From an uncultured Actinomycetes bacterium (lineage in GTDB: Bacteria; Actinomycetota; Thermoleophilia; Gaiellales; JAICJC01), in NCBI GenBank assembly GCA_963766445.1, contig CAVXZW010000017.1, forward strand, positions 24,393-88,392: a stretch of DNA of 64,000 bases, written 5' to 3'. The notes beneath the pieces are model-generated. The model searched no databases, had not been told where the DNA came from, and was given only the letters and a program-made list of their open reading frames with translations. The position numbers were made by a program, and so were the translations under genes. Positions 1 to 64,000 of this stretch are shown here, in pieces; the stretch's first letter is position 1; each line of letters begins with the position of its first letter.

Positions 1-1
1 G

Positions 2-163
2 ATTTATGACGTAGCCAGTGACTTGCACGGTGGGCGATTGTTCTGGCTCTTGCTTCGCTGTGAGGATGGGGAGCAGTTCCCGGTCGAGTATTTTGACGAA
101 CGGGACGACGCGACCAAGATGATGCACTTGTTGCAGCAGTCGATCGACCGTCTGTACCGCTAG
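2..163 (+). CDS. hypothetical protein, 3' fragment truncated by window edge
   Basis: Frame is open from the window edge to TAG 161-163 (...FPVEYFDERDDATKMMHLLQQSIDRLYR*). Noticeably A/T-richer than the rest of the window. No family recognised. Confidence 0.25.
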   Translation: MYDVASDLHGGRLFWLLLRCEDGEQFPVEYFDERDDATKMMHLLQQSIDRLYR

Positions 164-260
164 GCAAGGACGCCCCACCCGCAGCAGAGGTCAGCAGCGC
201 GCTAGCGGGCGGCGGCCCGGAGGCGTCCTCTCAAACAATCCGCTCTGTCGCCCGTGAGCG

Positions 261-512
261 CTAGCTGACGCGGCGCGCAGAGTAGGCGCGAAGCGCCAAG
301 CCGCTGCCCACGATGAGCAGACCGATCACCAGGTACAGGGCAAGCTCAACGCCCGTGAACGGGAGCGTCCCGCCGCTACCGCCACCGCCGGTCGACTCAC
401 CCGCAACACCACCACTGGCGTAACCGTCACCGGCAAACGCGGTGGCGGCCGAAACCATGAGAATCGCCGCTGAACCAAGCAGGATCAGCATACCCCTGAG
501 AGCCTTCATCAT
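261..512 (-). CDS. very small LPXTG-type sortase substrate (83 aa)
   Basis: ORF 261..680 trimmed to the MMKALRG start at 512, with GGGGTG upstream. Signal peptide (...SAATAFAGDG), about 25 aa Gly/Ser-rich segment, LPFTG motif, hydrophobic helix and basic tail (RAYSARRVS). Confidence 0.7.
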   Translation of the reverse strand: MMKALRGMLILLGSAAILMVSAATAFAGDGYASGGVAGESTGGGGSGGTLPFTGVELALYLVIGLLIVGSGLALRAYSARRVS

Positions 513-1094
513 AAGAATCACCCCTAGATAGAACCGGGCCTCCAATACCCTCACCGCTACTTTGTAAACCGCGCGGCCAGCGAACCGTACGACGGCCTGG
601 GGCAACGGCAGGTCGTGTCCGGCCAACCTACGGGGGGTGGCGGGTCGGTGGAAGGGTCCAGTCAGCCACCGACGGGCCACTCAGACGGGGTCGGGTGGCC
701 GCTCTGTGTCGGGCACGTCGCGGCAAAGGCCGACCGTCCTTGGACGATCCTAGCGGTTTGGGTGAGGGATTCCTAAGCGTCTGAATTAGATCCGCTGCGG
801 TGCTGGCTGGTCGCGGTAAGCCTGGAGCGTTGGGGCTGGGCGGGCGAGGCGTATCACTCTTCTCGCTCTCTTCCGCACCGGGATGGCGGCGCGTCCGTGG
901 GGCGCATCCTCACACGCCAGCCGAGCCGCCCACGTCAGCGCCGAGCGCACTCCGTGGGTGCTGGCTGGTAGAGGCGCTGCGCCGCGGTCTTCTCAGCTAG
1001 ACGCCGCACATTCCCTCGGGGTCGGTCATCCTCCTGGTCAGCCAAGCGTTCCGCTGCGGCAACACCCCGACACAGGCAGCGATCCGCGACATAT

Positions 1095-1274
1095 CTAGCT
1101 TCGCTTCCAGCCGCCCCAGTTGTACGCGGCTAGGACGAGGAGTCCGCCCGAGATCAAGCCGGCCACGCTGAAACTCCGGCTGACGGTGCCGTCGCCGGTC
1201 ACGCTGAGGTAGACCAGTGCCAGCACCAGCACGGCCATGATGATGATCCAGGACTTGAGACCCTCGGTGGTCAC
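1095..1274 (-). CDS. small membrane ORF (59 aa, GTG start), or the 3' part of one frameshifted ~105-aa membrane protein
   Basis: Hand translation: VTTEGLKSWIIIMAVLVLALVYLSVTGDGTVSRSFSVAGLISGGLLVLAAYNWGGWKRS*. Two hydrophobic helices. GTG overlaps the upstream TGA (GTGA). Confidence 0.3.
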   Translation of the reverse strand: MTTEGLKSWIIIMAVLVLALVYLSVTGDGTVSRSFSVAGLISGGLLVLAAYNWGGWKRS

Positions 1275-1414
1275 CGGGGACCGCCGCCGCCGCCGCTGGT
1301 GATGCTGGTCTGCATAAAGAACAGCAAGAGCAGGTACCCCACGACGATCACGATCAGCACGCCGTAGAGGTAGTACTGCGGCTCGCTGAAGATGCGGCGC
1401 ATCAAACCATGCAT
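1271..1414 (-). CDS. small membrane ORF (47 aa)
   Basis: Hand translation: MHGLMRRIFSEPQYYLYGVLIVIVVGYLLLLFFMQTSITSGGGGGPR*. One hydrophobic helix. The stop overlaps the start of the next small ORF. Confidence 0.3.
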   Translation of the reverse strand: MHGLMRRIFSEPQYYLYGVLIVIVVGYLLLLFFMQTSITSGGGGGPR

Positions 1415-1459
1415 GGGGTCAGCGTACTCCTCTGCCTCACGCGCATGGGCCGTTGCCGG

Positions 1460-2626
1460 TCAGGGCGTGGGAAGCATGCTGGTGCCGCCGGGATCGGGCA
1501 GCGGGTCACCAGCGCCTGACCCGGGCGAGGTGCTGGGCGGCGTCGGTGGCGGGGAGGAAGGCGGCGAAGTCGGCGGCTGCACGGGAGGTGTCGCGCGGGC
1601 CGATCGCGACGGGTTGGTCCCGTGCAAATGCCGGTGCCGATGGGCGCGCGGATGCTGCCTCGCGGGGTGACGCTTCCGCGAATGCGCGGGCTTCGGCTTC
1701 GACGGCTTCGGCGTCGTGACCGGAGCCACCGCGAACGGTCGCGGCCGGGAGGGCACGGGTTCCGCCGCCGGCGTGCCGGACGCCCGGTGACCGATGGCCG
1801 CAATCGCCAGCACCGCCAACGCCAGCGCCCCCAGCCCGCCCGCGAGCCGGCGCGGCCAGGTGCGCGGCTCCGGCGGCAGCAGCCGCGCCAGGTGCTCGTC
1901 GTCATCGTCGTCGAACAGCCCGGCCAACCCCACCACCTCGGTGTCGTCGCCGGCCTCGCGGGCCTCGTTACCGCAACGCTCGAGCTCGTCCAGGCACTCG
2001 GCAAGCGACTCGTACCCGGCTGCGGCGGCTCGCGCCGTCCACTCCTCGAGCGGTAGGCCCAGTCCGGTCCCACCCGCGGCCCGCAGGATCGCGGCCAGCG
2101 TGCGCTGCCCGTCGCGCGGCCCCACCAGGATCGGGTTGACCGCCGGCGAGCCGAGTAGCGGCCGCTCCAGGAACGGTGTCGGGCCCGGCCCGACCGCGCA
2201 GTCGCCGAGGTCGCAGGCGTCGACAGGAAAACCCGCAGCCGCTATCCGCTCGGCCAGACGTCCGAACGACAGCGCCAGCCGCGCGGCGTCGGCCGGCCCC
2301 GGGCGGCGGGTGGCCTGCCACCGCTCGATGCTCATGCCCAGCGAGGGCGCCACCACCAGGAACCTGCGTCCCTCGTGCTCGCCGAAGTCGAGCACGCCGC
2401 AGATCTCCGAGCAGGCCAGCGCGCACCAGCGCGTGACCGCGTCGGTGAAGCCGTCGTCGTCCCAGCCGTCGGATGCGAACACGATCCGCACCTGCGCGGT
2501 GCGACCCGATCTCGTGTCCAGCGCGTCGATCGGCCCCTCCGGCCGGGCCCGTAGCGCCGCCGGGCTGGCCAGGTACCGGCCGGCGATCACCAGCGCGGTC
2601 GAGGTTGCGGAATCGGCCATGCTCAC
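1460..2626 (-). CDS. hypothetical membrane-anchored protein; kinase-like (pseudokinase?) N-terminal domain, TM helix, Pro/His/basic-rich tail
   Basis: Uninterrupted 388-aa ORF. The N-terminal ~230 aa has a faint protein-kinase-like layout but lacks catalytic HRD/DFG/VAIK motifs. TM segment LAGGLGALALAVLAIAAI. Tail rich in P, H, K, R. Confidence 0.6.
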   Translation of the reverse strand: MSMADSATSTALVIAGRYLASPAALRARPEGPIDALDTRSGRTAQVRIVFASDGWDDDGFTDAVTRWCALACSEICGVLDFGEHEGRRFLVVAPSLGMSIERWQATRRPGPADAARLALSFGRLAERIAAAGFPVDACDLGDCAVGPGPTPFLERPLLGSPAVNPILVGPRDGQRTLAAILRAAGGTGLGLPLEEWTARAAAAGYESLAECLDELERCGNEAREAGDDTEVVGLAGLFDDDDDEHLARLLPPEPRTWPRRLAGGLGALALAVLAIAAIGHRASGTPAAEPVPSRPRPFAVAPVTTPKPSKPKPAHSRKRHPARQHPRAHRHRHLHGTNPSRSARATPPVQPPTSPPSSPPPTPPSTSPGSGAGDPLPDPGGTSMLPTP

Positions 2627-2685
2627 AGGCTAGGGACGGGGGCGTCACGGAACCAGACGCAACCCGTCACGAAACCGTCACAGCT

Positions 2686-3543
2686 CTACCCGAAGAAGCG
2701 GCGGCGCCGCTGGCGCTTGTCGCGGAAGGCCCCCTCGAGCAGCTCGCTCGAGTAGCCCGCGATCTCCCCGGTCTCGGCGTACAGGTAGACCGCGGTCTTG
2801 TAGATCTGGCCCATCGCGGAGCTGACCACGAGCAGCACCACTCCCAGCCCGGCCGCCACCACCAGCAGTCCCACGCCGGCCGCCGGGCTCGCGCCCACGA
2901 CGGCGGCCCCCAGCAGCCCGACGCCGACCAGCGGCAGCGCCAGCAGGAAGGTCGCGATGCCCAGCCCGACGTTGCCGATCAGGCTCTCGCCCCAGGAGCG
3001 GCGCACCGTGGCGACGCTGCGGCGGACGGCGTCGGCCGGGCCCACCTGCTCGAACGCCAGCACCGGGATCACGAAGTAGGTGGCGATCGCCCATCCCGCC
3101 CCCAGCAAACGCGCCACGATGCTGCCCACAAGCCGGCGCGCTGCTCGACCGTCCGGATCACCAGGCCCACCAGCGAGGCGATCAGCGCCCACAGCAAGAT
3201 CGACCCGAGCCGGGCGTTGGCCGCGCGCATTCCTTCTCCCGCGCTGGTGTCCTCGCCATGGAAGCTGCGAGCCGCGCAGCTGACCAGGGCCACGTTGAAG
3301 TAGGTGGCAACTGCGGTGGCGGCGTAGCCCGCCAGCCCCGCCACGACCAGCATCGGCCAGCTGTGCGCGCTGTCGGCGCGTGGCACCCGGCAGCAGCAGC
3401 ACGGCAGCCGGCACCAGCACGATCGCGACCGCGATCAGCGTGAACGTCGCCGACAGCACCGGGAACCACAGCAGGCTGCGGTCGCGCCGGATGATGGCGA
3501 GCGACTGGGAGAGCAGGCGGAAGGAGCGCTGAAATCGGTTCAT
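2686..3543 (-). CDS. DUF6159-like integral membrane protein, two frame shifts
   Basis: N-terminus MNRFQRSFRLLSQSLAIIRRDRSLLWFPVLS. The middle of the protein (RADSAHSWPMLVVAGLAGY...VEQRAG) lies in ORF 3069..3386. Frames switch near 3390 and 3135. Confidence 0.65.
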   Translation of the reverse strand: MNRFQRSFRLLSQSLAIIRRDRSLLWFPVLSATFTLIAVAIVLVPAAVLLLPGATRRQRAQLADAGRGGAGGLRRHRSCHLLQRGPGQLRGSQLPWRGHQRGRRNARGQRPARVDLAVGADRLAGGPGDPDGRAARRLVGSIVARLLGAGWAIATYFVIPVLAFEQVGPADAVRRSVATVRRSWGESLIGNVGLGIATFLLALPLVGVGLLGAAVVGASPAAGVGLLVVAAGLGVVLLVVSSAMGQIYKTAVYLYAETGEIAGYSSELLEGAFRDKRQRRRRFFG

Positions 3544-3584
3544 CACCACATTCTGCGACCCAACCGGCCGGTTGGCTAGGTTTG

Positions 3585-4370
3585 TCAGCTGAACGCCTGG
3601 AACACGGCCGCGGTCACGGTCGCCCCCAGCAGGGCGCCGAGGATCACCTCGGGCGTGGTGTGGACGCCGGCCTCCACCCGCGTCTGGGCGACCAGCGTCG
3701 CCATCAGGAACACCACGGTCGAGACCAGCACCGCGTGTCGGTAGTCGGCCACCGCGAACGTCACCGCAACCCAGCCGCCGAAGGCGACCGCGGCGTGGCC
3801 GGAGGGCAGCCCGCCGCGCAGCAGCGTCTCGCGGTCGGTGCGCGCCTTCAGCGCGATCACGATCATGATCACCAGCGCCAGCGCGATCACGGTCAGGTGC
3901 ACCGGAGAGCCGCGCACGGTGTCGATCGCGCGCCGGCTGGGGTTGCGCAGCCGCTCGGCGAACACCAGGTAGCCGACGAACGTGGCGTTCACGGCCGCCA
4001 CCAGCACCGCCCCGGCGGCGACGTCCTTCGCCGTGCGTGCCAGCGGATCGAACGAGTTGGTGGCCACGTCGATCGCCTTCTCGAGCGCCGTGTTGAACAT
4101 CTCGGCGATCAGCACGAACGACACCGACAGGAGCAGCGCCAGCAGCTCGAACCGGGTCACGCCCAGCGCCACGCCCAGCGGCAGCACCGACAGCGCGACG
4201 GCGAAGTGCACGCGCATGTTGCGCTGTGTGCGGACCACGTAGATGACGCCCTCGAACGCGTAGTTGAAGCTCGTGACCAGGCCGGCGGCCTCCTGCCGCG
4301 CCACCCGGAAGGGCCCGGCCCGGCGCGCGTCCTTGATCAGCTCGTCGCGGCTACGCAGGGTCGGCGACAA
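3585..4370 (-). CDS. dgkA: diacylglycerol/undecaprenol kinase (DgkA) fused to a PAP2 phosphatase domain
   Basis: DAGK_prokar-like FNYAFEGVIYVVRTQRNMRVH...EMFNTALE. C-terminal PAP2 motifs PSGH and TRVEAGVHTTPEV. Start tentatively TTG 4370, overlapping the ybeY end. phoH-ybeY-dgkA synteny. Confidence 0.75.
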   Translation of the reverse strand: MSPTLRSRDELIKDARRAGPFRVARQEAAGLVTSFNYAFEGVIYVVRTQRNMRVHFAVALSVLPLGVALGVTRFELLALLLSVSFVLIAEMFNTALEKAIDVATNSFDPLARTAKDVAAGAVLVAAVNATFVGYLVFAERLRNPSRRAIDTVRGSPVHLTVIALALVIMIVIALKARTDRETLLRGGLPSGHAAVAFGGWVAVTFAVADYRHAVLVSTVVFLMATLVAQTRVEAGVHTTPEVILGALLGATVTAAVFQAFS

Positions 4371-4779
4371 CGGGCGCCACCTCCGAGAGCAGCTCGTTCT
4401 GGCGGACCAGCATCGCTCCGCCATCGGTCTCGTGGTCGTATCCCACCAGGTGCAGCACGCCGTGCACCAGCAGCGTCGCGATCGGCGTCCCCTCCGCCGA
4501 CGCCACCGCCGGGCACACCACCAGGTCACCCAGCTGGCGGGGGACGCCCTCCGGGAGCAGGGCACGGCCGTCGATCGGGAACGACAGCACGTCGGTCGCC
4601 GACGGCTTGCCGCGGTGCTCCGCGTTCAGCTCGGCGATGCGCCGCTCGTCCACGAACGCCAGGCCCACCTCGCCGCTGTCGACGCCCTCGGCCGCGAGCG
4701 CCGAGCGCACGACCGCGGCCGCAGCCGGCTCGTCCACCCGCCAGCCGCTGTGGTTCTCGATCTCCACCTCGACCGTCAC
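4351..4779 (-). CDS. ybeY: rRNA maturation endoribonuclease YbeY
   Basis: 142-aa ORF with the HGVLHLVGYDH zinc motif. Lies downstream of phoH. Confidence 0.9.
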   Translation of the reverse strand: MTVEVEIENHSGWRVDEPAAAAVVRSALAAEGVDSGEVGLAFVDERRIAELNAEHRGKPSATDVLSFPIDGRALLPEGVPRQLGDLVVCPAVASAEGTPIATLLVHGVLHLVGYDHETDGGAMLVRQNELLSEVAPVVADPA

Positions 4780-5738
4780 TCCGGCCGTCCCGGCCCGTTC
4801 TGCTCGGCGTGCTGCAGGTAGGCGTTCACGATCCGCTGCACAAGCTTGTGGCGCACCACGTCGGCGTCGGAGAACTGGATGAACGAGATGTCGGGCACTC
4901 CCTCCAGCACCCGCATCACGTTCACCAGTCCGGAGCGCTGCTCGCGCGGCAGGTCGATCTGCGTGATGTCGCCGGTGACGACAACGCGCGATCCGAAGCC
5001 GAGCCTGGTCAGGAACATCTGCATCTGCTCGGGGCTGGTGTTCTGCGCCTCGTCCAGGATGATGAACGAGTCGTTCAGCGTGCGCCCGCGCATGAACGCC
5101 AGCGGCGCCACCTCGATCATGCCGGTGTCGATGTAGTTGAGCAGCTTGTCGGCGTCCAGCATGTCGTGCAGGGCGTCGAACAGCGGGCGCAGGTACGGGT
5201 CGACCTTCGCCTGCAGGTCGCCCGGCAGGAAGCCCAGCCGCTCGCCCGCCTCGACGGCGGGCCGGGTCAGGATGATCCGCGCCACCTCGCGCTCCGACAG
5301 CGCCGCCACGGCCAGCGCGATCGCGAGGTAGGTCTTGCCGGTGCCGGCGGGTCCGATCCCGAAGGTGACCGTGTTGGCGCGGATCGCGTCCACATACGCC
5401 TTCTGCCCCAGCGTCTTGGGTGAGACGCGCTGGCCGCGATGGCGCCAGACGACGTCGTGCAGCACGTCCACGGCGCGGCCGTCGGCGGTCAGCACGCCGG
5501 CCACCGCCTCGACCGTCTGCGGCCCGATCGAGATGCCCTGCACGACCAGCTGCGACAGCTCCTCGACCATCGCCTTGGCCCGCTCGACGGCCGGATCCTC
5601 GCCCTCCAGGGTCAGCTCGTTTCCGCGCAGGTAGACGCTCGCTCCGGTGCGCTCGGCCAGCTCATGCAGCACAGCGTCGCGATCGTCGCCCAGTTCCGTC
5701 GCCAGGTCGTGCCCGACCGAGACCTTCAGTCGTGCCAT
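4776..5738 (-). CDS. phoH: PhoH-family ATPase
   Basis: 320-aa ORF with Walker [12 protein letters not shown] and IILDEAQN. Typical PhoH length. Confidence 0.9.
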
Positions 5739-5786
5739 CAGGTCGTCTGGGCCGCCGCGATCGTGGAAAGAGCCATCCCCGAAAGT

Positions 5787-6233
5787 CTACGCCGACAGGC
5801 GGTCACGCACGAGAGCGGATGCCACACGGCCGTCGGCGCGGCCGCCCGACCGCTCGGTGACCAGCCCCATCACGCGGCCCATGTCCTTCATCGTCTCGGC
5901 GCCGGTGTCGGCGATCGCCGCATCCACCAGCGCCGCCAGCTCCTGCTCGCTGAGCGGGGCCGGCAGGAACTCCTCGATCACCGGCACGTCGGCGCGCTCG
6001 CGGGCGGCGCGGTCGTCCTGGCCGGCCTTGTCGTAGGCCTCGGCCGCCTCCAGCCGCTGCTTTCGCTCACGCCGCAGCACCGCCATCGCCTGCTCGTCCC
6101 CGAACTCCCCGGGCGCGTCCTTCTCGGCCTTCTGCAGGGACGAGTAGATCAGGCGCAGCGCGTCCAGCCGCTCGCGCTGACCGCTCTTCATCGCGTCGCG
6201 CAGCTCGGCCTGGACCTGTTCGGTGAGGGTCAC
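5787..6233 (-). CDS. GatB/YqeY domain protein
   Basis: C-terminal 148 aa of the composite ORF 5787..8219 (VTLTEQVQAELRDAMKSGQRERLDALRLIYSSLQ...). GTG 6233 overlaps the mtaB TGA (GTGA). Confidence 0.8.
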   Translation of the reverse strand: MTLTEQVQAELRDAMKSGQRERLDALRLIYSSLQKAEKDAPGEFGDEQAMAVLRRERKQRLEAAEAYDKAGQDDRAARERADVPVIEEFLPAPLSEQELAALVDAAIADTGAETMKDMGRVMGLVTERSGGRADGRVASALVRDRLSA

Positions 6234-7451
6234 GAGCACAGGGTAGCGATCACGGCGTCGCCGGCCGCGAGCACGCCCAGCACCTCGGCCAGCCGGCCGC
6301 GCACACCGCCGGTGACGCGGAACGGCGTGTAGTCGTCGCTGTACCCGCGCCCGTCGGCGTCCTCCACCAGCACCCGCTCGCGCCGCCCCACCTTGGACGC
6401 CCGATGAGCGGCGCCCTGGGCATCCGACAGCGCCCGCAGCCGGCGCGATCGGCGGCGCTTCTCGGCGGCCGACACCGGATCGTCGCCCGCGTCCGCCGTG
6501 CCCGGCCGCGGCGAGTACGGGAACACGTGCACCTTGGTGAAGCCGGCGGCGCTGACCGCATCGAGCGTGGCGCCGAAGTCTTCGACCCGCTCCGATGGGT
6601 GGCCGACGATCACGTCGCTGGTCAGATTGATGCCCGTCGACCAGCTCCCGCGCGCGGTGCATCTTGCCCAGGAACCCCGCCGCCGCGTAGTGGCGCCGCA
6701 TCGCCCGAAGCACGCGGTCCGAGCCCGACTGCATCGGCACGTGCAGGTGCCGCGCCACGCCGGGCGTGTCCGCGACGGCGCGCAGCAGCCGATCGCTGAG
6801 GTGATTGACCTCGATCGACGAGAGCCGCACCCGCTCCACGCCGTCGACGGCCGCCACCGCCTCCAGCAGGCCGGCCAGGTCAAGGCCGGCCTCCCGGTCG
6901 CGGAAGCACCCCAGGTTGACGCCTGTCAGCACCAGCTCGCGGTGGCCCTGCGCCGCCCGCCGCCGCGCCTCCGCCAGCACCGCGGCCGCCGAGCGGCTGC
7001 GGCTGGCGCCCCGCACCTGCGGTATCACGCAGTAGCTGCAGGTGAACGAGCATCCGTCCTGGATCTTGAGGTAGGCCCGGGTGCGGCCGAACCGTGGCTG
7101 GGCGACGCCCGTGCAGGACAGCGCCCCAACCTGCTCCGAGATGGCCGGCGCAAGCAGCTCCGACCGCCGCGAGAGCACCGTCACGTTCTCGGGAAGCCCG
7201 TCGAAGGCGCCGTCCAGCGCGGCGGCGCAGCCGGTCACGACCACCCGTTCCGCGCTCCGCGCCGCCCGGCGCGCGGCCTTGCGGGACTTGGCCACCGCCT
7301 CGGCCGTAACGCAGCAGGTGTTGAGAACGCGCACCGCGGCCTGATCCGCCGGCACCTCCCGATGGCCGTCGGCCGCCAGCCGCTCCCGCACCTGCTGGGC
7401 GTCGGTCATCGACACCTTGCAGCCGAGGAACTCGGTGGCAAACGTCGTCAC
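6230..7451 (-). CDS. mtaB: MiaB-like radical SAM tRNA methylthiotransferase MtaB, one frame shift
   Basis: FLGCKVSMTD, radical SAM CSFTCSYCVIP, C-terminal TRAM-like part in ORF 6230..6883. Frames join near 6640. GTG 7451 overlaps the rsmE stop. dnaJ-prmA-rsmE-mtaB synteny. Confidence 0.85.
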
Positions 7452-8086
7452 CCCAGGAAGCCCATCTCTCGCAGCGCCAGCGCCGCGGCCACGATCGCCG
7501 CCGTCTCGGTGCGCAGCACCACGGGCCCGAATGTGGCGACGGCGACGCCGCGCGATCGCGCCAGCTCCAGCTCGGCATCCGAGAAGCCCGGCTCCGGGCC
7601 GATCAGCAGCGTGGCCGAGCGGCGGCCGACGATGCGGTCGGCGAGCCCGCCCGACGCACCCGTGTTGCTGAGCACCACCGCCTCGCGGCTGAGCACGTCC
7701 GCGTAGGCCGACGGCGCCAGCAGCTCCGGCAGCCGTGACTGCTTCGACTGCTTCGCGGCGGCCTCGGCCACCCGCGCCCAGCGCTCGAGGCGGCTCTCGG
7801 AGAACGAGCCCTTCAGAAGCTCGGTGCGAAGCGGGCCGATCCGGGCGACGCCCAGCTCGGTCAGCTTCTCGACCGCCTCGTCCGAGCGGGCGCCCGGCTG
7901 GGCGATCCAGACGGTCACCGACGGTGCCTTGGGCAGGGCCTCCACCTCCTCGATCAGCTCGCATCCATCGGAGCGCACGCGCGCTCGAAACACGCGGCCC
8001 TCCCACACGATCTCGCAAGTATCGCCGACCGGCAGGCGCAGCACCTGCTCGAGGTGGCGGCGGTCGCCGTCGGACAGCCGTGCCAC
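7448..8086 (-). CDS. rsmE: 16S rRNA (uracil1498-N3)-methyltransferase RsmE
   Basis: 212-aa ORF ending ...LIGPEPGFSDAELE...LGPVVLRTETAA. N-terminal-like residues (VYRFFARDL) continue upstream to CTG 8134, so the true start may be upstream. Confidence 0.8.
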   Translation of the reverse strand: MARLSDGDRRHLEQVLRLPVGDTCEIVWEGRVFRARVRSDGCELIEEVEALPKAPSVTVWIAQPGARSDEAVEKLTELGVARIGPLRTELLKGSFSESRLERWARVAEAAAKQSKQSRLPELLAPSAYADVLSREAVVLSNTGASGGLADRIVGRRSATLLIGPEPGFSDAELELARSRGVAVATFGPVVLRTETAAIVAAALALREMGFLG

Positions 8087-8130
8087 CCCGTCCCGCAGGT
8101 CGCGCGCGAAGAAGCGGTAGACGTGCCCGC

Positions 8131-8841
8131 TCAGCGTTCCACCAGCTCAGCCGCCCAGCCGTCCACCACCGCCCGGCGCCCGCCGCCCAGCGTCTGGCGC
8201 TCGAGCAGACCCGACGCAAGCACCAGCGGCGGCCGGTCGGATCGCCGCAGCAGCGGCTCCAGCAGGTGCAGCTCCAGGTTGGCCAGCCACAGCGGTGCGG
8301 GCGGAAGCGGGTCGGCCAGGACGTCGCGGCGCTCGGCGCTCAACTCGACGTCGTTGCCGGCAGCGTTGATTCGCGTGGCCTGCACGGCCAGCGGATCGAT
8401 GTCGAACGCCTGCAGCGGGCCGAAGCCGAGCTTGGCTGCCGCGATCGAGAGCACGCCGGAGCCGCAGCCGAGGTCGAGTGCCGGTCCGGGGTCGAGCTCC
8501 TGGAGCAGCGCCAGCGCTGCCCGCGTGGAGCCGTGCGTGCCGGTGCCGAACGCGCGGCCGGGATCGATCACGACGGCGATCGGCTCGGGCTGCGACCAGG
8601 GAGGCCCCACCCACAACCGCCCCTCGCGCACGGGCCGGTGGAAGTCACGCCAGGCGTCGGCCCAGCCGTCCGCGACCGGTCTCTCGCTGAGCGACGGATC
8701 CGGGGGTTGCTCGGCGAAGCCCGACAGCTCCACCTGGTCGCCGTCGCGTTGCTCCTCGATCCCGCCCGGGAACCACTCCAGCATGCGTAGCGTGGCCAGC
8801 TCCGCGTCGGCCGCCGGGACGCGCAGGGTGTAGCGGTTCAT
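8131..8841 (-). CDS. prmA: ribosomal protein L11 methyltransferase PrmA
   Basis: 236-aa ORF with [15 protein letters not shown] and the SAM motif [14 protein letters not shown]. Lies downstream of dnaJ. Confidence 0.85.
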
Positions 8842-9956
8842 CCCGAGAAGGCCGAGCGGATGCGGCCCAGGAACGACTCGTCGGGCTTGTACGTGTCCTC
8901 CGCAACGGCCGCCTCGAACTCGGCCAGCAGGCGACGCTGGTCGTCGGTCAGCCGCTGCGGCAGCATCACGTTCACCAGCACCCGGTGGTCGCCGCGGCCG
9001 CGGCCGTTCAGCACCGGCACGCCCTTGCCGCGCAGCACTATCACGTCGCCTGGCTGGGTGCCGGCCCGCAGCTCCACCTGCTGCTCGCCGTCCAGCGTCT
9101 CCACCGTCACGGTGGTGCCGAGCGCGGCGCGCGTGAAGGGCAGGTTCAGCACGGTCACGACGTCGTTGCCGTCGCGCTGGAAGCTGGGGTGCGGCCTGAC
9201 CCGCACGCCGACGTAGAGGTCTCCACGCGGCCCGCCCGGCTGGCCCTGGTTGCCGCGGCCGCGCAGCTGCAGCCGCTGGCCGTCCATGATCCCGGCCGGG
9301 ATCTGCACCTCGACCGTCTCGGCCACCTGCCGCAACCCGCGCCCGCGGCAGCTGCTGCAGGGCGTCTCGATCACGACGCCGCGGCCGCCGCAGGTGGGGC
9401 AGGCGCCGGTCTGCACGAACTGGCCGAGCGCCGTCTGCTGCACCCGCTGCACGCGGCCCTGACCGCCGCAGGTGTCACACGTGTGCGACTCGGATCCCGG
9501 CTCCGCGCCGGTGCCGCTGCAGCGGTCGCAGTCGCCGATCACCTCGATGTCGAGCCGGCGCTCGACGCCGAACGCGGCCTCCGCGAACTCGAGCGTCACG
9601 TTGGCGGCGACGTCGCCGCCACGCCGCTGCGCGCGGGCAGCCCCGAACAGGTCGTCGCCGAAGAAGGCGCCCAGCAGGTCGGACAGCGACCCGAAGTCCA
9701 TGAACTGGTCGGTGTGCAGCGAGGAGCCGTCCACCCCGGCATGTCCGAAGCGGTCGTAGCGCGCGCGGGTGTCGGCATCGGACAACACCTCGTAGGCCTC
9801 GGCCACCTCGCGGAAGCGCTCGACAGCCTGGGGGTCGCCGGGGTTGACGTCGGGATGCAGCTCGCGGGCGAGCTTGCGAAAGGCCTTCTTGACCTCGGCC
9901 TCGTCGGCGCCCCGTTCGACGCCCAGCACCTCGTAGTAGTCACGCTTGGCAGCCAC
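8838..9956 (-). CDS. dnaJ: molecular chaperone DnaJ
   Basis: J domain (DYYEVLGV...HPD), G/F region, four CxxCxGxG zinc motifs, C-terminal domains. 372 aa. Confidence 0.95.
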
Positions 9957-10064
9957 GCGAGCAGTCTAGAGGCGCGCGCCACCGAGCCCGCTGCCCTCAG
10001 CCGCGGGGCGTACCAGCCGCGCAGGGCCGGCGCCGCGGATTGCGGAGCCGACCCTCACGCACTG

Positions 10065-10172
10065 TTACCACTGATGAAAGCCGTGGCCGTGGTGCGGCCC
10101 GACCCTGGCCAGAAACATGGCCAGCGCAACTGCCCAGACAAAAAGCGCTGGGCGCTTCACCAGAATCTTCAT
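10065..10172 (-). CDS. candidate secreted pro-peptide small ORF (35 aa) immediately downstream of the XRE-TPR regulator
   Basis: AGGAGG lies 7 nt upstream of the ATG. MKILVKRPALFVWAVALAMFLARVGPHHGHGFHQW* has a basic N-terminus, a hydrophobic core and a polar His-rich C-terminal 13-mer. Starts 32 nt after the regulator's stop, same strand. Confidence 0.45.
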   Translation of the reverse strand: MKILVKRPALFVWAVALAMFLARVGPHHGHGFHQW

Positions 10173-10204
10173 TTGCCTACCTCCTGCCCACGGGGGTACT
10201 TCCC

Positions 10205-11554
10205 CTACCAGCGAACATCCTGCAGGGCTTCTGCCGCCTGCCGGTACAACTCCGCTGCCCTTGCTGCTTCCCCTCTGCTGTGTGCCACATCCCCGAGCGC
10301 GATCCACGCGCCGGCGAGATGGCTCACCGTCTCCACAGCCGCAAAACAGTCCGCCGCGGCCTTGAAGGACGCCTCCGCCTGGTCGAGCCGGCCGAGCTCA
10401 AGCGACGCGCGGCCGATCACGATTTGAGCGTTACCTTCTTCTTCTCGGTATTCCTCGCGCGAACTCAATAACTCGATCGCGCGATATCCGCTCTCGATCG
10501 CGCCCTCCAGATCGCCGCTGTGCATCCGTGCCGACGCCAGCGACGAGGCCGCGAAGGCCGCGTCGATGCGATTGTCCTGCTCCACCGCGATCCTGAACGA
10601 CTCGCGCAGGAGCGGTACCGCCTCCTCCGGCTTACCGGTGATCGCACGCAGCTGCCCGAGGTTGTTCAGCAGCTTGCCCACGTACTCGTGATCCGCCACC
10701 CGCTCGAACAGCGCCTTCGATCGCTCGGCGTGCTCGCGCGCGCGGGTGTACTCGTTGCGCCGCTCTGCCACCAGCGACGCGTCCAGGTAGGTCTCGGCCA
10801 GCACCCGGTCGTCGTTCAGGGCGTGCGCCAGCTCCAGCGCCTGCTCGACGTCCTCGGCCGCCGCCGTGAAGTCCTTCTGGCGCCGCCGGATCTTGGCCCT
10901 CGCGTTGAAGATACGTGCCCTCAGCGCATCCGACGGGTCGACGGTGGTCTCGCAGGCCCGCAGCGCCTCGTCCAGCAGCGACGCCGCGGTCGCCAGGCTA
11001 CCCATCTTGTACCGGACGACCCCGATCCGGTACAGGGCCAGCGCGAGGGCGTCACCCGATCCAGCCTGCTCCGCCGCATGCCGTGCGGCGGCCAGCTCGA
11101 CCAGCGCATCGTCGAGGCGGCCGACGTTCTGCAGCGCCCAGCCCCGCGCCAGCCGCAGCCGCAGGGCGAGCCGCTCGCTCCCCGGCGACCGGAGGGCGTC
11201 CCTTACACCCTCCAGCTCGGCGAGCGCCTCGGTATCGCGGTGCGCCTCGATCTCGGCCTCGGCACGCGTGACCGCCGCCTCGCAGGCGGCCATGATCGCC
11301 GCCGTGCTCTCCCCGGCCAGCGCCATGCGGTCGACCCCGAGCCGCTCGGCGAACCAGTCGAGTGCGGCCGGCGAGGGCCGCGTCTTGCCCAGCTCCACCT
11401 GGCTCACGTACTCCTTGGAGAAGCGCGAGCCCCCGAGCTCGCCCTGCGTGAGCCCGATCTCGAGCCGCGCCTCGCGCACGCGCGCGCCGACCCCAGTGGC
11501 GCGCTCGCGGCGAGTGACCCCGCGCGTGGTCTCGAGTGTCTTCGCGTCTCCCAT
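10205..11554 (-). CDS. XRE-family HTH transcriptional regulator with a long C-terminal TPR-like domain
   Basis: HTH LTQGELGGSRFSKEYVSQVELGKTRPS, followed by ~360 aa of helical TPR-like repeats. ORF track starts at TTG 11563. ATG 11554 is taken as the start. Confidence 0.8.
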   Translation of the reverse strand: MGDAKTLETTRGVTRRERATGVGARVREARLEIGLTQGELGGSRFSKEYVSQVELGKTRPSPAALDWFAERLGVDRMALAGESTAAIMAACEAAVTRAEAEIEAHRDTEALAELEGVRDALRSPGSERLALRLRLARGWALQNVGRLDDALVELAAARHAAEQAGSGDALALALYRIGVVRYKMGSLATAASLLDEALRACETTVDPSDALRARIFNARAKIRRRQKDFTAAAEDVEQALELAHALNDDRVLAETYLDASLVAERRNEYTRAREHAERSKALFERVADHEYVGKLLNNLGQLRAITGKPEEAVPLLRESFRIAVEQDNRIDAAFAASSLASARMHSGDLEGAIESGYRAIELLSSREEYREEEGNAQIVIGRASLELGRLDQAEASFKAAADCFAAVETVSHLAGAWIALGDVAHSRGEAARAAELYRQAAEALQDVRW

Positions 11555-11568
11555 GTCTCTCAAGGTAG

Positions 11569-11713
11569 CGGACTCCGGGTCACTTGACTAGCACCTCCTG
11601 GAGAATTCGTCGACTGCGGGACTATACGCGATTTCAAGCCAAAACGAGGCGAGTCAAGTAGATCCGACCAGGCAACTTGATTTACCCCTTTTTGTGCACT
11701 TGACCCGGAGTCC
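11569..11713. promoter_or_regulatory. candidate operator array: four CACTTGAC-like boxes and a 13-bp inverted repeat
   Basis: CACTTGAC at 11581-11588 and 11697-11704. Variants GTCAAGTA (~11652) and CAACTTGA (~11673). GGACTCCGGGTCA at 11570-11582 has a perfect reverse complement at 11701-11713. Confidence 0.35.
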
Positions 11714-11728
11714 CCGGGCGACTATTGT
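11700..11728 (+). promoter_or_regulatory. sigma70-like promoter divergent from the XRE-TPR gene
   Basis: TTGACC (11700-11705), 17-nt spacer, TATTGT (11723-11728). Confidence 0.4.
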
Positions 11729-11734
11729 GAGGCT

Positions 11735-11912
11735 ACAACGCAAAGACGGCACGGCGAGACGGTGGTGCCGGAGACGAACCCTCTACCGGTGGGCCGCCGG
11801 GAAGGATTCACAAGTCTCCTCGGGGTCACACCACCCAACTCGCAGCCGGGGGGGTCGGAGTCAAGAAGCGCGTCGGAGTGGACTGGAGCCCCACTCCGAC
11901 GCGCGACTCCGT
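11735..11912 (+). ncRNA. candidate structured non-coding transcript (family not recognised)
   Basis: Starts just downstream of the promoter above. No ORF with the window's strong G/C third-position bias. Several local stems (CGGCAC/GTGCCG, GGAGAC/GTCTCC, CCGGTG/CGCCGG). Ends in a 21-bp interrupted hairpin at 11856-11911. Confidence 0.3.
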
Positions 11913-11925
11913 TAACGGCCCCATA

Positions 11926-12091
11926 GATGGTTGATTCCACGAGCGACGCGGCGCTGGACTGGTCTGGGACACGCCGGACGCCACGATCGTCCTCGGCCAG
12001 GACATCATCCAGCCTGCCCTGCGGACGCTCCCGTCGTCCGGCCCGCCCCATCCTGCGCCCAGCATCCACGCATCCCGTGGAATCAACCATC
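11926..12091. repeat. 166-bp palindromic MITE-like element, copy 1
   Basis: Perfect 16-bp terminal inverted repeats GATGGTTGATTCCACG / CGTGGAATCAACCATC. 150/166 identical by hand alignment to 27459-27624 in opposite orientation. Abuts the hrcA stop codon. Confidence 0.7.
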
Positions 12092-13125
12092 TACTCGTAG
12101 ACCTGCTCGACGAAGTCGGACAGCAGTGCAGCCGCCCCGCGCACCGACCGGATCGCCTTCACGTAGTCCATGCGGTTGGGGCCGATCAGCGAGACCGTGC
12201 CCAGGTTGCGGGCCGGCAGCCCGTAGTTCGCGGCCACCAGCGACAGGCCGCGCAGCTGCGGGATCGCCTCCTCGCCGCCGACGCGCACGTACAGCCGGTT
12301 GGTCTCGAGCGCCCCGCGCAGCAGCTGCAGCAGGCCCGCCCGCTCCTCCAGCGCCAGCATCAGGTCATTGATCTCGGCCAGGTCGTCGTGGCGCAGCTCC
12401 TGCACCAGCCGTGCGGCGCCGCCCACGTACAGGGTCTGCTCGCCGCTGCCCACCAGCTCGGTGAAGGCCGGCTCCAGCGCCCCCATGAACCCCAGCTCGC
12501 GGGCGCCCAGGCCGGGGTCGAACAGGCGCTGGCGCAGCGCTCGCCCGCCCAGTCGCACGCCGCCCAGCTGCTCGTTCAGGTACGCCGTGGCCCACTCGAT
12601 CAGCTTCTCGTCGACCGCCTCCTCGAACGGGAACATGCTCTTGGTGACACCGCCGGTGGAGGTGATCACCACCACCATCACCATCCGCGGCTGCAGCCGC
12701 AGCACCTCGACGTGGCGGATCTCGGCGGTCTCCAGGGGCGGCGCCGTCACCACCGCCAGCAGGTTGGTCACCTGGGACATCATCTCGGTCGTGTTGCGCA
12801 GGGCCGCGTCGACCTCGTTCCGCACCTGCGACAGGTCGATCGGCAGCCGCGCGGCGCCCAGCGGCTGCTCCAGCAGCTGGTGCGCGTACAGCCGGTAGCC
12901 CGCGTCCGTCGGCACCCGCCCGGCCGAGGTGTGCGGGTGGCCGAGCAGCCCCAGCGCCTCCAGCTCGGCGAGTTCGTACCGCACCGTCGATGCCGACGCG
13001 TCCACCGCGCCGCTTTCGACCAGCGCCTTCGAGCCGACCGGATGCCCCGTCGAGATGTACTCGCGCACCACCCGCAACAGGATCAGGACCTGGCGCGGCG
13101 TCAGCTGGCGTTCCACCTCGCTCAT
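12091..13125 (-). CDS. hrcA: heat-inducible transcriptional repressor HrcA
   Basis: 344-aa ORF with the winged-helix N-terminus LTPRQVLILLRVVREYISTGHPVGSKAL. ATGA overlap with hemW. lepA-hemW-hrcA synteny. Confidence 0.9.
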   Translation of the reverse strand: MSEVERQLTPRQVLILLRVVREYISTGHPVGSKALVESGAVDASASTVRYELAELEALGLLGHPHTSAGRVPTDAGYRLYAHQLLEQPLGAARLPIDLSQVRNEVDAALRNTTEMMSQVTNLLAVVTAPPLETAEIRHVEVLRLQPRMVMVVVITSTGGVTKSMFPFEEAVDEKLIEWATAYLNEQLGGVRLGGRALRQRLFDPGLGARELGFMGALEPAFTELVGSGEQTLYVGGAARLVQELRHDDLAEINDLMLALEERAGLLQLLRGALETNRLYVRVGGEEAIPQLRGLSLVAANYGLPARNLGTVSLIGPNRMDYVKAIRSVRGAAALLSDFVEQVYE

Positions 13126-14187
13126 CGCAGCAGCGTGCTGACCACGTCGTTTGCCATGAACCGCCCGCGCTCGCTGAGCCGGATGCCGCCCGGCTCACGG
13201 GCAAGCATCCCGGCGCCGGCCATTCGCTCGAGCTGCCGCGGGTCGATCAGCCACTCCAGCCCGTCCAGCGGCATCGGCCGGTCGAGCCGCAATCCCAGCA
13301 TCAGCCGCTCGCTGCCGCGCTCGGCCGGGCTCAGCAGCTCGATCTCGGCGGGGGGCGCCTGGCCCGCCTCCACCGCCTGAAGGTAGGCGCGCAGGGACGG
13401 CCGGTTGCGGCGCCGCTCCAGGCCGATCGTGGACACGGCGCCGACGCCCAGGCCGAGGTAGTCGCGCCCCTCCCAGTAGCCCAGGTTGTGGCGGGCCTGG
13501 TGGCCGTCGCGGCAGAAGTTCGCCGTCTCGTACCAGTGGTAGCCGCGCTCGCGCAGCGTGGCCACGACCGTCTCGTAGTGGTCCTCGAGCGCCTCCGCCT
13601 GGCGCTCCAGTTCGGCGCCGTGGCGGTGGCTGAAGCGGGTGCCGGGCTTGGCCTCGAGCTCGTAGTAGCTGATGTGCTCGGGCTCAAGACTCGAGGCCTG
13701 GTCGAGGTCGGAGGCGAGGTCTGCGGCCGACTGCCCCGGAACCCCGAACATCAAGTCGAGGTTGAGGTTTGTGACGCCTGCCTGCCGCAGCGCCGTTACC
13801 GCCCGTACAACCCGTTCCGGCGTGGCCCGTCGTTCGAGCGTCGCCAGCAGCTGCGGCTGGAAGCTCTGGGCGCCCAGTGACACCCGCGTCACTCCACCCT
13901 CGACCAGCACTTGAGCCTTGGCGGGCGTGATCGTCTCCGGGTTGCACTCGACGGTCAGCTCGTCGCAGGCGGGCAGCGCCGCCAGCAGCCGCGCGAGCAG
14001 CGCGTCGTCCAGCAGCGACGGTGTGCCGCCGCCGATGAAGATCGTGGCCGGCCGCGCCGGCGCACCGCGGAGCTCACGGATCAGGGCGTCGACGTAGCGG
14101 CCGTGCAGCTCACCGTTGCCGGTGACCGTGACGAAGTCGCAGTACCCGCAGCGATGGCCGCAGAACGGGACATGCAGGTAGAGGTGC

Positions 14188-14201
<14 letters not shown>
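13122..14201 (-). CDS. hemW: radical SAM family heme chaperone HemW (HemN-like)
   Basis: LYLHVPFCGHRCGYCDF radical SAM motif. 359 aa. Lies between lepA and hrcA. Confidence 0.9.
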
Positions 14202-16012
<1,811 letters not shown>

Positions 16013-16032
16013 CGGTTAAGCGTACCGGTGCA

Positions 16033-17603
16033 TCACGTTGCGGGATCGCGGCGGCGGTGCAGGAGGCTGGCCAGGATGTCCACCTCGGCCAGCCGCAGCG
16101 AACGGGCCGCGACCAGGTAGGCGAAGCCGCCGGCGGCCAGCCCCAGGCCGAGCGACACGATCTGAGCCGGCGATCGAGCGGCCCAGGAGCTTGTCCAGCG
16201 GGTACCACACTCCGAACGCCGCGACGGTGCAGTAGATCGTCGCCACCGCGGTCAACGCGGTGGAGCGCAGCACCTCGCGGCCGTGCAGCGAGCCCACCCG
16301 GCGACGCAGCAGCACCATCAGCACGCCCGCGTTGAACGACGTCACGATCGCGGTGGCAAGGGCGATCCCGGCGGCGCCGTAGCGCAGCAGCGCCAGGTCG
16401 AGGAACAGGTTCAGCACCAGGTTCACGAGCGCTACCAGGGTCGGGATACGCGGCTCCTGGAGCCCGAAGAAGGCGCGGGTCAGGAGCAGCGACAGCCCGT
16501 TCCCGAGCAGGCCCAGCGAGAACATCACCAGCGTTGCCGACACGCGCACCGTGTCGGACTCGTTGAACTGCCCGTGCTGGTAAAGCAGCCGCACCACCGG
16601 CTCGGCCAGCACGATCGAGATGGCAGCGGCGGGCAGCAGCAGGAACACGATCGCGCGTATGCCGCGGGCCACGATCAGCGCCAGCTCGACCATGTTGCGC
16701 ACGGCGGCGGCACGCGACAGCTCGGGGAACAGCACGGTCGATACCGCCACCGAGAACAGCCCCTGCGGCAGCATGAACAGGCGGAACGCGTACCCCAGGT
16801 CGCCAGGCGCCGACGAGCTGTGGTGCGCCGCGATGATCGTGTCCAGGGTCAGGTTGACGTTGATCAGCCCCAGCCCCAGCGAGACCGGCACCATCAGGCG
16901 CAGGATGTGCCGCACGTGCGGGTTCCCGAAGCCGAGCCGGAACGCCAGCCCGATCCCGGAGCCGCGCAGCAGCGGCAACGGGATCAGGAACTGCACGATC
17001 GTGGCCACCAGCACGCCCCACGCGTACACCTGCGCCCGGTGCTCGAGCGAGCCGCTGCGGCCGTAGACCAGCAACACCGCGATGATCACGAGGTTCCAGG
17101 CCACCGGCGCGAAGGCCGGGACGCCGAAGATCCGCTGCGCGTTGAGGATGCCGGTGACGACGCCGAACAGCCCCATCAGCACAACGATCGGGAACAGGAT
17201 CCGGGTGAGCGTCACCACCAGGTCGGAGGAGACGTTGCTGGTTCCGACCAGCAGCACCGGCACCAGCAGCGGCGCCAGCAGGATGAACAGGGCCGAGATC
17301 GCGCCCAGCACCACCGCGGTCGTCCACAGCACCATGCTCGGCGACCCGCCACGCCTCCTTCTCCTCGCCCTTCTCGCGCAGCTCCAGGAACACCGGCACG
17401 AAGGCCGCGCTGATGGCGTTGTCGGCCACGATCGCGCGGATCAGGTTCGGCAGGTTGAACGCGACCGTGAAGGCCGAGTAGACGGGGCCTGAGCCGAGCA
17501 CCGCGGCGGCGGCGATCTCGCGGACAAGACCCGCCACCCGGGAGATGGCGGTGGCCACCCCGAAGACGGCCGTGGAGGTCGCCAGGCGGCGAGTATCTGC
17601 CAT
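16033..17603 (-). CDS. murJ: lipid II flippase MurJ (MviN), two frame shifts
   Basis: MADTRRLATSTAVFGVATAISRVAGLVREI... Main body is in ORF 16016..17335. Shifts near 17340 and 16170. After the second shift a third frame gives ...QIVSLGLGLAAGGFAYLVAARSLRLAEVDILASLLHRRRDPAT* with TGA at 16033-16035. Confidence 0.9.
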
Positions 17604-17650
17604 AAACGCGAGAGTCTAGAAGGTCGATCGGTTATCTCCGAGGTGTCCAA

Positions 17651-17713
17651 GGCGCAAGGCATCGCCTTGCGCCGCCCGGGAGTGATCTGCGATCACACAG
17701 ATCACTCCCGGGC
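17651..17713. other. two adjacent perfect GC-rich hairpins in the murJ/rpsT divergent intergenic region
   Basis: GGCGCAAGGC-atc-GCCTTGCGCC (17651-17673). GCCCGGGAGTGATCTG-cgatcaca-CAGATCACTCCCGGGC (17674-17713, 16-bp stem, three GATC sites). Confidence 0.5.
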
Positions 17714-17911
17714 GAGAAACCGGGCAAGGATCGAGGGAGCGTCACTACGGGTCGTATTGGCGCGACCGAGGACGCCACGAGGCGACGGTTCGCAGCCGTA
17801 GCCACCCTGACTCCCGCCGACCTCCAGCCGTTCGCAGCGGCCAGGCCCGCGAGAGGCAACCGATCAACCATCTCGGTGCTATGATCCGTCGGCCCCGGGA
17901 GGGGCTTTTCT

Positions 17912-18184
17912 ATGGCGAATTCGAAGCAACAGGAAAAGCGAGTCCGGACTGCGGCGCGGCAGCGTCTCGAGAACCTGCGCTACCGCACCCAGATCAAGAC
18001 GCTCTCGCGGCGCCTCAGCGACGCCGCCGAGGCGGGCGAGGCAGAGCAGGTGGCCGACGCCCACCGCAAGCTGACGGTGCTGCTCGACCGTGCTTCCGCG
18101 CGGGGCGCGATCCACCGCAACACCGCCGCGCGCAAGAAGTCGCAGGCAGCCCGCATGGCCGCCGGCATCCCCGCCGAGGCCTAA
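17912..18184 (+). CDS. rpsT: 30S ribosomal protein S20
   Basis: MANSKQQEKRVRTAARQRLENLRYRTQIKT... 90 aa. GGGAGGGG SD. TATGAT at 17880-17885 as a possible -10. Confidence 0.95.
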   Translation: MANSKQQEKRVRTAARQRLENLRYRTQIKTLSRRLSDAAEAGEAEQVADAHRKLTVLLDRASARGAIHRNTAARKKSQAARMAAGIPAEA

Positions 18185-18598
18185 ACAGGCCGACCCCTCG
18201 AGCCGCCGCACCCGTGCGGCCAGCTCTTCCATGATCGCGATCGCCACCGACGGTTGCTCGTTCATGACCTCCATGAACTGACGCCGGCCCAGCATCATCA
18301 GCACCATGTCGGACTCGGCCCGCACCGCCGCCGAACGCGGCTTGCCATCGATCACCGACATCTCGCCGAAGAAGTCACCCGGCCCGATCGCATGCCCGAG
18401 CCCGCTGGGCGGCCGCACCACGGCCGTTCCCTCCAGCACGACGAAGAACTCGCGGCCGCTCTGGGTGCGGTACACCACCGGCGCGCCCGCCCGCACCTCG
18501 GCCTGCTCGGCCAGCCGCGCGATCTGGCGCAGGTGCCGCTTCGGCACGTTGGCAAACAGCGGCACCGCGGCCAGCGCGTCGACCCACCGGCGGCTCAT
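18181..18598 (-). CDS. cyclic nucleotide-binding domain protein (3' end uncertain)
   Basis: LFANVPKRHLRQIA...GDFFGEMSVIDGKPRSAAVRA cNMP-binding fold, starting at ATG 18598. As printed, the frame stays open to 17879, exactly antisense to rpsT. A 1-nt shift near the end would stop at 18181. Confidence 0.55.
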
Positions 18599-18688
18599 GC
18601 CGCGCGGTGGCCCGCTCGTGTTGGCCTTGGCAGCGCGGCTGAACGCGGCGGTCACCACTGTTGGGGAGGGGCGCATGGGCCTGCCAGT

Positions 18689-19339
18689 CTACCGACGCCA
18701 GACCAGGCCGGCCAGGATCAGCACGATGCCCAGCGCCTGCCCCAGCGCGAACAGCGCGTACACGTCCAGCCGGGTCGCGGTCGATGCCAGGGCGATCACG
18801 GCCACGCCGGCCGCCACCAGCAGCGGACGGGGGTCACGGCGGCGCCGCGCCGATGCGATCGAGCCGATCAGCAGCACCAGGGTGCCGACGGTGTTGAGAG
18901 CGGCTGCGAGGATCGTCGTCCAGGGGCCGCCCATCGCGCCGTTGGGCGGTGTCGCTCCTGCCCGCGCCAGCTCGGCCGGGTCGACCTGTGCGGCCAGCAC
19001 CGCCGCCGTCGAGGCAAACGTGACCCACAGCATCGTGGCCACCACCAGCCGCGTGGCGCGGCGCCCGGGCGCCACCAGCAGCAGCTCGCCGACGGCCAGG
19101 TAGGGCACCACCAGGATCGCGCCGGTCAGGTAGTAGAGCCGGAACACGCCCTCGGTCCAGCCCTCGCGCGCGCCGTACCAGAGGCAGCCGGTGGCAATCG
19201 TGAACAGCGAGAATCCGATCAGCCACGCGATCAGCGGAGCCGGCCGCGACGGGCGCCGCGCCAGCCGCTCTGCGATCACCGCGGTACACGCCAGCGAGAC
19301 GAGCGCCGCCACCGCGGCGGCGGCCGTCTGCGCGCTCAT
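18689..19339 (-). CDS. hypothetical integral membrane protein (about 6 TM)
   Basis: Uninterrupted 216-aa hydrophobic ORF between holA and the cNMP-binding gene. No family recognised. Confidence 0.65.
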   Translation of the reverse strand: MSAQTAAAAVAALVSLACTAVIAERLARRPSRPAPLIAWLIGFSLFTIATGCLWYGAREGWTEGVFRLYYLTGAILVVPYLAVGELLLVAPGRRATRLVVATMLWVTFASTAAVLAAQVDPAELARAGATPPNGAMGGPWTTILAAALNTVGTLVLLIGSIASARRRRDPRPLLVAAGVAVIALASTATRLDVYALFALGQALGIVLILAGLVWRR

Positions 19340-20148
19340 TCGGCGCTGATCTCGACCAGCGCCAGCTCCAGCTCGAGCCGCGGGTCGAGCCGGCTGCCGC
19401 CCTTGATCGCCTCGTCCAGCTCGGCCAGCCGCACAACCGCACGAGCCAGCTCAGGCTCGCTGAACGCGCGCGCCTGCCGGCACAACCCCTGCGCCTGGTA
19501 GGGCGAGCGCAGCCCCAGCTGCTTCTGCACCTCCTTCGGCGACCCGCCCGCCTCCATCACCAGCAGCGCCTGGCGGACGCGGCGCACGTGGTTGGCGAAG
19601 ATGGCCGAGATCCGCTGCACGTCGTCCGGCTTCTCGATGTCGGCGGTCGCGAACGAGATCACGCCGGCCGCGTCGCGCCGGCCCCAGGCATCGGTCATGT
19701 TCCAGGGCTTCACGTCCAGCTGCTCGGCTACGAGCAGGTCGACGTCGGCCTCGGTGGGGGCGTCGCCGCGGCCGTAGACGGCGAGCTTCTCGACCTCCAG
19801 CGCGAGGTCGCCGATCTCGATGCCGGCCCGCTTCACGATCCGCCTGGCGACGCCGTTGGGGCAGGAGATGCCCTGCTCGGAGAAGCGCTTGACCACCCAC
19901 TGGACGGCGTGCTCGTCGTCGGGCGCGTCAAAAATGCGGACGTCGCCGGCCCTGGCGACGGCGGTCGCAAGCGGTCCGTCTTCGGCGACCCCCTTGCCGC
20001 CGAACATGGCCAGGCAGGTGCCGGGAGTGGGATCGACCAGGTATCCAATGATGTCCTGCACCTGAGCCTCGTCCAGGCCCTCGACGCCGCGCACCAGCAC
20101 CAGCCGCTCACCGCCGAACAGGCCCAGCGCGTTGCACGATGCGACCAC
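19336..20148 (-). CDS. holA: DNA polymerase III subunit delta (HolA); N-terminus probably extends upstream
   Basis: 270-aa ORF in comEC-holA-rpsT synteny. In-frame KPAYLIAGSDWPKIDAAAVRLRSQF... continues upstream to about 20283 without a canonical start codon. Confidence 0.8.
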   Translation of the reverse strand: MVASCNALGLFGGERLVLVRGVEGLDEAQVQDIIGYLVDPTPGTCLAMFGGKGVAEDGPLATAVARAGDVRIFDAPDDEHAVQWVVKRFSEQGISCPNGVARRIVKRAGIEIGDLALEVEKLAVYGRGDAPTEADVDLLVAEQLDVKPWNMTDAWGRRDAAGVISFATADIEKPDDVQRISAIFANHVRRVRQALLVMEAGGSPKEVQKQLGLRSPYQAQGLCRQARAFSEPELARAVVRLAELDEAIKGGSRLDPRLELELALVEISAE

Positions 20149-20272
20149 GTCTGCAGCCTCCTCCTCGCCGACCGCGATCTGCTCGACGCTGTCCTCGTCG
20201 AACTGGCTCCGCAGGCGAACGGCGGCGGCGTCGATCTTGGGCCAGTCGCTGCCGGCGATCAGGTACGCCGGC

Positions 20273-20731
20273 TTATGCGCCAGCGCCCTCTCCTGCGGCC
20301 GTGACCTCGACCTTGGCGGCGCGCTCGCGGGAGCGCTGGACGAGGTCGGCGAAGGTCACGTTCTCAAGCACCGAGCGCAGCTGTGAGCGGGCCTGCAGCC
20401 ATACATCCGGCAGGGCTTCGGCGCCTGCCGGATAGCTGATCGCCTCGGGCCGCACGCCTGCGACTGCGGCCAGGGGCCCATCGACGACCCGGATCACCTC
20501 GGCAACGGTGATCTGGTCGGCAGGCACCGCCAGCCGATATCCGCCCTCGGGGCCGCGCTGCGACACCACCAGGCCGGCGTGCTTCAGCTCGCCCAGGATG
20601 TTCTCGACGAACTTCAGCGGCAGGTCCTGGGACGCCGCGATCAGCTCGCCCTTGAGCGGATGCGGGTCGTCGTGGGACGCCAGCACCAGCACCGCCCGGA
20701 CGGCGTAGTCAGCCTTGGCGGAAAGCTTCAT
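20273..20731 (-). CDS. Rrf2-family transcriptional regulator (no cysteines)
   Basis: MKLSAKADYAVRAVLVLAS... winged HTH. ORF trimmed to ATG 20731. Contains no Cys, so no Fe-S ligands. Confidence 0.85.
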   Translation of the reverse strand: MKLSAKADYAVRAVLVLASHDDPHPLKGELIAASQDLPLKFVENILGELKHAGLVVSQRGPEGGYRLAVPADQITVAEVIRVVDGPLAAVAGVRPEAISYPAGAEALPDVWLQARSQLRSVLENVTFADLVQRSRERAAKVEVTAAGEGAGA

Positions 20732-20799
20732 ACCCGCATTGTCGCACGACGGGGCGGCCTGCACGCCCGGATCGGCTCGCTGGCTAGAATCGCGCCCCG

Positions 20800-21903
20800 A
20801 TGCCACCGGATGTCAACAGCGGGCTCGAGGGCGTGGTCGCGGCCGAGACCACGATCAGCCTGGTCGACGGCCAGGCGGGGCGGCTGCTCTGCCGCGGCTA
20901 CGAGATAGGCGACCTGGCCGCTCACGGCAGCTACGACCGCGTGGTCGGGTTGCTGCTCGACGGTGAGTGGCCGCTGCGCGACGAGGTGCTGCCGCCGGCG
21001 GAGCTGTCGCCGACGGTGCTGGCCGCGCTGCGCGGGCTGCCCACCTCGTGCGCCCCGCTGGATGCTCTGCGCACGGCGTTCTCCGCGTTCGGCGCAGAGC
21101 GGCGCATGGACTGGCCGCCCACTGCCGCGCAGGCGCGCGAGCTGATCGCGCTGGGGCCCGCCGCGGTCGGGGCCTTCGCACGGCTGCGCGACAACAAGCA
21201 GCCGGTGAACTCGGCGGAGTCGGCGCACCTGGGTGCGGCCGCGCGGCTGCTGCATGCGATCACGGGCGAGGAGCCCGACCCCGCCAAGGCGCGCGCGCTG
21301 GATGCGTACTTCACCGTCTGTGCCGAGCACGGCCTGAACGCATCGACGTTCACCGCCCGCGTCATCACCAGCACGCAGAGCGACCTGGCCAGCGCCGTCT
21401 GCGGTGCGATGGGCGCGCTCAAGGGACGGCTGCACGGCGGTGCGCCATCCGAGGTGCGCGACCAGCTGACGCAGATCGGCGACGTCGAGCACGCGGAGGT
21501 CTGGATCCGCGAGGCGCTGGCCCGTGGCGAGCGGCTGATGGGGTTCGGCCATCGGGTCTACAAGACGATGGATCCGCGCGCGGCGGCACTGCGGCAGGTG
21601 GCGGAGCGGCTGGCGGCCGACGCCGACTGGCTGCAGCTGGCGATCGACGTCGAGGACGTGGCGCTGCGGCTGCTGGCCGAGCACAAGCCCGACCGGCCGT
21701 TGAAGACCAACGTCGAGTACTACGCCTCGATCGTGCTGGACGGAGTCGGCCTGCTGACCGATCTCTACACGCCGGCCTTCGCGGTCGCCCGCACCGCCGG
21801 CTGGACGGCGCACGCGCTCGAGCAGGCAGGCCACGGGCGTCTGATCCGCCCCGACTCCCGCTACGTCGGCCCCGAGCAGCGGCCGCTGCCCGCCAGCGTG
21901 TAG
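20800..21903 (+). CDS. citrate synthase / 2-methylcitrate synthase family protein
   Basis: 367-aa ORF with GFGHRVYKTMDPRA and the C-terminal RPDSRYVGP motif region. Divergent from the Rrf2 gene. Confidence 0.9.
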   Translation: MPPDVNSGLEGVVAAETTISLVDGQAGRLLCRGYEIGDLAAHGSYDRVVGLLLDGEWPLRDEVLPPAELSPTVLAALRGLPTSCAPLDALRTAFSAFGAERRMDWPPTAAQARELIALGPAAVGAFARLRDNKQPVNSAESAHLGAAARLLHAITGEEPDPAKARALDAYFTVCAEHGLNASTFTARVITSTQSDLASAVCGAMGALKGRLHGGAPSEVRDQLTQIGDVEHAEVWIREALARGERLMGFGHRVYKTMDPRAAALRQVAERLAADADWLQLAIDVEDVALRLLAEHKPDRPLKTNVEYYASIVLDGVGLLTDLYTPAFAVARTAGWTAHALEQAGHGRLIRPDSRYVGPEQRPLPASV

Positions 21904-21923
21904 CGGCCCCCGCCGCCGATAGC

Positions 21924-21949
21924 GGAAGGCCCGCCAGGGCGGGCCTTCC
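21924..21949. terminator. bidirectional hairpin terminator between convergent genes
   Basis: GGAAGGCCCGCC-ag-GGCGGGCCTTCC, a perfect 12-bp inverted repeat, 21 nt after the citrate synthase stop. Confidence 0.55.
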
Positions 21950-21976
21950 CAGAATCAGCGTGCTGTCAGAACGGTG

Positions 21977-22378
21977 CTACAGGTGCCGGCACTCTCCGCG
22001 CTTCACGCCACCGACGATGTTGGGAAGGCCCCCAGAGTCGCCGATCTGCGCATGCGGGATGTTGTTGAAGCAGGAGAGGTTGCCACCGATCGTGTTGGTA
22101 ATGATCTCCATCGCGTCGGGGTCGCCCATCCTGTTGCCGACGATCCTGACGTTGCCGCCCACCTGGGTGCGGATCAACCCGAACCAGCAGCTGTGTACGT
22201 AACGGAATATCACCTTGCCGCCCACGACGCTGTCGTGGATGGTCGAGAAGTAGGGTCCGCCGAAGAGCGCGGTCACCGAGCAATCCATGCTGCCGCCACC
22301 GCCGTGACCGGTGGGTTGATCCGAGCGTCTCCACCTCGCCACCAGGCGTGCACCGATCCATAACCCACGCAGCCGCAC
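21977..22378 (-). CDS. hypothetical protein with beta-helix-like G-G-N repeats (start uncertain)
   Basis: 133-aa ORF ...VVGGKVIFRY...VGGNVRIVGN...IGGNLSCFNN...IVGGVKRGE. No signal peptide in the printed N-terminus. Family not recognised. Confidence 0.4.
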   Translation of the reverse strand: MRLRGLWIGARLVARWRRSDQPTGHGGGGSMDCSVTALFGGPYFSTIHDSVVGGKVIFRYVHSCWFGLIRTQVGGNVRIVGNRMGDPDAMEIITNTIGGNLSCFNNIPHAQIGDSGGLPNIVGGVKRGECRHL

Positions 22379-22472
22379 GAGCCGCTTAATGTTGGTGCTC
22401 GATCGCTCTCACCGACTGATTTGCGCAGACGTCGCCACCGATGCGCGTAGGCGGTACATGAGGCGGGGGAGT

Positions 22473-22501
22473 GTGGGCCCGGGTTGCACGCCCGGGCCCA
22501 C
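22473..22501 (-). terminator. GC-rich hairpin downstream of comEC (no U-tract)
   Basis: GTGGGCCCGGG-ttgcacg-CCCGGGCCCAC, a perfect 11-bp stem, about 30 nt after the comEC stop. Confidence 0.4.
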
Positions 22502-22531
22502 CGGGCACCCCTGAGATGGCCGATCGGTATC

Positions 22532-23754
22532 TCAGGAACACAGCCGCGCCACCCACAGCAGGTAGTCCGCCAGCAGGTCGGCCAGCATCAGCGGCGGGCG
22601 TCGCCAGCGGCGGCCAGACGGAGCCGAGCAGGATCGCGGACAGCCCGCACCCAAGCAGCGGGCCGACCGCCGGCAGCGCCAGCAGGTTGGCCGGCACCGA
22701 CAGCGGCGCCAGCCGTCCGAAGTGCCACCAGGCGATCGGGGTCGTGACCAGCGTGCAGGCCACGGACACGGCGACCGCCGATCCCAGCGAGCCCTGCAGC
22801 CGTGGTGCCACCGCGAAGATCGCCCACACGGCCGCGAAGCTGAGCTGGAAGCCGGGATTGAACAGATCGAGCGGGTTCAGGGCCAGCACCACCGCCGCGC
22901 CGCAGGCCAGCAGGTGCCAGCGCGCCACCGGCCGCGAAGCCAGCCAGGCCACCGCCACCAGCGCGCCCGCCACACCCGCCCGCACGATCGAAGGCCCCGC
23001 ACCGGTGACCAGCACGTAGACGATGGTGAGCCCGGCCGCGACCACCCGGGCCGGCGCGCCGATCACGCCCAGCAGCGCCAGGCAGGCGAGCGCGAAGATC
23101 ACGACCAGCGCCACGTTCTGGCCGGAAACCGCCACCAGGTGATACAGCCCGGACGTGCGGAACTCGGCGCGCACGTCGGCGGGCAGCGCACCCGTCTCGC
23201 CCAGCGTGACTCCGGCCACGAGCGCCCGGTCGGCCGGGGGGTCGCCGTCCGCGCCCAGGCGGCGCAGCGCGTCGCGGTGCAGGGCGTCGATCACGCCCCA
23301 TCCCCCGCCCCGGTCGGCCAGCCACACCAGCCGCGAACCGCGCAGCTCCAGGTGCACCCCCTGGCTCGCGTAGTAGTCGCGCACCGGTGGGTCGATCTCC
23401 CGCAGCCGGCCGGTCACCCGGTAGATCCCACCCAGCTGGGGCCGGTAGCCCGGCGCCTGCAGCAGCACGTCCTCGCGGCCGGCCACCACGCGCGCGACGG
23501 CACGGTCGCCGCTGGGCGCGCCGGTCACGACCACGACGCCGTCGATCGGGCCAGGCACCAGCGCCCGGTGCTGCGAGCGCCGCCACCCGCATGCCGCCCC
23601 ACAGCGCCGCCGCCAGCGCGACGGCCAGGAGCAGCGCCCGTGGCCGCCAGGGGATCGCCGCCAGCAGCGACACCAGCGGATGGCCGAAGGCCGCCGCCAC
23701 CAGGCCGGCCACGATCGCCACCACCAGCCGGGTGGGCGGATCACAGCGCCACAT
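22532..23754 (-). CDS. comEC: ComEC/Rec2 competence channel protein (short form, no metallo-beta-lactamase domain), two frame shifts
   Basis: Start [18 protein letters not shown] (ORF 22588..23754). Body in ORF 22386..24317 ([15 protein letters not shown]..., multiple TM). Shifts near 23570 and 22595. A third frame ends ...[20 protein letters not shown] at 22532. Confidence 0.8.
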
Positions 23755-24317
23755 GGCCGTGCAGCGCGGCCATCCGCGCCGGGCCGAACCCGCTCACGTT
23801 GTCGAGCTCGTCCAGCGAGTGGAAGCCGCCGTGCATGGTGCGGTAGTCGATGATCCGCTGTGCCAGCGCCGGGCCCGATGCCGTCGAGGGTCTCCAGCTG
23901 CTCGAGCGTGGCCGAGTTGAGGTGCACGGGCGCGTCGGCGCTGCCGGGCACCGGGGCCACGGCCGCCGCCCCACCGCCGCCGCGGCTGGGCACCACCACC
24001 TGCTCGCCGTCGGCCAGCCGCGCCGCCAGGTTCAGGCCGGCCAGGTCGGCGCGGCCGGTGGGCCGCGCCTTGTGCACCGCGTCCAGCACGCGGGCGGCGC
24101 CGGGCAGGCGGTAGACGCCCGGCCGGCGCACGGCGCCGACCACGTCGACCACCACCACCGCCGGCGCGGCCGATGAGTCGGGCGACGTTCCCGTCGCGGC
24201 GGCCGGCTCCGGGTAGGCGGTCGGCGGCGAGCCGGACTGGCTGCGCCAGCCGATCACGAGCACCGCGATCGCCACGGCCGCGTAGACGGCCAGTCGTTGG
24301 GGTGAGATCGGAAGCAT
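23741..24317 (-). CDS. comEA: ComEA DNA-binding competence protein, one frame shift
   Basis: TM anchor, SLBB-like [18 protein letters not shown], and helix-hairpin-helix [17 protein letters not shown] / [10 protein letters not shown] continued in ORF 23741..23974. Shift near 23870. Confidence 0.85.
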
Positions 24318-24464
24318 GCGGCGATGTTCGCCGCGGGGCCTGTCAGGTGTCAGTCACGAGGGGTGACGAGAGCGTTTCGATCTGGCTCGACAACGAGCCG
24401 AGCGGCGAGGCCGGCACCAGCTGGGCGGGCGCCCCTTCGGGACTTCGGCGAACGACGCTCCCAT

Positions 24465-26943
24465 CTAGGCGACGAAGTTGACCAGCCGCCCAGGCACGAA
24501 GATCGTCTTTCGCACCTCGGCACCGTCCAGGTACGCGGCCACGTTCGGCACCGCCCGCGCCGCCGCCACCACCTCGTCCTCGACCGCATCGGCCGGCACG
24601 CCCACGTCTCCGCGCAGCTTGCCGTTCACCTGCACCGCGTAGGTGACGGTGTCGCTGGCCAGCATCTCCGGATCGGCGACGGGCCAGGGGACGTCCCACA
24701 GCCGCTCGCCACCCAGCCGCTCCCACAGCTCGCAGGCGATGTGCGGCGCATACGGGTGGATCAGGCTGACCGCCGTCGCCGTGGCGAAACGTCGCTGCTC
24801 GCCGGTCGCCGCCGGGAGTGTCCTGGATCGCCGTCACCAGCTCGTGCACCGCCGACTGGGCCGTGTTGAACGAGAACCGATCGCCGATGTCGGAACTGAC
24901 CTTGTCGATCGCCCAGTGTGCCTTGCGCACCATGTCGCCGCCGGGGCCGTCGGCGGCGACCGCCGCCGGGATGCCGGTGCCATGACTGGCAACGACCTCG
25001 TTCGCCAGCCTCCACAGCCGCGCCAGGAACCGGTGCTGGCCGGCCACGCCGGAGTCCTGCCACTCGGCGTCCTGCTCGGGCGGCCCCAGAAACAGCGTGT
25101 ACAGCCGCGTGGTGTCGGCGCCGTAGCGTTCGATGTACTCATCGGGGTTGATGATGTTGCCCCGCGACTTGGACATCTTGGCGCCCTGGTAGTAGATCAT
25201 CCCCTGCGTGAACAGGTTCGCGAACGGCTCGGTGAAGCCCAGGTGCCCCAGGTCGTACAGCGCCTTGGTGAAGAAGCGCGCATACATCAGGTGCAGGATC
25301 GCGTGCTCGACGCCGCCGATGTACTGGTCGACCGGCAGCCACGTGTCGACGATGTCGCGCTGGAACGGCGCGGTTGCGTTCTGGGGATCCGCGTAGCGCA
25401 TGTAGTACCAGGACGAGTCCACGAACGTGTCCATCGTGTCGGTCTCGCGCCGGCCCGGGCCGCCGCAGCTCGGGCACGACACGTGCACCCAGTCCTCGGC
25501 CGCGGCCAGCGGGGAGCGGCCCTTGGGGGCGAAGTCCTCGACCTTGGGCAGCACCACCGGCAGCTGGTCGTCCGGCACGGGCACGACGCCGCAGGACTCG
25601 CAGTGGACGATCGGGATCGGGCAGCCCCAGTAGCGCTGCCGTGACAGCAGCCAGTCGCGCAGGCGGAAGGCCACGCGCCCGTGTCCCGATCCCTCGCCCT
25701 CCAGCCACTCGATGATGGCGCGCTTGCCCTCCGGCGCCGGCATGCCGGTGAATGCCGCCGAGTTGATCAGCACCTCGTCGGCGCTGTGCGCGACGAACGC
25801 ACCCTCGATCCGGCGCGTATCGCCGTCGCGCGGCGCCACCACCTGGCGCACCGGCAGCCCGAACTTCTCCGCGAACTCGAAGTCGCGCTCGTCGTGGCCG
25901 GGCACCGCCATCACCGCGCCGGTGCCGTACTCCATCAGGACGTAGTCGGCCACCCACACCGGAATCGCCTCGCCGTTTACCGGGTTGACGACGTTGCGCC
26001 CGGTGAAAACGCCGGTCTTCTCCTTCTCGGATGAGCGCTCCACCTCGGACAGCGCCGATGTGTGCCGGACGTAGTCGGCCACCGCCTGCTCCTGATCGGT
26101 GCCGCGCGCCAGCTCCGCCGACAGCGGGTGCTCGGGCGCCAGGACGAAGAAGGTGGCGCCGTACAGCGTGTCCGGGCGCGTGGTGAACACCGGCAGCTCG
26201 ATCGACGGGTCATGCTCTGCCCGGAACGTGACCTCGGCGCCCTCGCTGCGGCCGATCCAGTTGCGCTGCATGGTCACGACCCGCTCCGGCCATCGCACCT
26301 CGGCCAGGTCGTCCAGCAGCCGCTGCGCGTAGTCGGTGATCTTGAAGAACCACTGCTCCAGGTTCTTGGCTTCGACCTCGGCGCCGCAGCGCTCGCAGTG
26401 GCCGTCGATCACCTGCTCGTTGGCCAGCACCGTCTGGTCGTTGGGGCACCACTTGACGGCCGCGTTCTTGCGGTAGGCCAGGCCGGCCTCGAACAGCCGC
26501 AGGAAGATCCACTGCGTCCAGCGGTAGTAGTCGGGCTCGGAGGTGGACAGCTCCCGCGTCCAGTCGATCGACCAGCCCATGCGGCGCATCTGCACGCGGA
26601 TCGCCTCGATGTTCTCGCGCGTCGACACGCTCGGGTGCTTGCCGCTCTTGATGGCCGCGTTCTCGGCCGGCAGGCCGAACGCGTCGTAGCCCATCGGGTG
26701 CATCACGCGCCAGCCGTTGCGCCGCTTGTAGAGCGTGACCACGTCGCCCATCGTGTAGTTCTTGACGTGCCCCATGTGCAGCTCGCCCGACGGGTAGGGC
26801 AGCATCTCCAGCACGTACATCAGCTTCGAGGTGTCCTCGCCGGGCTCCGGGTTGGGCACCTCGTGGATGCGCTGGTCGTGCCAGATCTTCTGCCAGCGGG
26901 CCTCGATCGCTGCGGGGTCGTAGCGTTCCATGGGGCCTTGCAT
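24465..26943 (-). CDS. leuS: leucine--tRNA ligase, one frame shift near the C-terminus
   Basis: [11 protein letters not shown] and KMSKSRGN class I signatures. The last ~110 aa are in the frame of ORF 24465..24665 (...[13 protein letters not shown]...). Shift near 24810. Confidence 0.95.
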
Positions 26944-26982
26944 TCTACGGAAGCGGTGCTTCCGCCTGCCCCTCCCCCGTCC

Positions 26983-27456
26983 CTAGAGCCCCGGCTTGAC
27001 CACCATGTCCACGACGACGAGCATCAGGAACAGCAGCTCGATGCGGCTGACCAGGAAGATCCGCTCGATGCGCCGGGTGGCCTCGGTCGAGCCGACGCCG
27101 TGCAGCTCGATGGCGCGGGCGATCCGGGCCGACTCGGGTGCCAGGAAGCCGACGCCTACGGCGAACGAGGCCGCGAACACGGCCAGCGCGAATATCAGCC
27201 AGGTGCTGCCGAGCGACCAGTTGCCCTCGTTGACGAGCAGGAATCCGAACACGACCAGCACCAGCGAGGCCGGCGTGAACATGGTCTTGCCCACGAACCC
27301 GGCGTCGCGTGCGAAGCCGGCCAACCGCTCCGGGCTGGGGTCGGCCATCGCGCGGGCGGCGTAGACCTGGGTGATGGTGGCGCCGCCCACCCACACGACC
27401 GCGGCCAGGATGTGCACGGTCAGGTAGAACTGGTAGGCGGTGACGAGCTCGATCAT
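26983..27456 (-). CDS. DUF2269-like integral membrane protein
   Basis: 157-aa ORF with four hydrophobic helices (MIELVTAYQFYLTVHILAAVVWVGG...). Confidence 0.7.
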   Translation of the reverse strand: MIELVTAYQFYLTVHILAAVVWVGGATITQVYAARAMADPSPERLAGFARDAGFVGKTMFTPASLVLVVFGFLLVNEGNWSLGSTWLIFALAVFAASFAVGVGFLAPESARIARAIELHGVGSTEATRRIERIFLVSRIELLFLMLVVVDMVVKPGL

Positions 27457-27458
27457 CG

Positions 27459-27624
27459 GAGTGTTGATCTCACGGGATGCGTGGATGCTGGGCGCAGGAC
27501 GGGGCGCGCTGGACGTCGGGAGCGTCCGCAGGGCAGGCTGGATGATGCCCTGGCCAAGGACGATCGTGGCGTCCAGCGTGTCCCAGACCAGTCCGGCGCC
27601 GCGCAGCTCGTGCGATCAACCATC
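27459..27624. repeat. 166-bp palindromic MITE-like element, copy 2 (inverted relative to copy 1)
   Basis: Same length as copy 1, 16 substitutions, no indels by hand alignment. Right end ...GCGATCAACCATC abuts the marR TAA. Degenerate left end GAGTGTTGATCTCACG lies 2 nt from the ATG of the DUF2269 gene. Confidence 0.7.
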
Positions 27625-28080
27625 TTAGGAGTCGAGGCGGTCCCAGAAGGCGGCCAGCTGCGCCTGCTCTTCGGCGTCGAATCGCGACAGGAAGCGCTCG
27701 CGCACGTCGCTGACGTGGGTGCGCCGGGCGGTCTCCAGCCGCGCCCGGCCGGCGTCGGTGATCACCGCGAAGGCGCCACGGGCATCGGAGTCGCATGCCT
27801 GGCGCTCGACCAGTCCGTCCCGCTCCAGCCGGTCGACCAGCCGCGTGACGCCGCTGCGGCTGAGCCACACCGACTGCGCCAGGTCGCTCATGCGCTGCTT
27901 GCCCTCGTCCTGCTGGGCCAGCCGCGCCAGCACCTCGAACGAGCTCAGCGGCAGGCCGTGCGCCTCGACCAGGGTCGCGTCCAGCTGGCGCACGATCGCC
28001 GCGTGCGATCGCAGGTACCCGCCCCAGGCGGCTCGCTCAAGGTCGGTCAGACGGTCGGTGGTGTTCGGCAACGTTGCCAC
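27625..28080 (-). CDS. MarR-family transcriptional regulator
   Basis: ...LSSFEVLARLAQQDEGKQRMSDLAQSVWLSRSGVTRLVDRLERDGLVER winged helix. ORF trimmed to GTG 28080. Divergent from the M3 peptidase gene. Confidence 0.8.
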   Translation of the reverse strand: MATLPNTTDRLTDLERAAWGGYLRSHAAIVRQLDATLVEAHGLPLSSFEVLARLAQQDEGKQRMSDLAQSVWLSRSGVTRLVDRLERDGLVERQACDSDARGAFAVITDAGRARLETARRTHVSDVRERFLSRFDAEEQAQLAAFWDRLDS

Positions 28081-28133
28081 GGCCTGGAAAGGGTACCGAA
28101 TCGGGTTACAGGGGACCACGCTAGGCTTGGTTT

Positions 28134-29912
28134 GTGAGCACCGTGCAGGCCTCCGGAGTCCGCTGGGATCTGTCCCCGCTGTTCGCCTCCCCGGAGGCCG
28201 CCGAGGCGGCCATCGAACCCTCGCTGGAGCGGGCACGGGCGTTCGAGTCGGCCTGGCGGGGGCGCATGGCGGAGCTGACGCCGGCCCAGCTGGCCGACGC
28301 GCTGCACGAACTGGGCGAGATCGACAACGAGCTGTCGCGGATCGCCTCCTACACGATGCTGCGAAAGGCGGTGGATGTCACCAGCGAGCAGAACCGCGAC
28401 CTGGGGGCGGCCGTCGACGCGGCCATCGTGCAGGCTCGGAATGCGCTGCGCTTCTTCGAGCTGGAGTGGCTGGCGCTGGACGACGAGCGGGCGGGCGAGC
28501 TGCTCGCCGCTCCCGAGGTCGCGGCCGACCGCCACTACCTGACCGCCCAGCGCCGCTATCGCGATCACGTGCTCTCGGAGCCCGAGGAGCGCGCTCTCGG
28601 CGAACGCGACCCAGCCGCCGTGTCCGCCTGGCAAACGCTCTATGCACAGACCACGTCCACCATCGAGGTGCCGTTCGACTCCGGCGACGGGCCCCAGCCG
28701 CACACCATCGACCGGCTGCTGGCCTACGTGCACGATTCACGCCGCGACGTGCGGCTGGCGGCGCTCGACACGCTCTACGCCGCGCTGGAGGCGCCGGCGC
28801 CGGTGCTGGCCCACTGCTACGACTCGCTGGTCGCCGACCGGCTCGTGAGCGACCGCCTGCGCAGCTATGGCGATGACCCGATGCTGCCCACGCACCTGGA
28901 CAACGAGCTGGACGCCCCCGTGGTACAGGCGATGCTCGAGCAGGTCGAAGCGCGCTACCCGCTGGCACAGCGCTGGTTTCGCGCGAAGGCCGCCATGTTG
29001 GGCCTGGAGGTGCTGGAGCTGGCCGACCAGTACGCGCCCCTCGGCGAGGCCAGGCCGGTCGGCTACGACGAGGGCCGCTCGCTGGTGGACGCCGCGTTCG
29101 CCGGCTTCTCGCCGGAGGCGGCGTCGATCGCCGAAGCCTTCTTCACCGAGCAGCGCGTCGACGCCGAGCCCCGGGCCGGGAAGCGCGGCGGGGCGTTCTG
29201 CTCGCCGGTCGCCCAGGACGCCTCCCCCTACGTGATGCTGAACTACACGGACACGATGAACGACGTGCTGACGATCGCCCACGAGCTCGGGCACGGCATG
29301 CACTTCCAGCTCGCGCACGCGGCCCAGACGCCGCACTCGGCCCACACCGGCCTGGCGCTGGCCGAGGTGCCTTCGACGTTCGCGGAGTTCGTCGCCTACG
29401 ACCACCTACTCGCCAACGAGGAGGATCGGTCGACGCGGCAGGCGCTGACCTCCGAGCGCGTCGAGGGCGCGTTCGCGACCATCTTCCGACAGACCGTGCT
29501 GGCCCGCTACGAGCAGGGTGCCTACGGGCTGCGGGCCGGCTCGCAAGCGCTCTCGGTCGACCGCCTCAGCGACATCTGGATCGAGCAGAACCTGCGCTAC
29601 TACGGTGACAGCATCCACCTGTCGGACGGATACCGGCTGGGCTGGTCGTACATCCCCCACTTCATCTCGACCCGCTTCTACACCTACGCCTACGTGTTCG
29701 CGAAGCTGGTCGCGCTGGCCCTGTACGCGCGCTGGCGGGCGCAGGGAGAGGAGTTCGTGGCGCCCTACCTGAAGTTCATGGCCGCCGGCGGATCGGGGGC
29801 ACCCGCCGACCTGCTGGCTGTGCTCGGCGTCGACCTTTCCGGTCGCGAGATCTGGGATACGGCCTTCGACGAGCTGGAGCGCATGATCGCGGCGGCCGAG
29901 AGCGAGGCTTGA
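28134..29912 (+). CDS. M3-family oligoendopeptidase (PepF-like)
   Basis: 592-aa ORF with the HELGHGMH zinc motif. Confidence 0.9.
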   Translation: MSTVQASGVRWDLSPLFASPEAAEAAIEPSLERARAFESAWRGRMAELTPAQLADALHELGEIDNELSRIASYTMLRKAVDVTSEQNRDLGAAVDAAIVQARNALRFFELEWLALDDERAGELLAAPEVAADRHYLTAQRRYRDHVLSEPEERALGERDPAAVSAWQTLYAQTTSTIEVPFDSGDGPQPHTIDRLLAYVHDSRRDVRLAALDTLYAALEAPAPVLAHCYDSLVADRLVSDRLRSYGDDPMLPTHLDNELDAPVVQAMLEQVEARYPLAQRWFRAKAAMLGLEVLELADQYAPLGEARPVGYDEGRSLVDAAFAGFSPEAASIAEAFFTEQRVDAEPRAGKRGGAFCSPVAQDASPYVMLNYTDTMNDVLTIAHELGHGMHFQLAHAAQTPHSAHTGLALAEVPSTFAEFVAYDHLLANEEDRSTRQALTSERVEGAFATIFRQTVLARYEQGAYGLRAGSQALSVDRLSDIWIEQNLRYYGDSIHLSDGYRLGWSYIPHFISTRFYTYAYVFAKLVALALYARWRAQGEEFVAPYLKFMAAGGSGAPADLLAVLGVDLSGREIWDTAFDELERMIAAAESEA

Positions 29913-31149
29913 CCGACAGCACGGTCCTCTGGAACGTGCGGGTCGTGGCGGGCGACGGCTCGCCGCCCGCCGAGCGAATGGCGGTCACCGTAACTGGTGG
30001 CCGGATCGAGTCGATCGGGCCGATCAGCGACGCGTCGCCGCCGCCGGGATCGATCGACGCGGACGGGCGCACGCTGATGCCGGGGCTGATCGACGCGCAC
30101 GTGCACCTCTCGAGCGACACCTCGCGCAGCCCTGGTTTCGGGCCGCCGGAGCGCTTGCACGGTGAGGAGCCGCGCCGGCGCGAGCTCGGCTACTTCGTGC
30201 TGGCCAGGACCACCGCCGCGCTGCTGGCGGCGGGCATCACCACCGTGCGCGACGTCGGCAGCTACGACGACGAGGGCATCGCGGTGCGCCAGGCGGTTGA
30301 CCTGGGCTTGCTCGACGGACCGCGGGTGATCCCGTGCGGCCGCATCATCTCGGCCACCTCACCGGGCGGCGCCATCTTCGGCACCATGTACCGGGAGGCG
30401 GACGGGCCCGACGAGATGCGCAAGGCGGTGCGCGAGCAGATTCGCGCCGGCGCCGGCTTCATCAAGGTGATGGCAACCGGCGCGCGCTCGGTGGTGCGCG
30501 AGGATCCCGAGCCCGCGCAGATGACGCCCGCAGAGCTGGCGGCGATCGTGGACGAGGCCCACCGCATGGGGTTCCGGGTCGCCGCCCACGCCGAGGGTCT
30601 GGAGGGCACACGGATGGCGATCGAGCAGGGCGTCGACACGATCGAGCACGGGCTGTCGCTGCACCGCGCGCCCGAGTCTGCTGGCCACGATGGCCGAGCG
30701 CGGGCAGGTGCTGGTGCCGACCCTGTCCACCTTCCACGATCTGTCCGAGCGGTTCGTCACCTGCTTCGCGCCGGTGCTGGTGGAGCAGGCCAAGGTGCAG
30801 CAGGAGGAGGCCTACGCGACCGTCGCGGCGGCGCGGGCCGCGGGCGTGACGATGGCGATGGGCCACGACAGCGGCCCTCCCGGCGACAACCTGATCGAGC
30901 TGGTGCGCATGGCCGATGCCGGGCTCGGCAACGCGGAGGCGGTGCGCGCGGCCACAGCCAACGGCGCCGCCGCCCTCGGGCCTGGACGACGTCGGCGTTG
31001 TCCGGGAAGGCGCCGTGGCCGATCTGCTGGTGGTTGACGGCGATCCGCTGGCGGGCATCGCCGTGCTGGCCGAGCGGGAGCGGATCTGGCTGGTGCTGGT
31101 CGCGGGCCGCCCGGTGGCCGGCCAGGCGCTGGCGCCAGCGCCGCTGTAG
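29909..31149 (+). CDS. metal-dependent amidohydrolase, two frame shifts
   Basis: LMPGLIDAHVHL and AAHAEG motifs. Continues in ORF 30690..31037 and then ORF 30916..31149. Shifts near 30676 and 30980. TTG start overlaps the peptidase TGA. Confidence 0.85.
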
Positions 31150-31242
31150 CGAAGGTCTGGCTCACCTGCCCTCAGAAGACCACGCCCCGAGGACGCACCC
31201 CATTGGTGGCGCGAAATCCGGTAACACGCTAAACTGTTAACC

Positions 31243-31683
31243 ATGATAACTACTCTGGATACGGTGACCGTGGCAAACCGGCTGAGGCCGGTGCTCCTGC
31301 AGCTGAACCGTCATCTGCGCCGCGAGCTGGCGCCGCTCGGCATCACCGGCGGCCAGGCGGCGCTGCTGCACGTCGTCCGCACCAGCCCCGGCATCGGGGT
31401 GCGCGAGCTGGCCGTCCGCGAGGGCGTGTCCAGCGCCGCAATGTCCACCGCCCTCACCCGGCTCGAGGGCGCGGGACTGCTGCAGCGCACGCGCGCGCAG
31501 GCCGACAGGCGCCGGGTCGGGCTGGAGCTGACCGACGCAGGCCAGCGGGTACTGCGCTCCGCGCGGTCGCGCCGGACGGCCTGGCTGGCATCCCGCCTGG
31601 GACGCCTGACCGAGGTCGAGCTGGCCGCCATCGACAGCGTGATCGACCCGCTCACCCGGCTGCTGGAGGCTGAGCCGGCTTGA
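31243..31683 (+). CDS. MarR-family transcriptional regulator
   Basis: 146-aa ORF with GGQAALLHVVRTSPGIGVRELAVREGVSSAAMSTALTRLEGAGLLQR. Overlaps the MFS gene start. Confidence 0.85.
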   Translation: MITTLDTVTVANRLRPVLLQLNRHLRRELAPLGITGGQAALLHVVRTSPGIGVRELAVREGVSSAAMSTALTRLEGAGLLQRTRAQADRRRVGLELTDAGQRVLRSARSRRTAWLASRLGRLTEVELAAIDSVIDPLTRLLEAEPA

Positions 31684-32951
31684 CCGCGGCCCTGCTTCGC
31701 GCCAACCGCCGCACGTTCGCCAGCCTCCGACGGCACCGCAACTACCGCCTGTTCTTCAGCGGGCAGGTGATCTCCGTCAGCGGCACGTGGATGCAGAACA
31801 TCGCGACCGGCTGGCTGGTGCTCGAGCTGTCGCATTCGCCGCTGGCCGTCGGCCTGCTGGCGCTCTGCCAGTTCCTGCCGTTCACGGTGTTCGGCCTGTT
31901 CGCCGGCGTGGTCGTCGACCGCCTCGACGCCCGCCGCACGGTGATCTGGACGCAGGTCATCTCGATGGTGATCGCCGGCGTGCTGGCGGCCCTGACCCTG
32001 GCCGGCGTCATCACCACCTGGCAGGTGCTGCTGCTGGCGGTACTGCGCGGCACCGTGCTGGTGCTGGATGCGCCCGCCCGCCAGGCGCTCACCTTCGAGA
32101 TGGTGGGACGCGACGAGCTGCCGAACGCGGTCGCGCTCAACTCGAGCCTGTTCAACGCCGCCCGCGTGGTCGGCCCCGCCATGGGCGGCGTGGTCGTGGC
32201 CCTGGCCGGCGCCGGCCTCTGCTTCGCGCTCAACACCGTCAGCTTCGCCGCGGTGCTGATCGGCCTGCTGCTGATGCGCAGCGACGAGATGTTCCCGCGC
32301 TCGGCCAACGCCGAGCGGCCCACCCTGCTGCGCGGCACCCGCGAGGCGTTCCGCTACGTGCGCGGCGCCCCGGAAGTGCTGATGGCGCTGATGATCGTGA
32401 CCGTCGTCAGCACCTTCTCCTTCAACTTCAACGTGCTGCTGCCGGTGATGGCCAAGCAGACGCTGGGCGGCGGCCCCGAGGTGTTCGGCGTGCTGACCGC
32501 CTTCTTCGGCCTGGGTGCGCTGGGCGGCGCGCTCACGTCGGCCACGCTCGGCCGCGCCAGCTGGCGGGTGCTGCTCGCGGGTACCTTCGGCTTCGGCCTG
32601 GCACAGCTGGCGCTGGCGCCGGTCAGCGGCCTTGCGCTGGCATCGCTGCTGCTGTTCATGACCGGCCTCAGCTTCACGCTCTGGACGTCGAACGCCAACT
32701 CGCTGCTGCAGCTGAACGCGCCCGACCATCTGCGCGGGCGCGTGATCGGCCTCTACTTCTTCGCTTTCAACGGCGCCGGCCCGATGGGCGGCCTGCTGGC
32801 CGGCTGGCTGGCATCGCAGGGCGGCACCGAGGCGGCCTACGTGGTGTCGGGTGCGGCCAGCATCGCAATGACGGTGTTCGCGGCCTTCCGGCTGCGCGAC
32901 CGCGCTGCGCCGCTGCTGGGCGGCCGCGGGCTGCCCGTCCGCGCACGCTAG
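31680..32951 (+). CDS. MFS transporter
   Basis: 423-aa ORF with about 12 hydrophobic helices, cotranscribed with marR. Confidence 0.9.
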   Translation: MTAALLRANRRTFASLRRHRNYRLFFSGQVISVSGTWMQNIATGWLVLELSHSPLAVGLLALCQFLPFTVFGLFAGVVVDRLDARRTVIWTQVISMVIAGVLAALTLAGVITTWQVLLLAVLRGTVLVLDAPARQALTFEMVGRDELPNAVALNSSLFNAARVVGPAMGGVVVALAGAGLCFALNTVSFAAVLIGLLLMRSDEMFPRSANAERPTLLRGTREAFRYVRGAPEVLMALMIVTVVSTFSFNFNVLLPVMAKQTLGGGPEVFGVLTAFFGLGALGGALTSATLGRASWRVLLAGTFGFGLAQLALAPVSGLALASLLLFMTGLSFTLWTSNANSLLQLNAPDHLRGRVIGLYFFAFNGAGPMGGLLAGWLASQGGTEAAYVVSGAASIAMTVFAAFRLRDRAAPLLGGRGLPVRAR

Positions 32952-33263
32952 GCACCGCCGCCCCATTCGACCACCCGGGCCGGCCGGCCGAAGATCACGA
33001 CCGCCGACGGGATCGACTGGCGCCCCCTGGCCGGGATCCAGAGGCGGCGCGTCCAGCAGGCGCACCTCGCCCTCCTCGCAGGCCCGCCGCCACCAGCGCG
33101 CATGCGTCTTGACCGGCACGATGAACGCCATCTGCGGATCGGCCTGCTTCCTGGCCGCCCGCATGGCCGATCCCAGCAGCAGCCCGTACGGTGGCACGAC
33201 GACCTTGAAGCCCTCCGCCTCCAGCCGGCGGACGATCTGGTCGAACTCGGTCGGGCCGCTCAG
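32948..33263 (-). CDS. hypothetical small protein, one frame shift, no canonical start
   Basis: ...GPTEFDQIVRRLEAEGFKVVVPPYGLLLGSAMRAARKQADPQMAFIVPVKTHARWW... with strong G/C third positions. The last ~30 codons are in another frame (LWIPARGRQSIPSAVVIFGRPARVVEWGGGA*). Shift near 33045. The coding signal reaches CTG 33263. Confidence 0.4.
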
Positions 33264-34023
33264 CCGCGATGGTGGTTCACGAGCTCGACGTTGGTGCCGT
33301 CGGGATCGAGCACGTAGGCCGCGTAGTAACCGTCGTGGTACTGCGGCCGCTCCCCGGGTGCCCCGTGGTCCGCGTAGCCGGCGGCGGTGGCGGCGCGGTG
33401 GAAGGCCTCGACCGCCCCGTCGTCGCTCGCCGCGAACGCGATGTGCAGCCCCTCGGTGGACGGCCCGGTCACCAGCGACATCGAGCCGCCGTCACCGGCG
33501 AACCGCACGCGGTGCTGCGTGCTCGTCCACCAGCCGGATGCCGGCGTGCGGTGCCGCCACCTCGTAGAACCGGCGTGACGCATCCAGGTCGGCCACCCGC
33601 ACCCACAGGTGGTCGATCCCGCCCGGCCGCACGTCGCCGTGGTGCACTGCCTCCACGCTGTTCCCATCCGGGTCGCGGAGGAACCCGCCGTAGTAGTCGT
33701 CGCGGTAGCGCGGCCGCAGGCCCCGGCCGGCCGTCGTCGAGGAACCCGGCCTCGGTGCCGGACTGCCAGAACGCATCGACCTGCTCCGGGGAGCGCGCGG
33801 CGAAGCCCACATGCAGCCGCTTGGTGGGCGGGCACGCACGGGTCGCCTGGCAGAGCGAGAAGTCGTTCCACTCAGCCAGGTCCTCGCCTGAATAGGTCGG
33901 CGGGCGGTCGAGCGCCGCGAGCACGGCCGCGTAGAACCGCTCGGACTCGCCGCGGTCCGACACCCGCACCGTGACGTGGTCGAACACGAACCCACTATCC
34001 CAAATCGGACGGCCGGTACGCAA
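33260..34023 (-). CDS. two-domain VOC (glyoxalase/bleomycin-resistance/dioxygenase) family protein, two frame shifts
   Basis: FDHVTVRVSDRGESERFY..., IDHLWVRVADLDASRRFY..., ...YYAAYVLDPDGTNVELVNH. Pieces lie in ORFs 33469..34023, 33492..33995 and 33260..33871. Shifts near 33730 and 33512. Start is TTG 34023 or GTG 33987. Confidence 0.7.
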
Positions 34024-34044
34024 CGCGTGCGCGGCGTCGGCTGA

Positions 34045-34422
34045 TCAGGGGCCGAGCACGCGCGCGCTGCCGCTGGTCGAGTAGACGTCCTTGCGCGCGA
34101 TCAGGCCGTCGCGGAACGGGAACACGTCGATGCCGTCCCACTCCAGCTTGCGGCCGTCGGGATGGGTGGCCGTGGCCGTCCACTCGCTGACCACGAAGTC
34201 TTCGCCGTAGTAGGCGCGCCGGCCGCGGAAGTGCAGGTCGGGCCAGCCGGCGAAGATGCCGGCGATGTGCGCGCTCACGGCCTCGGCGCCCTCCACCCGC
34301 TCCCCCGCCGTGTGGTTCTGGAACACGATCTCGGGGTGGTGATAGCGGGCGATCGTCTCGACGTCCTGCGCGTTCCAGGCGTCGTTGTAGCGGTCGATGG
34401 TCTCGCTCAGCGTCTCGTCCAT
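34045..34422 (-). CDS. SnoaL-like / NTF2-fold protein
   Basis: 125-aa ORF, IDRYNDAWNAQDVETIARYHHPEIVFQNH... Typical ester-cyclase/SnoaL layout. Confidence 0.8.
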   Translation of the reverse strand: MDETLSETIDRYNDAWNAQDVETIARYHHPEIVFQNHTAGERVEGAEAVSAHIAGIFAGWPDLHFRGRRAYYGEDFVVSEWTATATHPDGRKLEWDGIDVFPFRDGLIARKDVYSTSGSARVLGP

Positions 34423-34462
34423 GGCCGCGATACTACATCCCGCGCAGGTGGCGGCCCGCGTC

Positions 34463-35115
34463 TTACCTCACGTAGCTGCGGATCACCAGCAACGCCGAAC
34501 CGCGCTCGAGCGCAAAGCCGCCGGTGTCGAACAGCGCCGTCAGCGGGGCACCGTCGTCCGGGCTCAGCGTGCCGCGGTAACGCGTCGCGACGAAGCGGCG
34601 CAGGTTCCGCCCGACCGAGCAGACGCGCACCTTCGACACCGACGGACGCCGGTGCGACACGAACGTCGCGCTACCGCTGAACATCGGGTTTCCGCTCGTG
34701 CCGATCTTGGCGACGGCGCCGTGCGCAGATCGTTTCGGCCTGGGCATGCCCGCCGCGGACTGAAGCGCGGCCGCGAAATGCCCCACCAGGTTGGTCGTGG
34801 TGCTGCTCGCGGTCTGTGCACCGAGAAAAGCCCGCGCGCCGCCGTAGCCGACCTCGGCTTGCCAACTCGTGTCGCCAAACGGGGAGCCGGCCGCAATCGA
34901 CTCGCGACCCTGGCAGGCTCGTGATAGCGGCGCACGGTGCGCCCGAACGCGACGCCTCCCACACCGCCGGAGATGCAGCCCGGATCGGCGATCGCAAAGC
35001 CCGTCTGCGGTGCCGCGATGACCGTGCCGAAGTACGGCCAGGTGCCGGTATGGATCCGGAACGCCGTCGTGTCGAGCGTACCCTCGACGGAGAGCCGCTG
35101 CGCAGGGCCGGCCGG
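34463..35115 (-). pseudogene. disrupted ORF of unknown family (no start codon, at least one frame shift)
   Basis: Coding-like frame begins directly after the upstream TGA (...QRLSVEGTLDTTAFRIHTGTWPYFGTVIAAPQTGFAIADPGCISGGVGG...). It shifts near 34920 into ORF 34463..34786 (...FDTGGFALERGSALLVIRSYVR*). Confidence 0.35.
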
Positions 35116-35520
35116 TCAGCCGCTGTCCAGGCGCGCTTCCCGGCGCGTCGGCTGGAACAGCTCGACCGGGTTTCCCGACGGATCGTCGACCAGTATCTGT
35201 CTGCCGCCGACGCCGTCGACGATGTCGTTTCGAAACGCGACGTCCTTGGCTTTCAGCGCCGCCACCGTCGCGTCGAGGTCGTCCACCTCCAGCTGGAAGC
35301 GATTCCAGCCCCCCGGCGCGGGGGCGGTGCCGTCGGGCATCGCCTGGCCGCCGCCCGGCCCGCCGCCGGGCGCCGACAGCACCAGGCGCAGGTCTCCCCG
35401 CGACAGCATGGCGAATGCCGGTGCCGGGTGCATCTCGACGGTGAAGCCCAGGGCATCGGCGTAGAATTGGATCGCAGCATCGACGTCATCAACGATGTAG
35501 CGGACGTTCACGCTCGCCAT
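35116..35520 (-). CDS. VOC (glyoxalase) family protein
   Basis: MASVNVRYIVDDVDAAIQFYADALGF...VDDPSGNPVELFQP, 134 aa. AGGAGG lies 6 nt upstream of ATG 35520. Confidence 0.85.
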   Translation of the reverse strand: MASVNVRYIVDDVDAAIQFYADALGFTVEMHPAPAFAMLSRGDLRLVLSAPGGGPGGGQAMPDGTAPAPGGWNRFQLEVDDLDATVAALKAKDVAFRNDIVDGVGGRQILVDDPSGNPVELFQPTRREARLDSG

Positions 35521-35964
35521 CTCGCACCTCCTGTGGACTGCCGTAACACGGTAGCGCTGGTGCGCCGGCGGAGCTTCCGCCAATTCCACCGGTACTGGTA
35601 CAGCGCCGGCTGCCTCGTAGGTACGGCATCTTGAAGTAGAGATCCGCCTCGTCGGCGCTGGCGTTGAGGATGAGATGATCGTCGGTGTCGATGACGACGT
35701 GTCGTGGAGCCCTTCGGTCAAGGACGTGGAACAGGACGCCCCCGTCCGCCTGGGGAATGTCCGCGTGCTCGATCGGCACATGCGCTGTATGCCGCTCTTG
35801 ATCTGGTTCACACAGGTGGCAAGATTGACCCGCCCCGGGTTTATCCTGATCGGCCAACGGATCCGCACCCGCTCCTGCATGTCGGGGCTGACCGGCCACG
35901 TCAACGGGACTTTCCGCCGGCCGTCCTGCGCCGCCACGCGCCCATACGGCTCGGCGTCCCACAT
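35489..35964 (-). pseudogene. A/T-richer hypothetical gene next to the tRNA, frame-shifted
   Basis: MWDAEPYGRVAAQDGRRKVPLTWPVSPDMQERVRIRWPIRINPGRVNLATCVNQIKSG (frame of ORF 35116..36063), then HVPIEHADIPQADGGVLFHVLDRRAPRHVVIDTDDHLILNASADEADLYFKMPY (ORF 35489..35962). Shift near 35785. Ends uncertain. Confidence 0.3.
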
Positions 35965-36142
35965 GCCTCCAGGTGCCGGCGATGGATTACTGGCGGCACC
36001 GCCAGACACCGGTCTCAGGCGGTGGCATTCTGTGCCCATGAGCAACCGTGAGACAGCACACAATACGCCACCCCGGGAACGGTGCCACGTCAGGCTCCGC
36101 CTCGTCCGGGTTCAAGCCGGGCCTATGCGAGGTTGCGGGGAG

Positions 36143-36215
36143 TGGAGCTAACCGGGCTCGAACCGGTGACCTTCGCGCTGCCAGCGCGACGCTCTCCCAA
36201 CTGAGCTATAGCCCC
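36143..36215 (-). tRNA. tRNA-Ala (anticodon GGC)
   Basis: Hand-folded cloverleaf GGGGCTA/TAGCTCC acceptor with G3:U70. D-arm GCTC-AGTTGGGA-GAGC. Anticodon arm TCGCG-CTGGCAG-CGCGA. T-arm ACCGG-TTCGAGC-CCGGT. 73 nt, CCA not encoded. Confidence 0.95.
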
Positions 36216-36259
36216 GAGGCGTCGAAGTATATCGAGGCCGGCGGCGCTCTCGCCCCGGA

Positions 36260-36812
36260 TCAGACGGCCTGCGGCAGCAGCTGGCTGACCGGGTCGGACG
36301 GCCATCCCGCGCGGCTCGGCCAGCCGCTCGAGCACCATCGCCGTGTCCGCCACCGCCACGCCCGACAGGTGCTGGTCGCGAGCCTCGAAGTCGGCCATGA
36401 TCTCGCCCAGCGCAGCCCGGTAGCCAGCCGCGTCGCCGTCGGCGAGCGCCTGCAGCGCCCTCCCCGTGCGCGCGAAGGCATCGCCGGCCGCGAGCATCTC
36501 CGACGTGTCCGGCGCGGCACCCGTCGCGACCGCCGCCAGCGCCCGCGCGTAGCCGGCCGCAGGGCCCTCGACTCCCTCGGCGTCGGCCAGCGCCTGCGCC
36601 GCCACCTCGGCCACGCCGTCGTCGGCCAGGATCGCCATCTTCAGCGCGCCGATCAGCCGCCCCCAGCTGCGCGGCCCGGTCTCGGCGTGCGACGCCAGGT
36701 AGGCATCGCGCGCAGCGCGGTATCGGCCGGCGGCCGGCCGGCCGGCCAGCTGCTCCGCGTACGCGTCCCGCTCCGCCGCCAGCGCCGCGTTCAGGTGCGC
36801 GCCCGCGCTCAC
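36260..36812 (-). CDS. hypothetical Ala-rich helical protein, one frame shift near the 3' end
   Basis: GTG 36812 overlaps the DUF2203 stop (GTGA). VSAGAHLNAALAAERDAYAEQLAG...DTAMVLERLAEPRGMAV. The printed frame runs through the tRNA. A shift near 36292 gives ...VSQLLPQAV* ending at 36260. Confidence 0.5.
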
Positions 36813-37213
36813 GGCAGCGGCTGCCTGCCCGCGAACCCACCCTCCAGGGTGTGCCAGAACTCGATCCGCTGCTCGCCCACGCGCCAGCACAGCAGCGCCG
36901 GTTGTCCGTCGATCACGGCCGGGAAGTCGAGCAGCCCCTGGGCCGGGTCCTTCACCTGCACGCCCAGCGCCAGGACCTCGTCCACCAGCTCGCCCACCTC
37001 CGCCTGCGCCTGCTCCAGCGACTCCCGCAGCGCGCTCGCCCGCTCGTGGTCGAGCCCGCCGCCGTTGGAGCCGATCGCGATCACGATCGTCCGCCACTCG
37101 CGCTGCAGCGGCTCCACCGCAGCGCACAGCTCCACCATCCGCTCGGCCAGCGGACGCACCACCTCGTCCAGCAGGGCCTGCGCTTCGGCGAGCGTGAAGG
37201 TGCGGTCAGGCAC
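36809..37213 (-). CDS. DUF2203-family protein
   Basis: 134-aa ORF, FTLAEAQALLDEV...GVQVKDPAQGLLDFPAVIDGQPALLCWRVGEQRIEFWH. Confidence 0.75.
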   Translation of the reverse strand: MPDRTFTLAEAQALLDEVVRPLAERMVELCAAVEPLQREWRTIVIAIGSNGGGLDHERASALRESLEQAQAEVGELVDEVLALGVQVKDPAQGLLDFPAVIDGQPALLCWRVGEQRIEFWHTLEGGFAGRQPLP

Positions 37214-37573
37214 CCTGGGCGTACGACTCGCTGGGCACCTCGCCCCAGAGCGACTCGAGCCGGTAGAACGATCGCGCGTCGGGCGTGAACACGTGCACGA
37301 TCACGTCCAGGTAGTCGAGCAGGATCCAGTCGCCCTGCCGCTCGCCGTCGATGTTGCGGGAGAGGATGCGGTCGCGCTTCAGCGCCTCCCGGATCTCGGC
37401 CGCGATCCCCTGCGTCTGGCGTGTGTTGCGGCCGGAGCAGATCACGAAGTGGTCCGTGTAGCTGACCACATCGCTCATATCCAGGATCACGATGTCAGAG
37501 GCAAGCTTCTCGTCCGCCAGGGCGGCGATGCGGTGTGCCAGTTCGAGACTCGTGGTCAGGTGATCAGCTCCAA
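37206..37573 (-). CDS. rsfS: ribosome silencing factor RsfS (N-terminal frame shift or CTG start)
   Basis: ...SLELAHRIAALADEKLASDIVILDMSDVVSYTDHFVICSGRNTRQTQGIA...DYLDVIVHVF. GGAGGG SD and TTG 37573 are in another frame that stops after 5 codons. The body frame starts at or before 37559. Confidence 0.85.
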
Positions 37574-37591
37574 ATACCCTCCGCAAGCAGC

Positions 37592-38149
37592 CTAGCACGG
37601 GGGTCTGCCGTAGAGCCCGCGCGCCCTGATCAGCCCGAGCACGGCGGGGTCCACCGCGTCCTCCCCCACGCCCTCGGCCAGGCGTTCGCGGACGGTCGTC
37701 GACGACAGGTCGACCGGGGCCATGGCGAGCTCGGTCACGTTCGCGCCGCGAGCACAGACGTACCCGCCGCGCGGGGCCACCGCCAGCGACGCCAGCCGCA
37801 GGATCTCGTCCGGCTCGCGCCAGCTGCGCAGATCGCACTGGTCGGCGCCCACGATCAGCACCAGCTCGCCCAGCGGCGTCAGCGCGCGCAGCGTGTCCAC
37901 CGTGTAGCTCGGTCCCTGCGCGGTCGAGCTCGATCCGGCTGACCTCGACGCCGGGCTCGCCGGCGAACGCCAGCTGCGCCATCCGCAGGCGGTCATCGGC
38001 CGGCGTCGGTGAGGCATCCCGGTGCGGCGGGTGGCCGGTCGGCATCACCAGCAGCCGGTCGAGCGCGAGCTGATCGCGGGCGGCCCGCACCACCGCCAGG
38101 TGTCCGAGATGCGGCGGGTCGAACTCGCCGCCGAACACGCCGATCCGCA

Positions 38150-38150
<1 letters not shown>
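37592..38150 (-). CDS. nadD: nicotinate-nucleotide adenylyltransferase NadD, one frame shift
   Basis: MRIGVFGGEFDPPHLGHL, continued in ORF 37592..38017 (SYTVDTLRAL...LIVGADQ). Shift near 37912, where gggaccgag seems to carry one extra base. Confidence 0.9.
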
Positions 38151-39449
<1,299 letters not shown>

Positions 39450-39479
39450 CTAAGCGTAGGTGACGGCGAAGGGTCTGGC

Positions 39480-39725
39480 TTACGCGACGCTGATGAAGCG
39501 CTTGCCCTTGCGCTGCGTGAACTCGACCGTGCCGTCCGTGGTCGCAAACAGCGTGTCGTCGCCGCCCAGGCCGGTGCCGGCGCCGGGGTAGAAGCGCGTG
39601 CCGCGCTGGCGCACGATGATCGCGCCCGCGGTCACGGTCTCGCCGGCGAACACCTTCACGCCCAGCCGCTTCGCGTTCGAGTCGCGCCCGTTCTTGGAGG
39701 AACCGAGTCCCTTCTTATGCGCCAC
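39480..39725 (-). CDS. rpmA: 50S ribosomal protein L27
   Basis: [24 protein letters not shown]... 81 aa. Confidence 0.95.
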
Positions 39726-40089
39726 CGTTCTCCTCCTTCTTCGCCGCGGCCGGCTCGGCCTTCTTGCGCGGTGCCCGCGGCTTCTTGGCCGCGCCGATCG
39801 ACGCGATCGTGATCCGGGACAGCTCCGAGCGATGCCCGCGCGTCTTCTTGAAGCCGCGCTTCGGCTTGAACGTGAACACCTTCAGCTTCTCTCCGCGCAG
39901 ATGCTCTACCACCTCGGCGGTGACGGTGCCCTTCAGCTTCGCGCGATCGGTGACGACGGCGTCGCCGCCGGTCATCAGCACCTCCGGCGTGAACGTCTTG
40001 CCGGCGTCAAGCGCCTGGCGATCGACCAGGAGCTTCTGCCCCTGCTCGACGCGGTACTGCTTGCCACCAACCTTGATCACTGCGTACAT
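39715..40089 (-). CDS. rplU: 50S ribosomal protein L21
   Basis: [18 protein letters not shown]... 124 aa with a basic C-terminal extension. Trimmed from ORF 39715..40440. Confidence 0.95.
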
Positions 40090-40153
40090 GCTGAGCTTCT
40101 CCACACGAAAATGCCCGCGAGATGACGGGCGAAATGATCGTAGCAGACGGCCC

Positions 40154-42681
40154 TCACTCGCCGAGCAGCCGCCCGAACAGGCCCTTCTTGCGGGCGCCGT
40201 CCCCGTCGCCGGCCGGCTCGGGCGCTGCCGCGGGCTGCGGTGGCTCTGCCGCCGGCTCCGGTCTGGCTGGGGGCGCGGCCACGGCTGCGGCCCTTGCGGA
40301 CACGGGCTCGGCCGGCGGCGCCTCAGGCGCCTCGGTCGCGGCGTCAGCGTCAGCTCCCGGCGCAGGTTCAGCCACCGCCCTGGGCTTTCGCGCGCGCGGC
40401 TTTCGCGCCGGCTTCGGCTTCTCGGCGGCATCCGGCTCACCCACCTCGCCGTTTACGGCCGGCACCTCCGTGGGCGGCTCCAGCAGCGCAGCGTCCGGTG
40501 CGTCTTCCGCGGCTGCCGCGGCGGCTGTCCCCGCCGACTTGCGCGTGCGGCTGCGGCCGCCGCGGGTGCCACGGCGGCGCTTCGGCTTGGCCTCGCCGTC
40601 GGCCGCCGGCTCGCCGTCTCCGCTCTCGGCATCTGCGTCTGCAGCTGCGGGAGCGTCCTCGGTGTCTCCCGGCGCCTCGGCGCCGGCCGCCTTGGTTCGC
40701 GTGCGGCCGCCGCGGCTGCGGCGCCGCTTCGGCTTGGCCTCGGCGTCTGTGTCCTCGCCGTCCGCTGCGACCTCGACCACCTCTGGCGCCGACGCGGCCT
40801 CCTCGTCGGCGGTCATCCTCCTTGGCACCGGCCTTGCGGCGCGTGCCCGAGGTGGCGGTCGTGGTCGCGGTGCGGCGCCGCCGTCCGCGCGTGCGCTCCT
40901 CGAGCTCCAGACGCTCGCCCACCTCGCGGTCGAAGTCGGGCAGCTCGAACTCACCGGGCTCCGGCGGCAGCTCGATCGGCGCCGGCTTGGCGTCGAGCAG
41001 CGTGGCGTAGGCGATGGTGCGCGTGGCGCGGTCGATCCGCACCCTGTGCTCCTGGCCCACGTAGCTGATCGCGCCGCCCACGATCACCTGGTAGCCGTTC
41101 AGCCGGGCGACGCCGTCGGACAGGTTGAACATGTGCGGCTCGTCGATCCGAAGCTTGGTCTCGTCGCCCTCCTTGACGGGCATGTCCGCTCCGTCGACCT
41201 CGAGCGCGTGTGCCCTCCTCGACCACGTCAACCTCCTCGAGCGGCATCCGCATCTCGCCCTCGAGCGTGAAGAAGCGGCCGGTCTCGCGCTCCAGCTCCA
41301 GCAGCTTGACGCCGCCGGGGCCGGCCAGCTTGGCCGCCACCTTCGAGTTCAGCCGGATCCGGAACGCCTCCGACGAGGAGGCGTGGGCCAGCTTTCGCAG
41401 CTTGCGCTCGGCCTCCACCGCCATCGTGTCCTGCGACAGCACGCGGCCCTCGCCGCCGCAGGTGGGGCAGATCGAGGTGAGCGTCTCGCGCACGCCCTCG
41501 GTCGTGTTCTGGCGGGTCATCTCAACCAGGCCCAACGGCGAGATGTCGACCAGGTAGGTCTTCGTGCGGTCCTTCGTCAGCTCTTCGGTCAGCACCGCGA
41601 GCAGCTCCTTGCGGTTGCGCTCGCGCTCGAGGTCGATGAAGTCGATCACGATGATGCCGCCGATGTCGCGCAGCCGCAACTGCCGCAGCACCTCGCGGGC
41701 GGCCTCGACGTTGGTGCGAAGCGTCGTCTCCTCGAGGTGGCTCTGCCGGGTCGATGAGCCGGAGTTCACGTCGATCACGGTGAACGCCTCGGCGTAGTCG
41801 AACAGCAGGTAGCCGCCCGAGGGCAGGTCGACGCGCCGGTTCAGTGTCGAGCGGATGGCGGCCTCGACGCCGTACTGCTCGAACAGCGGCTGGCTGCCGG
41901 TGTGCAGCTCGATGCGGTCGGCGAACTCGGGCTGCGTGGTGCGCACCCAGCCCAGGATCCGGCGGTACTGCCGCTCGGAGTCGACCACGACCTTGTCGAC
42001 GTTTCGGGTCAGCAGGTCGCGGATAACGCGCAGCGAGAGGTCGCCGTCCTGATGCACCATGGTCTTGGTGGGCGCGGTCTTCGCGCGCGCCTGCACCTGG
42101 GCCCAGATCTTGCGCAGGAAGCGCAGGTCGCGTTCGAGGTCCTCGAGCGTGGCGCCGGCGGCCGCGGTGCGGGCGATCACGCCCACTCCGTCAGTCTCGA
42201 GCTGCTTGACCAGCTTGCGCAGCCGCTCGCGCTCGCCGTCGGGAAGTCGCTTGCTGACACCGGAGCCCTCGCCATCCGGCGTCAGCACCAGGAAGCGGCC
42301 GGCGATGGAGAGCTCCATCGTCACGCGCGCGCCCTTGGTCTTCATCGGGTTCTTCTCGATCTGCACCAGGATGTCCTGGCCGTTCGAGAGCATGTCCGAG
42401 ATCTTCTTGCGGCGGCGCGCGGTGGCGCTCAAGCCGGGGACGACCACGTCGCGCACCTGCAGGAACCCGTTCTTGGGGGCGCCGAAGTCGACGAACGCGG
42501 CGTCGATGGCGGGCAGGATGTTGTCGATCTTGGCCTTGTAGATGTTGCCGGCGATGGAGCCGGCGCCGCGCCGCTCGATGTAGGTCTCGACGGTGCGTCC
42601 CTCCTCGAGCACGGCCACTCGTAGCTCCGAGAGGTCGACCGAGATCAGGATGGTCTTGATGGTGTTTGCGATTACTGTCAC
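40154..42681 (-). CDS. rne: ribonuclease E/G family (RNase E-like with Arg/acidic-rich tail), two frame shifts
   Basis: S1 and catalytic core in ORF 40951..42681 (ILISVDLSELRVAVLEEG..., CPTCGGEGRV). Continues in ORF 40437..41231 and then ORF 40154..40954. Shifts near 41200 and 40815. Confidence 0.9.
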
Positions 42682-43325
42682 GTAGGGGCTCCTACCGGCG
42701 CTTCGCGCAGCACGATGTTCGTGCGCACGAGCCGGATGATGGTTGGGGTCGCGCCGATGGTGGCTGCGACCGCGGTTGCGACTTCCTCGGGGCGGGCGGT
42801 GCCGGCCTCGGTCAGATCGATGTCCGCCGCGAGCCCGTCCGGGCCGTGGCTGATATGGGTGCAGAACGCGCGCACGTCGATGCGCTTGTCCGCCTTCTTG
42901 GGTGCGGTGCGGATCACGACCGCCGCGTCGGCGGCCAGGTAGCGCTCGACCGCCTGATCCCAGTCGATGTCGTCGGCGACCTCGATCAGATACGACACGC
43001 AGCGCACGCGCGACGCGGCCGGCTTGCCGACGGCCTGCTCGGCCGCGATCAGCTCGAACCCGGCCGGCAGTTGCTCCGACAGCCGCTCGGAGAGTTCCGC
43101 CGTGGCGGGCTCGCTGGTCAGCTCGACGTCTGCCAGCTCCGCCTCACTCTGCACCCCCACTGCCCGGGGCAGCGCTAGCGCGATTACCGGCCGGGGCCGC
43201 ATGGCGCGGGAGAGGGCGACCTGATAGCCGGCGCGGCGGAGCGCCGACAGGAGTGTGTCAACCGTTTCGAGGTGCGACAGAAAACGCGCTCTGCCGCGGA
43301 CCGCGAAGGTGATGCGATATGTCAA
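42678..43325 (-). CDS. TIGR03936-family radical SAM-associated protein (DUF2344)
   Basis: 215-aa ORF, YRITFAVRGRARFLSHLETVDTLLSALRRAG. Lies between the radical SAM gene and rne, as in other Actinobacteria. TTG start. Confidence 0.8.
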   Translation of the reverse strand: MTYRITFAVRGRARFLSHLETVDTLLSALRRAGYQVALSRAMRPRPVIALALPRAVGVQSEAELADVELTSEPATAELSERLSEQLPAGFELIAAEQAVGKPAASRVRCVSYLIEVADDIDWDQAVERYLAADAAVVIRTAPKKADKRIDVRAFCTHISHGPDGLAADIDLTEAGTARPEEVATAVAATIGATPTIIRLVRTNIVLREAPVGAPT

Positions 43326-43343
43326 AAAACCAGCTCACTTGAG

Positions 43344-43404
43344 AAAAAACTTTCGTTTGGAGCGTGCGCCTGGGACTCGACTGGACCCTGGCTGCGGAAC
43401 GCTC
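43344..43404 (-). terminator. attenuator/terminator-like hairpin followed by a T6 run inside the radical SAM operon spacer
   Basis: On the minus strand, GAGCGT...ACGCTC (43404-43360), then caaacgaaag and TTTTTT (43349-43344). A second T6 run lies at 43329-43324, just before the TTG start. Confidence 0.3.
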
Positions 43405-43461
43405 TGTCCCTAGGAGTGTAGCCGCTCCTCTTCGATACATCGGCGGGCGCGGCTCCGAGCT

Positions 43462-45216
43462 TCAGTGCACGAGCAGGTTTCGCACCGGGCCGAAGCAGGC
43501 TCCGCAGTCGACGCAGCCGTCCCAGCGACAGTCGCCGGTGGCCACCTCGGCCTTGCTCTGCCACCACTCGTCGAGCAGGAATTCCTTGGTGATGCCGCTG
43601 CGCACGTGGTCCCACGGCAGCTCGTCCCACTCGCCGAACTCGTGGGTGGCCTGCTCGTCCATGGTCGTGTCCAGCCGGGCGAACGCGTCGTGCCAGGCCT
43701 GCTCCTGGAACATCTCGGTCCAGGCATCGAAGCGGGCGCCCCCGCGCCAGGCCAGCTCGATCACCTCGGCGGTGCGGTCGTCGCCGCGCGACAGCGCGCC
43801 CTCGAGCATCGAGGTGCGCAGGTCGTGCAGCGACAGCCGGATCTGGCGGGTCGGCATCGCGCGGCGCATGTAGGCCTGCTTGGCGGCGAGCTGGTCGCGC
43901 GGCGCCATGCCCTCCCACTGGAATGGGGTGTGCGGCTTGGGCACGAAGTTGGAGGCGCTCATGTGCACCGAGAAGCGGCCGCCCACGGCACGGCCGATCT
44001 CGCGGGCGCGGATGCCGAGGTCGACGATGCCCTGCACCTCGTCGTGGGTCTCGCGCGGCAGGCCGATCATGAAGTACATCTTGAGGCTCGAGTACCCGGC
44101 CCGGAAGGCGGCCTCGATCGCGCTCTCGATCATCTCATCGGTGATGGTCTTGCAGATGATGTCGCGCATCCGCTGGGTGGCGGCCTCGGGCGCGAGCGTG
44201 ATCGACGACTGGCGGGCGTTGGCGGCGGCGGTGAGGGCGACCGGGCCGGTGTCGACGCGGTTGGAGGGCAGCGACAGGTGCAGGTCGGGGGCGCGTTCCT
44301 TGATGCCCTCGATGGCGGCCACGACGTCGGTGTAGTCGCTGGTGGCGAGGCTGGTCAGCGACAGCTCGTCGTAGCCGGTGCAGCCGAGCTGAGCGAGGCC
44401 GGCCTCGATCACCTGGTCGGCGGGGCGCTCGCGGACGGGGCGGTACCAGGTACCGGCGTGGCAGAAGCGGCAGCCGCGGGTGCAGCCGCGCATCACCTCG
44501 ACGGAGGCACGCGAGAAGATGGCCGACGAGTAGGGCACGACCGGCGCGGTCGGCTGCGTCTCGATGCCGAACTCGGTGTAGATGGCGCGCTCGACGGGCC
44601 GGCGGCCGAGGGACGGGACATAGACGGACGGGATCTGCTCCAGCAGGCCCATGCGGCCGGCCCGGTCGGGGGCGCTGTCGATCGCGTCCAGCACGGCCTC
44701 GAACGCCTCCTCGGACTCGCCCATGAAGAAGGCGTCGAAGAAGGGCGCCATCGGTGCCGGGTTGGAGGCGCTGGGCCCGCCGGCGATCACGATCGGGTCG
44801 GAGGAGCCACGCTCGGCGGCGCGGATCGGGATGCCGGCCAGGTCGAGCACCTCGAGCACGTTCGAGTAGGTCAGCTCCGCTTGCAGCGTGATGCCGAGCA
44901 TGTCGACCTCGCCGACGGGCCGCCAGGTTTCGAGGGTGAACAGCGGGATGCCCTCGGCCCGCATCGCGTCCGCCATGTCCGGCCACGGGCAGTAGACGCG
45001 CTCAGCGGCGAACGCCTCGCGGGCGTTGACCTGGGCGTACAGGATCTGCAGGGCCTGGTTGGAGATGCCGATCTCGTAGGCATCCGGATAGCAGAGCGCG
45101 ACGAGGCGGGTGGCCTGCGGCTTGCGCACCTGGTTGGCCTCGCCGCCGATGTACCGGGACGGCTTCTGCACCGTCTCCAGCACCGCCTCGATCTTCTGGT
45201 CAAGCAGAGGCGCCAT
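43462..45216 (-). CDS. TIGR03960-family B12-binding-domain radical SAM protein
   Basis: 584-aa uninterrupted ORF with the CTRGCRFCHAG radical SAM motif. Confidence 0.9.
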   Translation of the reverse strand: MAPLLDQKIEAVLETVQKPSRYIGGEANQVRKPQATRLVALCYPDAYEIGISNQALQILYAQVNAREAFAAERVYCPWPDMADAMRAEGIPLFTLETWRPVGEVDMLGITLQAELTYSNVLEVLDLAGIPIRAAERGSSDPIVIAGGPSASNPAPMAPFFDAFFMGESEEAFEAVLDAIDSAPDRAGRMGLLEQIPSVYVPSLGRRPVERAIYTEFGIETQPTAPVVPYSSAIFSRASVEVMRGCTRGCRFCHAGTWYRPVRERPADQVIEAGLAQLGCTGYDELSLTSLATSDYTDVVAAIEGIKERAPDLHLSLPSNRVDTGPVALTAAANARQSSITLAPEAATQRMRDIICKTITDEMIESAIEAAFRAGYSSLKMYFMIGLPRETHDEVQGIVDLGIRAREIGRAVGGRFSVHMSASNFVPKPHTPFQWEGMAPRDQLAAKQAYMRRAMPTRQIRLSLHDLRTSMLEGALSRGDDRTAEVIELAWRGGARFDAWTEMFQEQAWHDAFARLDTTMDEQATHEFGEWDELPWDHVRSGITKEFLLDEWWQSKAEVATGDCRWDGCVDCGACFGPVRNLLVH

Positions 45217-45234
45217 GGGGCCATGCTACCGGTT

Positions 45235-45562
45235 GGGGGTGGAACGCAGGTGCCGGGCACCGTCGTTACACCGTTCACATCTCCGTGACCATTCCGCGAC
45301 AAGCGGCTGATAGAGAGGTGCCGGGCACCGTTCCATCACCCGTGACGAGGCCGTGATCGCGATGTGACAAATCCAAGCGTCACGGATCCGTCACGCCGCG
45401 GTCACACGTGGAACGACGGTGCCCGGCACCTGCGTTCCACCCGGGCGGCTCCCGCGCACCGGGCGTGCGGCAGGGGGCGCGTCACGGGACGGTCACGCCG
45501 GCGTCACGGGACGGTCACGCCGGCGTCGCGCCAGTTACGACGGTGCCCGGCACCTCTCCATC
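45235..45562. repeat. repeat-dense leader: four GGTGCC(G/C)GGCACC palindromes, a 33-bp near-palindrome twice, 22-bp tandem duplication, many GTCACG boxes
   Basis: 33-mers at 45239-45271 and 45408-45440 are reverse complements with 1 mismatch. Core palindromes are centred near 45255, 45323, 45424 and 45547. GCGTCACGGGACGGTCACGCCG occurs in tandem at 45479-45522. Confidence 0.6.
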
Positions 45563-45623
45563 AGTCTCGACCGGTGGTTGAGGGTTCCGGCGTTGTCGAA
45601 CGGGCGCGTCGTGCCTGCGCCGG

Positions 45624-46544
45624 CTAGCGCCGCTTCCTGATCATCTCCAGCACCTCGGCCCGCACGCCTTCGGCAAGCGCGCGCAGGTGCGAGACGTCGG
45701 CCACCGCGCCGTGCGCGAAGTACTCGTCCGCAGCTCGCCCGAGCGCCTTCGTGGCCGAGTACGCGATCGCGCTCTTCACGGCCCAGCCCGCCACCGGCAC
45801 CAGATCGAGCAGCTCGCGTGCGACCGCCCGGAACCCGAACCCGGCTCCCAGCACCGACAGCAGCTCCACCGCCCGGTCGGTCGACACCTGCTCGCCGTAG
45901 CAGGCACCGATCCCGAGCACCATCCGCATCTGCAGCGCCGTCAGGATCGGCATGTCCGCGCCCGGCACGAAGATGATCAGCGCCGTCTTCGCGTTCGTCC
46001 GCGCCGCCTTCTCGATCAGCCGGTCGACCACGTGCGGCCGCAGCGCCGGCAGCTGCGCCGCCAGGTACGGCCCGTTCGGCCCTGCTTTCTCCGCCAGCCG
46101 CTCCATCGCCCTCGCCGCCGGGAACCGCCCGCGCCGGTACGGCATCAGGTCGCTCGGCATCACACCGCGCACCCGGCCGGCCTCGGTCACCGCCGAGCTG
46201 GGCAGGTCGAGCGCCTCCAGCATCGCCAGCTTGGGTGCGGTCGCCCGACCGATCACCTCGAGGTCGGACCGCGTCTGCGCATCCAGCCCGGACACAACCT
46301 CACCGCCGTAGACCACCACCGCCGCCTCCGACAGCCGCGTCGCATCGTCGCGAACCAGCCGCCGCACCGCGAACAGCTGCGCCGCCTGCGACGACCCGCC
46401 GCCCAGCGCCAGCATCAGCTCGTCCAGCGGCTCCTTGCGCCCGCACAGCAGCAACGGCGCCGTACCCGTCTCCTGGCGGACGTCCTTGACGGCGCCGAAC
46501 ATGCGCCTGGCCTGACTGGTCGCGGCGCCCGCGGCGCTAGCCAT
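45624..46544 (-). CDS. DUF697-like protein
   Basis: C-terminal half ...IIFVPGADMPILTALQMRMVLGIGACYG...LVPVAGWAVKSAIAYSATKALGRAADEYF resembles DUF697. ATG 46544 overlaps the rodA end by 8 nt. Confidence 0.55.
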   Translation of the reverse strand: MASAAGAATSQARRMFGAVKDVRQETGTAPLLLCGRKEPLDELMLALGGGSSQAAQLFAVRRLVRDDATRLSEAAVVVYGGEVVSGLDAQTRSDLEVIGRATAPKLAMLEALDLPSSAVTEAGRVRGVMPSDLMPYRRGRFPAARAMERLAEKAGPNGPYLAAQLPALRPHVVDRLIEKAARTNAKTALIIFVPGADMPILTALQMRMVLGIGACYGEQVSTDRAVELLSVLGAGFGFRAVARELLDLVPVAGWAVKSAIAYSATKALGRAADEYFAHGAVADVSHLRALAEGVRAEVLEMIRKRR

Positions 46545-47694
46545 ACGCGGGCCCTCGCCCGCCCAGCCGCGGTTCGGCGCGCCGGTACGCGTCCACATGG
46601 ATCGCCTGCAGCACGCCGATCGCAAACAGGTTTGTGATCGTGTGCGTGCCGCCGAAGCTCATGAACGGCAAGGGGATGCCGGTGATCGGCGCCACGCCGA
46701 TCGTCATCCCGATGTTGATGAAAATCTGGAACACGAGCATGCTGACGATACCCGCCGCCACCAGGCTGCCGAACGTCGACCTCGAGATCGTGATCACCTT
46801 CAGCCCCCGCCAGATCAGCAGCGCGTAAAGGCCGAGCAGCCAGATCGCGCCCACGAAGCCGCGCTCCTCGCCCACCACCGAGAAGATGAAGTCGGTCGCG
46901 TGCTCGGGCAGGTAGTTGAGGCGCGTCTGCGTGGCGCCGGCGTACCCGGTGCCCCCCACTCCGCCGTGGCCGACCGCGATCATCGACTGCGTGATGTGGT
47001 ACCCGTCGCCCTGGATGTTCGACGAGCTCGGGTGCAGGAACGCGGTCAGGCGATCCATCTGGTACTGCTTGATGACCGGGACGCCGAGCCCCGGCATGAT
47101 CGAGAACACCATCGCTAGCGTCACCACGAAGGCCAGCCCCAGCCACGCGAAGTGCCGCCACGGTGCGCCCAGCACGAACAGCATGCCCAGCGTCACCGCC
47201 GCGTACACGAGCGCCGTCCCGAAGTCGGGCTCCGCGAACACGAGCAGCGCCGGCAGCGCCATGTAGGCCAGCGCGCCCAGCGTCAGCCGGGCCGGGCTCC
47301 ACTCGTTGCGCCGGTTCCCCAGCCACGCCGCCAGCCCCACGATCAGCAGCAGCTTGCCAAGCTCCGACGGCTGGAACTGGAACACACCCAGGTTGATCCA
47401 GCGCTGTCCGCCCTGCACGCTGGTGCCGATCACGAGCACCACCATCGTCGAGAGCACGACGAACAGGTACAGCAGCGGGTTGATTCGGCGCAGGAACCGC
47501 GGCGGCACCAGCGAGATCAGCAGCATGCCCGCAACCCCGACCACCGCGTAGGCCAGCTGGCGGTTGTAGTAGTAGGTGGGGTCGCCGGGGATGTCGTTGC
47601 GGGTCGCGTTGCGCAGGATCCAGAGGCCGTAGGTCGTGATCGCAAGCGCGGTGGCCAGCATCATGTAGTCGAGGTGTCGCAGGTAGGTGCGCAT
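46537..47694 (-). CDS. rodA: SEDS peptidoglycan polymerase RodA
   Basis: MRTYLRHLDYMMLATALAITTYGLW... About 10 TM, FTS/RodA/SpoVE motifs (GGQRWI, SELGKL, PFMSFGG). Start overlaps the PBP2 stop (TGATG). Confidence 0.9.
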   Translation of the reverse strand: MRTYLRHLDYMMLATALAITTYGLWILRNATRNDIPGDPTYYYNRQLAYAVVGVAGMLLISLVPPRFLRRINPLLYLFVVLSTMVVLVIGTSVQGGQRWINLGVFQFQPSELGKLLLIVGLAAWLGNRRNEWSPARLTLGALAYMALPALLVFAEPDFGTALVYAAVTLGMLFVLGAPWRHFAWLGLAFVVTLAMVFSIMPGLGVPVIKQYQMDRLTAFLHPSSSNIQGDGYHITQSMIAVGHGGVGGTGYAGATQTRLNYLPEHATDFIFSVVGEERGFVGAIWLLGLYALLIWRGLKVITISRSTFGSLVAAGIVSMLVFQIFINIGMTIGVAPITGIPLPFMSFGGTHTITNLFAIGVLQAIHVDAYRRAEPRLGGRGPAYG

Positions 47695-49772
47695 CAGCGG
47701 GAGGCGTCCGTCCCGACGGTGTTCGTGATCTTCTGGTGGAAGAAGCCCTGGTAGACCTGGCGCGCCGCCGGCGCCGCCGAGACGCCGCCGTGCCCGCCGT
47801 CGTTGATCAGCGCCACCACCACCAGCTTGGGGTTGTTGGCGGGAGCGTACGAGGCGAACCACGCGTTCGGCGACGGATCCGGCGGGTGCTCGGCGGTGCC
47901 GGTCTTGCCGGCCACCGCCGGCGTGTAGCTGCCGAACACCGAGCTCGACGTGCCCAGCGAGCTGTGGCTGGCCTCATACAGGCCCTGGCGGATCTCGGAG
48001 AGCAGCGTCGGCGACAGGTGCAGATCGCGCTGCGGGGCCGGGTCGAACCGCTTGACCACATTGCCCTGGCTGTCCAGCAGCGCCTTGCCGATGTGCGGCG
48101 TGACCAGCTTGCCGCCGTTAGCGATCGCGCTGTAGGCGACGGCCAGCTGCATCGGCGAGACGGTCAGGTCGCCCTGGCCGATCGCCATCTGGATGTCGTA
48201 GCCCGGCTGCCAGACCTGATCGATCGGCTTCGAGTAGGTCTGCAGCCGCCAGGCCGGATCCGGTACCAGCCCGGAGAAGTAGGGCGACACCGGCAGGTCC
48301 ATCGGCGGCGTCTTTCCGAACCCGTACTGTCGGATCGTCTTCTGGAAGGCGATGCCTTGGTTCGGCAGGTCGTACATCTTGCTGCCCAGCTGGAAGAAGA
48401 AGGTGTTGCACGACTGCTCCAGCGCCGACTGCAGGTCCATGGTGCCCAGGCTCACCGTTGTCCAGTTGGGGAACGGTGTGTGCGAGAAGTCGCCAGGCCG
48501 GTAAAAGACGCCGGGGCAGTCGAGCGTCGAGCCCGGCCCCAGCACGCCCGAGTTCCAGGCCGCGGTGGCCGTGATCGGCTTGAAGGTGGAACCAGGAGCC
48601 TTGGGCTCGAGCGTCTTGTCGATCAGGGGCTGGTTGTACTTGTCCTTGTAGAGCTTGCCCGCGTTCTTGGCCGGCGGCAGGAACACCGACGGGTTGTAGC
48701 TGGGGTACGAGGCCATCGCGTAGATCTGGCCGTTCTGCGGGTTCAGGGCCACGATCGCCCCGGTGTGCGCCGTCACCTCGCCGTCGTTGTGGGCGACCTG
48801 GATGCCATAGGCGACCGCCTTCTGGGCGATCTTCTGCAGCCGCGAGTTGATCGTCAGCTGCAGCGTGTCGCCGGGCTGGGCGGCGCGCTGCACGTAGGTC
48901 GGGCCGACGGCGCGGCCGGTTGCGTCGTAGTTCTGCTCAAGCAGGCCGTCGGTGCCGCGCAGCTCACGGTCGTAGCTGTACTCGGCGCCGGCCTGGCCGA
49001 CCACGGCGCCGCCGGTGAGGCCCGCGAAGTTCGAGTCCTTCAGCTCCGACTGCGAGATCTGGCTGACGTAGCCGAGCACGTTCGGCGCGAGATCGCCGAA
49101 CGGGTACTGCCGCTGCGTGGTCTGCAGGAACTGCACGCCGGGGAACTGCGAGCGGCGCTCGAGCACGTAGGCCACCTCCGGCTCGGAGGCCGGCTTCAGC
49201 GGGATCGGCGGGCCGGCGTTGACCACGTAGCAGGGCGCGTGCGCCTTGGGAGTGCAGCCGCCGGAGCCGTCAGCGTTCACGTACAGCGTCTTCTCATACG
49301 CGCGCCACACCTCGTGCGTCTTCATGCCCAGCACCTGGCCCAGCCGCGCCAGCACCACGCAGCGAGTCTGGCCCTTGAGCGCCGCACAGCGCGGCACCGC
49401 CCCCGGCGGCGTGGCCGCGACAACGGCGTTGCACTTCGCGCGCTGGTCGGCCGGGAACGTGGTGCAGTCGACCCGCGTGGCCAGCCCGGCCGGGTTCACC
49501 TCGGCCAGCACGTGGCTGGTGTTCTTGACCAGCACCTTCCCCGTGCTGTCCTCGATCTCGCCGCGCGGCGCCGGCAGCGGCAGCTGCCGCACGTCGTTCT
49601 GGTTCGCCTGCGCCACGTAGTGATCCGAGTGCAGCACCTGCAGCGCCCACAGCCGGAACACCAGCACCCCGAACAGCACCACCGCGATCACGCCCAGCGT
49701 GGCCGCGCGGATCATCATCTGGTTCTTGTCGGGCGGCGGCTCCGGCCGGTTAGGCGGTGATTGGATAACCAT
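47694..49772 (-). CDS. mrdA: penicillin-binding protein 2 (elongasome transpeptidase)
   Basis: 692-aa ORF with an N-terminal TM and STFKP (SxxK), SCN (SxN), KTGTA motifs. mreCD-mrdA-rodA synteny. Confidence 0.9.
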   Translation of the reverse strand: MVIQSPPNRPEPPPDKNQMMIRAATLGVIAVVLFGVLVFRLWALQVLHSDHYVAQANQNDVRQLPLPAPRGEIEDSTGKVLVKNTSHVLAEVNPAGLATRVDCTTFPADQRAKCNAVVAATPPGAVPRCAALKGQTRCVVLARLGQVLGMKTHEVWRAYEKTLYVNADGSGGCTPKAHAPCYVVNAGPPIPLKPASEPEVAYVLERRSQFPGVQFLQTTQRQYPFGDLAPNVLGYVSQISQSELKDSNFAGLTGGAVVGQAGAEYSYDRELRGTDGLLEQNYDATGRAVGPTYVQRAAQPGDTLQLTINSRLQKIAQKAVAYGIQVAHNDGEVTAHTGAIVALNPQNGQIYAMASYPSYNPSVFLPPAKNAGKLYKDKYNQPLIDKTLEPKAPGSTFKPITATAAWNSGVLGPGSTLDCPGVFYRPGDFSHTPFPNWTTVSLGTMDLQSALEQSCNTFFFQLGSKMYDLPNQGIAFQKTIRQYGFGKTPPMDLPVSPYFSGLVPDPAWRLQTYSKPIDQVWQPGYDIQMAIGQGDLTVSPMQLAVAYSAIANGGKLVTPHIGKALLDSQGNVVKRFDPAPQRDLHLSPTLLSEIRQGLYEASHSSLGTSSSVFGSYTPAVAGKTGTAEHPPDPSPNAWFASYAPANNPKLVVVALINDGGHGGVSAAPAARQVYQGFFHQKITNTVGTDASR

Positions 49773-50265
49773 CGGCTCTCGTTCGATAGGGGAAGAGGCG
49801 GCGCAGCAGCGGTAGCAGTACCAGCGCCAGCACCGCCGTCTCGACGATCGTGGGGATGATCACGTTGAACAGCTCGAAGCTGACCGGGTATCCGTCGCCC
49901 AGCAGCACGTGGGCAGCGGCCAGGCCGACCTGGACGATGGTCGTCGCCACCACCACGTACAGCAGCTGGACGGCCGGGCGCGGCATCGGCGAGAGCGGCG
50001 ACACGACCACGCTGTCGGACGGCTCCACCCGGTAGGCCACCCACAGCCCGGCGGCCATGTACAGCAGCGACGTCAGGCCCAGCCGGCCGACCAGCATCGC
50101 GTCCAGCAGCACGCCCGCCGCAAAGCCGGTCAGCGCGGCCGCCTCGGCACCGCGCGTGAGCGCGATCGTGACCACCAGGATCACCAGCAGGTCGGGCGTG
50201 ACGCTGCCCGGGATCAGCTGCGGCATCGCCGACAGCTGCACCACGGCCAGCACGAACACGGCCAC
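49750..50265 (-). CDS. mreD: rod shape-determining protein MreD
   Basis: 171-aa hydrophobic ORF directly after mreC. Confidence 0.8.
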   Translation of the reverse strand: MAVFVLAVVQLSAMPQLIPGSVTPDLLVILVVTIALTRGAEAAALTGFAAGVLLDAMLVGRLGLTSLLYMAAGLWVAYRVEPSDSVVVSPLSPMPRPAVQLLYVVVATTIVQVGLAAAHVLLGDGYPVSFELFNVIIPTIVETAVLALVLLPLLRRLFPYRTRADGYPITA

Positions 50266-50288
50266 GATCGCCTTCAGCGTGTCCAGGA

Positions 50289-51185
50289 TCAGGGCGTCTT
50301 CACCACCTTCAGCACCAGCACCCGGTCGAGGCTGCCGAAGTCGACGAAGGGTGTGACCTCGATGCCCTTGTAGACGTCGTTCAGGTCGGACTGGCTGACG
50401 CTCGTCACCAGGCCGATCGGGATGCCGGCCGGAAGCAGCGCCTGCAGGCCCTGGCGGTTGGGCTGAAGGCCGGCCGTCACCACCACCTGGTTCGGCTTCA
50501 CCTGCTCGGCCTGCGGCACCATCTGCAGGTCAAGCACGCCCGGGTTGCCCGGGTTGGGCACCGCCACGCCGCGCACCGTGCCGCCCTGGACGCGCGCGGA
50601 CACGGCCGTGTCCGGGTCGAGGATCAGCTCCACGCTGCTGGCGCTGGGAGTGACCGTGGTGACGCGCCCGACCAGTCCCGCGAACAGGTCGCTGCTGCCG
50701 GCCGGCGCCACCACCGGATCGCCCACCGCGACGCCGCCGGTGCTGCCCACGTTGACGGTGATCGTCTGGCTGTAGGCGTTCGGCACCTGCCGCGTGACGG
50801 TGGCGCCCACGAACGGATACTGCGCTGCGATCTGCGAGTTCTGGGTGAAGTGCAGCAGCTGGTTGTCCTGCGCCAGCTCCGCTTCGACCTGCTGCAGCGT
50901 CTGGTTGGCCGCGTTCGCGATCTCCAGCTCGTCCTTCAGCTTCGCGTTCTCGGAGCGCGCGTCGACCAGGCCGCTCGTCCAGTTCCACGCGTCCACGAAC
51001 GGCTTGGTGACGCGCGTGGTGGCCGATGAGAAGGGTGCGGTGATCGCCAGCGCGCCGCGCTGGATGGCTCCGATCGCGCCCTCCGAGCCCTGTCGGAACG
51101 AGAGGGTGAGAAGCGTGAGCGAGGCCGCTAGGAGCAGGCCGATCACGGCCCGCCGCCGGAGATGTCGGTTCTTGCCGATCAGCAT
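50289..51185 (-). CDS. mreC: rod shape-determining protein MreC
   Basis: 298-aa ORF with a TM anchor, a coiled coil (ENAKLKDELEIANAANQTLQQVEAELA) and beta-rich C-terminal domains. Confidence 0.9.
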   Translation of the reverse strand: MLIGKNRHLRRRAVIGLLLAASLTLLTLSFRQGSEGAIGAIQRGALAITAPFSSATTRVTKPFVDAWNWTSGLVDARSENAKLKDELEIANAANQTLQQVEAELAQDNQLLHFTQNSQIAAQYPFVGATVTRQVPNAYSQTITVNVGSTGGVAVGDPVVAPAGSSDLFAGLVGRVTTVTPSASSVELILDPDTAVSARVQGGTVRGVAVPNPGNPGVLDLQMVPQAEQVKPNQVVVTAGLQPNRQGLQALLPAGIPIGLVTSVSQSDLNDVYKGIEVTPFVDFGSLDRVLVLKVVKTP

Positions 51186-51317
51186 TTCAGAAGGCGGTCG
51201 GGTGAACGAACAGTCTACGCGAGGCGTGTTAAGTAGGCGTTAGCAGGGGCTTCGCGCTGTCGCCTGCGGCCGGTTCCGCGGGTAGGCTCGTCCTGACCCT
51301 CGAGCGGGAGGCACCAC

Positions 51318-51551
51318 GTGCAAAAGCGCAACCTCGCGATCGCCGCCGTCGTACTCGGCATCGTGTTCATCATCATCGGCATCGTCTACTTCGTGGAGCC
51401 CGCGAAGTCGCTGCCCTCCTTCTTCCCCGGCCACCAGTCCGGCTCCGACCACCATCACACCAAGCACGGCATCGCCGCGGTGCTGGTGGGGATCGGCTGC
51501 TTCGTGTTCGCCTGGTTCCAGTCCGGTCCGCGCAGCGCCGACGCTACTTGA
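51318..51551 (+). CDS. small membrane protein (77 aa, two TM, HHH loop)
   Basis: MQKRNLAIAAVVLGIVFIIIGIVYF...GSDHHHTKHGIAAVLVGIGCFVFAWF. One of the few plus-strand genes, lying inside the mre cluster. Confidence 0.55.
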   Translation: MQKRNLAIAAVVLGIVFIIIGIVYFVEPAKSLPSFFPGHQSGSDHHHTKHGIAAVLVGIGCFVFAWFQSGPRSADAT

Positions 51552-52434
51552 CCAGGAGGTAGATCGACGAGGCCAGCCCGGCCACGAAGCAGTAGATCGC
51601 AAACGGCGTCAGCCGGTTGGTCTCGAAGTACTTGACCAGGAAGCGCACCGAGAACCAGGCGGTCAGCGCCGAGCACAGCGACGCCGCGAGCGCCTGCCCG
51701 CGCACCCCGTCACCGGTTGCGCCGAACAGGTCGGGCAGCTTCAGCAGCGCCGCGGCGCCGATGATCGGCGTCGCCAGCAGGAACGAGAAGCGCGCCGCGT
51801 CCTCGTTGGAGAGGCCGGTCAGCAGGCCGCCGGCCATCGAGGCACCGCTGCGCGAGAACCCGGGGATCAGCGCGATCGCCTGGGCGGCGCCGATGCCGAC
51901 CGCGTCGCGGTAGCTGGTCTCGCCGGAGATGCGCTCGTCGGACGCGAGCGGATCGGACGTCTCCACCACCGGCGCCCGCCGCCGCAGCCGCTCCGCGCCG
52001 TACAGCATCACGCCGTTCAGCATCAGGAAGAACGCCGCCGACTGCGCCGATGCGAACACCGTGCGCAGCGAGTCCTGGAACAGCAGACCCAGCAGTCCGG
52101 CCGGCACCGTCCCGACCACCAGCAGCCAGCCCAGCTTGGCGTCGTGGTTTTCGGGCGCGATCCGGCGGTCGGCCAGCGAGCGCCACATGCCGGCGAAGAT
52201 CCGCATCCAGTCGCGGAAGAAGAAGATGAACAGGACGATCGCCGTCGCCAGATGGGTCGCGATCAGAAACGTGATGAAGTACTCGTCGTTCTGGTGGATG
52301 TCCCAGCCCAGCAGCTGCGGCAGGATCACGCTATGGCCGAGGCTCGAGATCGGGAACAGCTCCGAGAACCCCTGCAGCAGCCCCAGCAGGATCGCCTGGA
52401 AGTAGGTGATGGGCTCGGCGGTCAGCAACAGCAC
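51544..52434 (-). CDS. uppP: undecaprenyl-diphosphate phosphatase (UppP/BacA)
   Basis: 296-aa ORF with GLLQGFSELFPISSLGH and PGFSRSGASMAGGLL motifs. Confidence 0.9.
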   Translation of the reverse strand: MLLLTAEPITYFQAILLGLLQGFSELFPISSLGHSVILPQLLGWDIHQNDEYFITFLIATHLATAIVLFIFFFRDWMRIFAGMWRSLADRRIAPENHDAKLGWLLVVGTVPAGLLGLLFQDSLRTVFASAQSAAFFLMLNGVMLYGAERLRRRAPVVETSDPLASDERISGETSYRDAVGIGAAQAIALIPGFSRSGASMAGGLLTGLSNEDAARFSFLLATPIIGAAALLKLPDLFGATGDGVRGQALAASLCSALTAWFSVRFLVKYFETNRLTPFAIYCFVAGLASSIYLLVK

Positions 52435-52479
52435 CGGGCCAGGTTACCGGCGGGTTCGGCCGTAAGCGCCGGTGAGCGG

Positions 52480-53502
<1,023 letters not shown>

Positions 53503-53599
53503 ATCGCGGCCGCCGAATCCCGGTCAGTGAGTTGAAGATTCCGATCGAACGTCCTTTGGAAAAGCCGCTGCAATTGCAGCCAAATCAGGGCAGCGCAGT

Positions 53600-54214
53600 C
53601 TAGCAGTCGGCCGGTGCGGCGGCTTCGGCCAACGCGTCGACCAGCGCGGCCACCGGCAGCCCCACAACGTTGGTGTAGTCGCCGGCGATGGCGGTCACCA
53701 GCGCGGCGCCGCGGCCCTGGACGGCGTACCCCCCGGCCCTGCCGCGCCACTCGCCCTCCCCCAGGTACCACTCGATCTCGCGCTCGGCCAGGTCGCGGAA
53801 GGTGACGTCGGTGGCCGCCAGGCGGACGTGCTCCGTCTCGGAGCAGCGCAGGCACAGCCCCGAGTAGACGGTGTGGGTGCGGCCGGCCAGACGGCGCAGC
53901 ATCGCCCCGGCCTCGGACGCGTCGGCCGGCTTGGCGAGACTGTCGCCGTCGAGGGCAACGGTGGTGTCGACGCCCAGCACCCACGCGCCCTCGACCGAGC
54001 GGGCCTTGCCCACGGCGTGAATGACGACCAGCTCCGACGGCCCCTCGCCGGGCGGGTCGACCTCGACGTAGCCGGGCTCGACAACGGTGAAGGTGATCCC
54101 GAGCTGGGTGAGGATGGCGCGGCGCTGCGGCGAGCGGGAGGCGAGCACGAGCGGCTGTGGGGGGTGGATCACTCGGATGCGTCCGAAGCCCGACCCCTCA
54201 GACCAGCTCGTCAT
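53600..54214 (-). CDS. maf: Maf-family nucleoside triphosphate pyrophosphatase
   Basis: [19 protein letters not shown]...AGGYAVQG. 204-aa ORF (the start may be internal). Confidence 0.85.
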
Positions 54215-54620
54215 CCGCGAAGTAGATCGCGATCTCCCGCTCGGCCGACGCCGTGGAGTCCGACCCGTGCACCGCGTTCTCGCCGATCTCGAGCGCGTAG
54301 TCGCCGCGGATGGTGCCCGGCGCGGAGTCCAGCGGGTTGGTGGTGCCCATCATCGTGCGCACCGTCGCCACCGCGCCCGGGCCCTCCAGCACCATCGCCA
54401 CCACCGGCCCCGACGTGATGAACTCGACCAGGTCGGGGTAGAACGGCTTGCCCTCGTGCTCCGCGTAGTGCTGGGATGCCTGCTGCTCGCTGACCCGCAG
54501 CAGCTTCATGCCCCGGATCGCGAACCCGCGCCGCTCGAAGCGACCCAGGAGCTCCCCGGACAGCCGGCGGGCGTGGGCATCGGGTTTGATCATCACGAAC
54601 GTGCGCTCGAGGTCGGCCAC
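54198..54620 (-). CDS. ndk: nucleoside-diphosphate kinase
   Basis: [11 protein letters not shown]...[16 protein letters not shown] before GTG 54620. Trimmed from ORF 54198..55007. Confidence 0.95.
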
Positions 54621-54655
54621 AAAGACTCCTTGTACGGGAACGGCGGAGCCGAAGC

Positions 54656-55207
54656 TTAGAGCGGGGCGTCGGTGGTCGTACGCCCGCTGACCACGTCGCG
54701 GGTACGCGGCGTGGCGCCGCCGGCCACGGCCGTCTCGCAGTAGGGGCAGAGCCGCCACTCCGGATCGAGCGGGCTCTTGCAGCGCCGGCAGGCGTTCTTG
54801 AGCTTGGTGCCGCAATGCGGGCACGACAGGAAGCTGGGGTCGGCCGGGTTGCGGCAGTACGGGCAGACCTGATCGGCGCCCAGCCGCCGCTCCATCGCCC
54901 GGATCTCGAGCTCGCGCTCGCGGACGTCGCTGAGGTACTCGGGCGGCCGCAGGAACATGTAGATGACGACCCCGAGCGGGCCAAACAGCACGGCGGCGGC
55001 GACGCACACCGAGACGATCACCTGGTCATCGATGCGGCGGCGGGCGTCCTTGGCCGTCCAGAACGCCAGTGCCAGCCAGATCGCGATCACGAACAGCCCC
55101 GATATGCGCTCGATGGCCGTGAAGTAGCCCGAGCTGAAGAAGTCCCCGACGCCCGAGAACGGGCCGGAGGAGGACGAATCGGTGGTTTGAGTAGCGAGCA
55201 GGTTCAC
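54656..55207 (-). CDS. membrane protein with a double zinc-ribbon domain
   Basis: 183-aa ORF with two TM helices, then CPYC...CPHC...CRRC...CPYC. Confidence 0.7.
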
Positions 55208-55255
55208 GCGTTCCTCTTTAGAGTCTAAGTGGCAGTCCGGTCGGACCGCAATGGT

Positions 55256-56381
55256 TCAGTCGGGTGCGTCACCGCTGAGATCGTGCAGCAGGTACAGCGA
55301 TCCGCACACGACGACGGCGCCGTTCGGCCCGGCCAGCACCCGCGCAGCCTCGAGCGCCTCCTTCGGCCGTTCGCAGGACGGTCCGCCGGCCAGCGACGCC
55401 ACGGTGTCGGCCGGAAGCGACCGCGGGTTGCTGGAGGTGGTGGCGATGATGGTCGGGCACACCGTCCGCAGCAGCGAGACCATCGACGCAACGTCCTTGT
55501 CGGCCATCGCCGCGAACACGGCCACCGCCTGGCGGTCGCCGAGCAGCGCGGGCAGCTCCGCGGCCAGGCGCTGCATGCCGGCCGGGTTGTGGGCACCATC
55601 CCAGATCTCGAGCGGACGGCGGCCGCGCACCTCCAGCCGCCCAGGCACCACGAGCTGCTCGATCGGCGACGGGTCGACGGGCCGGCCCAGCAGCGTCTCC
55701 ACCGCCGCCCGCGCCACCGCCCGGTTCTGATCCTGATAGGAACCGCCCACCGTCACGACCTTGGTACGCGCGGCCTGCGGTGCCGCGTCCTCCCAGCCCG
55801 GCCTCGCCGATCACCAGGTCGCCGCCCTCGGGTACCACGGCCAGCTTCTCGGCGGCGATCCGCTCGCGGGTCTGGCCCAGCAGCTCGGAGTGCTCGAGCG
55901 ACACGTTGGTCAGCACCTGCACGCGCGAGCGCGCCAGCACGTTGGTCGCATCCAGCCGGCCGCCGAGACCGGCCTCCACCACCGCAACCTGAACGCCCGC
56001 CGCGGCGAACGCGACGTAGGCGGCTGCCGTCAGCGCCTCGAACTGGGTCACCTCGATCCCGGTGTCGCGCACCGCCGAGACCGCCCGCTCGTAGCCCTCG
56101 GCCGAGATCGTCTCACCGCCGATCCGGATCCGCTCGCGGAACGTGGTGATGTGCGGCGAGGTGTATGCACCGGTGGCAACACCCTCCGCCTCGAGCAGCA
56201 CCTCGCAGAAGCGAACCGTGGACGACTTGCCGTTGGAGCCGACGATGTGGATCGCGTCGAAGCGCTGCTCGGGGTGGCCGAGCGCCTCCATCAGGGCGTG
56301 CATGCGTTCGAGCCCGAACTGCATGCCCATCAGCTCGAGCGACTCGATGTAGTCGGCTCCGCTCATCACAACCGGGGTCAC
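55256..56381 (-). CDS. folC: folylpolyglutamate synthase/dihydrofolate synthase FolC, one frame shift
   Basis: HIVGSNGKSST P-loop and EAGLGGRLDATN. C-terminal domain in ORF 55256..55756. Shift near 55797. GTG start overlaps the valS TGA. Confidence 0.9.
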
Positions 56382-58921
56382 AGCGCTTCCAGCCTACGCT
56401 GGATGTCGGACACCTCGCCGGCGAACCGCTCCGCCTTCTCCCGCTCGGCGTCCACCACCTGCGCAGGCGCGCGGGCCAGGAAGCCCTCGTTGGCCAGCTT
56501 CGACCGGGCTCGCTCGTGCTCGGCCACCGCCGCCTTCAGCTTCGCCTCCAGCGACTCGCGGTCGCCGCGGGCCACCACGACCGCCGCCGCGGCAGCGCGC
56601 GTCGTGCTCGACGGCCACGCCCTTCGCGCGCTCCAGCAGCGCCATGAACAGCGAACCGGGCGCCGCCGTCACCAGCGGCCGCTCGCCCTCGCCGGCCAGG
56701 CGCCGCGCCTCCGACACCACCTCCATGTCGTTGCGGGCCGACTCCTCGAGCGCCGGGTCGCGGTGGTCGAGCTGCGGCTCCGGCACCGGCGACACCAGCA
56801 GCATCGCCCGCTCGCCCGGCAGGAAGCCCCAGATCTCCTCGGTCACGAACGGCATCACCGGGTGGGCCAGCGCCACCGTGCGCTCGAGCACCCACAGGAG
56901 CGTCGCCGACACCTGGCGCCGCGCCGACTCGTCCTCGCCGTACAACCGCGCCTTGGCGGCCTCCACGTACCAGTCGCAGAAGTCGTTCCAGATGAACCCG
57001 TACAGCCCCTTCACGGCCGCGGCGAAGTCGTAGGTGTCCAGCTGCCCCACCACGTCGTCGATGGTGTCCGCCAGCCGCGACAGGATCCAGCGGTCCTCGG
57101 CCGTCGTTGCCAGCGGGGCCGGCTCCGCCTCCGGGTCGGTCTGCAGCAGCACGAACCGGGCCGCGTTCCAGAGCTTGTTGGCCAGTTTCGCGCCCTCGTC
57201 CAGCATGCCCTCGGAGAAGCGCACGTCCTGGGTCGAGCTCATCTTGAGCAGGCCGTAGCGGGTGCCGTCGGCGCCGAACTGCTCGATCAGGTCGAGCGGG
57301 TTGACGCCGGTGCCGAGCGACTTGGACATGCGGCGACCGTCCGCGGCCTGGATGATCGATGTGATGTAGACGTCCGAGAACGGCTTCTCGCCCATGAACT
57401 CGATGCCCATCATCAGCATCCGCGCCACCCACAGGTTGATGATGTCGCGGGCGGTGACCAGCACGTTGCCCCGGATAGAACGTGGCCAGGCGCTCGTTCG
57501 GCTCGGGCCAGCCCAGCGTCGCGAACGGCCACAGCGCAGATGAGAACCAGGTGTCCAGCACGTCGGGGTCGCGCTCCAGCTCGGCCGACCCGCACTCACC
57601 GCAGGCGGCGGGTGGCTCCACGCTCACGGTCCGGTGCCCGTCCGGGCAGTACCAGACCGGGATCTGGTGGCCCCACCAGAGCTGGCGGGAGATGCACCAG
57701 GGCCGGATGTTGTCCATCCAGTGGAAGTAGATGGCCTCCTGGTTCTTGGGCACGAAGCGGACGCTGCCGGAACGCACCTCGGCGTTGGCGGCGGCGGCCA
57801 GCGAGTCCATCTGCATGAACCACTGCAGCGAGATCAGCGGCTCGATGCGGTCGCCGGTGCGGTCGCAGTGGCCGACCTCATGCTCGTAGGGCCGCTCGCC
57901 GTGCAGCAGCTGCTCGCTGAACAGGCGGTCGATCACCTTCTGGCGGGCCTCGCCCACGGCCAGCCCGGCGAACTCGCCGGCCTCCGCCGACATGCGGCCG
58001 TCGAACCCGATCACCGAGATCTCGGGCAGGCCGTGGCGGCGCCCGATCTCGAAGTCGTTGGGGTCGTGGCCGGGCGTGACCTTGAGCGCGCCGGTGCCGA
58101 AGTCCATCTTCACGTAGTCGTCGGCGATGATCGGCACCTCGCGGCCCACGATCGGCACGATCGCCGTCTTGCCGACCAGGTGGCGGTAGCGGTCGTCGTC
58201 CGGGTGCACGGCCACGGCCGTGTCGGCCAGGATCGTCTCGGGCCGCACGGTGGCCACGGTCAGGAACTGGTCGGTGCCGGTGATCGGGTAGCGCACCTCG
58301 TAGAGCGCGTCGGCGGCGCGCTCGTGGCGCACCTCCAGGTCGGACACGGTCGAGCCGCAGCCCGGGCACCAGTTGACGATGCGGTTGTCGCGGTAGATCA
58401 GGCCCTTGTCGTAGAGCCGCACGAACATCTCCATCACCGCCCGCACGTAGCCCTCGTCCATGGTGAAGCGCTCGTGGTCGTAGTCGAGCGTGCAGCCCAG
58501 CCGCTTCAGCTGCTGGATGATGGTGGCGCCGGTCTCGCGCCGCCACTCCCAGACGCGCTCGACGAACGCCTCGCGGCCGACGTCGATGCGGGTCGTCCCC
58601 TCCGCCCGCAGCTGCTTCTCGATCACGGCGTGCACGGCGATCGACGCATGGTCGGTGCCGCAGATCCAGAGCGTGTTGCGCCCGCGCATCCGGTGCAGCC
58701 GCATCAGCGTGTCCTGGATCGAGCCGTTCAGCGCGTGGCCCATGTGCAGCTCGCCGGTCACGTTCGGCGGCGGCAGCGCGATCACGTAGGTCTCGGCGTC
58801 GCTTTCGGGGTCGCCGGAGAAGCCGCACTCGCGCTCCCAGCGCTCGAACAGGCGGCGCCTCGACGGCCTCCGGCTGGTGGCGGGTGCGACGCTCGAGCTC
58901 GTCTCTGCGGGCGCCGGCCAT
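56378..58921 (-). CDS. valS: valine--tRNA ligase, three frame shifts
   Basis: PPPNVTGELHMGH and KMSKSLGT. Start ATG 58921 in the frame of ORF 57878..59005. Main body in ORF 56536..58932, then ORF 56394..57599, then the coiled-coil end in ORF 56378..56578. Shifts near 58860, 57470 and 56595. Confidence 0.95.
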
Positions 58922-58946
58922 AGACGGGCCATTGTAGTGTTGGGCG

Positions 58947-59756
58947 ATGCGCGTGCGGGTGGTATGGCTGATGTGTGGCCTGGTCGCCGCGGTCACGGCG
59001 ATCACCTACTGGCGGCTGCCGGCCGGCGCGACGTACCACTTCGACGACACCGGGCCCAGCGGGGCGGCGTCGCGCCTGGTCAGCTACCTCAACTTCCCGG
59101 TCGCGCTGATCGCGATCGCGCTGGTGGGAGCGGCCGCGCGAGGGCCGATGGCGTGGCTGGCGATCGTGCTGTGCGCGGCCGTGGCGCTGCCGGGCGTCGT
59201 CAGCCAGGACGACCTCACCGCCACCTGGGCCAACCTGCCGGCCGTGATCGGCGTGGCGCTGGCGTTCTGGCTGACCTGGTGGGCGCCGCGGCGCTGGGAT
59301 CCCCCGCTGGGGCGGGCGCGGATCGTGATCATGGTGCTGCTGGCGATCTGGTCGATCCCCTGGATGATCGCGTCGGTCGGCCTCTACGCGCAGGACCTGC
59401 CACTGCTCGGCCACGTGATCAACTCGCGCCAGCCGACGCCGGGCCATCCGCAGCTGGCGTCCGTGCACCGTGGCCTGCACGAGGGCCTGTTCGGGCTGAT
59501 GCTGGTGATCACGGCGCTTCTGATCTCACGCCGCCGTGGGATCTCCACGGCGCTGTCGCTGTACCTGGCGCTGATGCTCTGCTACGGGCTGGCGGTGTCG
59601 TTCAACGACGGCTGGAACGAGCAGGTCGTGAAGCGCGGATGGACCAGCCACAACCCGCCGTCGGTGCTGTCGCCGTCGCTGAGCGTGGCCTGGGCGGTCG
59701 TGCTGGTGGCGGCGGTGCTGGTGCACCAGTTCTGGTTCAGGCGGGAGCGGTTCTAG
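58947..59756 (+). CDS. hypothetical integral membrane protein
   Basis: 269-aa ORF with about 7 hydrophobic helices. Divergent from valS (25-bp gap). Confidence 0.65.
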   Translation: MRVRVVWLMCGLVAAVTAITYWRLPAGATYHFDDTGPSGAASRLVSYLNFPVALIAIALVGAAARGPMAWLAIVLCAAVALPGVVSQDDLTATWANLPAVIGVALAFWLTWWAPRRWDPPLGRARIVIMVLLAIWSIPWMIASVGLYAQDLPLLGHVINSRQPTPGHPQLASVHRGLHEGLFGLMLVITALLISRRRGISTALSLYLALMLCYGLAVSFNDGWNEQVVKRGWTSHNPPSVLSPSLSVAWAVVLVAAVLVHQFWFRRERF

Positions 59757-61235
59757 GCCGAAGGAAGCGCGCCCGAGCCACGGGCATGCACCGGCTTGAC
59801 CCGGGGATCGACGGCCACGACGGCGGTCTGGGGACGGCGCTCCGGCCTCCGCGGCGCCTTGCGGGGCGGCGCAGGCAGCAGCGCGCGCATCACCTTGCCC
59901 GGCACGGCGCCGGCGGGCAACGGCAGCAGCGCGCGGGAGGCGGCCACCACGTCTGCCTGCTGGTCGGCGTGCGGTGATCGGCGTGATCGGTCGCACCAGG
60001 TGCAACGGATGCGGCGGCTCCAGCGAGCCGTCGGCCCAGATCCGGGCGTAACCGTCCCAGGGCACGCTGTCCAGCGGCACCGCTGCGATCGGCCGCCCGC
60101 GGCCGGAGGCGACGATCACCATTCCGTGACCCGCGTACATGGCCACGTGGTAGGGCTCGCCGCTGTACGTCCCCAGGAACACCAGATCGCCGGGGCGCAG
60201 GTTTCGCTTCGCGATCGGGATGCCCATCTGCCACAGCACGGCGGCGGTGGGCCGGCCCGGCAGCGCGTGTCCGGCGGCCGAGTAGGCGTAGTCGACGAGG
60301 CCGGAGCAGTCGAAGCCGCCCTCGGTGCGGCTCTCGCCGCCCCACACGTACGGCCAGCCGATCTGCTGGGCGGCGGCGCGCACGATGTTGGCGCGAACGC
60401 CCCGTCCCAGCTCCGGCAGGTTGGTCGGGTGGTGCACCGCCACGCGATGGTGGTGATGGTGGCGCTTCTGGGCCTTCGCCTGGTGGTGGGTGTGCTGCTG
60501 CTTGTGGTGCTTGTGGTGGTGCCCGGTGGTCGGGGTCGGAGCGGGCGGCGGGCCAGGGTTGGTCGGTGCCGCCGCCGTCGTTGCCGCCGTTGGTCCGCCG
60601 CCGTCGGTGGTGCCGCCGCCGGAGGGTGGCGGCGACGCAGGCGCCGCGAAGGACACGCGGCCGAGATCGATGAAGGTGCCGGCCGAGACGCCGTCGTGAT
60701 CGGCGGTGACATCGATCTGGACGCCGGCCACGCCGTCGTCGTCGAGCGGGGCGGCGACGGTCAACGTGCCCCAGTCACCGAGTGCCAGCGGCTGGTCGCC
60801 GGGCTTCGGTGCGGCCACGGCCGTTCCGTCGATCACCAGATCTCTCAACCTCAAGTCGACGGTTGGAGTTTGGCCGGCGGCGGTCTGCGAGACCAAGACG
60901 TGCAGGCGGCCCAGCGTCAACTCACCTCCGAAGAGGGAGGCGCCTTTCACGAAGACCTCGCCGGATGCAGCCGAATCGTTCGCCGTGACGGTGCTCCACG
61001 AGTGCGCCACCTGCACGGCGGGTGCGTCGGTGGAGGACTGCCAGACGGTCGTCCCGGCCGTGGCATCTCCCGGCAACTCGGCCGTGGGCGAAACCGTGAC
61101 CGTGCCGTCGGCGGCTACGATCAGCACGCTTTGGGATGACACGCGCGGGGTCGTATCTGCACCGGCCGCGACCGCGGCGAAGCCTGCGGCGATCAATGCC
61201 GCGGCAAACCCCGTCCTGAGAAGCCCCCACCTCAC
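59753..61235 (-). CDS. secreted NlpC/P60 (C40) peptidoglycan hydrolase with a His-rich linker, one frame shift
   Basis: Signal peptide, ~200-aa N-terminal domain, HHHKHHKQQHTHHQAKAQKRHHHHH linker, NlpC/P60 core (YVWGGESRTEGGFDCSGLV...HVAMY). Tail in ORF 59753..59950. Shift near 59972. Confidence 0.85.
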
Positions 61236-61244
61236 GCGGACACC

Positions 61245-62330
61245 TTACCCCAGGTTGTCGGCTGTCAATAGGTCTGACACCGCAATTTCACCGAACGTTT
61301 CAACTGAAAAGTCCTCGACGCCATTGCTGTAGATCGCGACCACCAGCGGCCCGTGGTAGGTGAAAACGACGGCCACATCGTTGTCGGCGTCGTCCAGCCA
61401 GCCGATCTTGTGGGCCACCGGGAGCCCGTGGGCGCCCGCCGGAACCAGACCTGGATCCTGCGCGTGCACCATCAGGTAGAGCAGCTCGCGGGCCTCGTGG
61501 GGCGAGGTGCCGTGCCTGAGCAGCGGCCCCTGCCCGGCGGCTGCGTCCACCAGCATCGCGGCGAGGGCGGCCATGTCGCCGGCGGTGGTGTGCTTGTAGG
61601 CGGTGGGCGGCTGGTCGACGACGCCCAGCAGCGACGAGCCGCCACCGCCGTCGATCAGGTAGCCGCCGGCCATGTAGGTGTGCGTCAACCCCAGCGACTT
61701 CATCAGCTCCACCATGTCGGCGGCGCCGTCGGCGTCGCCGCCGCCGGTCTGCTCGAGCAGCTCGTTGGCGGCGGCGTTATCGGAGTAGCGGGTGACCCGC
61801 ACCATCGGGTCCCAGTACTCGGAGCGCTCCAGCTCGCCGTCGTTGTCTGCTAAGGCAACCAGCATGATCGGCAGCTTCAGCGTGCTGGCCGCCTCGAACT
61901 CGGCGCCGGCGTTGTAGGCCGCGGCGCGGCCGCTCCATGACCGGCTGTAGATCGAGACGTGGGGCGTCACCATGCCTGCCAGATGACTCAATCTCTTGTT
62001 GAGGGTTAGATCAGGGTGCGGCTTGGGAAGCGGCAGGATCGACCCGCTCGGAACCCCGAACACTGGGCCTACCCGGTGGCCGCCGACGGTCACGTTGCCG
62101 TCGCCGCGGGGCACACCGGGAAGCACCCTGTCGAAGCGGCCGTCGGCCGCTACCGGCAACCGCCAGCGGTGCTTGCGCGACACCACCACCAGGGTGCTGC
62201 CGGCCGGCGCCGTGCCGCGGACGCGGCCGTCCCACAACTCGTAGGGCTGCGGCTGCGCGACGTGCACCGACGCCGGATCGGGTGGCGGCGCGGTCACAAG
62301 CGCGGCCAGCATCAGCATCAGTCGCAGCAT
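61245..62330 (-). CDS. secreted serine hydrolase, class A beta-lactamase-like
   Basis: 361-aa ORF with a signal peptide, ASTLK (SxxK), YSDN (SDN) and HKIGW (KTG-like) motifs, plus an extra ~110-aa N-terminal region. Confidence 0.8.
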   Translation of the reverse strand: MLRLMLMLAALVTAPPPDPASVHVAQPQPYELWDGRVRGTAPAGSTLVVVSRKHRWRLPVAADGRFDRVLPGVPRGDGNVTVGGHRVGPVFGVPSGSILPLPKPHPDLTLNKRLSHLAGMVTPHVSIYSRSWSGRAAAYNAGAEFEAASTLKLPIMLVALADNDGELERSEYWDPMVRVTRYSDNAAANELLEQTGGGDADGAADMVELMKSLGLTHTYMAGGYLIDGGGGSSLLGVVDQPPTAYKHTTAGDMAALAAMLVDAAAGQGPLLRHGTSPHEARELLYLMVHAQDPGLVPAGAHGLPVAHKIGWLDDADNDVAVVFTYHGPLVVAIYSNGVEDFSVETFGEIAVSDLLTADNLG

Positions 62331-62463
62331 GGCCGTTCAGTGTATGGGTCGGCGCGGCCGGGCGCGGGGTGACGGCGCGGGCAGTAGAACAACGTGACCA
62401 CGCCGCTACCGGTGCCGCGCTCGGAACATCCAAGACGGCCGTGGCTCGCCCCCGAGGGGCGAG

Positions 62464-62727
62464 CTACTCCTCGACGAGTATCACGAGCGTCTCTGGCAGC
62501 ACGCCGTCATGGTCCATCGCCTCGGCCGCCGCCTCGGTCTGCATGAAGGCCGTGACAGCATCCATGTCGGCAACGTCCATGAGCACAGCAACGTGGGTCG
62601 GATTCTGAGGGTCGACGAACGTGCGGATGTTGGTGACGCCGAGAGGGCCGAACACCTCTTCGCGCTTGGGCGAGGCGAGCCAGTGCTTGGTGTCCTTGAC
62701 GTCGTGATGGCCGATCACGGTGGGCAT
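62464..62727 (-). CDS. small hypothetical protein (87 aa)
   Basis: AGGAGA SD before ATG 62727. MPTVIGHHDVKDTKHWLASPKREEVFGPLGVTNIRTFVDP... Family not recognised. Confidence 0.55.
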   Translation of the reverse strand: MPTVIGHHDVKDTKHWLASPKREEVFGPLGVTNIRTFVDPQNPTHVAVLMDVADMDAVTAFMQTEAAAEAMDHDGVLPETLVILVEE

Positions 62728-62934
62728 ACGCTCTCCTGGCTTCAACGCCCGGCGGTAGTGTCGGACGACTGGAGCGGATCGTACGCCCTTTTCGCTCGTC
62801 GTCGGGCGGTGCCTGCCGCTGCCGGTATCACGAGATTGTTCTGCCCGCCCGCCGGCATCACCAATCCGCATTCCCTGCCCTAGATGATCCGTCCCGGCGG
62901 GCGGAGAAGGGCTGCCAACCGAGCGTCGGCAGTC

Positions 62935-63216
62935 CTAGCGCTTGATGATGTTGTGGACCTCGAAGACCTCTGGCTCGGCCGAAAACTGGATTCCAACATC
63001 CGCCAGAATCGGCATCAAGACTTCGCCGTACGCCAGGAGTTGCTCTTGGGAATCCCAGATTTCGCTGACGCGCAGGTCTCCGTCGGTTCCGAAGCAGACG
63101 TGGTAGTCCCTGCCGTCCGGTGGAAACTTGAACTCAGCGCCTTTCTCGCGTCGTACCACGTCCTCGTACTGCGCGATGGTCACATTCGTCGGATGAAACC
63201 GGACAACGATGCTCAT
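62935..63216 (-). CDS. small hypothetical protein (93 aa), possibly ABM-like alpha/beta barrel
   Basis: GGAGGA SD before ATG 63216. MSIVVRFHPTNVTIAQYEDVVRREKG... The fold assignment is tentative. Confidence 0.55.
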   Translation of the reverse strand: MSIVVRFHPTNVTIAQYEDVVRREKGAEFKFPPDGRDYHVCFGTDGDLRVSEIWDSQEQLLAYGEVLMPILADVGIQFSAEPEVFEVHNIIKR

Positions 63217-63284
63217 AACGCGATCCTCCGTAGTTGGGGGCACCACCCTATCCCGCATCTCTGGGCGAAGCGGCGGCACTCGCC

Positions 63285-63923
63285 TCAGCGAAGAGCCTCC
63301 TCGAACCGCGGGTCGTCGCGCACCGCGGCGAAGTCGTCGTCTCTGCGTGCGTCCTCACGGAACTGCGGACGCAGTTCGACGGACCGCCGGAGGTGGGCGA
63401 ACGTGTCGTCGCTGGTGTCGCCCGCGAGCGTTGCGAAGCAGGCGTAGTTGTAGTGCAGGCCCGCGTGGTCCGGCATGTGCTCGAGGGCAACGCGAACCGA
63501 TTCGAGCGCGTCGGCATACCGCTGTTCGCCGTAGGCGGTCATGGACTCGCTGTGGAACTGCCACGCGTCGCCCCAGTCGATCCCCTGGTACGCCTCGCCC
63601 GGAGTGGCGCCGACGACCAGGAGGGTTCCGTCACCGATCACCTTCCTCCGCGCCTCCGGCCCCACAGACACGAGCGTTCCCGGCGGCGCGTCGACCGCCT
63701 CGCCGTCGATCTCGAAGGTCGCCTTCCCGTCGAGCACGATGTACAGCTCCTCCTGTCCCGACCCGGCCTCGTCGTGCTCATTGACCAGCGTCCCGTCCGC
63801 GCTCGGCGTGAAGGCGTTGATTCCGAATGCGTGGATCCCGAGGTACTCGCGCACCGGAATATCCCGGCCGCGCCGCTCGATGTCGTCGATGTGCGCGACC
63901 TTCCAGTTCGGCTTGTCGTTCAT
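63285..63923 (-). CDS. cupin-domain protein with a helical C-terminal extension
   Basis: GGGAGGTG SD before ATG 63923. ...GQEELYIVLDGKATFEIDGEAVDAPPGTLVSV cupin core, then a TPR-like tail. Confidence 0.7.
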   Translation of the reverse strand: MNDKPNWKVAHIDDIERRGRDIPVREYLGIHAFGINAFTPSADGTLVNEHDEAGSGQEELYIVLDGKATFEIDGEAVDAPPGTLVSVGPEARRKVIGDGTLLVVGATPGEAYQGIDWGDAWQFHSESMTAYGEQRYADALESVRVALEHMPDHAGLHYNYACFATLAGDTSDDTFAHLRRSVELRPQFREDARRDDDFAAVRDDPRFEEALR

Positions 63924-64000
63924 CCGATCACCTCCCAATAGCGAGTACGCACAGTAGCCCGTGTTAGACGGCTTCTTCGCGCTTTCCGGGCAGGCGCCGC

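Follow-up and report, generated by a model that had tools for sequence, protein, structure and literature searches.

The window, by which we mean the whole stretch of 64,000 nucleotides that was analysed, comes from an uncultured bacterium of the Gaiellales and carries on its minus strand an hrcA gene whose stop codon lies within the end of a palindromic element of 166 bp (copy 1; Table 1). The terminal inverted repeats of this element are perfect (16/16). It is bounded by GATGGTTGATTCC...GGAATCAACCATC plus TA, and the palindrome extends outward to TAGATGG...CCATCTA at 11924-12093. The hrcA stop codon TAG is the complement of 12091-12093 and overlaps the flanking TA and the final nucleotide of the core, as had been recognised in the initial annotation, which placed the stop in the outer arm of a perfect inverted repeat. 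The protein itself ends in ..FVEQVYE*, identical in relatives that do not have the element, so that an HrcA ending in ..VYE* is found both with and without it. Copy 1 sits between the hrcA stop codon and a G+C-rich hairpin that is probably the original hrcA terminator. This hairpin was missed by a simple terminator scan, and it is kept in a relative, L060, that is free of the element at this place.

Table 1. Coordinates of the two element copies and of the neighbouring features in the window
Feature	Position	Strand	Remarks
Copy 1	11924..12093	none	166-bp core 11926-12091 plus flanking TA on each side
Left terminal inverted repeat of copy 1	11926..11941	+	GATGGTTGATTCCACG, 0 mismatches
Right terminal inverted repeat of copy 1	12076..12091	-	minus-strand read is GATGGTTGATTCCACG, 0 mismatches
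hrcA (344 aa)	12091..13125	-	Pfam HrcA, E 3e-42
14-bp G+C-rich hairpin, then TTCTTGA	11868..11904	-	candidate original hrcA terminator
TPR/MalT-like regulator	10205..11563	-	next gene downstream of hrcA, 330 nt past the element
Copy 2	27459..27624	none	inverted relative to copy 1; B strand is plus
MarR-family regulator ORF	27625..28236	-	TAA stop at 27625-27627 abuts copy 2 directly
DUF2269 membrane protein	26983..27456	-	ATG at 27454-27456; 2 nt separate it from the far end of copy 2

A second copy lies 15.4 kb away in the opposite orientation. The two copies are identical at 150 of 166 positions with no indels, which reproduces exactly the hand alignment of the initial annotation, and the pair forms the longest inverted repeat of the window (I1, 172 nt, 90%). 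In the profile search (nhmmer) copy 1 scored 191.6 bits and copy 2, which has one degenerate end (GAGTGTTGATCTCACG), scored 186.2 bits. The long rod that had been foreseen was recovered by folding: the minus strand of copy 1, which is the sense strand of hrcA, reached -120.4 kcal/mol (z -10.9, with none of 200 shuffled sequences folding equally well) and the plus strand -85.8 kcal/mol (z -6.0). We refer to the better-folding strand of the element as B and to the other as A, so that A is the plus strand of copy 1. Two ORFs overlap copy 1, one of 57 aa on the plus strand and one of 122 aa on the minus strand, and neither has a Pfam match, in agreement with the earlier statement that no credible ORF lies inside.

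A count of copies in genomes and relatives, one of the checks that had been proposed, gave 50 copies beyond the two of the window. An exact 22-mer from the apex matched 15 loci in species-representative genomes and an exact 20-mer matched 44 metagenome loci. One of the former and eight of the latter were chance matches and were discarded, leaving 14 genome loci in seven soil MAGs (classified as Gaiellales, Thermoleophilia or 'Actinomycetes', with 1-3 loci per MAG) and 36 metagenome loci, all from soil or rhizosphere. An nhmmer profile search of the collected DNA returned 52 copies above 100 bits with 39 distinct pairs of flanks, and about 37 distinct loci, including the two of the window, remain when repeats of the same locus from different samples are subtracted. 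That one 166-bp unit turns up 50 more times in publicly available DNA of Gaiellales puts the element far beyond chance. The short form is uniformly 166 bp long (range 163-169), terminal inverted repeats were found in every full copy, and distinct short copies are 81-100% identical to each other (median 91%). The hosts are uncultured soil members of the Gaiellales (class Thermoleophilia, phylum Actinomycetota), and the closest named relatives of HrcA are Gaiellales proteins.

The two copies within 64 kb, a long-read MAG with roughly one exact-word match per 270 kb, and the depth of the element in soil runs suggest that the number of copies per genome is in the low tens. In four soil DNA runs the words of the element were 15-40 times deeper than the single-copy flanks (150-800 versus 5-30), and the positions 11924/11926 and 12091/12093 are precisely where loose ends of contigs clustered. 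Short-read assemblies are interrupted by the element at the ends of genes, as in L063, and it may make chimeric contigs, as in L029.

Eight copies represent a long form of 223 bp, in which the seven nucleotides TGGACTG are exchanged for a module of about 64 nt. This module consists of two perfect mini-hairpins, GCGATCTGCG-TCAT-CGCAGATCGC and GGCGCAAGCC-ATGG-(CTTGCGCC); its site and orientation are constant, and it does not occur except within the element. In L004, L006, L008, L011 and L015 the conserved left part was considered as the end of an IS inserted in a MITE, and this was rejected because it is a module of about 57 nt internal to the element instead. For the B strand of the long form, fold prediction gives a four-way junction in which two hairpins are added. 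Alternation of the short with the long form at one locus was seen between close relatives in three cases (L014/L015a, L001/L058 and L029/L011), which points to sequence exchange, presumably by gene conversion, rather than to repeated identical indels. A second subfamily has a different apex (GGACATGCCCAGCC). Neither the long variant nor the strong strand-specificity of the fold had been noticed in the initial annotation.

Covariation across copies, another of the proposed checks, was analysed in 31 distinct short copies, for which RNAalifold returned a single rod with 63 consensus pairs. On the B strand 98.3% of the cells are standard pairs, compared with 85.9% on the A strand, and pairing falls to 32-40% in controls with a slid register. 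Changes on both sides were found at 13 pairs, versus 4.6 in shuffles, none of 500 of which reached 13. The strands differ strikingly in the G·U cells, of which there are 246 at 27 positions on B (12.7% of the paired cells) versus 5 at 4 positions on A. Pairing of the rod is conserved on the B strand only, which accepts G·U pairs but not A·C. B also folds better than A in 32 of 32 copies, both with RNA parameters (-116.6 versus -79.0 kcal/mol) and with DNA parameters (-58.3 versus -41.2 kcal/mol). The terminal repeats co-vary too (e.g. in L013, L015b, L034 and L043), and each arm contains a small local hairpin, TCCACG-N5-CGTGGA, as read from the sequence.

A mutation bias as the source of the G·U asymmetry is ruled out by the transitions on the B strand, which are balanced (23 C>T and A>G versus 23 G>A and T>C), and the asymmetry therefore reflects constraint. 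Transitions and transversions number 46 versus 25 in stems and 17 versus 22 in unpaired columns. At orthologous loci the stem differences are mostly changes between Watson-Crick and G·U pairs on B (23), versus 6 that involve A·C; in our reading four of these six, at the insertion site of the long form, are alignment artefacts. The element as a whole diverges at these loci at least as much as its flanks do, for example 93.7% versus 97-98%. Template switching during replication of a quasi-palindrome could yield compensatory changes and changes in the terminal repeats without selection. Template switching would not, however, give a strand asymmetry.

The surroundings of the copies were compared at about 34 loci. 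Tandem loci have the genes in the sense of A in 13 cases and in the sense of B in 8-10, a further 10-12 loci are convergent and a single one is divergent. There is no preference of orientation relative to the host genes, and divergent (promoter) regions, at about 25% expected by chance, are strongly under-occupied. Insertions are found on stop codons, in the junction of genes whose translation is coupled, and between a stop codon and its terminator. The distance to the neighbouring ORF mostly ranges from -3 to +4 nt, which puts copies within about 4 nt of a stop or start codon and means that the element fills the intergenic space. At at least seven independent loci, among them copy 2, accB-accC (L001) and the trkA locus (L014/L015), a downstream ATG follows 2-3 nt past the core (CCATC-NN-ATG). 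This constant spacing accounts for an A-strand frame that is open and in frame with the downstream ATGs; a protein-coding reading of that frame was rejected, as it has no start codon and no Pfam match and evolves as a palindrome. The neighbouring ORFs are ordinary metabolic and housekeeping genes, and among 135 of them there is no recurrent partner family (the maximum is six occurrences, for ABC permeases). Neither a sigma-70-like promoter nor an intrinsic terminator was found within the element, and about 0.4 Mb of DNA around the known copies held no transposase with matching ends and no additional solo ends of the element.

Empty sites, which had also been proposed as a check, are known for both copies of the window and for two other loci. 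At the hrcA locus, the element is carried by L063 (HrcA 97% identical), whose contig ends 27 nt into it. L060, with flanks about 98% identical, has only 15 nt where the element would be. It is doubtful that this is a virgin empty site, since the 15-nt filler resembles the interior of the element (10 of 11 positions), the hrcA stop is lost and the contig has frameshifts. An empty allele of this locus is provided by a soil contig from a relative that is about 93% identical (...GAG TAA GCGC TTAACGG), and more distant relatives have different genes downstream of hrcA. At the locus of copy 2, soil contigs fuse the two flanks, and the TGA stop of the MarR gene overlaps the TTG start of the DUF2269 gene (TTGA). 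The empty allele of the L014 locus, upstream of trkA, consists of a TAA stop, 3 nt and an ATG, and was present in all four soil runs. The cleanest pair is given by the second copy of L015 (L015b, 1611-1781), which is missing in L014 between near-identical flanks. In this case the empty site reads GGGAC-C-TA-GTAC and the occupied site GGGAC-G-TA-GATGATCGG...CCGATCATC-TA-GTAC, that is, GGGACCTAGTAC is replaced by GGGACGTA, the element and TAGTAC, a duplication of TA in CTAG. A 3-bp duplication of TAG fits as well, and TA is preferred because only TA leaves the ends symmetric.

The TA flanks and the IS630/Tc1-type target that the initial annotation had put forward hold in part. An A adjoins the core at 27 of 37 loci, and the flank consensus across loci is YTA|TAR. 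Of about 37 loci, 17 have TA at the left end and 12 have it at the right end; no more than 3 (copy 1, L015b and L055) have it at both, and several copies have 1-3 extra bases between the core and the TA. The other empty and occupied junctions, at the hrcA, copy 2 and L014 loci, are remodelled and are not simple TA duplications, and none of the longer duplications considered (TNA, YTAR/CTAG, GATG or 8 bp) is consistent among copies. The duplication of TA has been seen once, is compatible with the YTA|TAR flanks, and is not general. As for IS630/Tc1, the TA/CTAG target fits and is the sole link, no parent element having been found.

The element is present in soil metatranscriptome assemblies, in contigs that continue into many different flanks. 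The ratio of element to flank depth in RNA runs is about that of the DNA runs, the contigs are unstranded, and DNA carry-over is possible. In one contig from an RNA run TAGATG is followed directly by ATCTA and the whole rod is skipped, which could reflect either a reverse transcriptase that jumped the hairpin or an allele with a genuine deletion.

Taking these results together, we conclude, with a probability of roughly three in four, that copies 1 and 2 belong to a family, not described before, of foldback MITEs that are non-autonomous, insert at TA (CTAG-like) targets, are moved in trans and are co-transcribed with their neighbours. The copies are shorter than about 400 bp and contain no transposase gene, they have terminal inverted repeats, and they are dispersed and polymorphic, which are among the generic features of MITEs (PMC3184786). 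The initial annotation had read copy 1 as a non-autonomous element like MITEs, Correia or ERIC, and this reading is borne out by the numerous copies, which lie in unrelated surroundings in more than one species of Gaiellales, by the empty sites and by the one clean pair with a TA duplication. It had also stated what would speak for something else, namely the existence of two copies only, at conserved orthologous positions, or a match to a described repeat or RNA family. We found instead about 37 loci with presence and absence among relatives, and no Rfam family at the gathering score.

The mechanism that we envisage is transposition in trans by a DDE transposase that would be encoded elsewhere and would duplicate TA, and that might be IS630/Tc1-mariner-like or of an IS5 group targeting CTAG. 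Resident copies would swap sequence by gene conversion, and insertions would be tolerated almost only at gene ends. Once inserted, a copy would be transcribed together with its neighbours and form a long hairpin. At hrcA the B form would be part of the 3' UTR and precede the terminator hairpin, and there it would most likely be a barrier to 3' exonucleases or a site for a double-strand RNase. By analogy with ERIC and Correia, copy 1 would most likely alter the stability or processing of the hrcA mRNA rather than the HrcA protein. At copy 2 the A form would part two formerly overlapping genes, and the rod, by bringing the stop of the upstream gene and the start of the downstream gene together again, may preserve translational coupling. 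This may explain why insertions are tolerated between coupled genes.

Cut-and-paste of double-stranded DNA leaves the conservation of pairing on one strand unexplained, and this implies that a single-stranded stage, of RNA or of DNA, matters for the spread or the fitness of the element. One possibility is a REPIN-like hairpin of single-stranded DNA, moved by an HUH tyrosine transposase of RAYT or IS200/IS605 type that would be encoded by one unlinked gene and would recognise B. One-strand pairing and common compensatory changes are seen in REPINs as well (PMC3116915), and low tens of copies per genome, the local hairpin in each arm and the absence of a clear duplication at most copies are all consistent with such a route. 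However, HUH transposition of a single strand makes no target duplication, and TA is duplicated at L015b relative to L014. The terminal inverted repeats are genuine and symmetric, an element of 166 bp and 63 pairs is far longer than known REPINs, and no Y1-transposase gene occurs near the copies among the 25 commonest neighbour families listed, so that we consider this route quite unlikely. Selection might also act on a B-sense transcript, with the element being a dispersed structured-RNA gene or a cis-regulatory module (a stabiliser, a processing site or a small RNA) for which mobility is a means of spread only. The substitutions are indeed RNA-like, in the share of G·U, in the excess of transitions over transversions in stems and not in unpaired columns, and in the exchanges between Watson-Crick and G·U pairs on B at orthologous loci; the four-way junction of the long form and the occurrence of element words in metatranscriptomes point the same way. 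An RNA selected in this manner is nevertheless quite improbable given that the orientations relative to host transcription are near equal (13 versus 8-10), that the element has no internal promoter-like site and no Rfam family, that it diverges no less than the flanking genes, and that copies vary in presence among close relatives.

A mobile module of structured RNA or single-stranded DNA in which the B strand is active in every copy, regardless of the orientation of the host genes, would make the element something beyond selfish transposon DNA; it would provide either a functional rod RNA of about 166 nt or an intermediate of hairpin mobilisation, and we regard it as unlikely. If it were true in its RNA version, each copy would give a rod RNA with a function and an optional four-way-junction variant; in its DNA version, B would be the intermediate of a hairpin-dependent mobilisation undescribed in Actinomycetota. 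A recombination site like attC, or a site of some other kind where a tyrosine recombinase acts on folded DNA, is barely credible. The imperfect palindrome, its size, its place right after stop codons and its strand-specific fold do resemble attC, but the copies are isolated and form no arrays, those of the window being 15 kb apart, inverted and beside housekeeping genes (hrcA, leuS region). There is no integrase among the recurrent neighbours, the whole sequence is conserved and not just short core sites, and TA is duplicated at L015b. A retron-like ncRNA was rejected, as no reverse transcriptase lies nearby and the order of the hairpins is wrong.

As a family of foldback MITEs, the element adds a repeat family to the Gaiellales, an abundant yet almost uncultured order of soil bacteria. 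Because copies lie exactly on stop codons or between coupled housekeeping genes (hrcA, accB-accC, upstream of trkA), they form a natural experiment on the effect of a 166-nt hairpin on mRNA decay and translational coupling. The strict pairing of one strand is also a testable clue to the propagation or selection of orphan MITEs, ERIC and Correia likewise being without a known transposase.

Searches for known relatives gave no named family. At the gathering score of Rfam 15 no family matched the element, a tRNA being the sole match of the window, and at E values up to 10 there were only sub-threshold microRNA hairpins, the best of which (MIR1858, 43.7 bits versus a threshold of 137) was dismissed as a generic match to a long hairpin. 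No match was found by blastn against plasmids and phages or against 5,426 E. coli genomes, and a literature search on Gaiellales repeats found no paper. Actinobacteria are not mentioned in a 2024 review of prokaryotic MITEs (PMC10969869).

In its target the element resembles MITEs of the IS630/Tc1-mariner group, with a TA duplication at the one clean empty site (C-TA-G) and the flanks YTA|TAR. CTAG is reportedly the preferred target of IS630 itself, a finding ascribed to Tenzen and Ohtsubo. Unlike those MITEs, the Gaiellales palindrome is full-length and not limited to two short ends, and neither a transposase of IS630 type nor any longer element sharing its ends turned up in the roughly 0.4 Mb around its copies. 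With REPINs it shares a symmetric hairpin unit, compensatory changes, modest and persistent populations and an unlinked mobilising gene (PMC3116915). REPINs, however, measure about 70-110 bp, are built of a pair of short REPs, leave the target unduplicated and have a RAYT gene with REPs on either side, whereas the Gaiellales element has a TA duplication in its one clean case, symmetric ends and no RAYT seen near its copies. The Correia elements of Neisseria (NEMIS, CREE) are also MITEs, of about 100-160 bp, that duplicate TA, lie near or overlapping gene ends and are co-transcribed; their terminal repeats pair in RNA, where RNase III cuts them, and their transposase is unknown (PMC3184786; PMC10969869). 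In contrast to the Gaiellales element, only the 26-bp ends of Correia pair and the interior is not palindromic. Correia elements contain promoters as well as an IHF site and are mostly found upstream of genes, while no promoter was found in the Gaiellales element and 1 of about 34 loci is divergent.

A close parallel in architecture can be drawn to ERIC (IRU), a palindrome of about 130-170 bp, imperfect over its full length, with terminal inverted repeats and TA termini. ERIC likewise occupies transcribed intergenic sites, often at the 3' ends of genes, occurs in tens of copies per genome and varies in presence among strains, and its mobilising enzyme is unknown (PMC3184786, also for the TA flanks; PMC10969869). 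Effects of RNase III and RNase E are described for both Correia and ERIC (PMC10969869). The differences are that no sequence similarity exists, as judged from the E. coli genomes, that ERIC is hosted by Enterobacteriaceae and Vibrionaceae and the present element by Actinomycetota, and that the latter, at 166 bp, exceeds ERIC in length, has a much higher G+C content and pairs more stably. Longer forms of ERIC, in which about 70 bp are inserted at fixed positions inside the element, are said to exist, and the effects of ERIC on mRNA are said to depend on its orientation, both according to work attributed to Wilson & Sharp in 2006 and De Gregorio et al. in 2005. To our knowledge, conservation of pairing on one strand only has not been reported for ERIC. 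The Gaiellales element is a new family of a familiar kind, and by sequence a member neither of ERIC nor of any Rfam family.

At the hrcA site of L060, a close relative, the element is missing and 15 nt stand in its place (the TCAGGGCGCAGGCCGC region), with 10 of 11 positions agreeing with an internal stretch of the element. The hrcA gene of L060 lacks a stop codon and reads on to 372 amino acids, and lepA and hemN are both split on the same contig. The site is either the remnant of an imprecise deletion or a product of error-prone long-read assembly. In the window's copy at hrcA, a contig from X25, a soil metatranscriptome run, has TAGATG fused directly to ATCTA. The rod is missing, 5-6 nt of each element end are retained and the spacer of that strain is slightly different. 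Either the reverse transcriptase jumped over the hairpin, or this is a true footprint of excision or deletion.

The locus L029 carries the left flank of L011 and the right flank of L008, two other loci with the element. This would be explained either by recombination between two copies, with the intervening DNA deleted or rearranged, or by a metagenome assembly made chimeric through the repeat. In L018, the same locus as L025, an 8-bp direct repeat, TCTAGTGC, is present on both sides of the copy, and a TA duplication does not account for these flanks. The left flank, TCAACCATCTAGTGC, resembles the element's own right end together with the flank next to it, perhaps because an earlier copy left a remnant here. 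Copies also tend to cluster: L046, the same locus as L049 and L054, has a 22-nt piece of another left arm, GATTCCACGGGCTACCGCGGC, 5 nt past the right end, and in L015 one small gene lies between two copies 440 nt apart.

Features discussed, with positions in the window or in the locus named
Feature	Location	Positions	Strand
Promoter match	window	11700-11728	+
Conserved stretch between hrcA and the TPR gene	window	11700-11905	
Probable original hrcA terminator hairpin	window	11868-11904	-
Rod-skipping junction (X25)	window	11915-12089	
leuS ORF	window	24343-26943	-
leuS 3' part	window	24343-24900	-
Palindromic motif set	window	45237-45564	
Copy with direct repeats	L018 (same as L025)	1780-1985	
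Region with the left flank shared with L029 (whole)	L011	4431-4700	
Region with the right flank shared with L029 (whole)	L008	4100-4394	
Region with the left-arm piece	L046 (same as L049, L054)	4644-4690	
hrcA site	L060	3380-3620	

The stretch at 11700-11905, between hrcA and the TPR gene, is about 98% conserved in L060 over its whole length, and therefore it may hold a small RNA or a leader. It contains a sigma-70-like promoter match (TTGACC-17 nt-TATTGT), the sole such match in the region, where shuffled sequences lead one to expect 0.0. The match is directed towards the probable terminator hairpin and runs antisense to the TPR gene's leader.

Elsewhere in the window, the last approximately 170 residues of the 866-residue LeuRS form an Arg/Gly/Ala-rich low-complexity string that has the look of an out-of-frame read, and either the assembly or leuS itself may carry a frameshift. 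An intergenic stretch of 330 nt contains the palindromic motif AGGTGCCGGGCACCGT four times within the nested inverted repeats I2, I3 and I11. These repeats are unrelated in sequence to the element, and they may be either an array of operators or a further small repeat.
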